A stretch of DNA of 63,359 nt, filler included, from Phoronis australis (lineage: Eukaryota; Animalia; Phoronida): assembly GCA_002633005.1 (NCBI GenBank). It is 5 parts of 5 records of this genome, joined end to end, with 100 filler letters (N's around TTAATTAATTAA, not from the genome) between each part and the next. Parts side by side here need not be neighbours in the genome. Positions count along the whole stretch, not along the records: positions 10,216 to 26,740 come from NMRA01001053.1; 4 more parts are not named here. One strand, written 5' to 3'. Below, in pieces: positions 1-63,359 of the stretch. How positions within the stretch are numbered: position 1 is the first letter of the stretch; every line of letters starts with the position of its first letter. A program made the translations under genes and the position numbers. The notes beneath the pieces are model-generated. The model searched no databases. It saw only the letters and a program-made list of their open reading frames with translations, and was not told the origin of the DNA.

Positions 1-569
1 TTCGGATGGAAGTCTCTCAATTTCCTTAAAAGAACAGAGCCGCGCCGGCACTCCTCATGTCCATTGTATGAATCAACTGAATGTTGAGAAGTCCGAGAAA
101 ACTGCGGTCGCAATATCTGGCGATTACGATTGAAAACGTGCAAAATATTATTGTGTTTTATTTAAGGGGACGTTCTCGTTTTACGGCAGAAAAAATGCAC
201 TTTTGTGATAATGAGATATACATTTGAAGTCATTAGCTTTGGCCGGAGCTACTAAATAATAACATCCCTCGTGTTTTGTAATTTTATTACTAAATCACCA
301 ATTCTCGGCGTTGTCTGTCAGACATCCGTTGAGTTTGCTCAAAAGTAATTCTGACCAAAAATCTGTCATTTATGCCCAGAAGAGAACATTGCGAGTACTC
401 TTATACGCATCACACATCACAATAGCTAAAAAGCGAAAAAGTTGGTCCGAGGCAAACATAGTATGTACGACAGGTCGCATGATTTCGCTACGAAAACCCC
501 GTTAGTGGACTTTAAAAGGTGGGAGAAATAAAAGATTATTCTGTGCGGTCCGCAATTTAACTCCTGTTG

Positions 570-845
570 TATGGGCGCACCCAGGGGGGAGGGCTGGGGA
601 AGCTCATTCGAGCCTCCCTATTTGGCGTCGTGCGCAAAAATGTCCGTCTTGGCGAAACAAAATGTCCGAGTAAACCAGACAAAATTCCACAACGTCCACA
701 GAAATTCTGCGCGGATGCACAAATCGTAAGCCTGAACCGATTGGCCCCGTTTTTTAGTACTCGTTGATTTTTGCCAGTAAAAGGTCATCATATCGAAAAT
801 TTCGAGCCCCCTACATGTATGTTTTAGGCTGGGTGCGCGCGGGTG
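570..845. mobile_element. MITE family A copy (termini like ATGGGCGCACCCAG...CTGGGTGCGCGC)
   Basis: Imperfect terminal inverted repeats; related copies at 11091-11311, 19767-19994, 37941-38091 and a fragment at 18368-18395. No clear TSD at this copy. Confidence 0.6.
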
Positions 846-1039
846 CCACTACAACGATCGAAGTCCCGCGAGTTAAAATTGGAAAGGAACACGCTCCATA
901 TTTGCGACAACTCCTCGAGTGATGGCCTTGCTTGAACCAGTCACAGCGCACAAATTTTAATTTGATTTGATCAGGACTGTTTTGTTTACTTCCTTTAAAA
1001 AGAAATTAGGCCCAATATCTGCTCCACTCCTTCCAACAT

Positions 1040-1950
1040 GAAAGGTATCCTCAATCGAGCCTTCTTCCGTCGCCTCATAGATCTCACACTCGGCATATCT
1101 CAGCCTTATCATCACGTCACTCTCATCAAAGAATCCCTTACTGGCATTAGCGCTAGGCTTACATTTCTCCACTCCTCCAATAGCAAGTCCATGTTCCTTC
1201 TCGAGCATGCGACCTCATCCCAATCAATCAATCTGTATACTGACAAGGCCTCGGTCCANCAGCCTCATCATCACGTCACTCTCATCAAAGAATCCCTTAC
1301 TGGCATTAGCGCTAGGCTTACATTTCTCCACTCCTACAACAGCAAGTCCATGTTCCTTCCCGAGCATGCGACCTCATCCCAATCTATCAATCTGTATACT
1401 GACAAGGCCTCGGTCCACTGGGGATTCGCCGCTGTTTGCAGGTCTAACTGATTTTCTGGCCCTTGGCCCTCATCCATCTCTCATTTTCACATCACTTTTA
1501 AGGAGCTCTTCCCCATCGTTCTTGCCTTAGAAATTTGACGCCCTAAACTTGCTAATCATCGCATTCTTTGCTTGTACGACAACCATTCCGTGGTGGATAT
1601 CATCAATAAAACTTCCTCTAAGGACCCGACATTATGCGCCTTGTCCGACGCCTCGTCCTCTCTACCGTCCACCATAACATCCACTTCAAAGCCAAAAATA
1701 TTCCTGGAAAAACTAATTTCATTGCCGATAAAGTGTCTCGTTTTTGTTTTTTCCCAGGATGCCTTTTCCATGGCTCCATGACTTTCTCCAACACCGACTG
1801 CAGTTCCACCGCCGCACCTCTTTACATTCTGACTTCGCTCCTCCGAGCGTCCCTTGCCTCATCCANCATCCTAGATCCGCCACTGGTCCAAGTCTCTCAC
1901 TATCTCCCACTACAAACATTATGACCACACTCCTACAGTACCTATATTGC
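1040..1950 (+). pseudogene. Degenerate DIRS/Ngaro-type (tyrosine-recombinase) retrotransposon: RT C-terminus, RNase H and start of the recombinase ORF
   Basis: Pieced across frames: RAFFRRLIDLT..HHVTL..LYTDKAS..WGFAAV..ELFPIVLAL..DNHSVVDIINKTSSKDPTLMRLVRRLVL..HNIHFKAKNIPGKTNFIADKVSR, then LLRASLASS. This matches the DIRS/Ngaro RNase H pattern (TDAS..ELxPI..DN..HIPG..N..AD.LSR). Contains stops and frameshifts. Confidence 0.85.
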
Positions 1951-4868
1951 TACCCTTGGTACAAAGCCGTATACTAAATATACAGCTTTGCACCGAAGGT
2001 GGGTAAAAAAGTGGTAAGATAAAAACTATGACACAAAAGTAGTGTCACTAAAAACTAAAGTCTTCCTTGAGTAAACTAAATTGCTTAACGGTGTTGGAAA
2101 AAATTGCGTTCTACAGTTATTCTGCCGCTAAATTTGTGGAGCGATCTTTAGCGACGGCTTTCGGCGCCATGAAATATTGCGTCATCTATTGCCCAATTTC
2201 TTTTTTCGCCGATTCTTCAATCAACTGTTCTTTTTTCACGAGGTTGCGTACACGTCACAACAAATTATCGGAACTGGTTTCACTTCATTATAAGTTTGTA
2301 GAATTTTGATACCGAAAAACCGAATTTCTGAAGAAATTTTGCTGCTACCAAGCCATCACCATCTCCCGAGAGATGTCGTAAAAATTCAGGAAATGGCGCG
2401 TGCGCGAGAGACAAGCGTGCTTTTTTCAAAACGACGACATACTTTTCATTCTTAGGAAAGGCGCAGAGTTACGCAAGAAAATGGCGTTTGTTACATTGTT
2501 TTTCACTTAAACGACTGTAACGGGCAAGGTGAGTGTCGGTTGATTCCCAGATTTTGTTTGCACCCCGTCCAGTCTTTAGCTTTACATGTTGATACAAGTT
2601 TCACGGCGAGTAGACGAGCAGAACTACCCTGGCTGTGTGCAATTTCGGGGTCTACTTAAGAAATACACACAGTGGTACCTACAGTACAGCCACTGAATTA
2701 TTAGACTCTCTCCGGTGTCTCTCCGGTCTAGCCACCCGTGACCGTAACCGGAGACAGACCGGAGAGTGAGGCTTGAATCAACCGTGACAGCTGGCGTAAG
2801 CCTAAGCGTGACTGTACCCGGAGCTTACCGTGAGTTAGGCGTGAGTTTACCTGCATCGCAGATGATAAAGTAATTTATTAAAATTACATCAGTAACTAGC
2901 AGTGATGTGTGTATTCTCATAGACTTTTGTTCATGTCAGGTTTAATTTTTTTTTGAAATCGTCACGTGCAGTAAAAGACCAAAATTTCCATCTCAAATCT
3001 TAAGTCACTTCAGAAAACAGACCTGTGGACTTTACTTTTCAATGATACATGTATATAATTATTTGTTTTTTATATAAACTAATAAAGAATCTTAACACGC
3101 GTGTACACGGCGGAATTATTCAATTGCCTTCACGATATGAAGGAGCATAGCATGTCAATTCTGAGCACATTGATCCCAAGTTCCAGCATCATTCCGAGAA
3201 AGCTGATCACGCCCATGCATTTGACGAGTCCAACAGATGACCGCTATTATTATTTTAGTGAAGAAGTACCCCGGGGATACTGTGTACTCAGTTGAAACGC
3301 ATGTACTATGGGGAGGGGGCTACAAATAATTGAACTGCACTACGGATTTAGGACTTTTAAGTCAAAACATTTGCTTGCAGTAAGGGATGGGTATGTCAGA
3401 AGGGCAGCCTATTGAAATTTACTGTACGCCAGTGCGGTGCAAAAATTTACGGAGTGACACAATACTTCACAAGATGCGTAGGCTATTTTTAGGGCGAATT
3501 AACTATATCCACCTGTGACAAGTTTCAAGGAGTCCACAGCCATGTAAAGATGACTCTGAACACAGAGTCGCGTTTATTCGTATTTACTAACCGTGGTCAC
3601 TGTACATGCATGTCATGGATGGGACTGGCTCTTAAGTCGCAAATTGAACATGTACATGTAAGTGTAACACAAGACGAGCTGAAGGAAGACGTTTGTATGA
3701 ACAACACGTGGAATTACAGAGTTAGTCGGAACCCAAGTGTGATAGATGACCGCTTGCAAAGATACTCTATAATATATTATAATGTCTTTGCAACTTGACC
3801 GAAACAACAGGCCATCAAGACGTTACATGTATTTTTACTGATTAGCCCGGTGCCCTAACATGGTTACCACAGCTACCGAAGGCGTGAAGAAAGCGTGAGG
3901 TAAGCGTGACGGAGGCGCGAAGAACGCGTGAACGAGGCGTGAGGAAGGAGTTAACTAAACCAGAGGTAAGTGTGAGGACTACCCGGAGAGTAGGCGTGAG
4001 GCGACCGTGAATGATTTCTGTCACGCCTGTGTTCCGGTTGCGCTCCGGTCTGGCCAGGCGTGAGGTAGCCTGGACGAAGTCTAAAAATTCATTGGCTGTA
4101 CTGTAGCTGTATTTTGACTAGCCCTGGTGCAAAGCTGTATACTAAATATACAGCTTTGCACCCATATGCATCAAAAACTGGTAAGATAAAATGTGACACA
4201 ACATTAGTGTCATTAAAAACTACAGTCTTCCTTCATTAAACTACTGTAGATTATTTAACGGTATTGGAAAAATGGCATTCTACCGTTATTCTGCTGCTAA
4301 AGATTAGAGCAATCTTTAGCGACGGCTTTCGGCGCCATGAAATATTGCGTCACCTATTGGCCAGTTTCTTTTTTCGCCGATTCTTCAATCAACTGTTGTT
4401 CTTTCACGAGGTTGCGTACACGTCACAACAAATTATTGGAAGTGGTTTCACTTCATTATAAGTTTTTAGAATTTCGATACCGAAAAACCGAATTTCAGAA
4501 CAAATTTTGCCGCTGCGAGGTTGTCAAAAAATTAGGAAATGGCACGTGCTCGTGACACTAGCCTACCGTTTTCAAAACGACAATTTACTTTTCATTGTCA
4601 AGAATGACACAAAAAAATGACGTTTGTTGCATTGTGTTTCACTTAATCGGTTGTAACGGGCAAGGAAGGTGAGTGTCGGTTGATTCCCTGATTTGGCATG
4701 CACCCCGTCTGGTCTGTAGCTTTATATGTTGATATACATGTAAGTTTCACGGCGAGGTGACGACCAGAACTACCCGGGCTGTGTACAATTTCGGGGTCAA
4801 CGGAATACACACAGTGGTCTCTAGCTATATTTTGACGACAGTCTTCATACAGCTATCTGCCTGGCTAT
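1949..4868. mobile_element. Two head-to-tail copies of a ~740-bp non-autonomous element with a terminal hairpin (copy 1 1949-4117, interrupted; copy 2 4118-~4868)
   Basis: 1960-2680 is collinear with 4128-4820. Perfect 16-bp stem ggtgcaaagctgtata-ctaaa-tatacagctttgcacc at 4126-4162. An internally deleted third copy lies at 29725-29783. Superfamily uncertain (Helitron-like or Academ-like). Confidence 0.75.
2682..4103. mobile_element. Non-autonomous Tc1/mariner-type DNA transposon (1422 bp)
   Basis: TIRs cagtacagccactgaattattagact / agtctaaaaattcattggctgtactg; TA duplicated at 2680-2681 and 4104-4105; the sibling host copy shows the empty site (ggtctc-TA-gctatatttt, near 4820). Confidence 0.9.
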
Positions 4869-4904
4869 ATTTNATTACTTTTCTAAGTAATCGAGTCATC
4901 CAAT

Positions 4905-5700
4905 CAGGTGAAATAGGTCAAAGGTCATTAGGTGCACACTGAAATTTTGAGCTAGACACTTCAAATTGACAGGTCTGTTTGGCACAGGTAATTCAATTTG
5001 GAATCCAAAGTTTCAGGTCATTTAGTGCAACCATGGGGTCATTAGGTGCATTTTTCTTCTGAAAATTTTTCCTTTTCATTCACCAAGTAGTCTGATGTGT
5101 CAACAGTTAGACAACTGTGATCCTCAACATTAAACACAGTTTTCACGGGCTTTGCAATAATTCTCCTAAAGACGCCCATAATGTACCGGATAGGGTCAAT
5201 TAGTGCAAAGGTCATGTAACGCTCAAAATGATATATCTCCTACAATTTTCAAGGAATTCTTTTCAATTTCAGCACACTGGTGTAATTCAACATGCCAATT
5301 GAACAGTACCCTACTTTACTATGCAATAGGCATTACCAGTCAGAAAAAATAGGTCGAAGGTCATTGAAAGCAAACTAAAATTTTGAGCTAGAGACATCAA
5401 AATTACATATCTGTTTAGTGAATGCGATTGAGTTTGATTTCAGGTCATTTGGTGCACTAATGGGGTCATTAGGTGCATTTTTTATCTGAAAGTTTGACTA
5501 ATTCCTTCATCTTGTATTACAAACTGCCTAAAGTAAAACATCTGGGATTTTTAACATTAACCACACTTTTAATCGAGTTTACAATCATTCTCTCATCTTG
5601 GCTCATAATGCACCGGAAGAGGTCAATTAGTGGAAAGTTCATCAAAATATTAACATGTAATTTCTCCTACAATTTTAACGAATTAATTTTCATATTGGTA
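4905..5700. repeat. Two diverged ~437-bp tandem units rich in GGTCA motifs
   Basis: aaataggtc(a/g)aaggtcatt...aaattttgagctaga at 4911 and 5348, with collinear downstream sequence. Confidence 0.7.
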
Positions 5701-8158
5701 AAGGGGTTGGTGTCAGTAACTTCCCATAACAATTCCAGTAATACGCACGCGCAGAGTCCATTATTGTCACGCCATGACAATAATCCTTCTAGTTCAGTTC
5801 TTGTTCCTGGATTCAGAAGTAGCCCTGAACCACAGGGAAAAAAGACATACTACGAAAACGAATCAAATTTTGAAAATCATCGCCTTCGTGCGATTCCGTG
5901 TTGCTGTCGCCAGACTGATGTTCCTCCCCAACATCAATGTCGAAAATCGACGTTACAAGTGATGGAAACTTGTGTCCTTTGCTTCTAACTTTTAACCCAT
6001 TTTTAAGAAAGGGGTGTACTGATTTTGTCCAACGTAGATAGAGCATAACTTTTGGTTTTTAAAAAGCATTAATTGTGTTGAATGCATTCATATTAGGTGG
6101 CATCATTGAGTTGAACAGAAAATAAACTAAATGTAACACAATAAAGTTTTGAAAATAAATAGAACAGTAAACAGGACTCCCTAAAAATCGGGCTGTTTTC
6201 GAAAACTTTGCGCCATTGGTGATCTGATTGGTTTATGCATTTACGGCGGGAAAATAATAGACCAAGTATCGTGCACGTGTGCACTGTAGCAACACTTTGT
6301 ATCTTATTCTTATTTGGCCAATCGGTTGATACAGTAAATTTCCTTATTTATGCCCATCCTGATTTGACTTCAACTTGAGCTTGTTGGGTTCTGTCATACA
6401 TTGGGTTGGCATTGGGACCCACATGATACTTACTCGAATGGGTTTCATTTTACCAAGTATTTCAAGTTGAGGTGAAGTAAATAAACAAAGTGGGTGATTA
6501 TCATCACCAGAATTTCATCATTAGTATCTTTTGCCGGGTGCTCAAATTTTCTGAGACTAGGGATTGTCAGATTTGTAAGGTAGAAGTGTTTCGGTGGATT
6601 TCCAGGTCTGCGGCATTATTTATACCGGACCAAAATTAAAAAACAGACCTTTGTTTAAATCAGGATCTGCATGATACACATTTATTAGACGTGCGCAGGC
6701 ATTGCACTGATCACTTGGAGCCATTTAGGGTTTATTAATACATTTATATATAGTTAAACCAAGCTGAGGAGCTTGAAACCTGATTCACGGCAATTTTTGG
6801 CAGTGGTATTTTCTTAAAAATGCTCGTAAGTTGACACCAAAGTTTGATAGCAATGCACTGGAGTTTTGTAGAAACTCTGTTCATAGGTTACACATGCGTC
6901 ACATAGCGTAACTTTGATGAATTCTAGCTTACGATTTCACCTGTTTCGGAGACCGGGTTTCAACCACTATTGGGCTATAATAAGCGCCCCCTTCCTGAAG
7001 CGGATTTTTCTAAGTACCCTGGCCGCTTATTAGGGCGCATACGGTAATATTTCAGAAGGGCAATACTTAGTATCCTTTATGCACGGAACCCTTTTGTTAC
7101 ATTAGGAGTGGGATTGGCTCATTATGTACCCTACAGGTGGCATAGGACTTTACAAAACTGGTTTAAGAATTTTGTTTTCGTCATAAACGTTCGTTTGAAA
7201 GGCTTAAGTTTAGAAATGTTAGGACTTAAGCCTTAAAAGGCGGAAATTTAAAAAAAACATATGTCCGCTTACAAAAACTTTAACACTGAAGAATAAAAAC
7301 AACCTTTACACCCCTCTGGTGTTCCTGTTCCATGTTTTCAAAGAAGTTGGTTGCATTTTCATAGACTGCAGTCGAGAGATTTTGTGCGGCATTTATTCGA
7401 CATGAAATGAGTGTGTAACCTGCTGTTGAATTGCGAGATAGATTTTCACTGGTCCGGGTGGTTATTTATGAAGTATTAATGTAATCTTTATTGATGTTAT
7501 AGGCTTTACCAGCGTTCTATTTATTTGTACACGAATGTGAATTTGTTGAAATCGCTGATCCAAATCCTGGTCAAATGTGCGCATTCTGCTGAGACCAACC
7601 GTCTGATCAGGGCCAGCGAAGAGTAATTTGGTTAATTCGCTCACTAGGCTATGGCTGAACTTCCTCGTAAGGACAAGAGTTTACGAGTCACTATCTTTGG
7701 AAGAAATTTAGAGGATAATTTTCGTTAAAAAGTTTACCAGATAGTTTTCATCAAAACGGAGAAAACATAAATGGATTGGTGAAGACAGGATTAAGTAGTA
7801 GTCTCTTAAGAACATTCATCTTCGAAGTGCCGAACAACCGGCCACAGAGTAGCCGACCATGATTAGCAGACGACGTACATGTAGTTGCCGGAAATTGCAC
7901 CAGAAAATTTACAAGTCCAACGTCACCACAAGTTCAATCTTTTATCATTAAGCGCATGCCATAACGCCTTTAAATTTTGCATTATAACCGTTTCCGTAGA
8001 CATTAGTGATCAGTCAAACACTTACTCTGTTGCCATGAAAGCAGCAAATGTTACTAGGAAGACGAGGAAAATGGCAGCCTTGTACATTGTTGCGATCTGC
8101 AGTAGAGTGAAGTATATTTAAAATCAATTGACGAAATATTGTGCAATATGATCAAGAG

Positions 8159-9385
8159 CAAGTAACAGGAAAACAAAAAATACATTGTTCTGTGCAATCG
8201 AGTATTTTCACAGGTTAATCTTAGACCTGTGAAAATACAATAGTACTGTACTGTACCTACATTGACATTGTACTCTTCAATTGCGTTGAACTTCTACACA
8301 ATGTGTCAACATACAAACTTTTGTTTACTAAATAACCCACTGGTAAAAAGCAGACCTGATCTCAGCTTCTTTCTGACTCAACTTAGTGGCGGATTATGAG
8401 GGGGGCAAAGGGGTCACTACTAGAACAGTCATGATTTGAATGGGCATAGCCTCTGTGTTCGATGGCCACACGTGCACGTGATATAGTGTTAGTCTTTGGT
8501 CTAGTCACTAGATATTCAGTTTTCTAGGTTTTTTCTCTTGCGAATCACTTACGTTCAGTGTACACACTCGAGACTATGTACATTTGTGCAAGATATCTAG
8601 TGCAACTGGACATACTGTTTTTGTTGTTTCATTGTCTTAATTTGATGAAACGTTCCACTTTCAGTATCATACTCACTTGTAGAGAACACTAGAAATGAGA
8701 TTTGATTGTGAAAAGACCAAATTTGCCAAAAAGCAGGCAGAAATTTCCCACGGGTTATGTCAACCCCGTTACACCATTTTGCATTCTAGTCCAAGTAACA
8801 GAAAACTAAAACAAACACTGTGCTGTACAATCGAATATCCTCACAGCTTTATTGGATATCTTAGACCTGTGAAAAGACTATAGTACATGTACTTACATTG
8901 CACCCTTCATTTTCTGCTACTACTCGGGTCAACATATAATATATAACCTACTGTTAGCAGACCTGATCTGAACTTGTTTTTAACTCAAAATAGCTGTGGC
9001 GGATTAAGAGGGGGATCACTACTAGAGCAGTCTTGATTTGGATGAGCATAGCATCGGTGTTCGATGGCCGCACGTGAACGCGATATCACATGTTAGTCTT
9101 TGGTTTAGTCTCTGGAGATTGAGTTTTTGTAGATATTTGTCTCTTGAGAAGCATTTTCGTTCAGACCGTGTACATCTGTGCAAGATTTCTAATGCAACTG
9201 TACACACCGCTGTTATTGTTCTTCCATTGTCTTAATTTGAAACTGTTCTGGTGATGAAAAGTTCCACTTTCAGTATGATACCCACTTGTAGAAAACACTG
9301 GAAATGAGATTTGATTGTGAAATGTCCAAATTTGTCAAAATGAGGCTGAATTTTCCCATCCGTTATGTCAACCCCGTTACACCGT
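8159..9385. repeat. Diverged tandem duplication, unit ~610-630 bp
   Basis: caagtaacag..tcttagacctgtgaaaa at 8159 and 8792; gttatgtcaaccccgttacacc at ~8754 and ~9362; both units carry the same truncated family B MITE end. Confidence 0.8.
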
Positions 9386-11090
9386 GTTCGGTTAGTCTTT
9401 CTGGTTTTACCCAAAGATGTAAAATACGTAGTTTATGGCATCAACACCATATGAAGGCATTAGATTCACCATCTAACACAAGTATTTGCTCTTTGATTTT
9501 CTTTATTAATTTAATAGAACTCACAATATATTCCATAGTTCAAAATTTGCAATTTTTAGACCCCGCTGCACCTCATAAAAAGGTGCCCTTATCTATTTTT
9601 ATAATATTTTGAAGCATTTCACAATTAACAACACTCAAGCAAGAGTGTCTCTCAAAAAATTCCAAGTTCCTAAGTATGGCGATCTGAAAAATAACAAACA
9701 CTTGATTTATTGAATTGTCCTCTCCAATACGCAAAAACTGCTGTGGAATCGCCCAATTGGTGTCCTACTGTATAACTGTACATGTGAACCTACAATATGT
9801 GTCACGATAATAAACTGCGCAGTAATTGCATGCCTTGTACTGGCTGTTAAGCCATTAAAAAACAATGCTTAACTGTAGAAAATAAACAATGATGTCACTG
9901 CGCAAAGTTGAAACGAGAGATATTGGTTAGTAAGTTGTTCTGAAGCTAGTGCAGATTCCAGTTTAGGGTAGCGTGATAAGCGTTCCGGGCTCAAGTCGCA
10001 GTGTAAATACAGCAAGAACAAATACTGAAGGAAGGAAACAGATGTAATATGATCACAATTTTTAGTTGACATTAGTATTTGGTATTTGAGATGCACCGTG
10101 CGAGGGTGTGCAAAGNNNNNNNNNNNNNNNNNNNNNNNNNNNNNNNNNNNNNNNNNNNNTTAATTAATTAANNNNNNNNNNNNNNNNNNNNNNNNNNNNN
10201 NNNNNNNNNNNNNNNGTGGAATAATTGGGTGAGTAAGACAACAAGCCGGTTTTATGCTTAGGCGGACGACTATAGGGTTTCGGAGTGTAAACAAGCAAAG
10301 ACTGTGCTGGGCACTGGAGCCAGATGATGGCACGTTCAGTCACGCCTGGAAAAGTTGCTGTAACTTACAGAACGCCGTCATGAGTGATGCTTGAAACACA
10401 TTTTCACAAAATAGCTTACGAGATTACCTTTTGAAGAGAGGAAGAAACAGCAAACGGCCAACAAAGTTGGTGCTTCCATTCTATGTTGCTCTGGCTGAAT
10501 TCAGTGGTGGTGAATATATTATAAGGCAGACGACAAGCTTTTAAAAGGGCGCCAATGTATCGTTTCTCCGAGTTATCGCTAGTTAGCGCTGCTATCTGCG
10601 GCTGGGATCGACTACACGTACTTGTGAAATAAGTCGTTACTAGGGCGAAAAATGATTAACTCCTAGAAAGTGAAATTTATCAGTTGCTGTATAAAATGAA
10701 TAGAAGCAAGTAAATTGCACAAGTAAAAAGTTTGACAACACAAAATCATATCTGTTAAAAATCCATCATTGAACCCGGCTAAGAGATCATTTATAGCCGG
10801 TAGACAAATAGCCGCGTTCACTTCATACTGAAGCTGGGAAGAAAGATTGAGAATCCTTTCTAAATAAAAATCATTTTTATGTCTTGCTAAATAATTAAGA
10901 GTTATCCAGGGCCCACAGGTTTCGCCTTTAAAACGACGCCAATCTGCCTGAATTCGTGTACAATACGCAAACACTATCGGGATTACGTCAAAGCCAACAA
11001 TGGCATGTACATGTATGACGCGAATTATACATGTATATGTCTGATCATTCTCGTTCACGTCGCTTTGCAAAACCTCTCACTCATAAGTTT

Positions 11091-11311
11091 CATTCGCGCA
11101 CCCAGCCTAAAATATTGGGGAGAGGTCTCGAAGTTTTCGGTAAGAGGACCTTTTACTGACAAAAATTAACGGGGACTAAAAAAACGGGCTACTAGGTTCA
11201 GCGCAGAATTCCTAGGGACTTTTGTCTCGTTTACACGGAAGTTTTTTTTCGCCAAATTCGTCAATTTGGGGCGCTCGTTCGAGCCTCCGAACCCCCCTGG
11301 GTGCGCCCATG
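11091..11311. mobile_element. MITE family A copy
   Basis: cattcgcgcacccag...ctgggtgcgcccatg; flanks agttt/tgttt (5-bp TSD, 4/5 match). Confidence 0.7.
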
Positions 11312-12381
11312 TGTTTGTGTTTGTGATGCCACTCTCATTCAATGATCTACTCTTTCAACTATCGCCCGACGAAAGACATTGTTGTAAACGACACGAAGAT
11401 TGTTAAACAAACTATCATCAAAGGCTAACGGACAATGAAACATATGTACAGTATCAAAAAGGTCTGCTACCCAAATACACACACAGAATATAATTAGCTC
11501 CATGACCCGCTGCAGTCCGAGGAGAACCTTCACTTTTGAGTACAGGAAGCAATTCTTTTTGCAAGACACATTGGTGGCGGCATGCGAAAACTAACAGCAA
11601 TTTGACTAGTCAAATCAAAACAGTTTGGCGTCAATTTGAAGGAAACGCAAAAAAATCACATGGGATGCATGAAATTTTGCAACGTATCCACTTGTATGCT
11701 GATAAAGAGCAGACTAAGTCTACAAACACGGTCATTAAAAGGCCTTGATAATTTATATAAAGGTGCTACCTTTACACCACAAGAGCGGAAAACAAATAAA
11801 TTTGTCATCAACTTACAGATGATGAACATAATTTCTGTCATTGGCGATGAGTGTACACCTTGAACCTTGATTTGATTCGTACAAAAAACATGTTGAACTT
11901 GGAAAAACTATACCATGATATTGAACTCTTTGAGAGAGACGGCTTTGTTAATGTTAGTAAGAACATTGAAGAAAAACTGAAAGCAGAAGGGACAAAAACA
12001 TATCCAACTCAAGAAATTCCAAAAGCGTCTTAACCGATGTTCGTGCTGCCGCTGAACAACTTCGGGACAATGATGATATTGTGATTAGAAAGTCTGAGTA
12101 CCAAGATAAGCTGAATGACATCATCGCCAACACGTCGGCAAATTTTCAGAGTATAAATCTTAAACATTAAGAACTAAACCGTTTAATTAAGCTGGCTAAT
12201 GTTCACAAGAATTAAGTAAGCCCCATTTCCAATTTGCTGGGGGGGGATCTGAAGGATATGCCTCTATGGTAACCCAAAGCACATAAACCTGGGTATCCAC
12301 GGAAACCCATCATTTCTCAAATGCTAACCCCTACGTGCCAAATAGCTGAAACATTACATAAATTCATCAAACAGTACTTAC

Positions 12382-12538
12382 CAGTGGCGGATTTAGAGGG
12401 GAGCCAAGGGGGCCATGGCCCCCCTAAAAATCTTCCAGATTCCATTTGGCAATTCGGGGGTGCGAAGGTCTCACGGGCAACGTCCGGGCTAATACTCTGC
12501 CCTAGCCCCCCTAGCTCAAAATCCTGGATACGCCCCTG
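12382..12538. mobile_element. MITE family B copy (CAGTGGCGGATTTAG...CTGGATACGCCCCTG), 5-bp TSD, hAT5-like
   Basis: Perfect TSD cttac at 12377-12381 and 12539-12543; the PLE reading frame resumes across the insert. Confidence 0.85.
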
Positions 12539-13072
12539 CTTACCATATATGTACAATGTCAAATCTTGAGATGACTTTTCAGCTTTTTTACGATCTATTG
12601 ACACAACGCCAAATGGCTATCCAGCATCTCTCGGTGTTGAAAGCCTATTCATTAACACTTCTGTTGTCGAAACTGTAGAAACCACCATTTCTTTGATTGT
12701 GTGTAAAGTCACGTACATATTAGTGGCTCCTAACATTCCTAACGAGGAACTACTAGTTTTGCTATTACTTTGTACGACAAAAGTACCATTTAACAATATT
12801 GACGGCAAACTATATTTGCAAAGCAATGGTGTCTCTCGGACCAACATTTTTGCTGAATTTTACGTGTGTAACCTTGCAACTAAAGTTATTGAGAAGACTA
12901 CAATGTACCTCAGATACATGTATCTTGATGATGAATCTATGATCGTTACTAACGTAGTGACTACGATGAGCTGAAGGAGATCAAACTTGCTTTTAAGAAA
13001 AATTCTGTATCAAAATTCACGCATGAATTACAAGTTAGCAACAAGCCACCGTTTTTAGACATTGTCATTGAT

Positions 13073-13849
13073 TGTCACGTTTTCCCCGTGTGTGCATGTG
13101 GGTGGGTGCAGGTTGTTACAGACCGGTGCTAATAGCTTTTGGTGCGACGATTGACCTGAAGACTGGTTCGAGGTAATCCTTTATTAATTCCCCGTATGTT
13201 CGCAAGCCTACTCAAACAAAACGTCAGACGTAATGTCTGTTTATGCTCCAGCCAGTGCTGCGAAGCCTTGACTTGTCATGAACTTCTGAGACACGTTCAG
13301 CAACTGTTACACTCGTCGATTCAATAACCTGCTGTCTCTATAGCTGGCTCTCCATTGACTATCGCTGTAACTGCTGATTCTTTTCACTGCAACTCAACTG
13401 TAGTTCTCCTGATCAACTTTCTTGATGAACTGACTTCATCTTCTCTTACTCTGACGTGATCTTCTCTTGAACTGACTTGATTTGACTAACACAAACCCGT
13501 GCTAGTGTACTGATAGCCTAATGCATTGTTCTGGAACTTTTCATCAATTCAAGCACATTCTATAACTTTCCTGAATCTACCCAACCATTCTACAAACATG
13601 TTCTAGTCTCTAGAATATTCCAGACTGCATTAATCACTGTCATGCTAGAGTCTTCTAGAAAGTTCCACACTATACTGCAGTGAACAAATTACATCATCAC
13701 TACTGAACTCAATCTACTAGAAAGTTCCATACTATTCTGTAGTAAACAAATTACATCATCATTGTACTCAATTCAGGGGTAATGTCAATCAAACGGAATA
13801 ACAAAACAAAACAATACAACCAAAAATACTGTCAGACTATATTCTGACA
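13073..13849 (-). mobile_element. Solo LTR (777 bp)
   Basis: Termini TGTCA...TGACA; perfect 5-bp TSD ttgat (13068-13072, 13850-13854); PLE RT resumes after it. Orientation inferred only from a minus-strand AATAAA at 13180-13185. Confidence 0.88.
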
Positions 13850-13902
13850 TTGATTATGATAAATCTGGCCTTAAAACGTTTGTGTAATTATTGAAAATCA
13901 AC

Positions 13903-14028
13903 ATACCGAGAGTGGATGAAGTGATATCCCCGAAACATTATTCCTCATATTGACCGAGACCGAGGTTCGAGGTCGACACGCGGAATAATGTCGAGTGGGA
14001 TAATACTTCATCTACGCCAATCGAGGTA
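13903..14028. repeat. Long imperfect palindrome, probably a transposon end
   Basis: gtggatgaagt/acttcatctac, atccc/gggat, acattattcc/ggaataatgt and tgacc/ggtcg pair symmetrically. Confidence 0.65.
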
Positions 14029-14976
14029 AGTTTTGTATACATCCCGTACGCTTCAACTTCCTAAGTTCCTTTTTAGGTACATGTAGTTTTCTCTAGTACA
14101 AAGGAGTTTTAAGTGTAACTTGAAAAGATGAAAACAACGGTAATTGTGCAATGAGCTTGGAACATTTCCTGGAAAATAGTTAAGTAAGAACAAAAAATAC
14201 TTGACATTGTAGTTACCGAGGAATCGGCGCTTGGGTTGCAGACAATTTAATATTTAGCGACTGAGACAAAAGTGTCATATAATTAACAGTTTTGTATCAA
14301 ATGTTACGTTTGGGACATGGTAGCATAATGAATATTACTTATATTGTTGTAATTTTATTACTTTAAACAATTTTAAAAGTTTGATGATCGAATAGCGTAA
14401 CGAAATCGAGTCGACATTGATATGCGTGTGCGTGTGCGTGTGCGGGTGCGTGTGCAACAATGGGCATAATTACTTAAAACACGAGAAACTGCATAAGGGG
14501 GTTTGGAAAGAAATACCGAAGGTTTCGTTATCACATGGGACTGTTTTTACCTCACCAAGTGACCCGTCTTGACAAATCATCATGGAGCCTGTTCGCAAAC
14601 AAAAATATTACCTGTTTTTGAGCACAAGATTTAGCTCTTATTTGAGCAAGAATAAGTCTCATAACTAGAAGTTGATTTTTTAAGCTGGGCAATTTGATAG
14701 CTGTACATGTTTACGAAAGAAAGAAAAGAATACACCTAAGACACACCATGTTAAAAATCCTCCGTTTCTACAAAACGTATCATTTGAGATATTGACTCAC
14801 GAATGTATTTCATGTCAAGAGACTTAATTTGCATCAAAAATTATAGACTATATTCTATGATCTGCATTAACAACAGAGGAGTGTTTAATCTACATGTATG
14901 ATTTGGAATCATAGATTAAACACTCCTCTATCACTTGTATAGCGGAGATGCATCGCTTTTAGTGCATAAAAAAAAT

Positions 14977-15015
14977 ATATATATATATCTGTGACGTGTC
15001 ATTCGTTAAAGACTG

Positions 15016-15082
<67 letters not shown>

Positions 15083-15107
15083 ACGTGTCATTCGTTAAAG
15101 ACTGTTA
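14977..15107. repeat. (TA)n microsatellite with a duplicated ~29-bp flank
   Basis: tgtgacgtgtcattcgttaaagactgtta occurs on both sides of the long TA run. Confidence 0.9.
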
Positions 15108-15909
15108 AGTCCTTTTGACAATGATTTTGGACAAGAACTATTTTTTTGAAAACGAGATAGCACAGCACTTAAATTTGTACAAAAATTAATTTGCTGCTGG
15201 AGCATCCCAGCCATAAATTTAAATACTATGCAGTTTCACCAAGATCTGTCAAGTGGCTTTGAAAAATAATTGACAGACGATGAAAATACTGTGGATGCAG
15301 AAATATGCTGTTGTAGTGTCCAAATTATAATCACTTAAGTGAGCTTAAATTGCGTAGACAAATTATCCAGTGCTAGTCCATGATTTGTTAACATGATCAA
15401 CACCTTGCAGTGACTGCGTCTCCTCAAACAATATGTTTTAGAGGTGTTCATTACTTATCTTATAATATAGATTTCTGACTAACGACAGCCAGGTTGTTGA
15501 CTGCGGGGATCACAAGAAATAATTCAAACAAGTAATAGCAAATAAATGAAACAACAACAAATAAACATAAATAAAATTGACAAAAAATAAATTACAAAGT
15601 ATACATGTAGATAAAAACAAATATGTGATAATATAATAGTAATAAAATCAGTAAATAAATAGTAATAGTATATATAATTATATTTTAGATCAGAATGCAT
15701 TAAGAGAGCAAAGAAGAAATGAAAGAAAGTAGTAAGAAGCACCAATGGGCATCTAATAAACTAATCAATAGTTCCCAAAATCATGCAAACCATTTACGAT
15801 ATAAGCGATCAAATGCATGAAACAGCAAAGATCAAATCACCCAGCCTATCACTGGTTGACTGGCAACAGTTTCACGCAAAAACATCCTTTGTTTCAATCG
15901 TGAACATCA

Positions 15910-16040
15910 TCTATTTGAATCAGTGTGGAAGCGAAAAAAATCATCAGTCACAAATTATCAATTAACTGTTGTTGCAGCCGTAAGCAGTGCAAAATGCACC
16001 GTTGCTTTTCTACCGACTGGAGCCGTCTTATCTTGCCATA
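15910..16040 (-). pseudogene. Possible decayed THAP-domain N-terminal half (transposon-derived)
   Basis: Minus strand reads MAR*DGSSR*KSNGAFCTAYGCNNS*, then FFRFHTDSNR, resembling THAP CxxxxC..FxxFP. Confidence 0.4.
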
Positions 16041-17844
16041 TTTGTTTATTGCACACACGCCGGCCAGATGTCTCAACGGTCGATGAAACAACAATGGCCG
16101 CCAGTGGCCGTCTAAAGAGATTTCGCTAGAAGATTTGTCTCCCTTTCTACCATCTCTGGTTTGTGTAGTAATATACATGTACATGATAAACTTACACGCA
16201 CCGAATGAGCATACTCAAAGTGCCTTAAAACACACATTGTCGGACAATAGCGTAATGTTGGGAACTGCGGTGGCTTGATGATTTTTACTTCATGGATATT
16301 TTGAAAACAAATGACCTCACAATCCAAGAAAGACTTCCGAGATCGGCGACGTGATTTACAGTGGCGCAGTCGATACTTGAGAAATGAGAGAGAACGTGGC
16401 CTATCTCGATGAACTAAGAGCTACTTTAGCAAAAAAAAAATTCTTTAACAAAATTTGAAAGTTCTTTACCATATTGCGAATTAATGACTGGTTCTTGACA
16501 CTGGTTCATAATTCTATAACATGTAATACAAAGTAAAGTCACGTCCGAAAATACCGCATGTAGTAACAGTGTTCGTGGAGAGATAATCAGACCAGATTAT
16601 CAGTAAGATAGTAGAGGGTGTTGGCTTACGAAGTAATAGTACTATATACAGTGTACATGTACATGCACCAAATGAACAGAGCTAGGTGTATGCATGGCTA
16701 AATGTACTACTACTGTAATTGACAATCGTAACTACGACGACAGATTCCAATATGAATATCCCCTTAAAAAGGGTGACAACAGTTTGATTTTCCATAATTT
16801 TGCGACCACGTCAAACGAAAACAACTTCCACCAAAGCATTCCAAAGCAGTAAGATTTTTTGTCTCTTAATACAAGCTTTTGTGTCGGCTCTACAACTGTG
16901 CTAAAAATACAAAACGTGTAACTTTTAAAAGCAAATTTCTCAAATATAAATATACTGACAGAATACTTGACCGGCCAAGCCCGGGCAAGGAGATTGAGAA
17001 AGTTTCTACAAACCAATAACTAATAAAGTCGGCATTTATTTAACAGAATAGTTCTATGCTCAAGCCTCAAACTCACAGTTAAGTGCGATCAACAACCTCA
17101 CACGTCCAAGGTCGCCACCAGACAGCAAACCGCGTGACAGTCACGCAAAATGCGTGACTTTCAATGAATGTGTTACTTTTACGCAAAATGTGTGACGTTC
17201 AGGCAAAATGTGTGACCTTCAAGTACAGATGAGTGTCTATTATCCTATGCTCGAGTAGATAATGATTTACGTGAATAATTTATTAGTCCTTGTTTGCAGT
17301 TAAGGATATCTCCATCTTTATTCACTGACAAAAATTTCCATTTTTACAATATTTCTCTTGTGTCTAGCAAAATGCCTTATCTTCATTCTCGGGGAACTTC
17401 AAATAGAAAATATATACCGCCTAGGGAGAAAATAAAAAAGATTTAGCAGAACCACCTTGATACCGCACAACCTCGTGGATATCTGTTTACTACTTATCCA
17501 AGGTCAAAGGTTAAAGCGATATAACGCGGAATTCTGAGTGTTCTATAACTTTTATTCATTTTTTCAGTTTCAATACAATATTTATACACCATTTCTTTGA
17601 TACATTTGACAATTATTAAGCTTTACTTATTGAGTTCCTCATCTCCCGAAAATGTCTTAAGAAATTTGTAACAGCTTTTCACATCAAAGAACCCCTGTTC
17701 TCTCTTGCTCATTTAGTATTGACATAGAACCCATTGCTGTGTAGGCCTACGCTGATGTCAAAACTTTGATAGGCCTACTGTATCTTTGTATTTTACCGGA
17801 ATGTATCATGTAAGTTGACATTTGGCGCGTGACAATACATGTGC

Positions 17845-18792
17845 ATAGACTCTATTCACGCGGCAGACATTAAAATCCAAAGCGAGGCTCACTGCGATAA
17901 ACAAAGCGAAAGTAGACATTGCGTGAGTTAAATAGCCGGTCTTTCGAGTCCAACCTGGATATTGAATTTTAATAATGTGTCAACAATTAAACCACANNNN
18001 NNNNNNNNNNNNNNNNNNNNNNNNNNNNNNNNNNNNNNNNNNNNNNNNNNNNNNNNNNNNNNNNNNNNNNNNNNNNNNNNNNNNNNNNNNNNNNNNNNNN
18101 NNNNNNNNNNNNNNNNNNNNNNNNNNNNNNNNNNNNNNNNNNNNNNNNNNNNNNNNNNNNNNNNNNNNNNNNNNNNNNNNNNNNNNNNNNNNNNNNNNNN
18201 NNNNNNNNNNNNNNNNNNNNNNNNNNNNNNNNNNNNNNNNNNNNNNNNNNNNNNNNNNNNNNNNNNNNNNNNNNNNNNNNNNNNNNNNNNNNNNNNNNNN
18301 NNNNNNNNNNNNNNNNNNNNNNNNNNNNNNNNNNNNNNNNNNNNNNNNNNNNNNNNNNNNNNNNNNNCCCCAAGACCCCCTGGTTGCGCACGTGTGCTAG
18401 TCAGCAATTCGCACCCGAACTCAAAAATGGGATCTGATACAATTTTAGCCCCCCCCCCCTAAATCCGTTGTCATGAAAATACAACCTGGCTGGCCCATTC
18501 TCCGGTCGTTACTATGATGCTTGACAACTGACCGAGACGCGACAAAATATGATCTAACTTTTCGAAAACATTTATTTTACAGGGACATATTTTGCTTCGT
18601 CGGCGTATGGCAACGACCCAACGCTTCCGAATCTAAACGTCTTTAGAGATTGTGAAGCGTGTCCGTATTTTTTCTAGCCGTTCGGGGAACAACACTGACT
18701 GAAACACAGACTCCTATGCCGATAACCTAACAGAGCTATCGTAGCGAGCCTCGTTTTGGAACGCGCCTCCTGTCGGCGTGAATAGGGTCTAT
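17845..18792. mobile_element. Non-autonomous TIR element (ATAGACYCTATTCACGC termini) spanning a gap, with nested MITE fragments
   Basis: atagactctattcacgc..gcgaggctc at 17845 is inverted relative to gagcctcg..gcgtgaatagggtctat ending at 18792; ~310 bp of the right arm recurs inverted at 51040-51355. Confidence 0.7.
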
Positions 18793-19559
18793 GCATTCAG
18801 AGTTCAGCAGTGAACGGGATGTGACGTTTACTTAGAAATCGACAAACAAAATCTGGAATACCATTCGCGGATTGAGGAATTACAGATGACTAAACTATGA
18901 CGTGAAATGTACCTGACAGGGAAGCAAACTGTTTTTAACTTTCCTCGCCTCCTCGTCTTTTGGAAACCTTACAAACCGTAGGCACACCTACTGAAATAAA
19001 GGCAGCACACACTTCTCACACGACTTTTCCCACAACTGCTTTCAACACTTGTAATGACTCGCCGACAAGGGATTACAATGCGTCTGTTGCCAGGAATCGT
19101 AGTCTAAGGAGTTTATGAATTGGCGGCGATGACACGCAGTGATACGGCGGGTTAATAAGGAGAAGAATAAGAAGGTTTAAAATGAAAATTATTTTCTCTG
19201 AACTGAAAATGAAGCGCTGAAATATGATGAGAGTACTTAATTTGCTGTGTCTGTCGGTGGCCTTTCGATATTTTGTTCTCTCGCTCGTATTTATTTTCGA
19301 GTACGATTCCAAACACACTGCCAGACAAAACTTGAAATTTGGAGCATATACTCGGAATTTTACTCATAATTTTACTCGAAATATAGATTAGATACACTTG
19401 AGTTCGAGTATTCTCGAAAATTGAGTACATGCTCGAAATTTCGAGAACATATTTTTCGAGTATGACATTGAATACACCAAAGCTGAGTCTGTACTCGAGT
19501 TGAGAATGAAGTTTGAGTTTGAGTAATATGATTCGAGTCTGAGTACGGAGATTGGAGAC

Positions 19560-19626
19560 CGGGCCCAGGATTCGAACTCGGGTCTCCCAAACAGGAGTCC
19601 CGACCTTAAACCACTGAGCCACACAG
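19560..19626 (-). mobile_element. tRNA-derived (SINE-like) Pol III cassette
   Basis: Minus strand: A box TGGCTCAGTGG and B box GAGTTCGAATCC at tRNA-like spacing; no intact cloverleaf seen. Confidence 0.65.
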
Positions 19627-19635
19627 TTCATTACT

Positions 19636-20460
19636 CTGATTGTCTGCTAATGAGTCGTAACAAACATGAATAATTTATTGTATTTGTGTCTATTTAGTAA
19701 CCATTTAAATAGTGTGCAAAAGCGGTCTAGTTCTTGATACTTTGACTTCATTGCTCGTATCCAAACCATGCGCGCACCACCGATTTCCCGACGTTGTGGA
19801 CCATTTGCTAACAAAAGGGCGGGTGGACTAAAAAAAATACGTGAGAACCTCTGTGAATTGCGCGTTTTCGCTTATTTATTGGGCATTTGTACCAATTTTT
19901 CGGACTTTTTGTCTCTCGGGGGCGGACCTTTTTGCCCACTTTGCCATTTGGGGGGCTCGTTCGAGCCCCCCAAGCCCCCCTGGGTGCGCTCATGCAATCA
20001 CGTTATTCTTGAATCTAACTAACGACGCATTCTCAACTATGGACATCTGGGGTACGGGTCAGGGCTGCGGCGACTTTGCTCACTGATTTTGGGAAGACTG
20101 GCAGGTACAGGATAGCCTGCTTGCAACATTTAATCTCGACCCGCCGTGGGCGTTGCTCTGGTGGGTGAGGTTCAGGCGCAGCGGCCCTAAACTTTTCAGT
20201 CGCGCTGATGCGACCTTAACATGGATTTGATGAATATACCGTGATTGATAATTCATCAATATTCCCACTCCATATTTTTAAAATGCAATAACGTTCTCCT
20301 TTTTCCGTGTCATTCGTGCGACATGAGGGCAATTTCGCATGCGCATGAAATCCAAACAAAGCGTTTTAGTACCCGGGCGTTGTTTTGGGTTTAGTTACAC
20401 CGTTCACTATATGTAGCATTAGCTTTTGCATGTAAAAGTGTAAAACTTATTCATGAGAAA
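19636..20460. mobile_element. Dispersed repeat with a second copy at ~58500-59115; carries a family A MITE at 19767-19994
   Basis: Shared blocks tctgattgtctgctaat, cttgaatctaactaac, ggcgcagcggccctaaacttttcagtc and ttcgcatgcgcat; the MITE (TSD caaac/caatc) is absent from the 58.5-kb copy. Confidence 0.75.
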
Positions 20461-21540
20461 GTTAGATCTTTTCATAGTAGTGAACCTTCGAAGTAGTGAA
20501 CCTTCGGAATGGCGAACCGAATGGTGAGTAGTCTTGTGGGCCGTTTCCATTTCTAACGTCGTAAGAAATTTAAGTCAAACGCAAAAATATATCTGACTAG
20601 ATAAAAGATTTCGTCAAGTTATTCTCCGACTAAATATTTTTGTCCGAGTAGGTGTGATCACTCATTTAAGCATGCCTGATTTGAAAATTTGGCAGGAAGT
20701 AACGCGAGAACGTTTTGGACCACATTACATCCAAATTGAGTCTCCTGCGTTCTTTGCGAGCAATCGTCACATTATCCTCATCTCTGTCTCTGGTATTACT
20801 AATTCCGTCTCATCTCAAAAACATAGAGCCGAGAGTCATTGTTGTGCATTCAAATTTCCTTACCCCTGATTAAGCTGCATCAACTGAGGGCCTTAATGAA
20901 AATTCCACAGTGTCGACGTTTGCAAAATATCAAAGGTCCACAGTTCAAGAAATTCGAACCACCCCCTGCGCAATGCTGGCTACGGCCTGCTTAATCTATT
21001 ATGAAATAAGTTTGAGATGGTGCAACACGTTAAGACTACCGTCCCAGAGCTACCCAGAACTAACAGGCAAGAACAATATTCCGAGCACTATTGAGCTTGT
21101 CAAGACTTTAGGTCAACATTCCGAGGGCCAGAACTCACTGTAGTGTACATCAGAAAAACTGCTTGGGATGTAAAATAGAGTCAAGCTCAACAATGAAAGT
21201 AATGAAACGTATGCGCGGCATTGTGGGGAAAAAGCTGGAACCACAGCTTTTGTCCCCTACCATCTGTTACGCACACAATGGCGCTGTGGTATTTCGGGAT
21301 ACACCCTTCTAATCACAGTCTTCTTTAACTCGATAAAAATGCTTAATCATCGAAAACGCCACTCAAAGTCAAGTAAATTGAAAATTTGTAATGATCACCG
21401 ATAAGCTGAGACGTGTACATGGGATCACGTCTCTCAAACACTTGATTACAGTTCTGCACTCATTTGTCACGATGTGTGAGGGAGTGTTTCACGGAAACCT
21501 CATGTGACAGAATTACTTTAGAAGAACACTCGCAAACTCG

Positions 21541-21655
21541 TGACGTAATAGCAAGACCGAGGCATCACGAGACTGCGAGATTCGATCGAGTACGGGTGAA
21601 TGGTTGGGTATAAATGTTGCGGGACGTTGATCACTGATTCATCCCAAGTCAGTGA
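21541..21655 (+). promoter_or_regulatory. Putative Pol II promoter of the neuropeptide precursor gene
   Basis: CRE/ATF-like TGACGTAA at 21541-21548, TATAAA at 21609-21614, Inr-like TCA at 21639 and TCAGT at 21649, ATG at 21704. Confidence 0.65.
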
Positions 21656-21703
21656 TTTGTTCTCGTGCACTGAGCAGATTCACTTCGTCAGGTAATTCCA
21701 AGA

Positions 21704-21746
21704 ATGGTGTATCTGGTTAGAAATTTCAGCCTCAAGGCATTGGTAG
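21704..21746 (+). CDS. Neuropeptide precursor, coding exon 1 (MVYLVRNFSLKALV + 1 nt; start of signal peptide)
   Basis: ATG 95 nt after the TATA box; ends at a consensus donor G|GTAAGT; phase 1 matches the acceptor at 24249. Confidence 0.8.
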
Positions 21747-22758
21747 GTAAGTATACCATTTCGTTTAGTCTTTTTACTTGTTTAGTAGAGAAAAAGTTTC
21801 GTTAAACTTTATTATTCATGTGTAACGGTGCATGGCAAATCTCTTTGAAAACAATCGATACGACATAGACGCGTATCAACAAAATCGTTGTTAAATTTTC
21901 CAACAAACACTAGTAAAATGTGTTTCAAACTGATATAACACTATTCCATTAATATCCCGAAAATAGTAGCATTGAGCAGTGTCAAATGTTTCATATTTCA
22001 TATTGTTTTGACAATACTATAACACTAACTACTATCACAACAACATGCAAACAAAATCAACAACAACAGCGATTCCCTAAACATAACTACTGTATAATCG
22101 AAAATAATGCGATAATGATAATAAAAATCATTATTTCAATAATTATGATCATAATAATACTGACGGTGAGGAAAATGATAACAATGTTATAAACAATAAT
22201 AATATGAATGGTATCAGTGTTACATGTAGCTTGTTAGGGTCAAAATTGAAATCCAGGAAACAGCAATGAAAGGAAAATTCGTTAACAAAATGCCACGTGT
22301 GTATTGTAAATATTTCCTGAATAGAGGCCTGCCTTTGCATTGTTTTATGTGTTGTGGGTAGATTTCAACGGAGTTTTGATGACGTTCACTAAAATGCGTT
22401 TGACAGACTTCTTGAAGCTATCACAAATTCTTATCACTAAAGCAATGTACATTGTATGAACGAACCACGCGATATCTTTATAGCAACGTGAACGAAAAAA
22501 GGAGCAATGAAATGTGAAACGGTGGAGATTTGCTTAAAAAGAATTGTTTAAATATAAATGTTAAAAATTCCAGCTAAACGGATATCATTAAGTGACGATT
22601 GTTAAAAAGCCTTAGATTTCCACAAAAATCAACTCTTAATTGACTCCTGGTAAAGCAATAAATCCTTATCTTTTTCAGGTATATAGAGGTAGATTCTTGT
22701 TTTTCGTTTTTCCATTTACAGATATCTTGTGAGGCTAGAGATTGACTTAAATATCCAG

Positions 22759-23010
22759 GGGCCCGTTCCAAGAAACTGACTTAAGTTCATTTTTTACTTA
22801 AGTCTAAGATTTTTCTGAACTTCCATACTTTGAAACTTTCACATCCGGTAAGAGAGTTAAAATTAAGATAAAAAAATTATCAAAAACGTAATTCAAACTT
22901 TTAAAAGATCTCTTTCGTAAAACGGTATCGAGACAAATTTAAGTCTGATCTTAAAATTTACTAAAATTTAAGATTTGTCTTGGCTAAGTGAGTTCTGTTG
23001 GAACGGGCTC
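22759..23010. mobile_element. PIF/Harbinger-like MITE inside the neuropeptide gene intron
   Basis: TIRs gggcccgttccaa / ttggaacgggctc; CAG duplicated on both sides (22756-22758, 23011-23013). Confidence 0.8.
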
Positions 23011-23159
23011 CAGGTCTTCAAGCAGCAAAACGTCTGAACTCTAAATGAAATAAAATAATTATCATTGATGTGCTTAATGAAAATGGGAATTGTTGTATAT
23101 GATTGTCTCATTTGAAAAAAAATTGAGTGAACTACTTGAATGAATTGAAAAATCTGCTT

Positions 23160-23745
23160 CTTTTCACGTTTAGTGTTCAGTGTACCTTATAACGTAGGAC
23201 ATACATGTACATGTAGCTTTACCGAAAGCCTGAATAATGTTCAATGGCTGGCGCGTAAATCGTAACGTAATTATTCTGACAACTGTCGGTCTATACTGAC
23301 ATTATCGCTTTTAAGGTCGAAAAACACACTTTTGCGAGTACGTTTGGGTGGGAGAGAATTTTGGAAGTCAGTACCTTTGACCATAGCCATAAACCTGTGT
23401 TTATGTGACTTGTTACAGATCTTGTATTCGCGCTGTTGTCTGCGTCTTTTCACGTTTACTGTTCGTAGAGCTATATAATACATGTAGGTCTTATTTGAGC
23501 TTAACCGAAAACTCTGAATACTGTTCAATGGCTGTGTAAAACGTAACGTATCCAGCCTACTGTCTGCTTTTACCCAAATTTAACTTAATAAGTGGACATT
23601 ATCGTTTTACGGTTGAAAAACACAACTGGGATCACATTTGAATGGGGTAGATTTTTTTAAGTTATTAGCTTTAACCATAGCCATCAACAATAAAATCCGC
23701 GGTGCTTTCGTGGTTTATTACAAATCGCAAATTCGCGCCGTTGTC
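23160..23745. repeat. Diverged intronic tandem duplication, unit ~290 bp
   Basis: ttttcacgttta, tgttcaatggctg, gacattatcg and accatagccat each occur twice in register. Confidence 0.7.
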
Positions 23746-24249
23746 GATCATTTGCGGAAAGCAAGAGGATGACTTAACCAGTTACAGTCATTACGCTAAA
23801 CATACGCCACCTACAGTGAGTGAGATTTACACTGTACATGTAGCTCAGCCAAAATAAGCCAGTAGAGCGCTTTGTTGCGATGGGAGCGTATCAGGTTTGA
23901 TTACGCTCAAGGGCTGATGGGAGAAAACGATTTCACACCAATAACGTTACTTCAAAAGGCAAATACACGACTGACACACTTCAGACAAAAAATACCTTTT
24001 CAAGAGTCCCATGTTATGTAATGTCAACAAGAGAAAATGTCGGCATGCAATACCGCATACTTGTGATAAGAATACAACCCAAAAATATGAATACGGATTA
24101 AAATATAGAAATAATGGGATTAGGAAAACTGAACACAAGCAGAATTCACAAAGACCTTGAAATGTTTTGCACTGATGCAAAGAGATAGCGTCAACATGTA
24201 CATGTACATATGTGCTAAGACTTTATGATGAAATTTTATTTTGTTTCAG

Positions 24250-24560
24250 TTTTCGCCGTAGTAGCACTGGCGTCCAGTGAAGAAAAGGCAAGTAGTCGTA
24301 CTACTCGTGACACTTCATTTGAGAGATTCAATCGAGCAGCAGGCCGGGTGAGACTACCGATAAAAGGTCTACGACTCGGAAAGAGGGAGGGTTTGAACCT
24401 TCCTATGGCAAACTACGTCGAAGACCGCTTTGAATATGTTTTCCCCGAGTCGGAGACCAAGAATGAATACGAACGGCGAATGATAGCGAAACACCCGAGA
24501 TTTGGACGCGAACTGGAAGCTGGGCTTGGCGAATCAACGATTATCGAAGACCTTTATTAG
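24250..24560 (+). CDS. Neuropeptide precursor, coding exon 2 (117-aa prepropeptide in total)
   Basis: Acceptor ttttattttgtttcAG|. Spliced protein: MVYLVRNFSLKALVVFAVVALASSEEKASSRTTRDTSFERFNRAAGRVRLPIKGLRLGKREGLNLPMANYVEDRFEYVFPESETKNEYERRMIAKHPRFGRELEAGLGESTIIEDLY*. It shows a signal peptide, RxxR/KR/RR convertase sites, two Gly amidation donors and acidic spacers. Confidence 0.85.
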
Positions 24561-24635
24561 GTTCATAAAAACTTCACTTTTTCCCCGACAATGCACAGAG
24601 AGACGACATTCCGACGCTAAGGAAACAACATTCAG

Positions 24636-25042
24636 AAAGGAGAATCCCACCATAAAACAACGTATTTCGTATCCATTAAGATCGAGAAGTTCCACTCGAT
24701 AACAGCCTGTTCAGTTCTTTTACCTGACATGAAACAGTAGACGTACATGTAGGTGCTGAAGTTAACCAATGTCGCCACAGGTTCTAACAGTCTGCTCAGC
24801 AGTTCACGAGACGCTTACTGGTGTCAGCTTATCGCTTGGATTCATCGTTTTACATCAATAAATCGTCAAAATTCGATGTAAACATCTTACAAATACATTG
24901 AGTTTTTAGACAAATGAGTCGTTTTATTTCCCTGTAACGGATTTATAGCAATTTTGAGCGTTGGGTCCCATACAAAGTTCGCCGGGGTAGGCCAACTTAC
25001 CGAAGTCGGTCGCGGAAGCTTGGAGTCTTTTGGTGATAAATT
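24636..25042. mobile_element. Old Kolobok-like DNA transposon fragment forming the putative 3' UTR; sibling at 46198-46565
   Basis: aaaggagaat(c/g)ccacc..actcgataa..cagcagttcac..tatcgcttg.attcatcgttt..caataaatc is collinear with the sibling, which begins TTAA-AGGAGAATGCCACC. AATAAA at 24857-24862. Confidence 0.65.
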
Positions 25043-28000
25043 CAGTGGAGGATCTACGTTTTCAGTAAGGGGGGTTTAGGATTCCCGCAAAGGTCGAAAC
25101 CTAGGCGCGTGGCGCCGAGCGGGGGAGGTTCCCCACTCCCGTGTAAGACATTTTTTTTTGATTTTGTAGCCAAATAGTGAAATTTCCATGCATCCTGGTA
25201 AGTGTCTGGCACTTATATGTCTCTTGAGTTTTTCTTAAGATAATTAAAACCCTTCTCGATTTCGTCACATGAACTTGGCTCATAAGTTTCGTGAAACCAT
25301 ATTGTGCACATCTGGGTATGATTCACACTACCAGCAAAATTTTTTGTTGGAACATCTGCTTACATGTACGCACATCTTTTTCAGCAAACGAAAAGTCGTA
25401 TCCGAAAAGGTGTGGTGTATACTCGGGAACCCAATGGTCGTCCGCCTAAGCATAAAACCGGCTTGTTGTCGTACTCACCCAATCATTCCACTTCAAAGTC
25501 ATGATCTGAATAGGATTTGATTTAACTCTCACAAATATATAGTCTTCGTTGATTCAAACGTTTTCTTTTACTTATGCCGAGTTGTTCAACTGTGCATTGA
25601 TTTTCGGCAGCCATTTTGTAATGACTTCTATGGTCGTCATATGCTGCCGCCTTTTGAAAGAACAGCAAACCACACAGAAAAAGGCCAAGAAAATAGTGGA
25701 AAGTGGTATACAGCAATTCTACTTCAACCACAAACTGCTTTACTAGTATGATATCGATTTTTAAATCGATTAAAGTTGATTTAGAATTTCAGTTCTGGAA
25801 AATAAGTCGCAGCTGAGCCCGGGATTGTTTTATTCCAGATATACCTTACTTATTTCTGTTTGTGACCTCTTTATTTGACTTTTTGCTCTTGTTGTACTTA
25901 ACACCACTTATCTTTGCTGTCTTACTTTTTCTTTTCAGTTTCTCTTCATTCTCTGTTAACACCTTGTCAGCCAGAACAGAACTATAACCCTTTGAGACTT
26001 TGTCGGCGCAAGTTGATCATTGAACCTCAATGCAATTGTTCTAATAAATTACCCATAATCGTATTGTTTGATTTTTTCTCATCTTTAACAGGCTTCTGCA
26101 ATCATAAATAAATACACAAGTCGCATTCGAATTTTATTGCTCAATCTCTTCTTTTATTTTTGATTATGTCATGCTGTGTTGTATGTAGCAATGCAATATA
26201 GTGAAATAAAGTCAATGTTTTACTTTATTGGTGGCCATTCTCTATCAATTCAGTATTTTAATTTTCTTCAAATAAATTCAAAATGCTTTAATCAAAAATG
26301 TCAACATAAATGTCGAGCTCAGTACTGTGTTTTGCAATAAAAAAACAAGTGGACAATGTGTTGATGACCAAGGCGTGGGCCGAAACTGTTAAGCACCCAG
26401 GGTGTTCCATTTGTCTGCTGCGTTTTTCCTTTGGCCTAACAGGTGTCGGTTAGTGCCTGGGACAAATGGATACATTGCATAGACAATCCCTGAACTCACT
26501 GGTTCCCTGCGTGCCGCTAGGTGGGGCGGTAGCCGCGCCAGCACGCAGGTATCACTTAAATTTCCTCTGTAAATTTTTTTACACCGGCGTTTCTGATTGG
26601 CTAGTCGATTCGTCAACAGGCAGCGCTTTGCGCAAACAAACTGGCATGGCTGATGGACTGAAGTGTAAATGTGGTCTGTTGTACAGACAAATCGGTGCTT
26701 AAAATTATGTTCAGGAAATGTGAAGCCTAGAAATTGTGATNNNNNNNNNNNNNNNNNNNNNNNNNNNNNNNNNNNNNNNNNNNNTTAATTAATTAANNNN
26801 NNNNNNNNNNNNNNNNNNNNNNNNNNNNNNNNNNNNNNNNACTCGAGTTGAGTATGAAGTGTGAGTTTGAGCATGATTCGAGTCTGAGTACGGAGATTGG
26901 AGACCGGGCCCTGGTTTCCCTGTAAATTGTAAAGGCCTGTTCAGTCTATTGCCACATAGTTGAGGCTTCAAGTCTTAGGTGACATGCTGGAATAAATGAT
27001 TTTTCAAAACTGTACACGCTCTGAGAATTATTTCCAACGACCTAATTTCATATTCTTCAATACAGCTTCCTTGAAAAGAAATGTAATATTTTGTACAGAC
27101 AGGTATCTCAATTGCCGTAAATTTTTTTCAGATTGGAGGACTGGTGAAATTTCATGTTGTCAAATTTCTCTACAAAAATCACTTTTAAGAAAAAATTACT
27201 TTATTTTCCTCATGATTTGTATGGTGCAGCTATTACAAAACAATAAGTTTAAATTTTGAGTATCTGAAACAATTTGGAAGCCACTGAAAAGTGCAAATAT
27301 TGCAAATTTAGCTGTTATTTTTGTCCCGCGAAATTGAAGAATTTTCACACTACAATGTTTCCATTGTTCAGGCAAATTCAGGGATTAGTAACAAATGTTC
27401 ACGATGCAGGCACATGACAATTAAGTTAAGCTGATATTACTGAAAGTCAAAAGTGCAAAAGCAGATGTAACACTTAGAATATCACACACATGATATACGA
27501 CCCTTTGGATACTGAGGTCAAACTGGTCTGCCACACCCCGAAACGATCCTTTGTTGGCTAATACCCAAACCGTCTTTTTTTAAAGACACTGTTCTTCCCA
27601 ACTCATGGGGTCTTATCCATTGGCACAACCAGTGAAAGGAAACACAACGAAGTGGTTTTGTTCAGTTGATTTCGTTTCTAATCTTGACTATTGAAGATGG
27701 TAGTGCTGTTTTGGATGCAATGTAAGAGATTTTTACATCTTCAAAAATCACACTTCTTGCCTAAAAAAATCGCAACATGTGTCTCAAAGTCGAAGGCTGG
27801 TCTGATTACTCGCTATAAACAAGTGACATGCCTGCTTAAAAGCAGGGCTACCTGTTAGTGAAGCGGGATACTAGTTACTGTGACGAGAGCGCCGTCTTTT
27901 GATGGAGTTGTGAGTTAAGTCGAGTCATCAGAACTTGAGTAGGAGTGGTCAATTTTATTTTAAAGTGGTGTATGCTCATCAGTTCCCTTATTTGGTATTT

Positions 28001-28939
28001 CTGATGACGAAACTTTCACTTTGCATTTTGATTGGTTTTTACGTTTAACTTGAGACCCCTATTTTAGTGCAATTTGGAACATATGCGGGCGGTGCAAATT
28101 TGCCTGTAAAAATGGGCCCCACACGCTCGGATTCTGCTGGGTCTCGACTCTATCCGCAAGAAATCCTAACCAAACAAACCAACTGCTTGTGCCTTTTTAA
28201 TTTCGTTTTTCGTCGTATTTTTCTTGCTTATAAATTCTTTGGGTTATAAGTCAAAGAAATGTCGAAAACTCAGTATAATTTTACTACTCTCTTGTTCCTC
28301 TCAGTTGTCTCCATGGTTCTCTCGTATGCGATACAAACGAGTTAAAAAGTACACAACGCTGCAAATATTTTTATCGGCTACGAACAGTCGACATTTTAGA
28401 TACTAAGTAGATCAGTGCTGGTCGCCACTGGCAGTCGCTCCACCGATTCGCGTTACATTACACACAGCGCCACCTTGTTGCGGTAAAGCCTGGGATGAGT
28501 GGGTACCTTTCATGCTTTTGCGGAGTGTTGTCTTGTTGAAGTAGTGCGTGGTCGTAATGCACTCGGCTGATTTAACGCGTATGGGATAAATACGCTTGCT
28601 TGCTCACAACTACGTGAGCCACTCAGTGCCAATACCAGTTGCCAGCCGACTAGAGCGACGTCTTTCATGAAAACGTATTATGGATTTGTAATTTTTGGCG
28701 TGAGGCCAACCGGTCTCAGACAGTTCGTTCAAATTAAGGCTACTAACAGCTCGCTTATATTTTTGTCAATTTTTGCAAAACAGTCGGTAGTTCTACAAAA
28801 ATGTACTCTACTACACAAAATTGCCAACTGAAAAACTTATCAGCTGATCGGCGGGACGGGTCATCACACCATGGCGTACACTACACTTACTCTCTGGCAC
28901 AGCGCCCCCTATACTACTAACTTTCGTAGCACTGTGAAA

Positions 28940-29250
28940 GCCGCCTTCCGTTCAGTAACGCTAGGACCTTGCTAAAAGTATGACTGCGAGATTACGTGAG
29001 ATTCTGCCAGTGGCGGATTTAGAGGGGGCCATGCCCCCCCCCCTAAAATTCTCCCAGATTCCATTTGGCAGTACAGGGGTGCGAATGTCTGACGGGCAAA
29101 ATCCTGGCTAATACTCTGCCCTGCCCCTCCCCCCAAATCAAAATCCTGGATCTGCCCTTGACTGCCGTGTATTTTAAATGGGAGCACGTTACTTTAACTA
29201 GATTTTAGCTAGGTCCTAGCGTAGGCCATAACGTTACTGAACGCACGGCC
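28940..29250. mobile_element. TIR MITE with a nested family B MITE (29008-29160)
   Basis: Outer inverted repeats cgttcagtaacg..ctaggacct.gctaaaa / ttttagctaggtcctag..cgttactgaacg; inner element flanked by tctgc/actgc. Confidence 0.7.
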
Positions 29251-29783
29251 GGAGTGTATCGCACACTAAGCATAGTAAGGACAATCAAAATTCATTGCCA
29301 ATAATTAGAAGGGAAATATCGACGAATTAGTTCAATATTTAAAACTCACCCTTTTTGTAATATTTCCAATGACTAGCGATCGGGAACGCAAATTTGTGTT
29401 TAGGTTTATGCGATCGGGAATGCATCGTGGTGTGTCGAACAATAATGAACATTTTACTTATAAAACGTGAGAAGGTTACATAATAAATGTGATGCAATTA
29501 ATTAATCACATTTTGCGTCATTACTGTGTTAGCATATTGCCATTAAATAGCCATGAGCAATACATGTACATGAAGCATACTATTTTAGTGACATTACACG
29601 TTCTCCCGTTCAGTGACTTTACCAGACGTGAGCGTGTGTTAACATCTGGATCCTTTCTTAACTGTCCAGCACAGTCTTTTGTCCCGTATGACAACATGCC
29701 CAGTCTTCAAAGGGCTACTGAAACCTAGCCTTGGTACAAAGCTGTATATAAATATGTATATAATGTATTTTGACGACAGTCTT

Positions 29784-30781
29784 CAGTGGCGGATCTAGGA
29801 TATCAAAGGGGGGGGCCCAACATTTTGTCCGACTGTAAGAATTTACGCAAACTGAAGCACGATTGTAGATGCACATGGCACCGAATGGGGGNAGGTCGGG
29901 AGGGGGGTATGCCCCCCTCCCGCCCAGGAAATTTTTCTGTTTTTACCTCTAAAAATCGAGCATTTTCCTTGATTCCTGAAGTATTATTCAAGAAAAAAGG
30001 CAAAAAAAACAGAGAACGTGTCAATCAGAAAAAAACGCATGTATTACAGATTCGAACTCACGATCTGGCGAATAGTGTGCGCGTGCGTTACCACTATACC
30101 ACCACGATTAAGCTACTAACCTCATACTAAGGGACCTACTTGTTTATGGTCCACAGCGTTTGCGCGAAAACCTACTTCTTTTTGTAATGCTTATTACATG
30201 TTTTATATTTTGTGCCATCGATTCTTAACAAATTTGTCGTACTTGAAATAGTCTTCAAATGCCAAATAGGCCAAATCCGTTTTTCGTGTTGGCAATAATG
30301 ACGGGATTGCTTAGGAAATCGTCTTAAGATAAGGTTTGGCAAAGAGAGTATTGCGAGTTTCTGAGTGATTCACTAAGGCTACGATTAAAATTCACATCTT
30401 ACCAGCAGTTTCTGTTTTTTCATCGTCGATCAGGTTCCCTTTTCTTAAAAAATGAATAAAGTTTCTTCATTGCACAGTGGAGCAGACGACGGAAACGGAG
30501 TCGTAGTGCGTAGCGCTACTGCCGGTCGCCTGGGATATCGCGGGAGAGCCTATACTTAGCCATAGTTCCGTTACGAATGCGCCGTGTTCCGAATTTGACA
30601 CATGAAATTAGATTTGAGACCCCGTCCATCCAACACCAAAACTGCACACATTTAATTTAAATCTTTTTTCATCCGTATAATTTTAATTATCGGGGTTAAT
30701 TAATAAACTCAACATTTCCCTACGCTCTTACTGTTTTATTTTTTGCGGCAGCCAAGGGGGGGGGGCCTAAGTCCGTCTATG
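29784..30781 (+). mobile_element. MITE family C (~1 kb; starts CAGTGGCGGATCTAGGATATC)
   Basis: Collinear inverted copy at 56294-57241; end fragments at 45030-45129 and near 25043; internal tRNA-like A/B boxes at ~30047-30106. Confidence 0.8.
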
Positions 30782-31072
30782 AGTAAGATGAGTTGTTATC
30801 TATGCTCAGTTGCAAGCACATCATGGATTAGTATCTCACGAACATCCATTTGAACGGTGGCATCAAAATCCCTGCTGAATGGTGATCGAGCCGTATCAGA
30901 GCAAACAATGCATTAACGAGGAAGTCCCCGGTGTGCAGGCTAGTAAATTTACAGACTTCAAGGGAAATTTCAAGCCTTTCTGGTGTGCATGTACGGATTG
31001 TTTCAGGTACGCCTGCATTGGTCACTGCACTGGTAAACTTGGACTATAAATTTTGACGTTTTGCTACCAAAT

Positions 31073-31233
31073 CAGTGGCGAATTCATAGAGGGCCAAGGA
31101 GGCCATGCCCCCCCCCCCTAAAATTCTCCCACATTCCATGTGGCAGTTCGGGAGTGAGAATGACTGGATTGCAAAATCCTGGTTAATACTGTGCCCTGGT
31201 CCCTCCTTGTTCAAAATCCTGAATCCGCCCTTG
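31073..31233. mobile_element. MITE family B copy
   Basis: cagtggcgaatt...aaaatcctgaatccgcccttg, collinear with 12382-12538. Confidence 0.75.
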
Positions 31234-32536
31234 TGAATCCTCGTATTTTGAGTATTTACTTTTATAGCTCGTTGTAAAATGTTCCAACTACGCCGTGCAA
31301 ACCATGGGAGGTCTTTTCAATCTATGAGAACATACACTGTACTAGTATACGCATCTCTAGTTAGTGCAGTATACATCATAAAGCAATTGAAAACCTGTAC
31401 AGTTCGGGCAAAATCCTGTCACTAGATCACGCATGTGACTACCTTTTGCTTANTAATACTGTGCCCTGGTCCCTCCTTGTTCAAAATCCTGAATCCGCCC
31501 CTGTGAATCCTCGTATTTTGAGTATTTACTTTTATAGCTCGTTGTAAAATGTTCCAACTACGCCGTGCAAACCATGGGAGGTCTTTTCAATCTATGAGAA
31601 CATACACTGTACTAGTATACGCATCTCTAGTTAGTGCAGTATACACCATAAAGCAATTGAAAACCTGTACAGTTCGGGCAAAATCCTGTCACTAGATCAC
31701 GCATGTGACTACCTTTTGCTTAGCACTCGATCATGGTCAGACAAGGAATGGTCCAGATTGAACGTTAAGCAACTGCTAATCACAGCAATCGACACATGTG
31801 TTACATACTTCCGAGATTATGAAACTATGTAGATTTCTTTTGCATCTATACCTTGACTGAAGGTGCAGGTACTTTACGACTTATATACTACTTTCTGTAC
31901 CTAGGCTGCACGTAAAGGTGTGTACAGGTCAAAGTTAGCCGCCATGTTGCAAATTGTAATTCGATTGTTTTAATGTTCATGCAGCAAATCACGGTACGTA
32001 AAACACTGACAATATATTTGGCCAGGTATTAAAATACAGAAAACGCGCATCGCCGAATTTAAATCCATGCACAATGAAAGTCAATATATAGTAAATAGAC
32101 TAGCAACACATACATTTGAGGTATGATGAACAGTTGGCAAATATTTTTCTTGTTTATAGATGATTAGCTAATTGTGCAAACTCCAGAATCAATAAATTCG
32201 AGCCAGTGTCAACACGGAAACGATCCAACTCCATCTTGTTTGTGGTAACATATTCGTGTAACATGTTTGTATTTGAAACCTGAAACTAGAAGAACTTCAG
32301 AGGGAAATTTCTGAGCATTTTGATATTGAATTCGACAGTTGCCGTTTAAAGAGAAAGGATAAAACATTTTAGGCACTTTCGAAGAAATAGAGAATCCTAC
32401 AGGAGTCCCGGGTTTATGACATGGGCAAAACGTCTTGGAATGTTCGTAAAAATCCGGAGGCTTCTTACACGAACGATCTTTTTGCCGAAAAACTCGACGT
32501 GCCTCAGACATTCAACCACATGACGGAGCTTTTTAA

Positions 32537-33430
32537 AGTGTACACAACATGACTCTAGTACCTCAAAATAAATTTTATTATTATATCTTACTTGATTTCA
32601 GTGCCTTTAGTGCACAGCTTATAAAGAAACACGCAAAAATTGAAAAAATAATAATTATGTACAACGTCATGGGTTGAACCCAAGTCGTTCGCCAAACTGT
32701 TCGGATCAGAGACAAAGTGTATAGAGTGAAGAGAAAGCAAAGTACATTTAGCGTCGAGAAGGTTCGTAGAGGGATCAAAAGATGAGTTTCCAGAGGCTTC
32801 AGCAACAGCAGCCAGGCGGAGAACGTCTCGGTGTTCCGAAAGACACCAAAGTTGCGCAGAAGTGGCATCGCTTCTTGCGCCGAACGAGAGTGTGGGACGT
32901 CATCGTGGACCAAGCGATTCGGTCTGGGGCCACTCTGTGTTCTGCCCACTTTGAGGACTCACGTTTCGACTCCAGTCACAGGAGACGTTACGATGAAGGC
33001 CTGGTTCAATAAAGGACATTATTTATCATTCAGAAACATCAGCTATTAATTCAGGATCGTCTGTTGGATGACTGGGTTGACTCGCCGAGCCCGAGGCAGA
33101 TTCTCTCGCGGGAGGATCCAGTTCGTAAGGCTCAAAGTAGAAAAATACGCAGCCGGAAGCACATTAAACTTGTTCTTGCTTTCGTGCAACCCCATTTCCT
33201 CATCCTGGCCACCATGCCCGTACGTTCAATTCTTGCTCATAATCGTCGTCGCTTTCAAATTCCCTGCTCTCCGCATTTGTTCAATGCTAGTCACTGATCT
33301 CTTGTGTTCAACCCATGACGTCACATGGCGGGAAATGTGAAAATTGGCAAAATTGAAAGAAAAATCAAAATTTCGAGCTAATTACACAAAATAAACATGG
33401 GTTTAACTAAATTATACGTCATACATTTAG
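32537..33430 (+). mobile_element. Decayed THAP-domain-containing DNA transposon, possibly Kolobok
   Basis: 32779-33012 reads R*VSRGFSN..VSVF, then after a frameshift PKDTKVAQKWHRFLRRTR..TLCSAHFEDSRF (THAP P..W..CSxHF signature, first two Cys lost). Left boundary guessed from TTAA-AG at 32533; right boundary uncertain. Confidence 0.65.
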
Positions 33431-34198
33431 TCTGTGGCCACCGGTAATTCGAAATGTGCAAAAATCCATGGTGTGCAGGGCTCGACATAACGAGCTGCAG
33501 GTCGCATTTGCGACCTGAAATTTGGAAATGCGAGCTGAGATTTTTGTCAGCTCGTATAAAGTCACAAAATGCGACCTGGAATTTCCAACGAATGCGAGCT
33601 GAGTTTTTACACTTCTCAACAGATACCTGGCAAATACAAAGCAGCTCTTGTTAATCCGACCGTTATTTGGTTGTTGCCAAATACAAGTTCAAAAGAACAC
33701 TAACAGGGCTCCCGATGACTTGTAAGCAAGTCGCGTGATCATGGGATATGCAGAATCAATCTTTGACGCGTTTCATTGGCTAACACTTTCGGCCACTTTT
33801 GTAAATTCCCGGATTCNNNNNNNNNNNNNNNNNNNNNNNNNNNNNNNNNNNNNNNNNNNNNNNNNNNNNNNNNNNNNNNNNNNNNNNNNNNNNNNNNNNN
33901 NNNNNNNNNNNNNNNNNNNNNNNNNNNNNNNNNNNNNNNNNNNNNNNNNNNNNNNNNNNNNNNNNNNNNNNNNNNNNNNNNNNNNNNNNNNNNNNNNNNN
34001 NNNNNNNNNNNNNNNNNNNNNNNNNNNNNNNNNNNNNNNNNNNNNNNNNNNNNNNNNNNNNNNNNNNNNNNNNNNNNNNNNNNNNNNNNNNNNNNNNNNN
34101 NNNNNNNNNNNNNNNNNNNNNNNNNNNNNNNNNNNNNNNNNNNNNNNNNNNNNNNNNNNNNNNNNNNNNNNNNNNNNNNNNNNNNNNNNNNNNNNNGT

Positions 34199-35359
34199 AG
34201 CAAACTTCATGTGGACGTGTACCCTTTCGTGTGGAGGAACTTCTCTGAAAACGGTTATGTCACCGCCTGGTCAGAAGACGCTCCAGAAGTTGGTACGTTC
34301 ACCTTCAGATTGACTGGATTCCAGAAACAACCAACGGACCACTATATGAGGACATTTCACAACTTGGACGACTGGAATCGGAAGCCGAAACATTGCATTG
34401 GCGATCGTCCAAGAGTGAGAGTTGTGCTAGACTGGATCAAAAGCTTTCTGAAGATGTATAAAGGACATCCCAAGTTTGCATTCATGTTTCACAACGAATT
34501 AAGCCATGGGCATAACGACTTAATTCAAACAGCCGACGGGAACTTGCTTAACTTCTTGAAAGAACTTAAAGACGAAGGTCATCTTGATCGTTCATTACTG
34601 ATCCTAATGTCGGATCATGGCGCAAGATTTCGAGAGCAACGAGGCACGTTACAGGGAAAGCAAGAAGAGCGCAATCCATTTTTCGGATTTGCATTTCCAA
34701 ATTGGTTCCAGCAAAAATATCCCAAGGCGTATTCAAATGTGCTAAAAAATTCCGAAAGGCTGGTGACACCGTTCGACGTCCACGAAACTTTGCGGGATGT
34801 ACTCCATTATAAAGAGGTTGGCATGGGAAGTGTCTACGATCGTGGAATAAGTTTGTTCAAGGAGATTCCAAAGAATCGATCGTGTGCACATGCAGCCATC
34901 GATGCCCATTGGTGTAACTGCTTACATTGGACAGTCTTACAGATCGGCCATTCCAGCGCAGTTCAAGGTGCGCATGGTCTTGTTGAGTTCATAAATGAAA
35001 TGACAGAGCAGCAGCGTTCACAGTGTGTAAAACTATCTTTGGAAATGTTGCTGGAAGCAGTTCAATTTCACCCAAGTCCTGAAATGTTAAAATTCAAACA
35101 AAGCAAAGACAAAAATGGTTTGATACCTGACTTCTCCGACAACATGGAAATTGATTATCGTTTATACCAAGTGAAGATTCGGACCTCTCCAAATAACGGT
35201 TTGTACGAGGCGACATTTCGTCAAGACGTTAAATCTGGGTCATTGCGATTTATGAAAGATGACATCAGTCGCATTAATAAGTATGGTGAAGACCCGAACT
35301 GTATAAAACAAACGCACGAGCACTTGAGGAAGTATTGCTTGTGTAAAAATGGGATTTAG
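34199..35359 (+). CDS. DUF229 family protein (alkaline phosphatase/sulfatase-like fold), C-terminal 386 aa; 5' part lost in gap 33817-34196
   Basis: Uninterrupted ORF with DUF229 motifs: PFVWRNFSENGYVTAWSED..GTF..GF..QPTDHYMR, HNELSH, LMSDHG.RF..QGKQEERNPF, RLVTPFDVHETL, GISLF.EIP.NRSC..A.I..HWCNC, and C-terminal ISRINKYG..C....LRKYCLC. Confidence 0.92.
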   Translation, partial: SKLHVDVYPFVWRNFSENGYVTAWSEDAPEVGTFTFRLTGFQKQPTDHYMRTFHNLDDWNRKPKHCIGDRPRVRVVLDWIKSFLKMYKGHPKFAFMFHNELSHGHNDLIQTADGNLLNFLKELKDEGHLDRSLLILMSDHGARFREQRGTLQGKQEERNPFFGFAFPNWFQQKYPKAYSNVLKNSERLVTPFDVHETLRDVLHYKEVGMGSVYDRGISLFKEIPKNRSCAHAAIDAHWCNCLHWTVLQIGHSSAVQGAHGLVEFINEMTEQQRSQCVKLSLEMLLEAVQFHPSPEMLKFKQSKDKNGLIPDFSDNMEIDYRLYQVKIRTSPNNGLYEATFRQDVKSGSLRFMKDDISRINKYGEDPNCIKQTHEHLRKYCLCKNGI

Positions 35360-37843
35360 ACTGTTGATTTATTTTCCCGTGCGACTTCACTACAGCACAG
35401 TACAGCAGTACGTATATAGGTCGTTTTCAGTTGTTGCCTTAGTTCGAGCTATGGTCAATATAGTTCCGAGTGAATTTGTAACGTTAAGATACTGTTCAAG
35501 TTGAACTAACTTTTGAAGTTTTAAGGGAGAGAGGCTGTAGTTTAGATGCGCTGTTGACAGACTCTGGTGTGGAGCCGTTACTGCGAGGCGACGAGTGAGA
35601 AGAGCGCTATTCATTGTCTGTTTTCATTGTTTTGGACTCTAGATATAGAAATCCTTGTACTGAGACATACCGTTACAAGGCGAGATCAACAAGGAATTGT
35701 GTTCTTGTGTACTTCAGTGGGGATGGAGAACGGAATTGGAAAGTTCGTTTTGTGCATTGTCGTTCTCGTGAGTCTGAAGAACTTGAAACTTAGAACAATC
35801 GTTTGGATACCTGCTTGTTGAAACCCTGGTTTTATATCCATAACTGCCGTGACCGATCCTCAGATAATGGAAAATGTTATCGAACCTTAAACATTAGAGC
35901 CAACAACCAAACATCAGCCGCGTGACACCTTGGAAAACTAGCAGTATTTGAACATATGGAAATTGTCTGTGGCACAAGGGCTCAATACACCGATAGCCCT
36001 TGTCGTTAATCTCCAGTTTTCATCGACAGCACGGAACAAGTGGATGAACACTGCTGTTCGTTGTCATTTCAATACACCATAGTCTGCCCTTTGTGTTCCT
36101 AAGTTTGGAGAAATAATTTCAACAACCTTAAAAATGTGTTTAATTGGCTCTGTGCAAATGAACTTTCCTTAAATAAAAATAGACTAAGTTGACGCTGTTT
36201 GCTTTCCAACAAAAACGATTAGGTGAGCTGCAAATAACTAAAACTCTAATTTACCATACCTCTATCGCTCAAGTGAAACATTCAAATGCAGTGGCATTTT
36301 TCTGTATGAATCACTCACTTGGAATAAACATGTCAGTGAAATTTCTTACAAAAGTTGCCAAAACAGTTGAAGTCTTTTCTATTTTAATATATCAGTGTCC
36401 CACACATCTACAACTCATGAATTATAATTGTCTAATACTGCATGCATCTCATTTTAAAACTATGGAATAACTATGAAGTTATAACAATTGCTTAAGAGCA
36501 CGTCCACGAATGGACCAGGCAAAAGGTGATAAAGGCTATGTCACGAATTTCCTCGATTGTTTGCATGATGGTAGGGGTTGATGCCCCAACCTTCATACCA
36601 ACATTATTTTTTTTGCGTGCGCCACCTTGTGGTTGCTATGGGAACGTGTTGTTTTTCTGCCAATTCCAAGCCTCGTTAAAGCTACATTTTGGCACTTGCG
36701 AACTTACCTTGAGAACAATAGTGCAAAATGAAACGCTTCAAGTTTATCAATGAATTGGGGTGTCTTTCAACTTGCCAGTCATAGAAAATGTCATGGTTTC
36801 AGTTACATCTTAACCGTTTTTGAAGGCTACCAGTTTAGCTAGTTTGTGGTGATTCCAAAATGTTGAAAATTGCCCTACTTCCTGCCTCAATATCTCAGCT
36901 GAAGCCAAATTTAAAACAACAAAACTACAACCAGTGTTTAGATTGATCTTAGGTCTACTAAATAAAACCATAAAAAGTCTAGGCAATCACCCTTCTTCAT
37001 ACCGCTTCGGGCTCTAGAAGTAGGGCACCTCACCAAAATTATGCAACTGGCCAATGTCTGCATAGTAACAAATGTATGCGAGGATTCAAAATACAGTTTT
37101 GAAATCTTAAAATAGGCGGTCGAACATATCAAGAGAACTTTAATTTTGCTACTTTACAGAAAATAATGAGAAGCACAACAAGGCACGTTGGTTTCCTTTG
37201 ACCCTGACGATAACGCTGCCAATAGCATGTGCATATATTCACCCTTTCAAAATGCATTCTGGTTGAGTAAAAAATCTAAAGTCTTCAGTTATACATAACT
37301 GGGAACTTGAATTCTGAAATTTTAAAGTGTGGGTCTGATTGAAATTTAGTTTTCTAATGTTCTCGAAGTCGGTTGATCGTGTCCCGACGCATCTCAATTC
37401 AACAATTTGTATAAAAAACAATAATAGGTGAATTGGGCCGTTAGCAGACAACTGCATCTCCATACAGTGTATATCACCAAACCCGAACAAATCAGACAGC
37501 AAAGTAGTTAGTCATAAAAAAGATGTATTGAAATGGTATTGGTTAAATGCTGTGAAATGAGGTTAGAAAAACCGATCTTATAATGATAGTCGACTACCGG
37601 TGAAATTGGCGTTGTTGAATAACTTTTCGTACGCTTCTCATTCGGGAAAGTCCCCGAACAGCACACGCCCAGATGTGCATATGGATGTCTGAATATTCTC
37701 GCATTATGGATACCAATGTTTTTTAGTTTTCACCGACAACGCATAGAATGATGTATTTGCGGAAGGTTTGTAGGAAACCGAGTATTTCACACGCAAGATA
37801 GCAGAAAAATCAGTTCAGATGTTTTTTGCATCTATCACAATTT

Positions 37844-38140
37844 CAATGGCGGATTCCCGGAGGGGACCAAGGGGGCCATGCCCCCCAAAAATTCTCCCAG
37901 ATACCATTTGTCAGTTCGGGGTGCTAATTGCTAACTAGCATATGCGTGCACCCAGGGGGCTCCGTGGGCGAATGCACAATGCATTGGCCTTGAACAAACC
38001 CCGTTTACCGGATTGTTTTTAGCAATAAGGTCCACAAACCCAAAAATTCGAGACCCCTGCATCCCTAGATTTTAGGGTGGGCGCGCGGATGTGGCGAAAT
38101 TCTGTGCCCTGCCCCCCACTCAAAATCCTGGATCCGCCCG
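37844..38140. mobile_element. MITE family B copy with a family A MITE nested at 37941-38091
   Basis: caatggcggatt...aaaatcctggatccgccc flanked by aattt/agttt; inner atgcgtgcacccag...gtgggcgcgcggatg. Confidence 0.7.
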
Positions 38141-38874
38141 AGTTTAGTATTGGTATGCAAAGGTGTTTGGTGCTTACCATCAGTTAGACTCCAAAAATTC
38201 AGAAGTCTCGAGACTAATACATGTAGTGTCAGCTACTTCATTGAAAAATCGCAAGACAATTCATGAGCAGCAAAACGTATTCTTAAAGTGGCATGGACCG
38301 CGAAAACTCGTGAAAAATACGCTTTAAACGATCCCTAACCAAAGTACCTTCCTTCAACCTTTACTAAAAAGTTATTCACTTCCCCTTGAGAAGGAATTTC
38401 CAGAAAAAATGACCCAATTCATGGTTTTTGAAAGAAGTACGAAGAAAAGCTTGTATGGTAACCACCTATACCTGCCTATCTTCCTTTCACTTATTATAAA
38501 TGCGCGCATGCGCTCAGTCATTCGACAATCGAACAGCTGATTCAGTGACAAGAGTGTTGTGAACTACTTTGCCACCCAATGTGCTTTATACCTCGTGCCG
38601 TGTATATTGTGCCTACCTCTACGATTCTTCATGATTGGACCATTACTTGAGATTTGATCATGCTAATCTTCAGTGGACTATTATTCATTTACACTACGTG
38701 TCAGAGAACGGTGCTGCGCTAATAATCGCTGACGCAGTTTTGCAAGACAATACGAGACAAGATGTCGGACAGTGNNNNNNNNNNNNNNNNNNNNNNNNNN
38801 NNNNNNNNNNNNNNNNNNTTAATTAATTAANNNNNNNNNNNNNNNNNNNNNNNNNNNNNNNNNNNNNNNNNNNN

Positions 38875-41800
38875 ATAATGTTTTGGTAACCGAATTGAAT
38901 CATTTAAATCGTCTTGGTATGGTCTGAAAAGTTGAAACGGTATACAAATCTGTGTCTTCCGCTATGTCCCTATATATTCTCTAAAAAATGTATGCTATTG
39001 TTTCCGAGAATTTACTCCTAATGATATTCCTATGAATCTGGGGGCAACACAGTCGTAGAAATTCAGTTGTTTTCATACAATTGCGAATGAATCCATAATG
39101 ATATGTATTTTCCGAGTAATTGCGATATTAGTTCCACAGAATATTCGATATATTAAAAAATGAACAATTGTGCATATCTCATTGATTTGATCACGGTGAC
39201 GGTACAACCTTAGAAAGTTTATTTTTTTGTAGGAAAATAGTTTCACTGTTGAAATTTGCCTTTTATCCATTAACAAGAACTTTCATAACCGTAAAATTCA
39301 TGGCAACATCTCGGCACAATCACAATACGTATCGTAAAATTTGATGAAGATCAAATATGAATCTGGAGCAATACAGGCGTGTAAATGCAATAATTTGATG
39401 GAAAGGCGAATGACTCTATACAGATATAGACCCAGGGCTGCCTCTAGTTGCAACAACTGCTGCGATGAAACGCCACATAAAAGCACTATACCGCACCAGG
39501 AAATTCATTTTCTATAGACTTTTGTTTTGTTAAAGAGCAAACGTTCTCGAAGAAGTCGAAAAACTACGAAGGAATTGGCACACGAAGGGAGCGAAGAAAT
39601 TGATAGAGGATTCAGGTTTGCAGCTTCGTGAATTTAAGTTCTCAGACTCGTGATAGTTCAGTAGATTTCCTAACGCTTTACATTCGACCATGCGATTGTA
39701 TTCACAGGTGGCAGACACCCAAGTTGTGTTACTGGCTGTATGAAAGATTGATTACATCTAAAATCTAGGCAAGTGATACATAATGTACGCATAACCACCA
39801 AATAACCAACCAAAGCTAAAAGTGGTCTTCCAAAAATCGCTGCTTATGTGTACACATGGTGAAAAGCATATTTGATATTGAAAATCACTTGTGTCTTTCC
39901 AAGGAGAAAACTAATAAAATTGGGAACATGATCCCTTTTCTCAATCCATGCAAACCCCCTCATTTCTTTTTTGGCACGGTTCATTGAGAAATGAACAACG
40001 CTGGTACACTTGTTCTCATTTGCGAACATAAAACAGCTGTTAATCATGACAGCAATTTGTTTACTAATGCTGTCTTGGGATATGAGCAATATACGTTGAC
40101 TTCGTTGAATGTCAATATTTGAGTATGCTGCAATGTAACCTGCAAATCACTATTTCATCATACTGACCAGGAGGAGGTGTTGTGACTGAAGTGAGTGTTG
40201 AGGCAATAGTCTGAGCTTCGATCGGCTGGCTTGTTGTTGACACAGTAGTGACGCCACCTGTAACGACTATTGCCATAAAATTTCACAACGAGTATAGTAA
40301 ATGTAAGATAATCGGGGCAAGGGCAGCCGATGGTCATTGCTATGACATTGACCGATTCGGCCAGACGTAGGAACCAAAAGTTTAATTTTTCACTATCCTT
40401 CGATTAAATTCAAGTACTGATTGGTGTGTCTAATCTTTGTACATATACAATGTAAGAACATCAGATGTAATGTTTAATATGAAATTGTCCCGGAATAAAA
40501 CTAACGCAGGTTTAAAATGCACAATGGCTAAGACTCGATTTTTATGGATATAGCGGAGTTTATTTATTTATTTTTACTTTTAGGTTTATATCTTGATTAC
40601 CAGCTCACGAAGCTATAGAAACGCACTAAAATATAAAACATAATGTTTTGGTAACCGAATTGAATCATTTAAATCGTCTTGGTATGGTCTGAAAAGTTGA
40701 AACGGTATACAAATCAGTGTCTTCCGCTATGTCCCTATATATTCTCTAAAAAATGTATGCTATTGTTTCCGAGAATTTACTCCTAATGATATTCCTATGA
40801 ATCTGGGGGCAACGCAGTCGTAGAAATTCAGTTGTTTTCATACAATTGCGAATGAATCCATAATGATATGTATTTTCCGAGTAATTGCGATATTAGTTCC
40901 TCAGAATATTCGATATATTAAAAAATGAACAATTGTGCATATCTCATTGATTTGATCACGGTGACGGTACAACCTTAGAAAGTTTATTTTTTTGTAGGAA
41001 AATAGTTTCACTGTTGAAATTTGCCTTTTATCCATTAACAAGAACTTTCATAACCGTAAAATTCATGGCAACATCTCGGCACAATCACAATACGTATCGT
41101 AAAATTTGATGAAGATCAAATATGAATCTGGAGCAATACAGGCGTGTAAATGCAATAATTTGATGGAAAGGCGAATGACTCTATACAGATATAGACCCAG
41201 GGCTGCCTCTAGTTGCAACAACTGCTGCGATGAAACGCCACATAAAAGCACTATACCGCACCAGGAAATTCATTTTCTATAGACTTTTGTTTTGTTAAAG
41301 AGCAAACGTTCTCGAAGAAGTCGAAAAACTACGAAGGAATTGGCACACGAAGGGAGCGAAGAAATTGATAGAGGATTCAGGTTTGCAGCTTCGTGAATTT
41401 AAGTTCTCAGACTCGTGATAGTTCAGTAGATTGCCTAAAGCTTTACATTCGACCATGCGATTGTATTCACAGGTGGCAGACACCCAAGTTGTGTTACTGG
41501 CTGTATGAAAGATTGATTACATCTAAAATTTAGGCAAGTGACACATAATGTACGCATAACCACCAAATAACCAACCAAAGCTAAAAGTGGTCTTCCAAAA
41601 ATCACTGCTTGTGTGTACACATGGTGAAAAGCATATTTGATATTGAAAATCACTTGTGTCTTTCCAAGGAGAAAACTAATAAAATTGAGAACATGATCCC
41701 TTTTCTCAATCCATGCAAACCCCCTCATTTCTTTTTTGGCACGGTCCATTGAGAAATGAACAACGCTGGTACACGTGTTCTCATTTGCAAACACAAAACA

Positions 41801-44800
41801 CCTGTTAATCATGACAGCAATTTGTTTACTAATACTGTCTTGGGATATGAGCAATATACGTTGACTCCGGTAAATGTCAATATTTGTGTATGCTGCATTA
41901 TAACCTGCAAATCACTATTTCATCATACTGACCAGGAGGACGTGTTGTGACTGAAGCGAGTGTTGAGGCAATAGTCTGAGCTTCGGTCGGCTGGCTTGTT
42001 GTTGACACAGTAGTGACGCCAGCTGTAACGACTATTGCCATAAAATTTCACAACGAGTATAGTAAATGTAAGATAATCGGGGCAAGGGCAGCCGATGGTC
42101 ATTCCTTCGACATTAACCGATTCGGCCAGACTTAGGAACCAAAATTTTTCGTTTGATTTTTCACTATCCTTCGATTAAATACAAGTACTGATTGGTGTGT
42201 CTAATCTTTGTACTTGGACAATATAAGAACATCAGATGTAATGTTTAATATGAAATTGTCCCGGAATAAAACTAACGCAGGTTTAAAATGCACAATGGCT
42301 AAGACCAGATTTTTATGGATATAGCGGAGTTTATTTATCTATTTTTAATTTTAGGTTTATATCTTGATTACAAGCTCACGAAGCAATAGAAACGCACTAA
42401 ACTATAATACATATTGTTTTGGTAACCGAATTGAATCATTTAAATGGTCCTGTTTTTGTCTGAAAAGTTGAAACGGTGTAAACTTCAGTGTCTTCCGCTA
42501 TTGCCCTATGTATTCTCTAAAAAAATGTATGCTATAGTTTCCGAGCATTTACTTTTAATGATATTCCTATGAATCTGGGGGCAACACAGTCGTAGAAATT
42601 CAGTTATTTCATACAATTGCGAATGAATCCATAATGATATGTATTTTCCGAGTAATTGCGATATTAGTTCCTCAGAATATTCGATATATTGAAAAATGAA
42701 CAATTGTGCATATCTCATTGATTTGATCACGGTGACGGTACAACCTTAGAAAGTTTTTTTTTTTGTAGGATAATAGTTTCACTGTTGAAATTTGCCTTTT
42801 ATCCATCAACAAGAACTTTCATAACCGTAAAATTCATGGCAACATCTCGGCACAATCATAATACGTATCGTAAAATTTGATGAAGGTCAAATATGTACAA
42901 TGTTTATATGGAGTGTTTTCTCTAAATATTGCCTAATCAGACTTATTGAAACTTGGAGTTTTTATTGAAGTACTAGTTGACGCCACTACCACAGTCATTG
43001 TTGGTTGTTTTGTTGTTGTTTAGAGCTGTGTAACTCCATTTCACGGTGAAGTAAAGGACACATCTTTTCTTTCGATTTTTTGTATATATTGGTTCATCAT
43101 CGTTGTTATTATTTTACAGTACATTTAAACGAGTTACATGTATACTTTTCTGATCTACATGTACTTGAATATAATGTAAGCAATATTACTAAATTTGCAT
43201 ACGTATGAAAACGCTAAACGAAATAAAATAGGGTTTACATTAGTAGAAAAATGCAACAAAATCTTCATCCTTTATGTAGCCCTGCACGTGCTTTCTTACA
43301 GGTATCCTACAAACTCCAGCTGTGCAATAGCACGTTAAAGCTACATATGTGTTGCAAAGGAAAATGGAAAATTACACTTCAAGCCTCGCCCATTGTAAAA
43401 ATATATGGGTTCCTGATTTAGAAACGGTTTACCGTTGGAAAGTGATGTGAAACACCTGTTCATATGCCCACGAAGATGTGCATTTGTATAGTGACGGTTA
43501 GGGTTCTACTCTAGTCACAATTTGCTCCTATGACTGATGCACAAAATGTGCCTGAGATCCACGTTACCAGCAATGGAAAATCACAATGACCTCTTTCTCC
43601 ATAAAACGCTCTCACATGTTGGACAGACACGCTGTCAGCAATCTCCGTTTCTGCGACTGATCGGAGCTCGATTTTTCAAAATGGGCCGAGCGCAGCGTCA
43701 TCCGGCCATAAACTGGTCGCTTTATCTATCGCGCGTTGCCATTGCAATGTGCGACTTAATGACCTGTGCAATTTCTGGGATATTGTACTTAGGGTCTATT
43801 GGAAACGCAGAAACTGAGATATTGTGTCTTCGATCGTTGTTAATTGTCAAATGCACCTTTTCATATAACTCGCCTTAGGGAATATTCAACTGTTGGTTTA
43901 GATCGCACTTTCGCTGATGACGACACGCACTCTTATTTATATATACTTTTGCGTTGATTCCTTGATTACAATTTCAGAGATTGTTAAAAACACACATAAA
44001 GTATATTATCATAATTGCTGGTAACCAATTTTAAACTTTTATGGACTTGCCTTGTTCTGAAGGGTTGAAAAGAGACAAAAAGTTTTTGCCATTGCCGCTA
44101 TAACCCTACTAGATCTCCACGCAAAATTAACGTTATAGTTGTCCGAGCATCTTCGTCTAATGTAATTCTAATGAATCTCGAGCAATACAGGCGTGTAAAT
44201 GCAATAATTTGATGGAAAGGCGAATGAATCTATACAGACATTGACCCAGGGCTGCCTCTAGTTGCATCAACTGCTGCGATGAAACGCCACATAAAAACAC
44301 TATATCGTAACAGGAAATTCATTTTCTATAGACATTTGTTTTGTTAAAGAGCTAAGGTTCTCGAATAAGTCGAAAAACTAAGAAGGAATTGCCACACGAA
44401 GGGTGCGAAGGAATTGATAGAGGATGCAGGTTTGTAGCCTCGTAAATTTAAGTTCTCAGACTCGTGATAGTTCAGTAGATTGCCTAAAGCTTTACATTCG
44501 ACCATGCGACTGTATTCACAGGTGGCACACACCCAAGTTGTGTTACTGGCTGTATGAAAGATTGATTACGTGCACCTAAAATCTAGGCAAGTGACACATA
44601 ATGTACGCATAACCACCAAATAACCAACCAAAGCTAAAAGTGGTCTTGCAAAAATCACTGCTTGTGTGTACACATGGTGAAAAGCATATTTGATATTGAA
44701 AATCACTTGTGTCTGTCCAAGGAAAAAACTAATAAAATTGGGAACATGATCCCTTTTCTCAATCCATGCAAACACCTTCTTCCTTTTTGGCACGGTCCAT

Positions 44801-44929
44801 TGAGAAATGAACAACGCTCGTACACGTGTTCTCATTTGCGAACACAAAACACATGTTAATCATGACAGCAATTTGTTTACTAATACTGTCTTGGGATATG
44901 AGCAATATACGTTGACTCCGGTAAATGTC
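38875..44929. repeat. Tandem array of a ~1.77-kb unit (38875-40639, 40640-42410, interrupted partial copy from 42411)
   Basis: Identical ORF-track peptides at a 1765-bp offset (39298/41063, 39530/41295); gaps flank the array on both sides. Confidence 0.95.
42896..44170. mobile_element. 1275-bp insertion in the third array unit
   Basis: Other units read caaat-ATG-aatct; here ATG flanks the insert on both sides (42893-42895, 44171-44173); the insert begins and ends with TA. Confidence 0.75.
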
Positions 44930-47900
44930 NNNNNNNNNNNNNNNNNNNNNNNNNNNNNNNNNNNNNNNNNNNNTTAATTAATTAANNNNNNNNNNNNNNN
45001 NNNNNNNNNNNNNNNNNNNNNNNNNNNNNCCCCCCTCCCGACTTCCCCCCATTCGGTGCTATGCGCACAAATGCTTACAGCCGGACAAAATGTTGGGCCC
45101 CCCCTTGTGATATCGTAGATCCGCCACTGACAGAACACACAAAATGAAAGACAATGTATCATATTATTGAATAACAGATAATCCTTACCTTTCTGGATCC
45201 TTAGGAAACCTAAAAAATGACACGTCTGGGGTTTTCGTGGATGAATTCATGCAATTTATCGCACTGCAAAATGCGTCCGTCCCCATTGTTTTGGCGCTTC
45301 CTGGTTGACCGTAGCTTGTTCACCACTTGGCGGCGCTAGTAGTAGCGGTAACAGCGAACTCACAAGTGAACTCTCCTATACTACTACACTCCTTGGTTTA
45401 ACTTTGGCGTGATCGGATGGCGCGTGCATCGAGAATTTTTCGCGCGGAATGCTTGCTAATCTAAAAAATTTTGCTATATATATTGAGGCTTGCTTTACAT
45501 CTTTTTTGTATGGTGGATGCTTAGACGTACTACCACTGACCAAAAATCATGTTGTAGTGAACCCGTGCTTTAATACTGCTGCGGTCAAGTGATCCTGAGG
45601 AATATTTTTAGGAGCACGTCATTCATGCACTAATACTTTTTGACGCACCGTCATTGCTTATAACTTGGGCTTTATTGCTTAATCATATCTTATTTCAAAT
45701 TTCTTGAAGTATATGCAGTGAACTGTAACACAACGACTACATGACAACAGCAGAGGAGAACAACTGATCAAAATGAATGCCATACCAACAGTGTTAGCAA
45801 TATGTTAAAACATGTATATTTGGTTAAGTTCATCAGTTTTGTTACGCGCGTAGGACTGTTACAGGTACCCGATATCACTCGGTTGTGGTCCTCGATCTAT
45901 CTCTTCGATTCTAATAACGATGAGCGCCACTTAATGGCAAGTATGTTTACTAAACTGAAATTATGTCCCATTGACATAGAAAATAGGTAGTCATCATAAG
46001 TTTTCATAATAACCACCAAATGTTTTTAAAAATTTACCATGACTTTAAGGTTATAAAAAACCAAGATGGTAGTGAACTAGGATGGGGACATCTTGTATGG
46101 TAGCATTGGGGATTTTAGACGGTCTTGCTAGAAATTGCTTAGCAAATACATAGTATACAGTGGCTGCTACTCAAGCACACTAGAGTAACTACCTCTATTA
46201 AAGGAGAATGCCACCCAAAAAACAGCCTATTTTGTATCAATTTAGATTGAGTAGTTCTACTCGATAATGGCACGTTCGGTTGCGTTACCTAACACCTGAC
46301 GGCACACAGAGGTGTAGAAATTATCCAATGACGTCATTGGTTTCACATGCAGTGTGTTCAGCAGTTCACAACAGGGGTTACTGTTGTCAGTTTATCGCTT
46401 GAATTCATCGTTTAACACCAATAAATCATCAAACAAAAACGTGTTGTTTTATTTCGCTGTTACGGATTTATTGGTATTTGGACACACCGTAACCTACAAA
46501 GTTCGGCAGGCCAATTTAGCAATGTCCGTAGCAGGAGTTTGGGGTCTGTTCGGAGATAAATTCGAAGTTTTTGTTTAGCCACTGGATTTTTTGGTCTGAC
46601 AGAGTTTCTCAGTGTGGCCATTACATTTAGACGTTTTTTTGGGATTTCTGACCACTGTACTGTTTCTTTTCCTTGGAATTGTGTAATTGATCTGAATTTA
46701 TGTTTCCGCATTTCATTTACCATTATGGATTTTTGTTTGTAAATGAGTATTTATTACTAACATTTGAGCCCCTGTTGCAGTTCGGCTGGTTTTATTCACG
46801 TATTTTTCTGCCTAGGTTGTAAACCCACATTCCGTCCAGGAGGTAAAGTTTTGATTTAGACCATTTACCTCCGTAAACTTTTCTCAATTTGTTTCTGATC
46901 CAGATGGGAAGTGATTTCTGTAATTGCACCAAATTGACAGTTTGCTATTCCTTGAGACCATTCTGTGTGCATAAAATCACACACTATTAGATAAGCCATC
47001 TTATAGAGATGTCCACTTCAAATGATTTTTTGTTGCAGTACTGAAAAGTGTTGGCACATTAGCTCTGGTGACTTCTTCACCATAAATGTAATTCCCTGAC
47101 TTTATGGCTTTTGTGTGGGTGCTGTAGCAACTGGAGTGTCTAGAAGGCATTTGTTTATTAGAGTCATAACATTTGCACTTTTGACTGTACAGTTATCTTT
47201 GTATTGTATTATGAAAACATATTTTGAAGTATACAAGTCTCTGGTTGGTGTTTTATATTATTTCACAAGGAATATTTTCAACTTAGATGAGTTGTCTGTG
47301 ACGTAGATAACTTTCAAATGAGATAAGAAATAAAATTGTCAAACATTGTTTTATTTTTTAGGTGTGTGATCTTTCAGTAAGTGATTACTTTTGAAAAACC
47401 AGTGCAGAATTTGATGTTTACTCTTCATTTAAAAGAGAATAAACCCATAAACCTGTATTGTCCAGAACTTTTACTCAAACTGCAGATTTAAGGTTGGGGA
47501 TTGGAATTTCAATACAACGGAATATGAACCCAAACCATGAGCAATACAACACAATACATGGATATAAAAATTTGGTGTTTAGCTTCCACGGGAAGAATTC
47601 CTGTGCATGGTAAGAGTTGCTGAGGTGCGTGATAAGTGTTTGTGGATATTTTGGGTATCCTCCTCTGTGGTCATCCAGAGGAAACCTGGTTGCATAGAGA
47701 ACAATACATTAGCTTCTTCATTGGTCCCGTTGTTATATGTATAATAAATATAATGACAAGCATTTATCGGTCAGATGTACTTCCAAGATTCTATATCCAT
47801 TTGACCTGTGTTGTTATATACAACAATGACACAACAACGGAAAACAATGATACGACCGATGGGCAATATACATGGGACGAGTTGCCATGGACAGTGGTGG

Positions 47901-49661
47901 AGTTTGTCTTGTCGTTCGATTGTTTTCAGAGAACTGCAAACCCGGTAATTCATCAGGAAAACAAAGACTTCTGCGGCCTTTTGTTTTAAGTCTTATAAAA
48001 AATTGTGGTCATGCCACTAAACTTATCATTCATTTGACTTTACAATGCATTGCATAAACATTTAATCAACAGAATATCTGATTTGATCATGCCTGAAGAC
48101 TGAATAACCATATATAAATTACAAGGCATAACAACTATAAATCAAAATAACCTTCATTTGTCGAGTTCATGTCTACACTGTTCACTGGAGAGGACAAAAT
48201 CGATTTTTACTAAAATGGAGCCATATATGGTATCTAGATGTACTAAAGTCCTAGGTGGTAAGTAATAAAACATTCAAAACATTCAGGAGGAACAAACTCA
48301 TTGCAAAATATCAAAAATAAAAGACAATTTTACGTGCTGATGCAACGATCTCAGATATTTGAAAAGTTCTCATTTTAGTACATTTGAGGTGCCAAAATGT
48401 ATAACTAATAAACTGGCTGACAAAGTTATAATTTTATGCAATGAAAATAACATGTTCTGTCAACACCTTGGCCAAGTTTCATTCTCATAGCAGTGGGGGC
48501 AGATTTGGTATAGCAGCGTATTAACTCAAATTGGCATAACGGGGGGAAGTGTAGTAAAACTACTAAATGAGAGTGGTAAATTGGTATCTTTTTTCAAGTC
48601 ATCTGTGTAACAATCTACTGACATCACTAAACAATGACATGTGAATAATAGTTCAATAGCTTTCATTCAAGGAAAAATGTAAACAGTTAAAATTTGGGCA
48701 GTTTTTTACAGCGTGACTGCGAAGAACGTAATATTTTGGGGAAATATTTTACCACTGTTTATGAATGTCAAATTTGTTAAAAATCGGCTGACCCCCATCT
48801 TCCCGCTGAATGGCTTTTATTCCTTGTAAGCATGCCATAAACATTTCCACTAAACGAGATAACATCAAACCCAAATTACAGGGGAAAACGTTCAGATTTA
48901 ACAGATTGAACTACTAGACCGTGACACCTTTGCTACATGTATGTTGCACTCGGCTAAACGGGATCCTGCTTTGTTACTCTACTCAACGAGTCACGAGCTT
49001 CATTCATACAGATACGACCATCCCATTACAAGCCTAGCTGGAAGTCCTTTTAATGGACGGCGTTTTACGTAGTTTTGAGTCTAATATTACAAAAGAGGAG
49101 TGAAAAAATATTAGTACAAATTTTCAAATCGGCACAGGATAAGTGATTTTGCAAACGCAACAACACTCACGGTTACTTTCATTCGGGGGGCACGACTGCA
49201 AAAATAGGACCCGAGTTAGGATAGTATAAATGCCGACCTACTCGGTGGATTATTTACATTTGGAACACACGTATTGCAAACTCAAAATACATGTATTATA
49301 GCCATAGCAAGCTCCAGAAAGAACATTTACTTTTAATGCACATTATTTTATTGCCATCCGTCAAAAAGGAAATTTCCGAGCTGTGACTCACTGCGAGAGC
49401 GCGTATGAATACAAAACCCAGACGGATCCGTGGGAAATATTGTCGATACATTCCTGGATTACAGCGATTTTCAATAAATTTTAGTATGCCTATGTTATTC
49501 ATAGGAACACGATTAAACGATTTTGGCGGTAGTTAGTTGAGATAGATAAAGTATTTCAAAAACACGTGTCCGTCATTTTTTGCAGCCTTATGCATGTAGA
49601 GTAGACGATTTTGGGTACTTTGTGTTTTTAATGTAGCTCATTTTCATATCATCCTGTTTAA

Positions 49662-50126
49662 AGAGGCACGGAACGCGAATACTCTTCAAAAATATCTTTT
49701 TAACAATTGCTGACCACCTCGCAACGTCTAGTACAGAATAATTCACAGTTCCCTTTTCCAGAAAAAAAATACAAAATTCACAATTTTTGAAATACGTAAG
49801 ACAAATGCGCGCCCACGCTTACAATCGGTTGCTTGAAGTCGTTTGAGGTCAAAGGCCACATTTTCCATATACGTCTATGTCTTGCCACACCAAATAAGGA
49901 GACGAGATTTGCCTTGTGGGAGAAAAATTGACGAAATGGCGAACAGTAGGCAGATCGTTTTTTCTGAAAATCGAAACTAAAAGAAAATGCTTTGATGTCC
50001 ACAGAAATTAAAAATCTTTACGAACAAACCTTAAAAACAACTGCTCAGTAGACAGAATCCTGTTTCAGTGGCAGAGAACCACTTTCAATATTACAATTTA
50101 GTCTGTTTATTGCGTGCCAGGCCTCT
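49662..50126. mobile_element. Kolobok-like non-autonomous DNA transposon
   Basis: TTAA on both sides (49658-49661, 50127-50130); TIRs agaggcacggaacgc / gcgtgccaggcctct; purine start rather than the piggyBac CCC start. Confidence 0.8.
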
Positions 50127-50216
50127 TTAAATACTATTGTGTGTATGACTTCTTGTATCATCACACTAGCACGAACTTTGAAATTAGCGCGTAAGTAAAT
50201 AACGACATATCTATCC

Positions 50217-50260
50217 AATCCAACGTTTCGGTTTATTTCATTAAACCATTCTCAAGGAAA
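50217..50260 (-). ncRNA. Minimal type I hammerhead ribozyme motif (U3-A8 core variant), PLE-type
   Basis: Minus strand: UCC-UUGAGAA-U-GGUUUA-augaaa-UAAACC-GAAAC-GUU-GGA. Confidence 0.55.
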
Positions 50261-50846
50261 CAGTTACAAACACAAAACAAGCGACACGGGTAGAGAAGAG
50301 ACTGTACAGGTACACATCAAAATGCAATCAAATGTGATTATCACATTAGTATGTTCAGATTCCACATTGTACATAAATAAAATTTTTGCTAAATATATCA
50401 ATTCCTTGGTTTAATTTTATTTTCTTTGGAGTTATTGTTCTCATAAGACGACAACTTTTTGAATGGTGTCATACATGGATCCAGAAAGACCCGTTAGGAG
50501 GCGTTGTTTTCTAAGCGTTCTGGGTATTTTCTATTCTCAACCTTCTTTGTCATCGTCTGCCTGTATCCCTTCTCTAAGTTACAACGTGCTAATGCCTTAT
50601 CAGTGATTTATGATCATGAGGGTAGTAGACAGCCGGGCAAAACTTGATAGATCTTTTTTGGTGACAAAGTCGCGCCAGAAGCAAACAACACATATTACAA
50701 TCACTCCAAAACAATCACCGAGTACTGTTTGGGAGGGGGATTACGAAGTTCAAAATTGCGATCGAGTTATCGAAGTCATTGGCGTTTTTATACTCCAACT
50801 TAAAGTTGGCATTGTTCTCGTAAAACTTGCTTTATTATAACGGGGT

Positions 50847-50947
50847 CATGATTCATGACTGAGTCGGTATGCATGATTCATTGGTCGGTATGCATGATTC
50901 ATGGGTCGGTATGCATGATTCATGGGTCGGTATGCATGATTCATAGG
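50847..50947. repeat. 21-bp minisatellite (gtcggtatgcatgattcatgg), about 4 copies
   Basis: Directly visible; explains the SVCMIHG repeat in the ORF track. Confidence 0.9.
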
Positions 50948-53396
50948 TTCGTAGGTGGTTCATTCGTTAGATGCGATGTTTGTGCGCATGATTCTACGGT
51001 ACCTCTGGTGTACATATCGGGTCCTACATGTATGTCTGCATAGACCCTATTCACGCCGACAGGAGGCGCGTTCCAAAACGAGGCTCGCTACGATAGCTCT
51101 GGTAGCTGATCCGCGTAGTTGTACTCCGCGTTGCTCGAACAACTAGCAAAAATACGGACATTCTGTTTTACAATCCCTAAGGACGTTGGGATTCGGAAGC
51201 GTTGGGTCCTTGCCAAACGCCGCGACGAAGGAAAATATGTCCGTGTAAAATTTATAACTGTTTTCATATCATAATTTGTCGCATCTCGGAGTGGATACCG
51301 CCATAGCAATTAACGAGGACCGCAATCTTCGGCCAGCCAGGCTACGTTTTCATAACTATGGGTTGAAGCACGATGCATTTTTCTTTACGAAAAGGACAGG
51401 GCCCTCAATTTTGGGGCCAAATATCGGCCCTATTTCCCTCTCAAAAATATTGAAAAATGACGCGAAATTCCTGGCCACGAGGCCTAAAAATCTCCTTTAT
51501 GATTGAAAATTTTTCTCCAACGGTTCAAATCACCTGTGACCACAGAGGTGACAATTTGAAAAAGTACAAAATCACAGGCGGATTTAGGGGAGGGGCAGGG
51601 GCCCGCCCCCCCCCCCCCCNNNNNNNNNNNNNNNNNNNNNNNNNNNNNNNNNNNNNNNNNNNNNNNNNNNNNNNNNNNNNNNNNNNNNNNNNNNNNNNNN
51701 NNNNNNNNNNNNNNNNNNNNNNNNNNNNNNNNNNNNNNNNNNNNNNNNNNNNNNNNNNNNNNNNNNNNNNNNNNNNNNNNNNNNNNATTAGGGCGTCCTC
51801 CCATTCATCAACCTTGGTACCCCCCGATTATCATATTAAGAAACATAAGTTCAATGACTTTAGCAGACAAGATTGGGAATGAGTGGTGACATTTTGCTCC
51901 CTTGCTAACTGCCCAGCACAGTCTTTGGTCTGACTCGTACGATAACATGCAGATCAATTATTTAAGTCTTCAAAGGGTTACTGAAACCCAGCAGAACTAC
52001 TTTCGACATCGGGTAACAGAACAACCACAGCGAATAAATAATGGTAGCTAAGGGTGTGTTTTCTCGGTGTGTCAGTAACCATTTCATCGGCATTGGGACT
52101 TGTTCCATGTAGTTTCAGTTAATTGGGGGTGGACGCCGGCAAGCAATATTTTACTCCAAGAAGTTGGGGGCGCTCTCGAGATGGTTTGTTCAGTAAAGAA
52201 AAGCCACTCTACGCACTCGAAATTTGAAAGAGGCTTCGGTGTGCAGCTTTTGAGGATCACTAGATCTGGATTTACCAAAAAACATACCCATTAATGAGGC
52301 CCGTTTCGCGCGTTCGGTCGTAGCTAGTCCTATAAGTAGGGTGGCCGAAGTCGGCCATTTTGTTTAGGTATGGCTGATTTTGACGTGCTGAACGTCCAAG
52401 TTTAAAAAGTTTTAAGCGTGTGAAAATTTAATTTGTGAACTAAAACATTAATAGATCCTGAAATTCTCAGTATCCCAATTCCAAAACTTTGCACGGACTT
52501 CACCTGCAATTTCATACATCACGGGACGTTTGCTTTCAACCTGGAGTTCAAAATTCACGCGACGCAAAATGAACGGCACCTGCAAGTGACCAAATTTGCC
52601 TGGATTGAGCACATAGGATAGGTCCTATCCAGGTGTGTGAAGGTTATTTTTATACGAAAATAATGTCATACTTCAGGAATCCGGACGAAGACTTTTATTT
52701 TTTCACTAAAAGTTTCATTTTTGCAAAATTTTGAATTAAATTGGAATTTTCTACATCAGAAATTTTTTAAAATCAAAATGAAAATTCTAATCAAACAATT
52801 GTAGGGGCAGATACTGGATGTTTCACTGTGATATATATTTATTGAAGGATACACAGAACATACAAAGAAATAATAACAAACCCAGAAACCGCGAAGCATT
52901 ATATCTGGGTTGTAAACAATTCATAAATGAAACTTACATACATAGAGGTATATACAATTATGTAGTATCTAAAATAAGTATTCCAATACTTAGATATGCT
53001 ATTACAGATATATAAAAACAAAAATATGTACAGATTCATGTAGGGAAATCAGATGCAACAATATTGATAAACGGTGCAAAATTTTGAATTAAATTGGAAT
53101 TTTCTACATCAGAATTTTTTTAGAATCAAAATAAAAATTCTAATCAAACAATTGTAGGGGCAGATACTGGATGGTACTCCTCTGCCTTTGAATTAATGAA
53201 CCATTATGTAGTAATTGAATTTCTGTCCATCAAATCTGAGTCGGGATCAGTCGAAAGTCACTTTTGTGCTTTCATTGCTCGCCAGTATGAGAAGTCCAAT
53301 TCTCAGTGATACTCTGATGGTGAACCGCAGCTGCGGAGGAATGGAAGTCTGATAGAGGATTGGGAAAGAATCTTGGGAGACAAAACTAGGGACAGC

Positions 53397-53687
53397 AGTA
53401 GATGCAAGAGATCCACTCTAAAATTTGGTTCACTTTCTGAAACCTGGCGAACTTGCTTACATAATGTACTATACGGGCAGGCAGTAAACCTTCGGCAGCT
53501 TTGTATGCCCATCATAGCAGCTCCAAAAGTTCAATACCGACGCAATAACAGTGGATGCAAGAGATGGACTCTAAAGTTTGATTCACCTGGCGAACTTACG
53601 TAATGTATTATACTGGCAGGCAGTAAGCCTCCGGCAGCGTTGTAGGCCCACGGCAGCTCCAAAAGTCCAATACCGACGCAATAACAG
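53397..53687. repeat. Tandem duplication, units ~150 and ~140 bp
   Basis: gatgcaagagat..cctggcgaactt..ggcaggcagtaa..gcagctccaaaagt.caataccgacgcaataacag occurs twice. Confidence 0.85.
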
Positions 53688-56293
53688 ACTGACAAGAAAG
53701 TTGCCGAATACCACGTTATGCCATTTCTTTCATGACCATCATGAAGGACCTCTTCGTCAGACACCTGCTGTTCGTCAGTGTAGGATTTTTTAATTACTGC
53801 AAATGGAAATCAAAATTACCATTTACTGAATCAGATCTCGGTGAAGACGAGGACATGCGAGGAATTTTTGAAAAGGTGTCAAGGGGATAGGAGAAATGAC
53901 TGGTTATGACACGTTTTGAATCATACTTTGTGTCTACAGTGAATTGTTTACATGTGACACTAGACTAGTTGGATGTAACTATGAAACAATGTCATCTCAA
54001 GATAAAAAAATGTGTTTTGGTGAGATTGACAATGCCGACTCCCCTCAAAGTATAATGATACACAAATGGCGAAATCTTAGCAGAAAATGACGATACGAAC
54101 AAAATGTAGCCGGTTTTGAAGCTAAAATATTATACAGCATTACGAACTTCAGTACGGGATGATCCTAAATACCCTGATGGTAAACGTGAGTATGGAGTCG
54201 TTCAATAAGCTTTATATTGTGGCAGTCAAGACAGTAAAGTTGTGTTGGATCCTCGAAAAAACGGCCATATCTCAGAAATGGCTGGTCGGGTTTTATATGA
54301 AAGTTCAAGACACATTGTGTGCTGTTCTCCAATACGCCTAATTGTTTTCAAAATTTTCCACTTTTACATCAGGTCTATCAAAAATAAGAGTTTTATAAGT
54401 TTTACCATTTCATCACCCAAGCAATCGAATTCTACTCACACAAGCTAGATAACTGTATAGTTTCTTCAAGGCTGTCCTCGTCTGGCATGATGGAAGCTCA
54501 ATACGGAGAATGACGGTACTTTAACGAGCGTGTGGTGATGGTCGACGCGAAGCAATAGACTGTGGTCAAAACTGGCAAGCTATATATAGCTAGTTTAGTA
54601 CACGGTGCAAAAATGGAACTAAGAGGACTTAAAATCTGTTGCAACTTGCAGGCGGTGAGTCGCAATTTGACGGTTCCACCAGGACATCGCCAGATGTTAA
54701 AGCGCCATCGCACAATACGAACTATTTCAAGAAAATGAGGTAAACGAATAAGCCTACTAGGGTCTTCAAAATTTCAGACGAATTCCTTCACGAGAGGGCA
54801 GTTGGGGGGGGGGGACAGGCAAGGATTAACACAGCTTCAAGGTAACGGCCAGATGAACTTTAGTGTAACTGTAGAGATCGACAACTAAATAGACGTTCAG
54901 CTACAAAGTTTGCACCGAGGCGAGACGTATGAATTAAAGATACTGTGAAACTCGTCACACTAGCATAATTTTGTATCAGGTTACGATTTTTTGTTGGGCT
55001 TACCCATTTTTTCGCGGAGGGCAGTACTCTGTTTTCGTTTGCGCTTTCAAAAATGTCTCCTCCATACGACTCCGTTTTTGTTCAAAAAATAAATATTTTC
55101 AGCCCACAATGCTTATATTATGAACCTCTAGTATCGCGATGTCAATTCTCGTATATTTGCATTTTCATCTGTTTAAAATAATCGAACGGTGAATACAGCG
55201 TGTTCAAGAAGCTACGCTTCTACCTGTCAACCAAAAACTGGTATTAAACAGAATCTCTTGAGAGCATTTTCAAAAGGTGCTATTTTGGTTGTCGATTTTA
55301 TTGGAAACGTGAGGACAGTTCTAAGCCATGTCCTGAATAAAGGTTCACCATTTCAAAAGTCTAAAATGGTCAGTTATGGGAAACAAAGAGGTTCAAACGC
55401 ATAAGGATTACACATGGGTCGATGTCAAATTGAATGCAAACCGATGCTGGAGCTTCCCTGTACGTAGACCACCACTAAGAACTCGTTTTCCCGTTGCTCC
55501 CATCTTGTTCGATTCTATAGCCCAACAACATGTTGGGAAGTTTACCCCTGTAGCCAATATCTTACCCGACTAATTAACTCCATTCTAGCATTTATGGATG
55601 AAGGGCCAGCTGTCTTTTGTTCGATCATTGCTCTAATCTCGAGTAAGATCATATTCTAGCCTGACTGGGCTGTGCTGCTGAAAATAAAAGTTAAGTTAAA
55701 ACATATTTGAACATAAAACAATACCATTTCTGAAATGGTGACTACGCTTAGTTTTTGAATTGCCAAAATCGCCCAACTACAGCCGAAGTTACGACAATCT
55801 ATTCATTCCGAATGTAACAACTCGCTCTGGCCTTGGCTGTGTTCACTTGTGGTCTGTAATAAGCCTGGTAGATAATTGGCCTGCCTGTTGTCATACCAGA
55901 CAAAAGACCGTGCTTGGAATTTAACAAAGAAGGTAGATGTTATCACACGCTTACAACCCTCTACTACTGGTAAAGTCACTGCACGGAAAAACGCCTTCAT
56001 GCACTACGGGGCTCATGTTATTCGATCACTTCGTAACGTCAACTGTTTCGTGAATTGCAACAGCACCCTCTGTCCTGTCTGTTCAACCCAATGAGATATA
56101 TTTATCTCATTGGTAGAACTGACATGCTCGTTCGACAAACCTGTATGCTTGGCGCAACTAACTTGTTTGTTTGCTGAATAACTTGTATATTTGTCAAAAC
56201 TAAACCAAAATTAATGACCTGTCTGGCTGCAAATTAACTTCTTCTTTGTTTGTTCGACAGTTACCTGTTGTTTGATATGCAGGACTATATTTC

Positions 56294-57241
56294 CATAACC
56301 GGATTTAGGGGGATCCCAGGGGGCCCGCTCCCCCCCCCCCCCGGCTGAAAACAGTAAGAGCGCAGGGAAATGTTGAGTTTATTAATTAACCCCGGTAATT
56401 AAAATTATACGGATGANNNNNNNNNNNNNNNNNNNNNNNNNNNNNNNNNNNNNNNNGGGGGGGGGGGCTCAGGCCCGATTTCAAGTGACCGATTCAGACA
56501 ACCGGCGCAGGTCGATATGTGCGTGATATCCCAGTCGAACAGCAGTGGCGCTGCGCACTACCACTCCGTTTCTGTCGTCTTCTCTACCGTGCAATAAAGA
56601 AAATTACTTTATTTAAAAAAAAAAAACGGAATCTGAGTGACGATGAAGAAACAGAAAATGCTGGTAAGATGTAAATTTTTATCGAAGCCTTAGTGAATCT
56701 CTCAGAAACTCATAATTCTTTTTTGCCAAACATTAAAATTAAGACGATTTCCAAACCAATCGCCTGGTTAATGCCGACACGAAAAACGTATTTGGTCTTT
56801 TGGACAACTGAAGACTATTTTAAACACAACAATTTTTTGTCCGAAGTGATTGCACAAAATGTAAAGCGTGTAATAAACATTACGGAAGGAAGCAGGTTAG
56901 CGCAAACGCTGTGGATCATGAATAAGCATGTCTCGGCATAGTACGACATTGTAAGTGGCCGGAACGTGGTGGCGCAATGGTAGCGTACGCGCGGTTTTGC
57001 AGACAGCTCATGAGTTCAAGACCCTAGCATTTACCAATTTTCAGTTTTACACGTTCTCGGTGTTTTACTCTTTGATAATACTCCAGAAATCAAGGGAAAT
57101 GAGTGGTTTTAGATGCAAAAACAAAATTTTCCTCTCCCGACCTCCCCCTGTTCGGCGCTATGCGCCTCTGCAATCGAGCTTTGGGCGATTGTCTACGAGA
57201 CAAAATGTTGCCCCCCTTATGATATCCTAGATCCGCCACTG
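56294..57241 (-). mobile_element. MITE family C copy
   Basis: Reverse complement of 29784-30781; flanks atttc/attta (5-bp TSD, 4/5 match). Confidence 0.8.
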
Positions 57242-58010
57242 ATTTATTGTTGTAATCTAATTGGCTAGTACACATATGTACGGGAGACAACTACTACTAA
57301 ATATGTCACATCTCCCTCTCCCAACGAAATATGAATTGAACACCTTTGCCTATCTAGAGTCACTAAACACGGAACGAAAACCTTTACACATCCAGAGTAA
57401 CTGTAATATGTCAAGTAATGTCAGCGTATATGGAACTTTATCAACACTACAGTTGCGGTTGGTGGTTCAGTGGTTGATTTATTACCAAGTTGTGTCGGCT
57501 CGGTTGATTGTTCGATGGCACAGGTTTCTGGTAAGAGAGAGCAGAAGGATTTAGCTGCACAGACATGTGTTCGCCGGAAACATGCGTCTCGGACAGTATA
57601 CTATAACGACAACAGTGATACAATATCTCTTGCACTACCTAGTCAAGTTGGCATTCACCTGTGTGACATCTGAAACTAACGGTGTTACCACGATCAAGTT
57701 CGGGTAGTGCCTTGCAGGCATGTCGGCCGTAATAATGCTTTCGTTTACTTTGTCTCGCTTTAAGCTTTTTGCGCGCTGATTTATCGATGTTCTGTTCCAG
57801 CCGGCTTTGCTTCGCGGATTACGTGCAGCGCGGTCTACTGCTCAAGAGCAGCTGCGTGAGACTTTGTCCGGCGCCGTCTGATCATCACACGCATTGTCAT
57901 ATTTCTTCAACAGATCTTTGACATGACGCACGGCTTTCTCCACTTGACCATTGGATTGGGAGTACAGCAGGCTGATCGTAGTGTGCGCTATTTTGGTATA
58001 CTTGCTGGCT
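57242..58010 (-). pseudogene. Gypsy-type LTR retrotransposon remnant: integrase C-terminal part, polypurine tract and 3' LTR start
   Basis: Minus strand IAHTTISLLYSQSNGQVEKAVRHVKDLLKK (integrase PQSNG..E motif), SLTQLLLSSRPR, KHYYGRHACKALPELDRGNTV; then GGGAGAGGGAGA directly before TGTGAC at 57310. Confidence 0.8.
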
Positions 58011-59606
58011 TAGTACGGTAGAGTGCAGGCATTTTCAAATTTCGAATTGAAAGTGATCGTCAAATATATCGTTCATCCAGCGTTCACTGTGTTTGTGGAT
58101 TGATATACATGCACTGTGCGTTTCCATTCTTTTTAACTCAGTACCCGCCGACGGTAAGTTCACTTCAGGCAGTCCTCCGTCGTTGCTAAAAAAAAGACAC
58201 TCAACCAACGTGTTTTCTCGCTCTGAGAAAACCCCGATGAGCATGTTCACATTATTACGGGAAAGTAAGTCTAGACCTAATAAAAACTTTGGTCAATGAA
58301 GAAAGTCGTTTCTTGTCAATCAGTGTCAATGGTGCACAACCCTGCAAACTTCATACTAGCAACAAACTTGATGGAAAACATTTTCAAGGTTACATGTCTT
58401 TATTCCGAAGTTTCACTAATCTGAAGATTCGCTGCATTCAAAAGTTCACTGATTCAAATGTCCACAATTCCGAAACAAAAAACTCCGACCATTCATTTTT
58501 CTGATTGTCTGCTAATCATGGAGGAAGAACTGACACGAACAAAGTATTTCATTTGTGTCCATTAAGTAACCATTTAAAGGGTGTGCAAAAGTTGAATAGT
58601 TCTTAAAACTTTGATTACATTGTTTACAGATGAGCTCAGTTCCAATCCACTGCCAATCGTGATTCTTGAATCTAACTAACAACTCATTCTCAAGCAGGGA
58701 CAGCGCTGATCAGGTCAGGGATGCGGCAACCAACGATGGTTTTAAATTTGTGACGACTGGCAGAAACTGAGTAGCCTAATAACTACATTTAGTTTCGACC
58801 CGACCGTCGCGTGGTTCCTCAGTGAGTGAGGTTGAGGCGCAGCGGCCCTAAACTTTTCAGTCACGCTGTGAACTGATGCGATCTTGCCATAGATTTGATG
58901 AATGTATCGTGGTTGACAATTCATTAGTAATCCTAATTCATATTCTTTTAAAATTGTAAGTACGTACTCATTTTTCCTTTTTCGTCAAACATGCGGGCGG
59001 CTTCGCATGCGCATTAAATCCGGGCGTTGTTTTGAGTAGAGGAACACCATTCATTGCATCTATTAACCAAAGTATCATTTATTATTGCCTGTAAAAGTAT
59101 TACAATTACTTCATTCTCTCGTGTATTTTTGATCCTTTCACTCCTAGTGAAAAGTAAGGTAGGCTAAGAAAAAATGGACAAAAACGCAAAATCGGCACCC
59201 AAAGCCATCATTTCCCTGCCGATGCTCGAGTTAAGCCAACATTACATTCTGAAAGCAAATTTCCTACTGATTTGAAAAATGTGGTCCAGTCTGTCACCCA
59301 GCTAGTTTTTTTTGCAAGTCTGACTTGTTTGAGGACTACCTGAAATCGCAGCCAATTTCTCAGTCGCTACCAGCAATCCACAATTGCAACAGGAGGCCGC
59401 CATCTTGGAGAAGAGTGCAGCTACAGCCGAGCACGTGGTTCTTTTTCGTTCTCAACGTGTTCACAAATATAAGCAAATCCCATTCGCTTAGCCTACGCGC
59501 AATACCTACATAAAATGCCTCCAAGCCTGGCCTATCCCTAGATTTAATATTTTGGGACTGCAAGTTGGCCGCGACCACAGCCGCTTCCAAAACATGCTAC
59601 ATATAC

Positions 59607-60391
59607 ACCGGTGACCTAAAGTCGTGAATATAAGCATAATAAGTGCCGATTGTCATACTACCCAATGTCCGTTACCAACTGCTCATGTGATGTCATGGAC
59701 ATATGTCAGCCTTCACAAATATACGCGTTTTGACAATCTTAATCCTTGTTTGTCTCCGTAAGCAGAGTTTTGAAACGGTCGCTGATATCGGCGGCCATTT
59801 TGAATGAGACCCTAAAGTCGTGACCGTTTCGGTTAGACGGAAATACACGAAGTAAGACCTCACAAGTCAACTACAGAGCGTACAGTTACTCTAGATGACA
59901 CAAAAATGCATTGCATTGTTTATTAATTCAGTTTCAATTGAAATAAATTGTTATAAGTTTTGCACCCAACTTTGATGTGCAGACGTTTTCAATGAGGTTG
60001 TTCACGTAAAACGCTAAGAACCCAGCATCAATTGTCGCTCTGTATTTTATTGTTTTGGCCTTACAAAACTTGATCAACCCTGGGACATTTTGATACATTG
60101 TTCAAGCTACCCCTGGAGCGCGTGTTTGAGTAAATCTGAACGATAAATATTTTCGAAAATATATCCCAAAAATGCCCAAAAAAGTGTATTAGTGAAATAT
60201 GCTGTTTTTAAGATACATTTGAAAAAAGAAGCCACTCACTCACTGTTTGTTATCATATTGTGAATACGAACACGTCCTGGTATTCGTTTGACGTTCGTAA
60301 GCAGACGAACGCTGGAAACTTCAACGCCAGATGTCGCAGGACCGCGCAGAAGAGGAAATAAGATCTTTCACGACTTTAGGGCCTCTGACGG
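59607..60391. mobile_element. TIR element, possibly Tc1/pogo-like non-autonomous
   Basis: cctaaagtcgtgaa (59615-59628) is inverted relative to ttcacgactttagg (60367-60380); an internal direct copy lies at ~59810; TA-rich flanks. Confidence 0.6.
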
Positions 60392-61487
60392 TATATCAGA
60401 AATTATCGAGGAGCTTACTCTAATAGTCGTTCTCGTTGATACATGGTGATTCAAAAGTGCCGTAAACTGTGTTGTCCAGCAGTGAAACACGGAAACACTA
60501 CTTTTCATCTTTTACATAAGAAGCAGCTGCTATTATTGTAGTAACTTGGCTGTGAAACCGCCTCGTCCATGAGTCGGCTAAGCTAGCACTGCGAAATAAC
60601 GTGCCATGGAAGTCCACGTCATGTCGTGAGTGAGATTAATTCTGTAGTCCGGCAAACAATTTACGAAAAAAGGAGTACGTAGAAAAGATTTTTTAATCAG
60701 CAAAAATATTTGCTTGACATTGATTTCGATGCATGTTGTTACAACATAATATTATTTTTTGGTCTAAAATACAGGATCCGGTTTTATGTGGAGATGAACT
60801 GACGTGATCGAAGTGATAATGCGCTGAACTGGTAGCCTCGTTCCAGCCACAATTGCGCAACCGGCTTCGTGCATGTCGAAAATACAGCCAGGTTCCTGAC
60901 TTTATGAACTTCCTTGTATGAAAAGCTACAGTTGATCTTAGTGGTGAAATTATTATTATTTTGTCGTTATTCATGAGGGTTTTCAGCACCGAAACCGCAG
61001 ACCACAGGTGACAGCCAAGGGTTGCCGGATAGCAGGGTGCGGCTGTCAGCACAGACACTGCTACAAGCGGTATGATCTGGGATGCCTGGAAGGAGTGGAC
61101 GACTGTCGGCACAGGCACCACACTACAGCAATGGAATAGTTCTTTGGGACAGACACAGCAGATCGTTGGTCAGCGATGGCGGTGCTTTCAGACGAGTTAC
61201 TAGCAGAGACTAGATGGCACGAAATTATTCCGCCTCATGATTTGTTGTAAAATGACATCGATTATCGAGGGCCGGCCGTTCCAACATTGATATAGATTGG
61301 TCACTTCAATACAATAATTATATTATACCCACCAGCTTCAAATTGATGTCCGTCACGTGACTGCAGTACCTGTAAGTTGGTATATATATTCATTTTCCAC
61401 TTAATAAATTTAATACGGTTAAGAACTCGACTTTAGCCCATGCGCGTTAAATCAGTCGAGTGCAATGCGGCCATGTGATATTGTTTA

Positions 61488-62219
61488 TGATCGACATATG
61501 TCTCGAATAATAGATAAATGGTGCGTGCGTCGCAAGCTCGTTACCAGAGATGAAAAAGAGACCGTGGTGGGCGATATAAGGTCATTTATTATGACTAATA
61601 CAATTATCAGTAAATATAATGAATACAGATAAGAAACATAAAAATGATAATCTCTGGTTAAATGGGCAATTAAAAAGCGCCGGCCACGTGCAGAAGTACG
61701 AGAGAATGACGAAAAGGGGAAGTAGAGGGTGGGAAAAATTAATAAGTTTTGGAACGTAAGATAATGTGGCTGGAGCAAAGGTGAACTGAAAACGAGGTTA
61801 CAATAACAAAGAAATACGCCTAAGGACACATGACAATCATCAACCTATGAGAGCCAAGAGCTGACCAAACTCTAGGCACGTGATAACAACAGACCAATAC
61901 GAACGCTGGGAAAACGACGTGTAGTCCTACACAAAGGAATAATGGAATAGACTGAAATGAGGGGGGAAAGGACTAAGAGGTATCCATATGCCCACATAAA
62001 TATATTTAACGAGTGAAATACCATTGATGATCGACATACGTCCCGAATAATAGATAAATGATACGTGCGTCGCAAGCTCGTTACCAGAGATGAAAAGGAG
62101 GCCGTGGTAGGCGATATAAGGTCATTTATTATTACTAATACAATTACAAGTAAATATAATGAATACAGATAAGAAACATAAAAATGATAATCTCTGGTAA
62201 GATGGGCAATAAAAAAGCG
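61488..62219. repeat. Two ~190-bp direct repeats around a ~350-bp spacer
   Basis: tgatcgacata...atgggcaat.aaaaagcg at 61488-61679 and ~62029-62219. Confidence 0.85.
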
Positions 62220-62802
62220 TCACATGAGATGTTGTAAGACAGGTCTTGCCCTCGTGACCACTGATGAAAATTTCCACTGTCCAAGAAGTTCTGTTATTTG
62301 TGGTGTCATAACTGCGGCACTGATAGCGCACAGAGAAAAAATATGTACACACGTGGGGGGTGGAAGAAGTGTCGAAACTAAAACATTTTCACAAGAATGT
62401 GGGAAGAGCTGTCAACATGTCTTTTCTGCATATTCTTAAGGAGGCCTGGGACGCGAAGAAAAATAGACTACACTGCATTATCAAAGTGGTTCTCTGCCAA
62501 AACAGAATTCAACCTGTTCATCATATATTCTTACGATTTGTTTGTAAAGTAAAATTTTTGAATTTCTGTTGATGTCAAAGCATTTTTTACTTAGTCTAAA
62601 AATTCCAAACCGCGACATGTCAACTGCTTGTCACTTCTTCGATCCCCCAACAACCCAAAGCACATTAGGTCTTATTTGGTATGGCAAGACATAAAACGTA
62701 GCACATTCCCCTTATGTGGACCTTAACGATGTAAACAAAAACAATGGCGATTTCAAGAAGTAGCCAGTCCAATTACGAGGCAATGGATGTAAGTCCTAAA
62801 CC

Positions 62803-63040
62803 TTAACAAATAATATATGTGTAGTTCGGTAGCAGCCCTTCGTTTACACAAACTTCGTTGAAAACACGATTAGAATTTTTGTTTGAAAGCTTGATACTGG
62901 TTCGTTCGTAGTGTCGGAACAATCTCCTTTCTTCAGGTGTGCAGCTATGTAGTAAAACATCGAGAGATATAGGGAACAAACAAACTAAAACACTAATTAT
63001 ATTTCGACACTGCATGTCTCATCATCAGGCAATAAGTGGA
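62803..63040 (-). mobile_element. Penelope-like element terminal-repeat fragment: decayed hammerhead motif followed by the PLE ORF N-terminus
   Basis: LDVLLHSCTPEERRLFRHYERTSIKL..VFNEVCVNEGLLPNYT parallels the PLE start at 11325; CUGAUGA..GAAA core at ~62999-63028. Confidence 0.7.
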
Positions 63041-63359
63041 ATGAAGATATACATAGCGAAATAAACATTGAAATACACGTAACAGCGGGAAGTGGGGGCA
63101 AACAAGCGAAGAGTGTAAATGCAACACACAGTAGAAAGCCCGCAACCCTATCGAAACAGAGCCAGCATGCGATAGACACCTGTGAGCTGCACATTCAACG
63201 CAGGTTTTTCGTGACAGTGATTAATAGCGACTCCAAAATGTTTAGCCGAAATGTATCATTTTCAACATTGCGAATGATGGTATTGTCTACTATTTCTTGC
63301 TTAGTTATTTTTCGGCCATATTGGTGTACAAAATGGTCTTGAATGGACCCCCCCCCCCC

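What the first reader, a model, noticed from the sequence alone, without database searches (positions are those of the whole stretch)
21541..24862. Hidden two-exon neuropeptide precursor encoding an unusual pair of amidated peptides (-GLRLamide and -HPRFamide)
Seen: an ATG exon ending at G|GTAAGT (21746) splices in phase to tttcAG| (24249) across a 2503-bp intron. This replaces the ORF track's intron-derived start with a proper signal peptide (MVYLVRNFSLKALVVFAVVALASS). Established convertase/PAM rules (RxxR, KR, RR; Gly amide donor) predict AAGRVRLPIKGLRL-NH2 (or LPIKGLRL-NH2 after RVR) and MIAKHPRF-NH2, between acidic spacers. Inference: -LRLamide resembles myomodulin and -PRFamide resembles NPF/PRXamide termini, but the precursor has neither multi-copy myomodulin nor ~36-40-residue NPF architecture. 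I do not recognise the family, so it may be an undescribed peptide signalling system.
Basis: partly seen in the sequence, partly recalled or inferred. Interest (0 to 1): 0.85.

Follow-up and report, generated by a model that had tools for sequence, protein, structure and literature searches.

The report
Truncated extra copy of phoronid myomodulin
This is a real, spliced and expressed gene, but not a new peptide family: it is a shortened, diverged second copy (likely a gene duplicate) of the known myomodulin neuropeptide gene of a horseshoe worm, predicted to yield two altered peptides where the full-length gene yields about seven.

Summary
The gene model holds. RNA reads join 21746 to 24250 (117 in X1, 95 in X2). 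The family claim fails. The 117-residue protein matches the N-terminal part of the published Phoronis australis myomodulin precursor at 92 of 117 residues (by eye). An RLamide plus a PRXamide on one precursor is the described myomodulin pattern. Runs of the same species hold two read classes: the window's form and the full-length form. The window's form lacks one Gly-Lys-Arg site, which fuses two peptides. It stops early at 24558-24560. Behind the stop lie about 75 bases of decayed coding sequence and then an interspersed repeat that carries the AATAAA. It outnumbers the full-length form about 5-8 to 1 in X1 and X2 and was not seen in X3. Most likely it is an undescribed, repeat-truncated duplicate that still makes two amidated peptides. 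Selection on it is not shown (pN/pS about 1), so an expressed decaying copy remains a real rival.

The parts
21541..21548 (+). CRE-like motif TGACGTAA upstream of the TATA box (sequence match only)
   Evidence: 1 of 6 matches to TGACGT[CA]A on both strands of the window; function untested
21609..21614 (+). TATA box
   Evidence: lies 46 nt before the pile-up of read ends
21655..21746 (+). exon 1 as covered by reads (5' UTR, then CDS from 21704)
   Evidence: 26 and 23 molecules end at 21655 in X1 and X2; the true cap may lie a few bases upstream (inference)
21747..24249 (+). phase-1 GT..AG intron, 2503 nt, holding repeats
   Evidence: joint table; for repeats
24250..24560 (+). exon 2 coding part: end of the predicted signal peptide, spacers, two peptide cassettes, stop
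24336..24386 (+). predicted RLamide peptide AAGRVRLPIKGLRL with GKR; a fusion of the first two myomodulin peptides, since the full-length form has 9 more bases (GKR) at 24355-24356
   Evidence: table 4 (X4 contig); (three Phoronis species have the GKR)
24480..24509 (+). predicted PRXamide peptide MIAKHPRF with GR
   Evidence: homologous to the phoronid PRFamide/PRIamide cassette
24558..24560 (+). premature stop; the full-length form reads Ser here
   Evidence: other letters at 24559-24560 in 18 of 166-168 reads (X1), 13 of 126-128 (X2), 5 of 5 (X3); the remaining reads keep the stop
24561..24635 (+). decayed myomodulin coding sequence, now 3' UTR, one base short in the A run at 24567-24571
   Evidence: the shifted frame resembles the published continuation; loose ends behind 24571
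24636..25043 (+). interspersed repeat that starts where myomodulin homology ends and carries the AATAAA at 24857-24862
   Evidence: 24636-24870 matches 46200-46433 at 74.7% (E 3e-37), 24918-25043 matches 46443-46563; the other copy has AATAAA at the same place; reads of other copies on both strands

Best explanation
The locus is a spliced, expressed, shortened homologue of the phoronid myomodulin precursor gene, likely a DNA-level duplicate, and its product is predicted to be secreted and cut into one RLamide and one PRXamide peptide that would act on the myomodulin and pyrokinin/neuromedin-U-type receptors. Shown: splicing, strand and expression in X1 and X2; a second, full-length read class in the same runs; nine missing bases at a cleavage site; the early stop; the decayed tail; the repeat at the 3' end. 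Inferred: the copy kept promoter and intron, so it is not a retrocopy. Its 3' half was lost at a junction with a repeat that likely supplies the poly(A) signal. The stop is in the last exon, so the mRNA would escape junction-dependent nonsense-mediated decay (established knowledge). Convertases would cut at RFNR, KR, RR and R, carboxypeptidase would trim, and PAM would amidate (established rules). Receptor use is inferred from family data and was not tested.
For: 92 of 117 residues identical to P. australis myomodulin, colinear from Met to the stop (by eye). The second read class translates to the published residues: at 24436 it is 26 of 154 reads in X1, 9 of 83 in X2, 13 of 13 in X3; one 2367-nt X4 contig has 34 other letters and 9 extra bases over 24342-24571. 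Window-type reads at 99%+ are 309 of 371 (X1), 217 of 250 (X2), 0 of 18 (X3), so stop and frameshift are not assembly errors. Both disabling changes lie behind the two cassettes: chance 0.03 if spread evenly over 432 nt. Divergence is 11 of 43 nt from the stop on against 29 of 216 nt in the coding part (Fisher p 0.06 two-sided). All amidation and cleavage motifs of the two cassettes are kept. Family pattern and receptors.
Against: pN/pS between the two forms is about 1.0-1.2 over 72 codons (hand-classified, site counts; Fisher p 1.0), so purifying selection is not shown. A block that is invariant in three Phoronis species took 4 substitutions and a deletion in this copy (by eye). A Pro-to-Ser variant in the PRXamide motif is in 19 of 180 (X1) and 7 of 108 (X2) reads, including otherwise clean reads. 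The two hints of selection rest on very small counts, and the post-stop count includes the two changes at the stop itself. The second locus was never seen as DNA, because no genome is held. No peptide was detected.
Confidence: 0.6

Rival explanations
1. The copy is an expressed but decaying duplicate: it is transcribed from an intact promoter, and any peptides it yields do nothing that selection keeps.
For: pN/pS about 1; a segregating Pro-to-Ser change in the PRXamide motif; not seen in X3 or X4; about 14 amino-acid changes on its branch, spread along the protein (by eye against P. ijimai).
Against: It outnumbers the full-length form 5-8 to 1 in X1 and X2. The only indel in the examined coding part is in frame and removes exactly a cleavage site. 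Both disabling hits fall behind the cassettes.
Confidence: 0.25
2. The two forms are very divergent alleles of one myomodulin locus, or come from cryptic species mixed under one label, rather than paralogues.
For: X3 and X4 show only the full-length form. No genome was available to show two loci. The window holds no second copy.
Against: About 13% divergence at both synonymous and other sites; unrelated 3' ends; both forms in X1 and X2 at very unequal shares; at 8 positions the window's form keeps the P. ijimai residue where the full-length form differs, which points to long separation.
Confidence: 0.08
3. The duplicate was recruited to a new, possibly non-neural secretory role, such as an exocrine or defensive peptide, as neuropeptide copies were in cone snails.
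For: High, on/off expression across samples; rewritten peptide N-termini; a repeat at the breakpoint. Cone snail recruitment is described as often aided by transposable elements (PMC12621736, passages).
Against: It keeps the ancestral signal peptide and first coding exon, whereas that preprint says most recruits took on another gene's 5' UTR. The 14 against 8 changes per branch are not significant (p 0.29). Tissues of the runs are unknown.
Confidence: 0.05
4. The gene is a new neuropeptide family unrelated to myomodulin.
For: No hits; no paper with 'GLRLamide'.
Against: Colinear 79% identity to an annotated myomodulin and DNA-level homology running past the stop. The blank searches likely mean that phoronid precursors are missing from those libraries.
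Confidence: 0.02

Closest known systems
Phoronis australis myomodulin precursor (Thiel et al. 2021, PMC8557429 supplement, TRINITY_DN317780_c2_g10_i1.p1) and its orthologues in P. ijimai and P. psammophila
   Same: Signal peptide, RxxR sites, the RL-GKR cassette, acidic spacer, PRF-GR cassette and following spacer; 92 of 117 residues identical (by eye).
   Different: One GKR is missing, so two peptides are fused; 25 substitutions; the protein ends at 117 residues instead of running on through four more RL-G[K/R] cassettes; the 3' UTR is repeat-derived.
Gastropod myomodulin-2 type precursors (Deroceras myomodulin2, Aplysia MMG2; PMC7749107 passages)
   Same: RLamide and PRXamide peptides on one precursor. 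Slug myomodulin2/3 PRXamides activate an NmU/PRXamide receptor. Slug myomodulin3 is a precedent for a paralogue with a reduced peptide set.
   Different: Those carry 4-5 peptides, and no sequence similarity beyond the C-terminal motifs was tested. The phoronid copy is an independent, recent duplicate (inference).
NPY/NPF (RPRFamide)
   Same: C-terminal PRFamide only.
   Different: [quoted passage not shown]

Membership tests
Lophotrochozoan myomodulin precursors | Homology to annotated myomodulin precursors along the precursor | tested here: met
   92 of 117 residues, colinear, by eye; DNA-level match of the full-length read class over 24342-24571. No program alignment to the published protein was run.
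Lophotrochozoan myomodulin precursors | C-terminal LRL/LRMamide peptide followed by Gly and a basic site | tested here: met
   LRL-GKR at 24369-24386; definition in PMC6425005
Lophotrochozoan myomodulin precursors | PRXamide peptide on the same precursor (all but gastropod myomodulin-1 and flatworms) | tested here: met
   PRF-GR at 24495-24509
Lophotrochozoan myomodulin precursors | Multiple RLamide copies (typical, 'generally' in PMC6425005; treated as usual rather than defining) | tested here: not met
   One RLamide only, after fusion and truncation. This is why it is filed as a variant and not as a typical member.
Lophotrochozoan myomodulin precursors | N-terminal signal peptide | tested here: met
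   Hydropathy only and near identity to the published precursor's N-terminus; SignalP not available
Lophotrochozoan myomodulin precursors | Peptides are made and activate myomodulin/myosuppressin-type and PRXamide receptors | not testable with these tools
   Needs peptidomics and receptor assays; both receptor groups are reported in phoronids
NPY/NPF | A single 36-40-residue peptide right after the signal peptide | tested here: not met
   The PRFamide lies at residues 92-99 behind an RR site
Pleurin | [quoted passage not shown] | tested here: not met
   PMC8557429 passage
LXRX | Repeated, non-amidated LxRV-type units | tested here: not met
   Phoronid LXRX entries look nothing like this protein (by eye)

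The most novel reading that the evidence does not exclude
A young myomodulin duplicate has become a new signal. Deleting one cleavage site fused two peptides that are invariant across Phoronis into a new 14-residue ligand, a repeat cut away the other peptides and supplied a new 3' end, and the gene is now switched on strongly in a tissue or stage of its own, acting on a different receptor balance or outside the nervous system.
Probability: 0.15. Interest if true: 0.6.

Novelty: new variant of a known kind. Interest (0 to 1): 0.3.

Why it matters
It adds an unlisted myomodulin paralogue in a little-studied phylum. It is also a clear small case of how a multi-peptide precursor can be re-cut: loss of one processing site plus repeat-linked truncation. 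With the parent gene expressed in the same species, parent and derived peptides can be compared directly on the same receptors. It does not reveal a new signalling system.

Tried and rejected
Protein searches with the exon-2 product found nothing: word search, 3 candidates and none at E<=1; phmmer on 1.84 billion representatives, 0 hits; ESM Atlas, no usable hit; Pfam, 0 families; PDB sequences, 0. These blanks say nothing on novelty, as the published phoronid precursors would have scored. The run search listed no RNA holder by words; the four runs came by species label. No whole genome is held. The neighbouring DUF229 gene did not place the organism: best hits 38-51% across many phyla. Paper searches: 'GLRLamide' 0; HPRFamide/GLRLa variants 14 papers, none seen to concern this gene from the listing; myomodulin + Phoronis 2; myomodulin + phoronid 8, 7 listed; 'myomodulin receptor' 1, not read. 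No second myomodulin copy and no recognisable rest of the 3' half in the window by tblastn, blastn and motif scans; decayed remnants or sequence under N gaps could be missed. No terminal inverted repeat or target-site duplication was found for the 3' repeat. Earlier findings: nothing returned. NPF, pleurin and LXRX were rejected on architecture.

Full report
Observation. The window has ATG at 21704, a donor after 21746 and an acceptor ending at 24249. The spliced CDS is 354 nt and 117 residues. Four public runs under the same species label were laid on 21400-25200. The joint skipping 2503 nt with GT..AG ends is in 117 reads of X1, 95 of X2 and 3 of X3, and in no X4 contig. First mates lie on the minus strand over both exons, which in most stranded libraries means a plus-strand RNA. 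Read ends pile up at 21655, 46 nt behind a TATAAA at 21609. The gene is real.

What it is. Sequence libraries gave nothing. A motif search in the supplement of Thiel et al. 2021 (PMC8557429; I saw main-text passages, supplement search hits and supplement part 16) returned the Phoronis australis myomodulin precursor. By eye, 92 of the window protein's 117 residues are identical to its N-terminal part, with one three-residue gap. The organism is therefore likely P. australis or very close to it. The family's definition covers the 'unusual pair': PMC6425005 (passages) says lophotrochozoan myomodulin precursors give LRL/LRMamides and, with two exceptions, also PRXamides. PMC8557429 says the same. 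In the slug, PRXamides from myomodulin genes activate a neuromedin-U-type receptor (PMC7749107, passages).

How it differs from the parent. Laying reads at 80% likeness on 24340-24610 showed two classes. Reads 99% or more like the window are 309 of 371 in X1, 217 of 250 in X2 and 0 of 18 in X3. A second class makes up 26 of 154 reads at 24436 in X1, 9 of 83 in X2 and 13 of 13 in X3, and is the single X4 contig laid (2367 nt, 34 other letters, 9 extra bases). Where I read it off, this class gives the residues of the published precursor. Its nine extra bases encode Gly-Lys-Arg between the first two peptides. It has a Ser codon where the window has its stop, and its loose end behind 24571 carries one more A and continues the published frame. 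The window's form has thus lost a cleavage site, gained a stop and shifted frame behind it. As most reads in X1 and X2 carry these features, they are not assembly errors. The second class may be undercounted, as its reads lie only partly on the window. The 3 junction reads in X3 may belong to it.

The 3' end. In a shifted frame, 24561-24635 still resembles the published continuation. At 24636 an interspersed repeat begins. It matches 46200-46433 at 74.7% (E 3e-37) and goes on to about 25043. The AATAAA at 24857 lies in this repeat, and the other copy has it too. Stranded depth in X1 falls from 158 to 81 to about background (18, on both strands) across 24575-24955. This fits a 3' end near there, but no poly(A) reads were seen. 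The other copy's left end, TTAAAGG, recalls Kolobok/Angel-type DNA elements; that label is recalled and comes from no call, and no right end was found. The four further RL-G[K/R] cassettes of the parent (counted by eye) were not found in the window.

Is it functional? The evidence is mixed. Against: over 72 codons I classified by hand about 22 nonsynonymous and 6-7 synonymous differences, from the 28 listed X4 differences before the stop plus one seen only in X1-X3 (2 of the contig's 34 were not listed). With 161.7 and 54.3 sites this gives dN/dS 1.0-1.2, no different from neutrality. Against P. ijimai, 14 changes fall on the window's branch, 8 on the parent's and 3 are unclear (by eye; p 0.29). 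A Pro-to-Ser variant in the PRXamide is in about one read in ten to fifteen of X1 and X2. For: the copy is the dominant form in two samples; the one indel in the examined coding part is in frame; both disabling changes lie behind the cassettes (0.03 by chance); and sequence from the stop onward is about twice as diverged as the coding part (11 of 43 against 29 of 216, p 0.06). These are small counts. I put a working two-peptide precursor, in a neural or another role, at about 0.65 and an expressed decaying copy at 0.25.

Paralogue or allele. No genome was held, so two loci were not seen. About 13% divergence, unrelated 3' ends, unequal coexistence in X1 and X2, and retained ancestral residues favour a duplicate. 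Whether absence from X3 and X4 reflects tissue, stage or a presence/absence polymorphism is open.

Novelty. The copy is not in the supplements searched: the 8-mer motif had 0 hits in both, and the signal-peptide motif had 3 hits in PMC8557429, of which the 2 shown are the known entry (one file of PMC6425005 was cut when stored). Only the two versions of Thiel et al. hold both 'myomodulin' and 'Phoronis'; one search added listings that I did not read. The bioRxiv version's supplements and subscription papers were not seen. Verdict: a new variant of a known kind, interest 0.3.

Noticed in passing
window 33767-35359 (+): DUF229 (PF02995) family coding exon, interrupted by a 380-nt N gap; best hits 38-51% identical.
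   Followed up: partly
window 38875-44929: Near-identical tandem blocks (38875-41124 against 40640-42895 at 96.5%, and further copies), bounded by 44-N masks: a recent tandem duplication or an assembly artefact.
   Followed up: no
window 24495 and 24577: Minor variants in X1 and X2: C>T at 24495 (Pro to Ser in the PRXamide; 19 of 180 and 7 of 108 reads) and an extra T behind 24577 (13 of 172, 5 of 128). A second allele or a third copy; linkage not known.
   Followed up: partly
window 23153-23688: Two related stretches of about 245 nt (23153-23394 and 23439-23688, 67% alike, same orientation) inside the intron, with a further related piece at 163-315.
   Followed up: no
window 22750-23013: Short repeats in the intron that draw many reads of other transcripts on both strands.
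   Followed up: no
window 21400-21526: A few reads upstream of the TATA box, on opposite strands in X1 and X2; those of X1 carry several other letters and are likely from a repeat.
   Followed up: no
window 46198-46563: Second copy of the repeat found in the 3' UTR, beginning TTAAAGG; no matching right end found nearby.
   Followed up: partly
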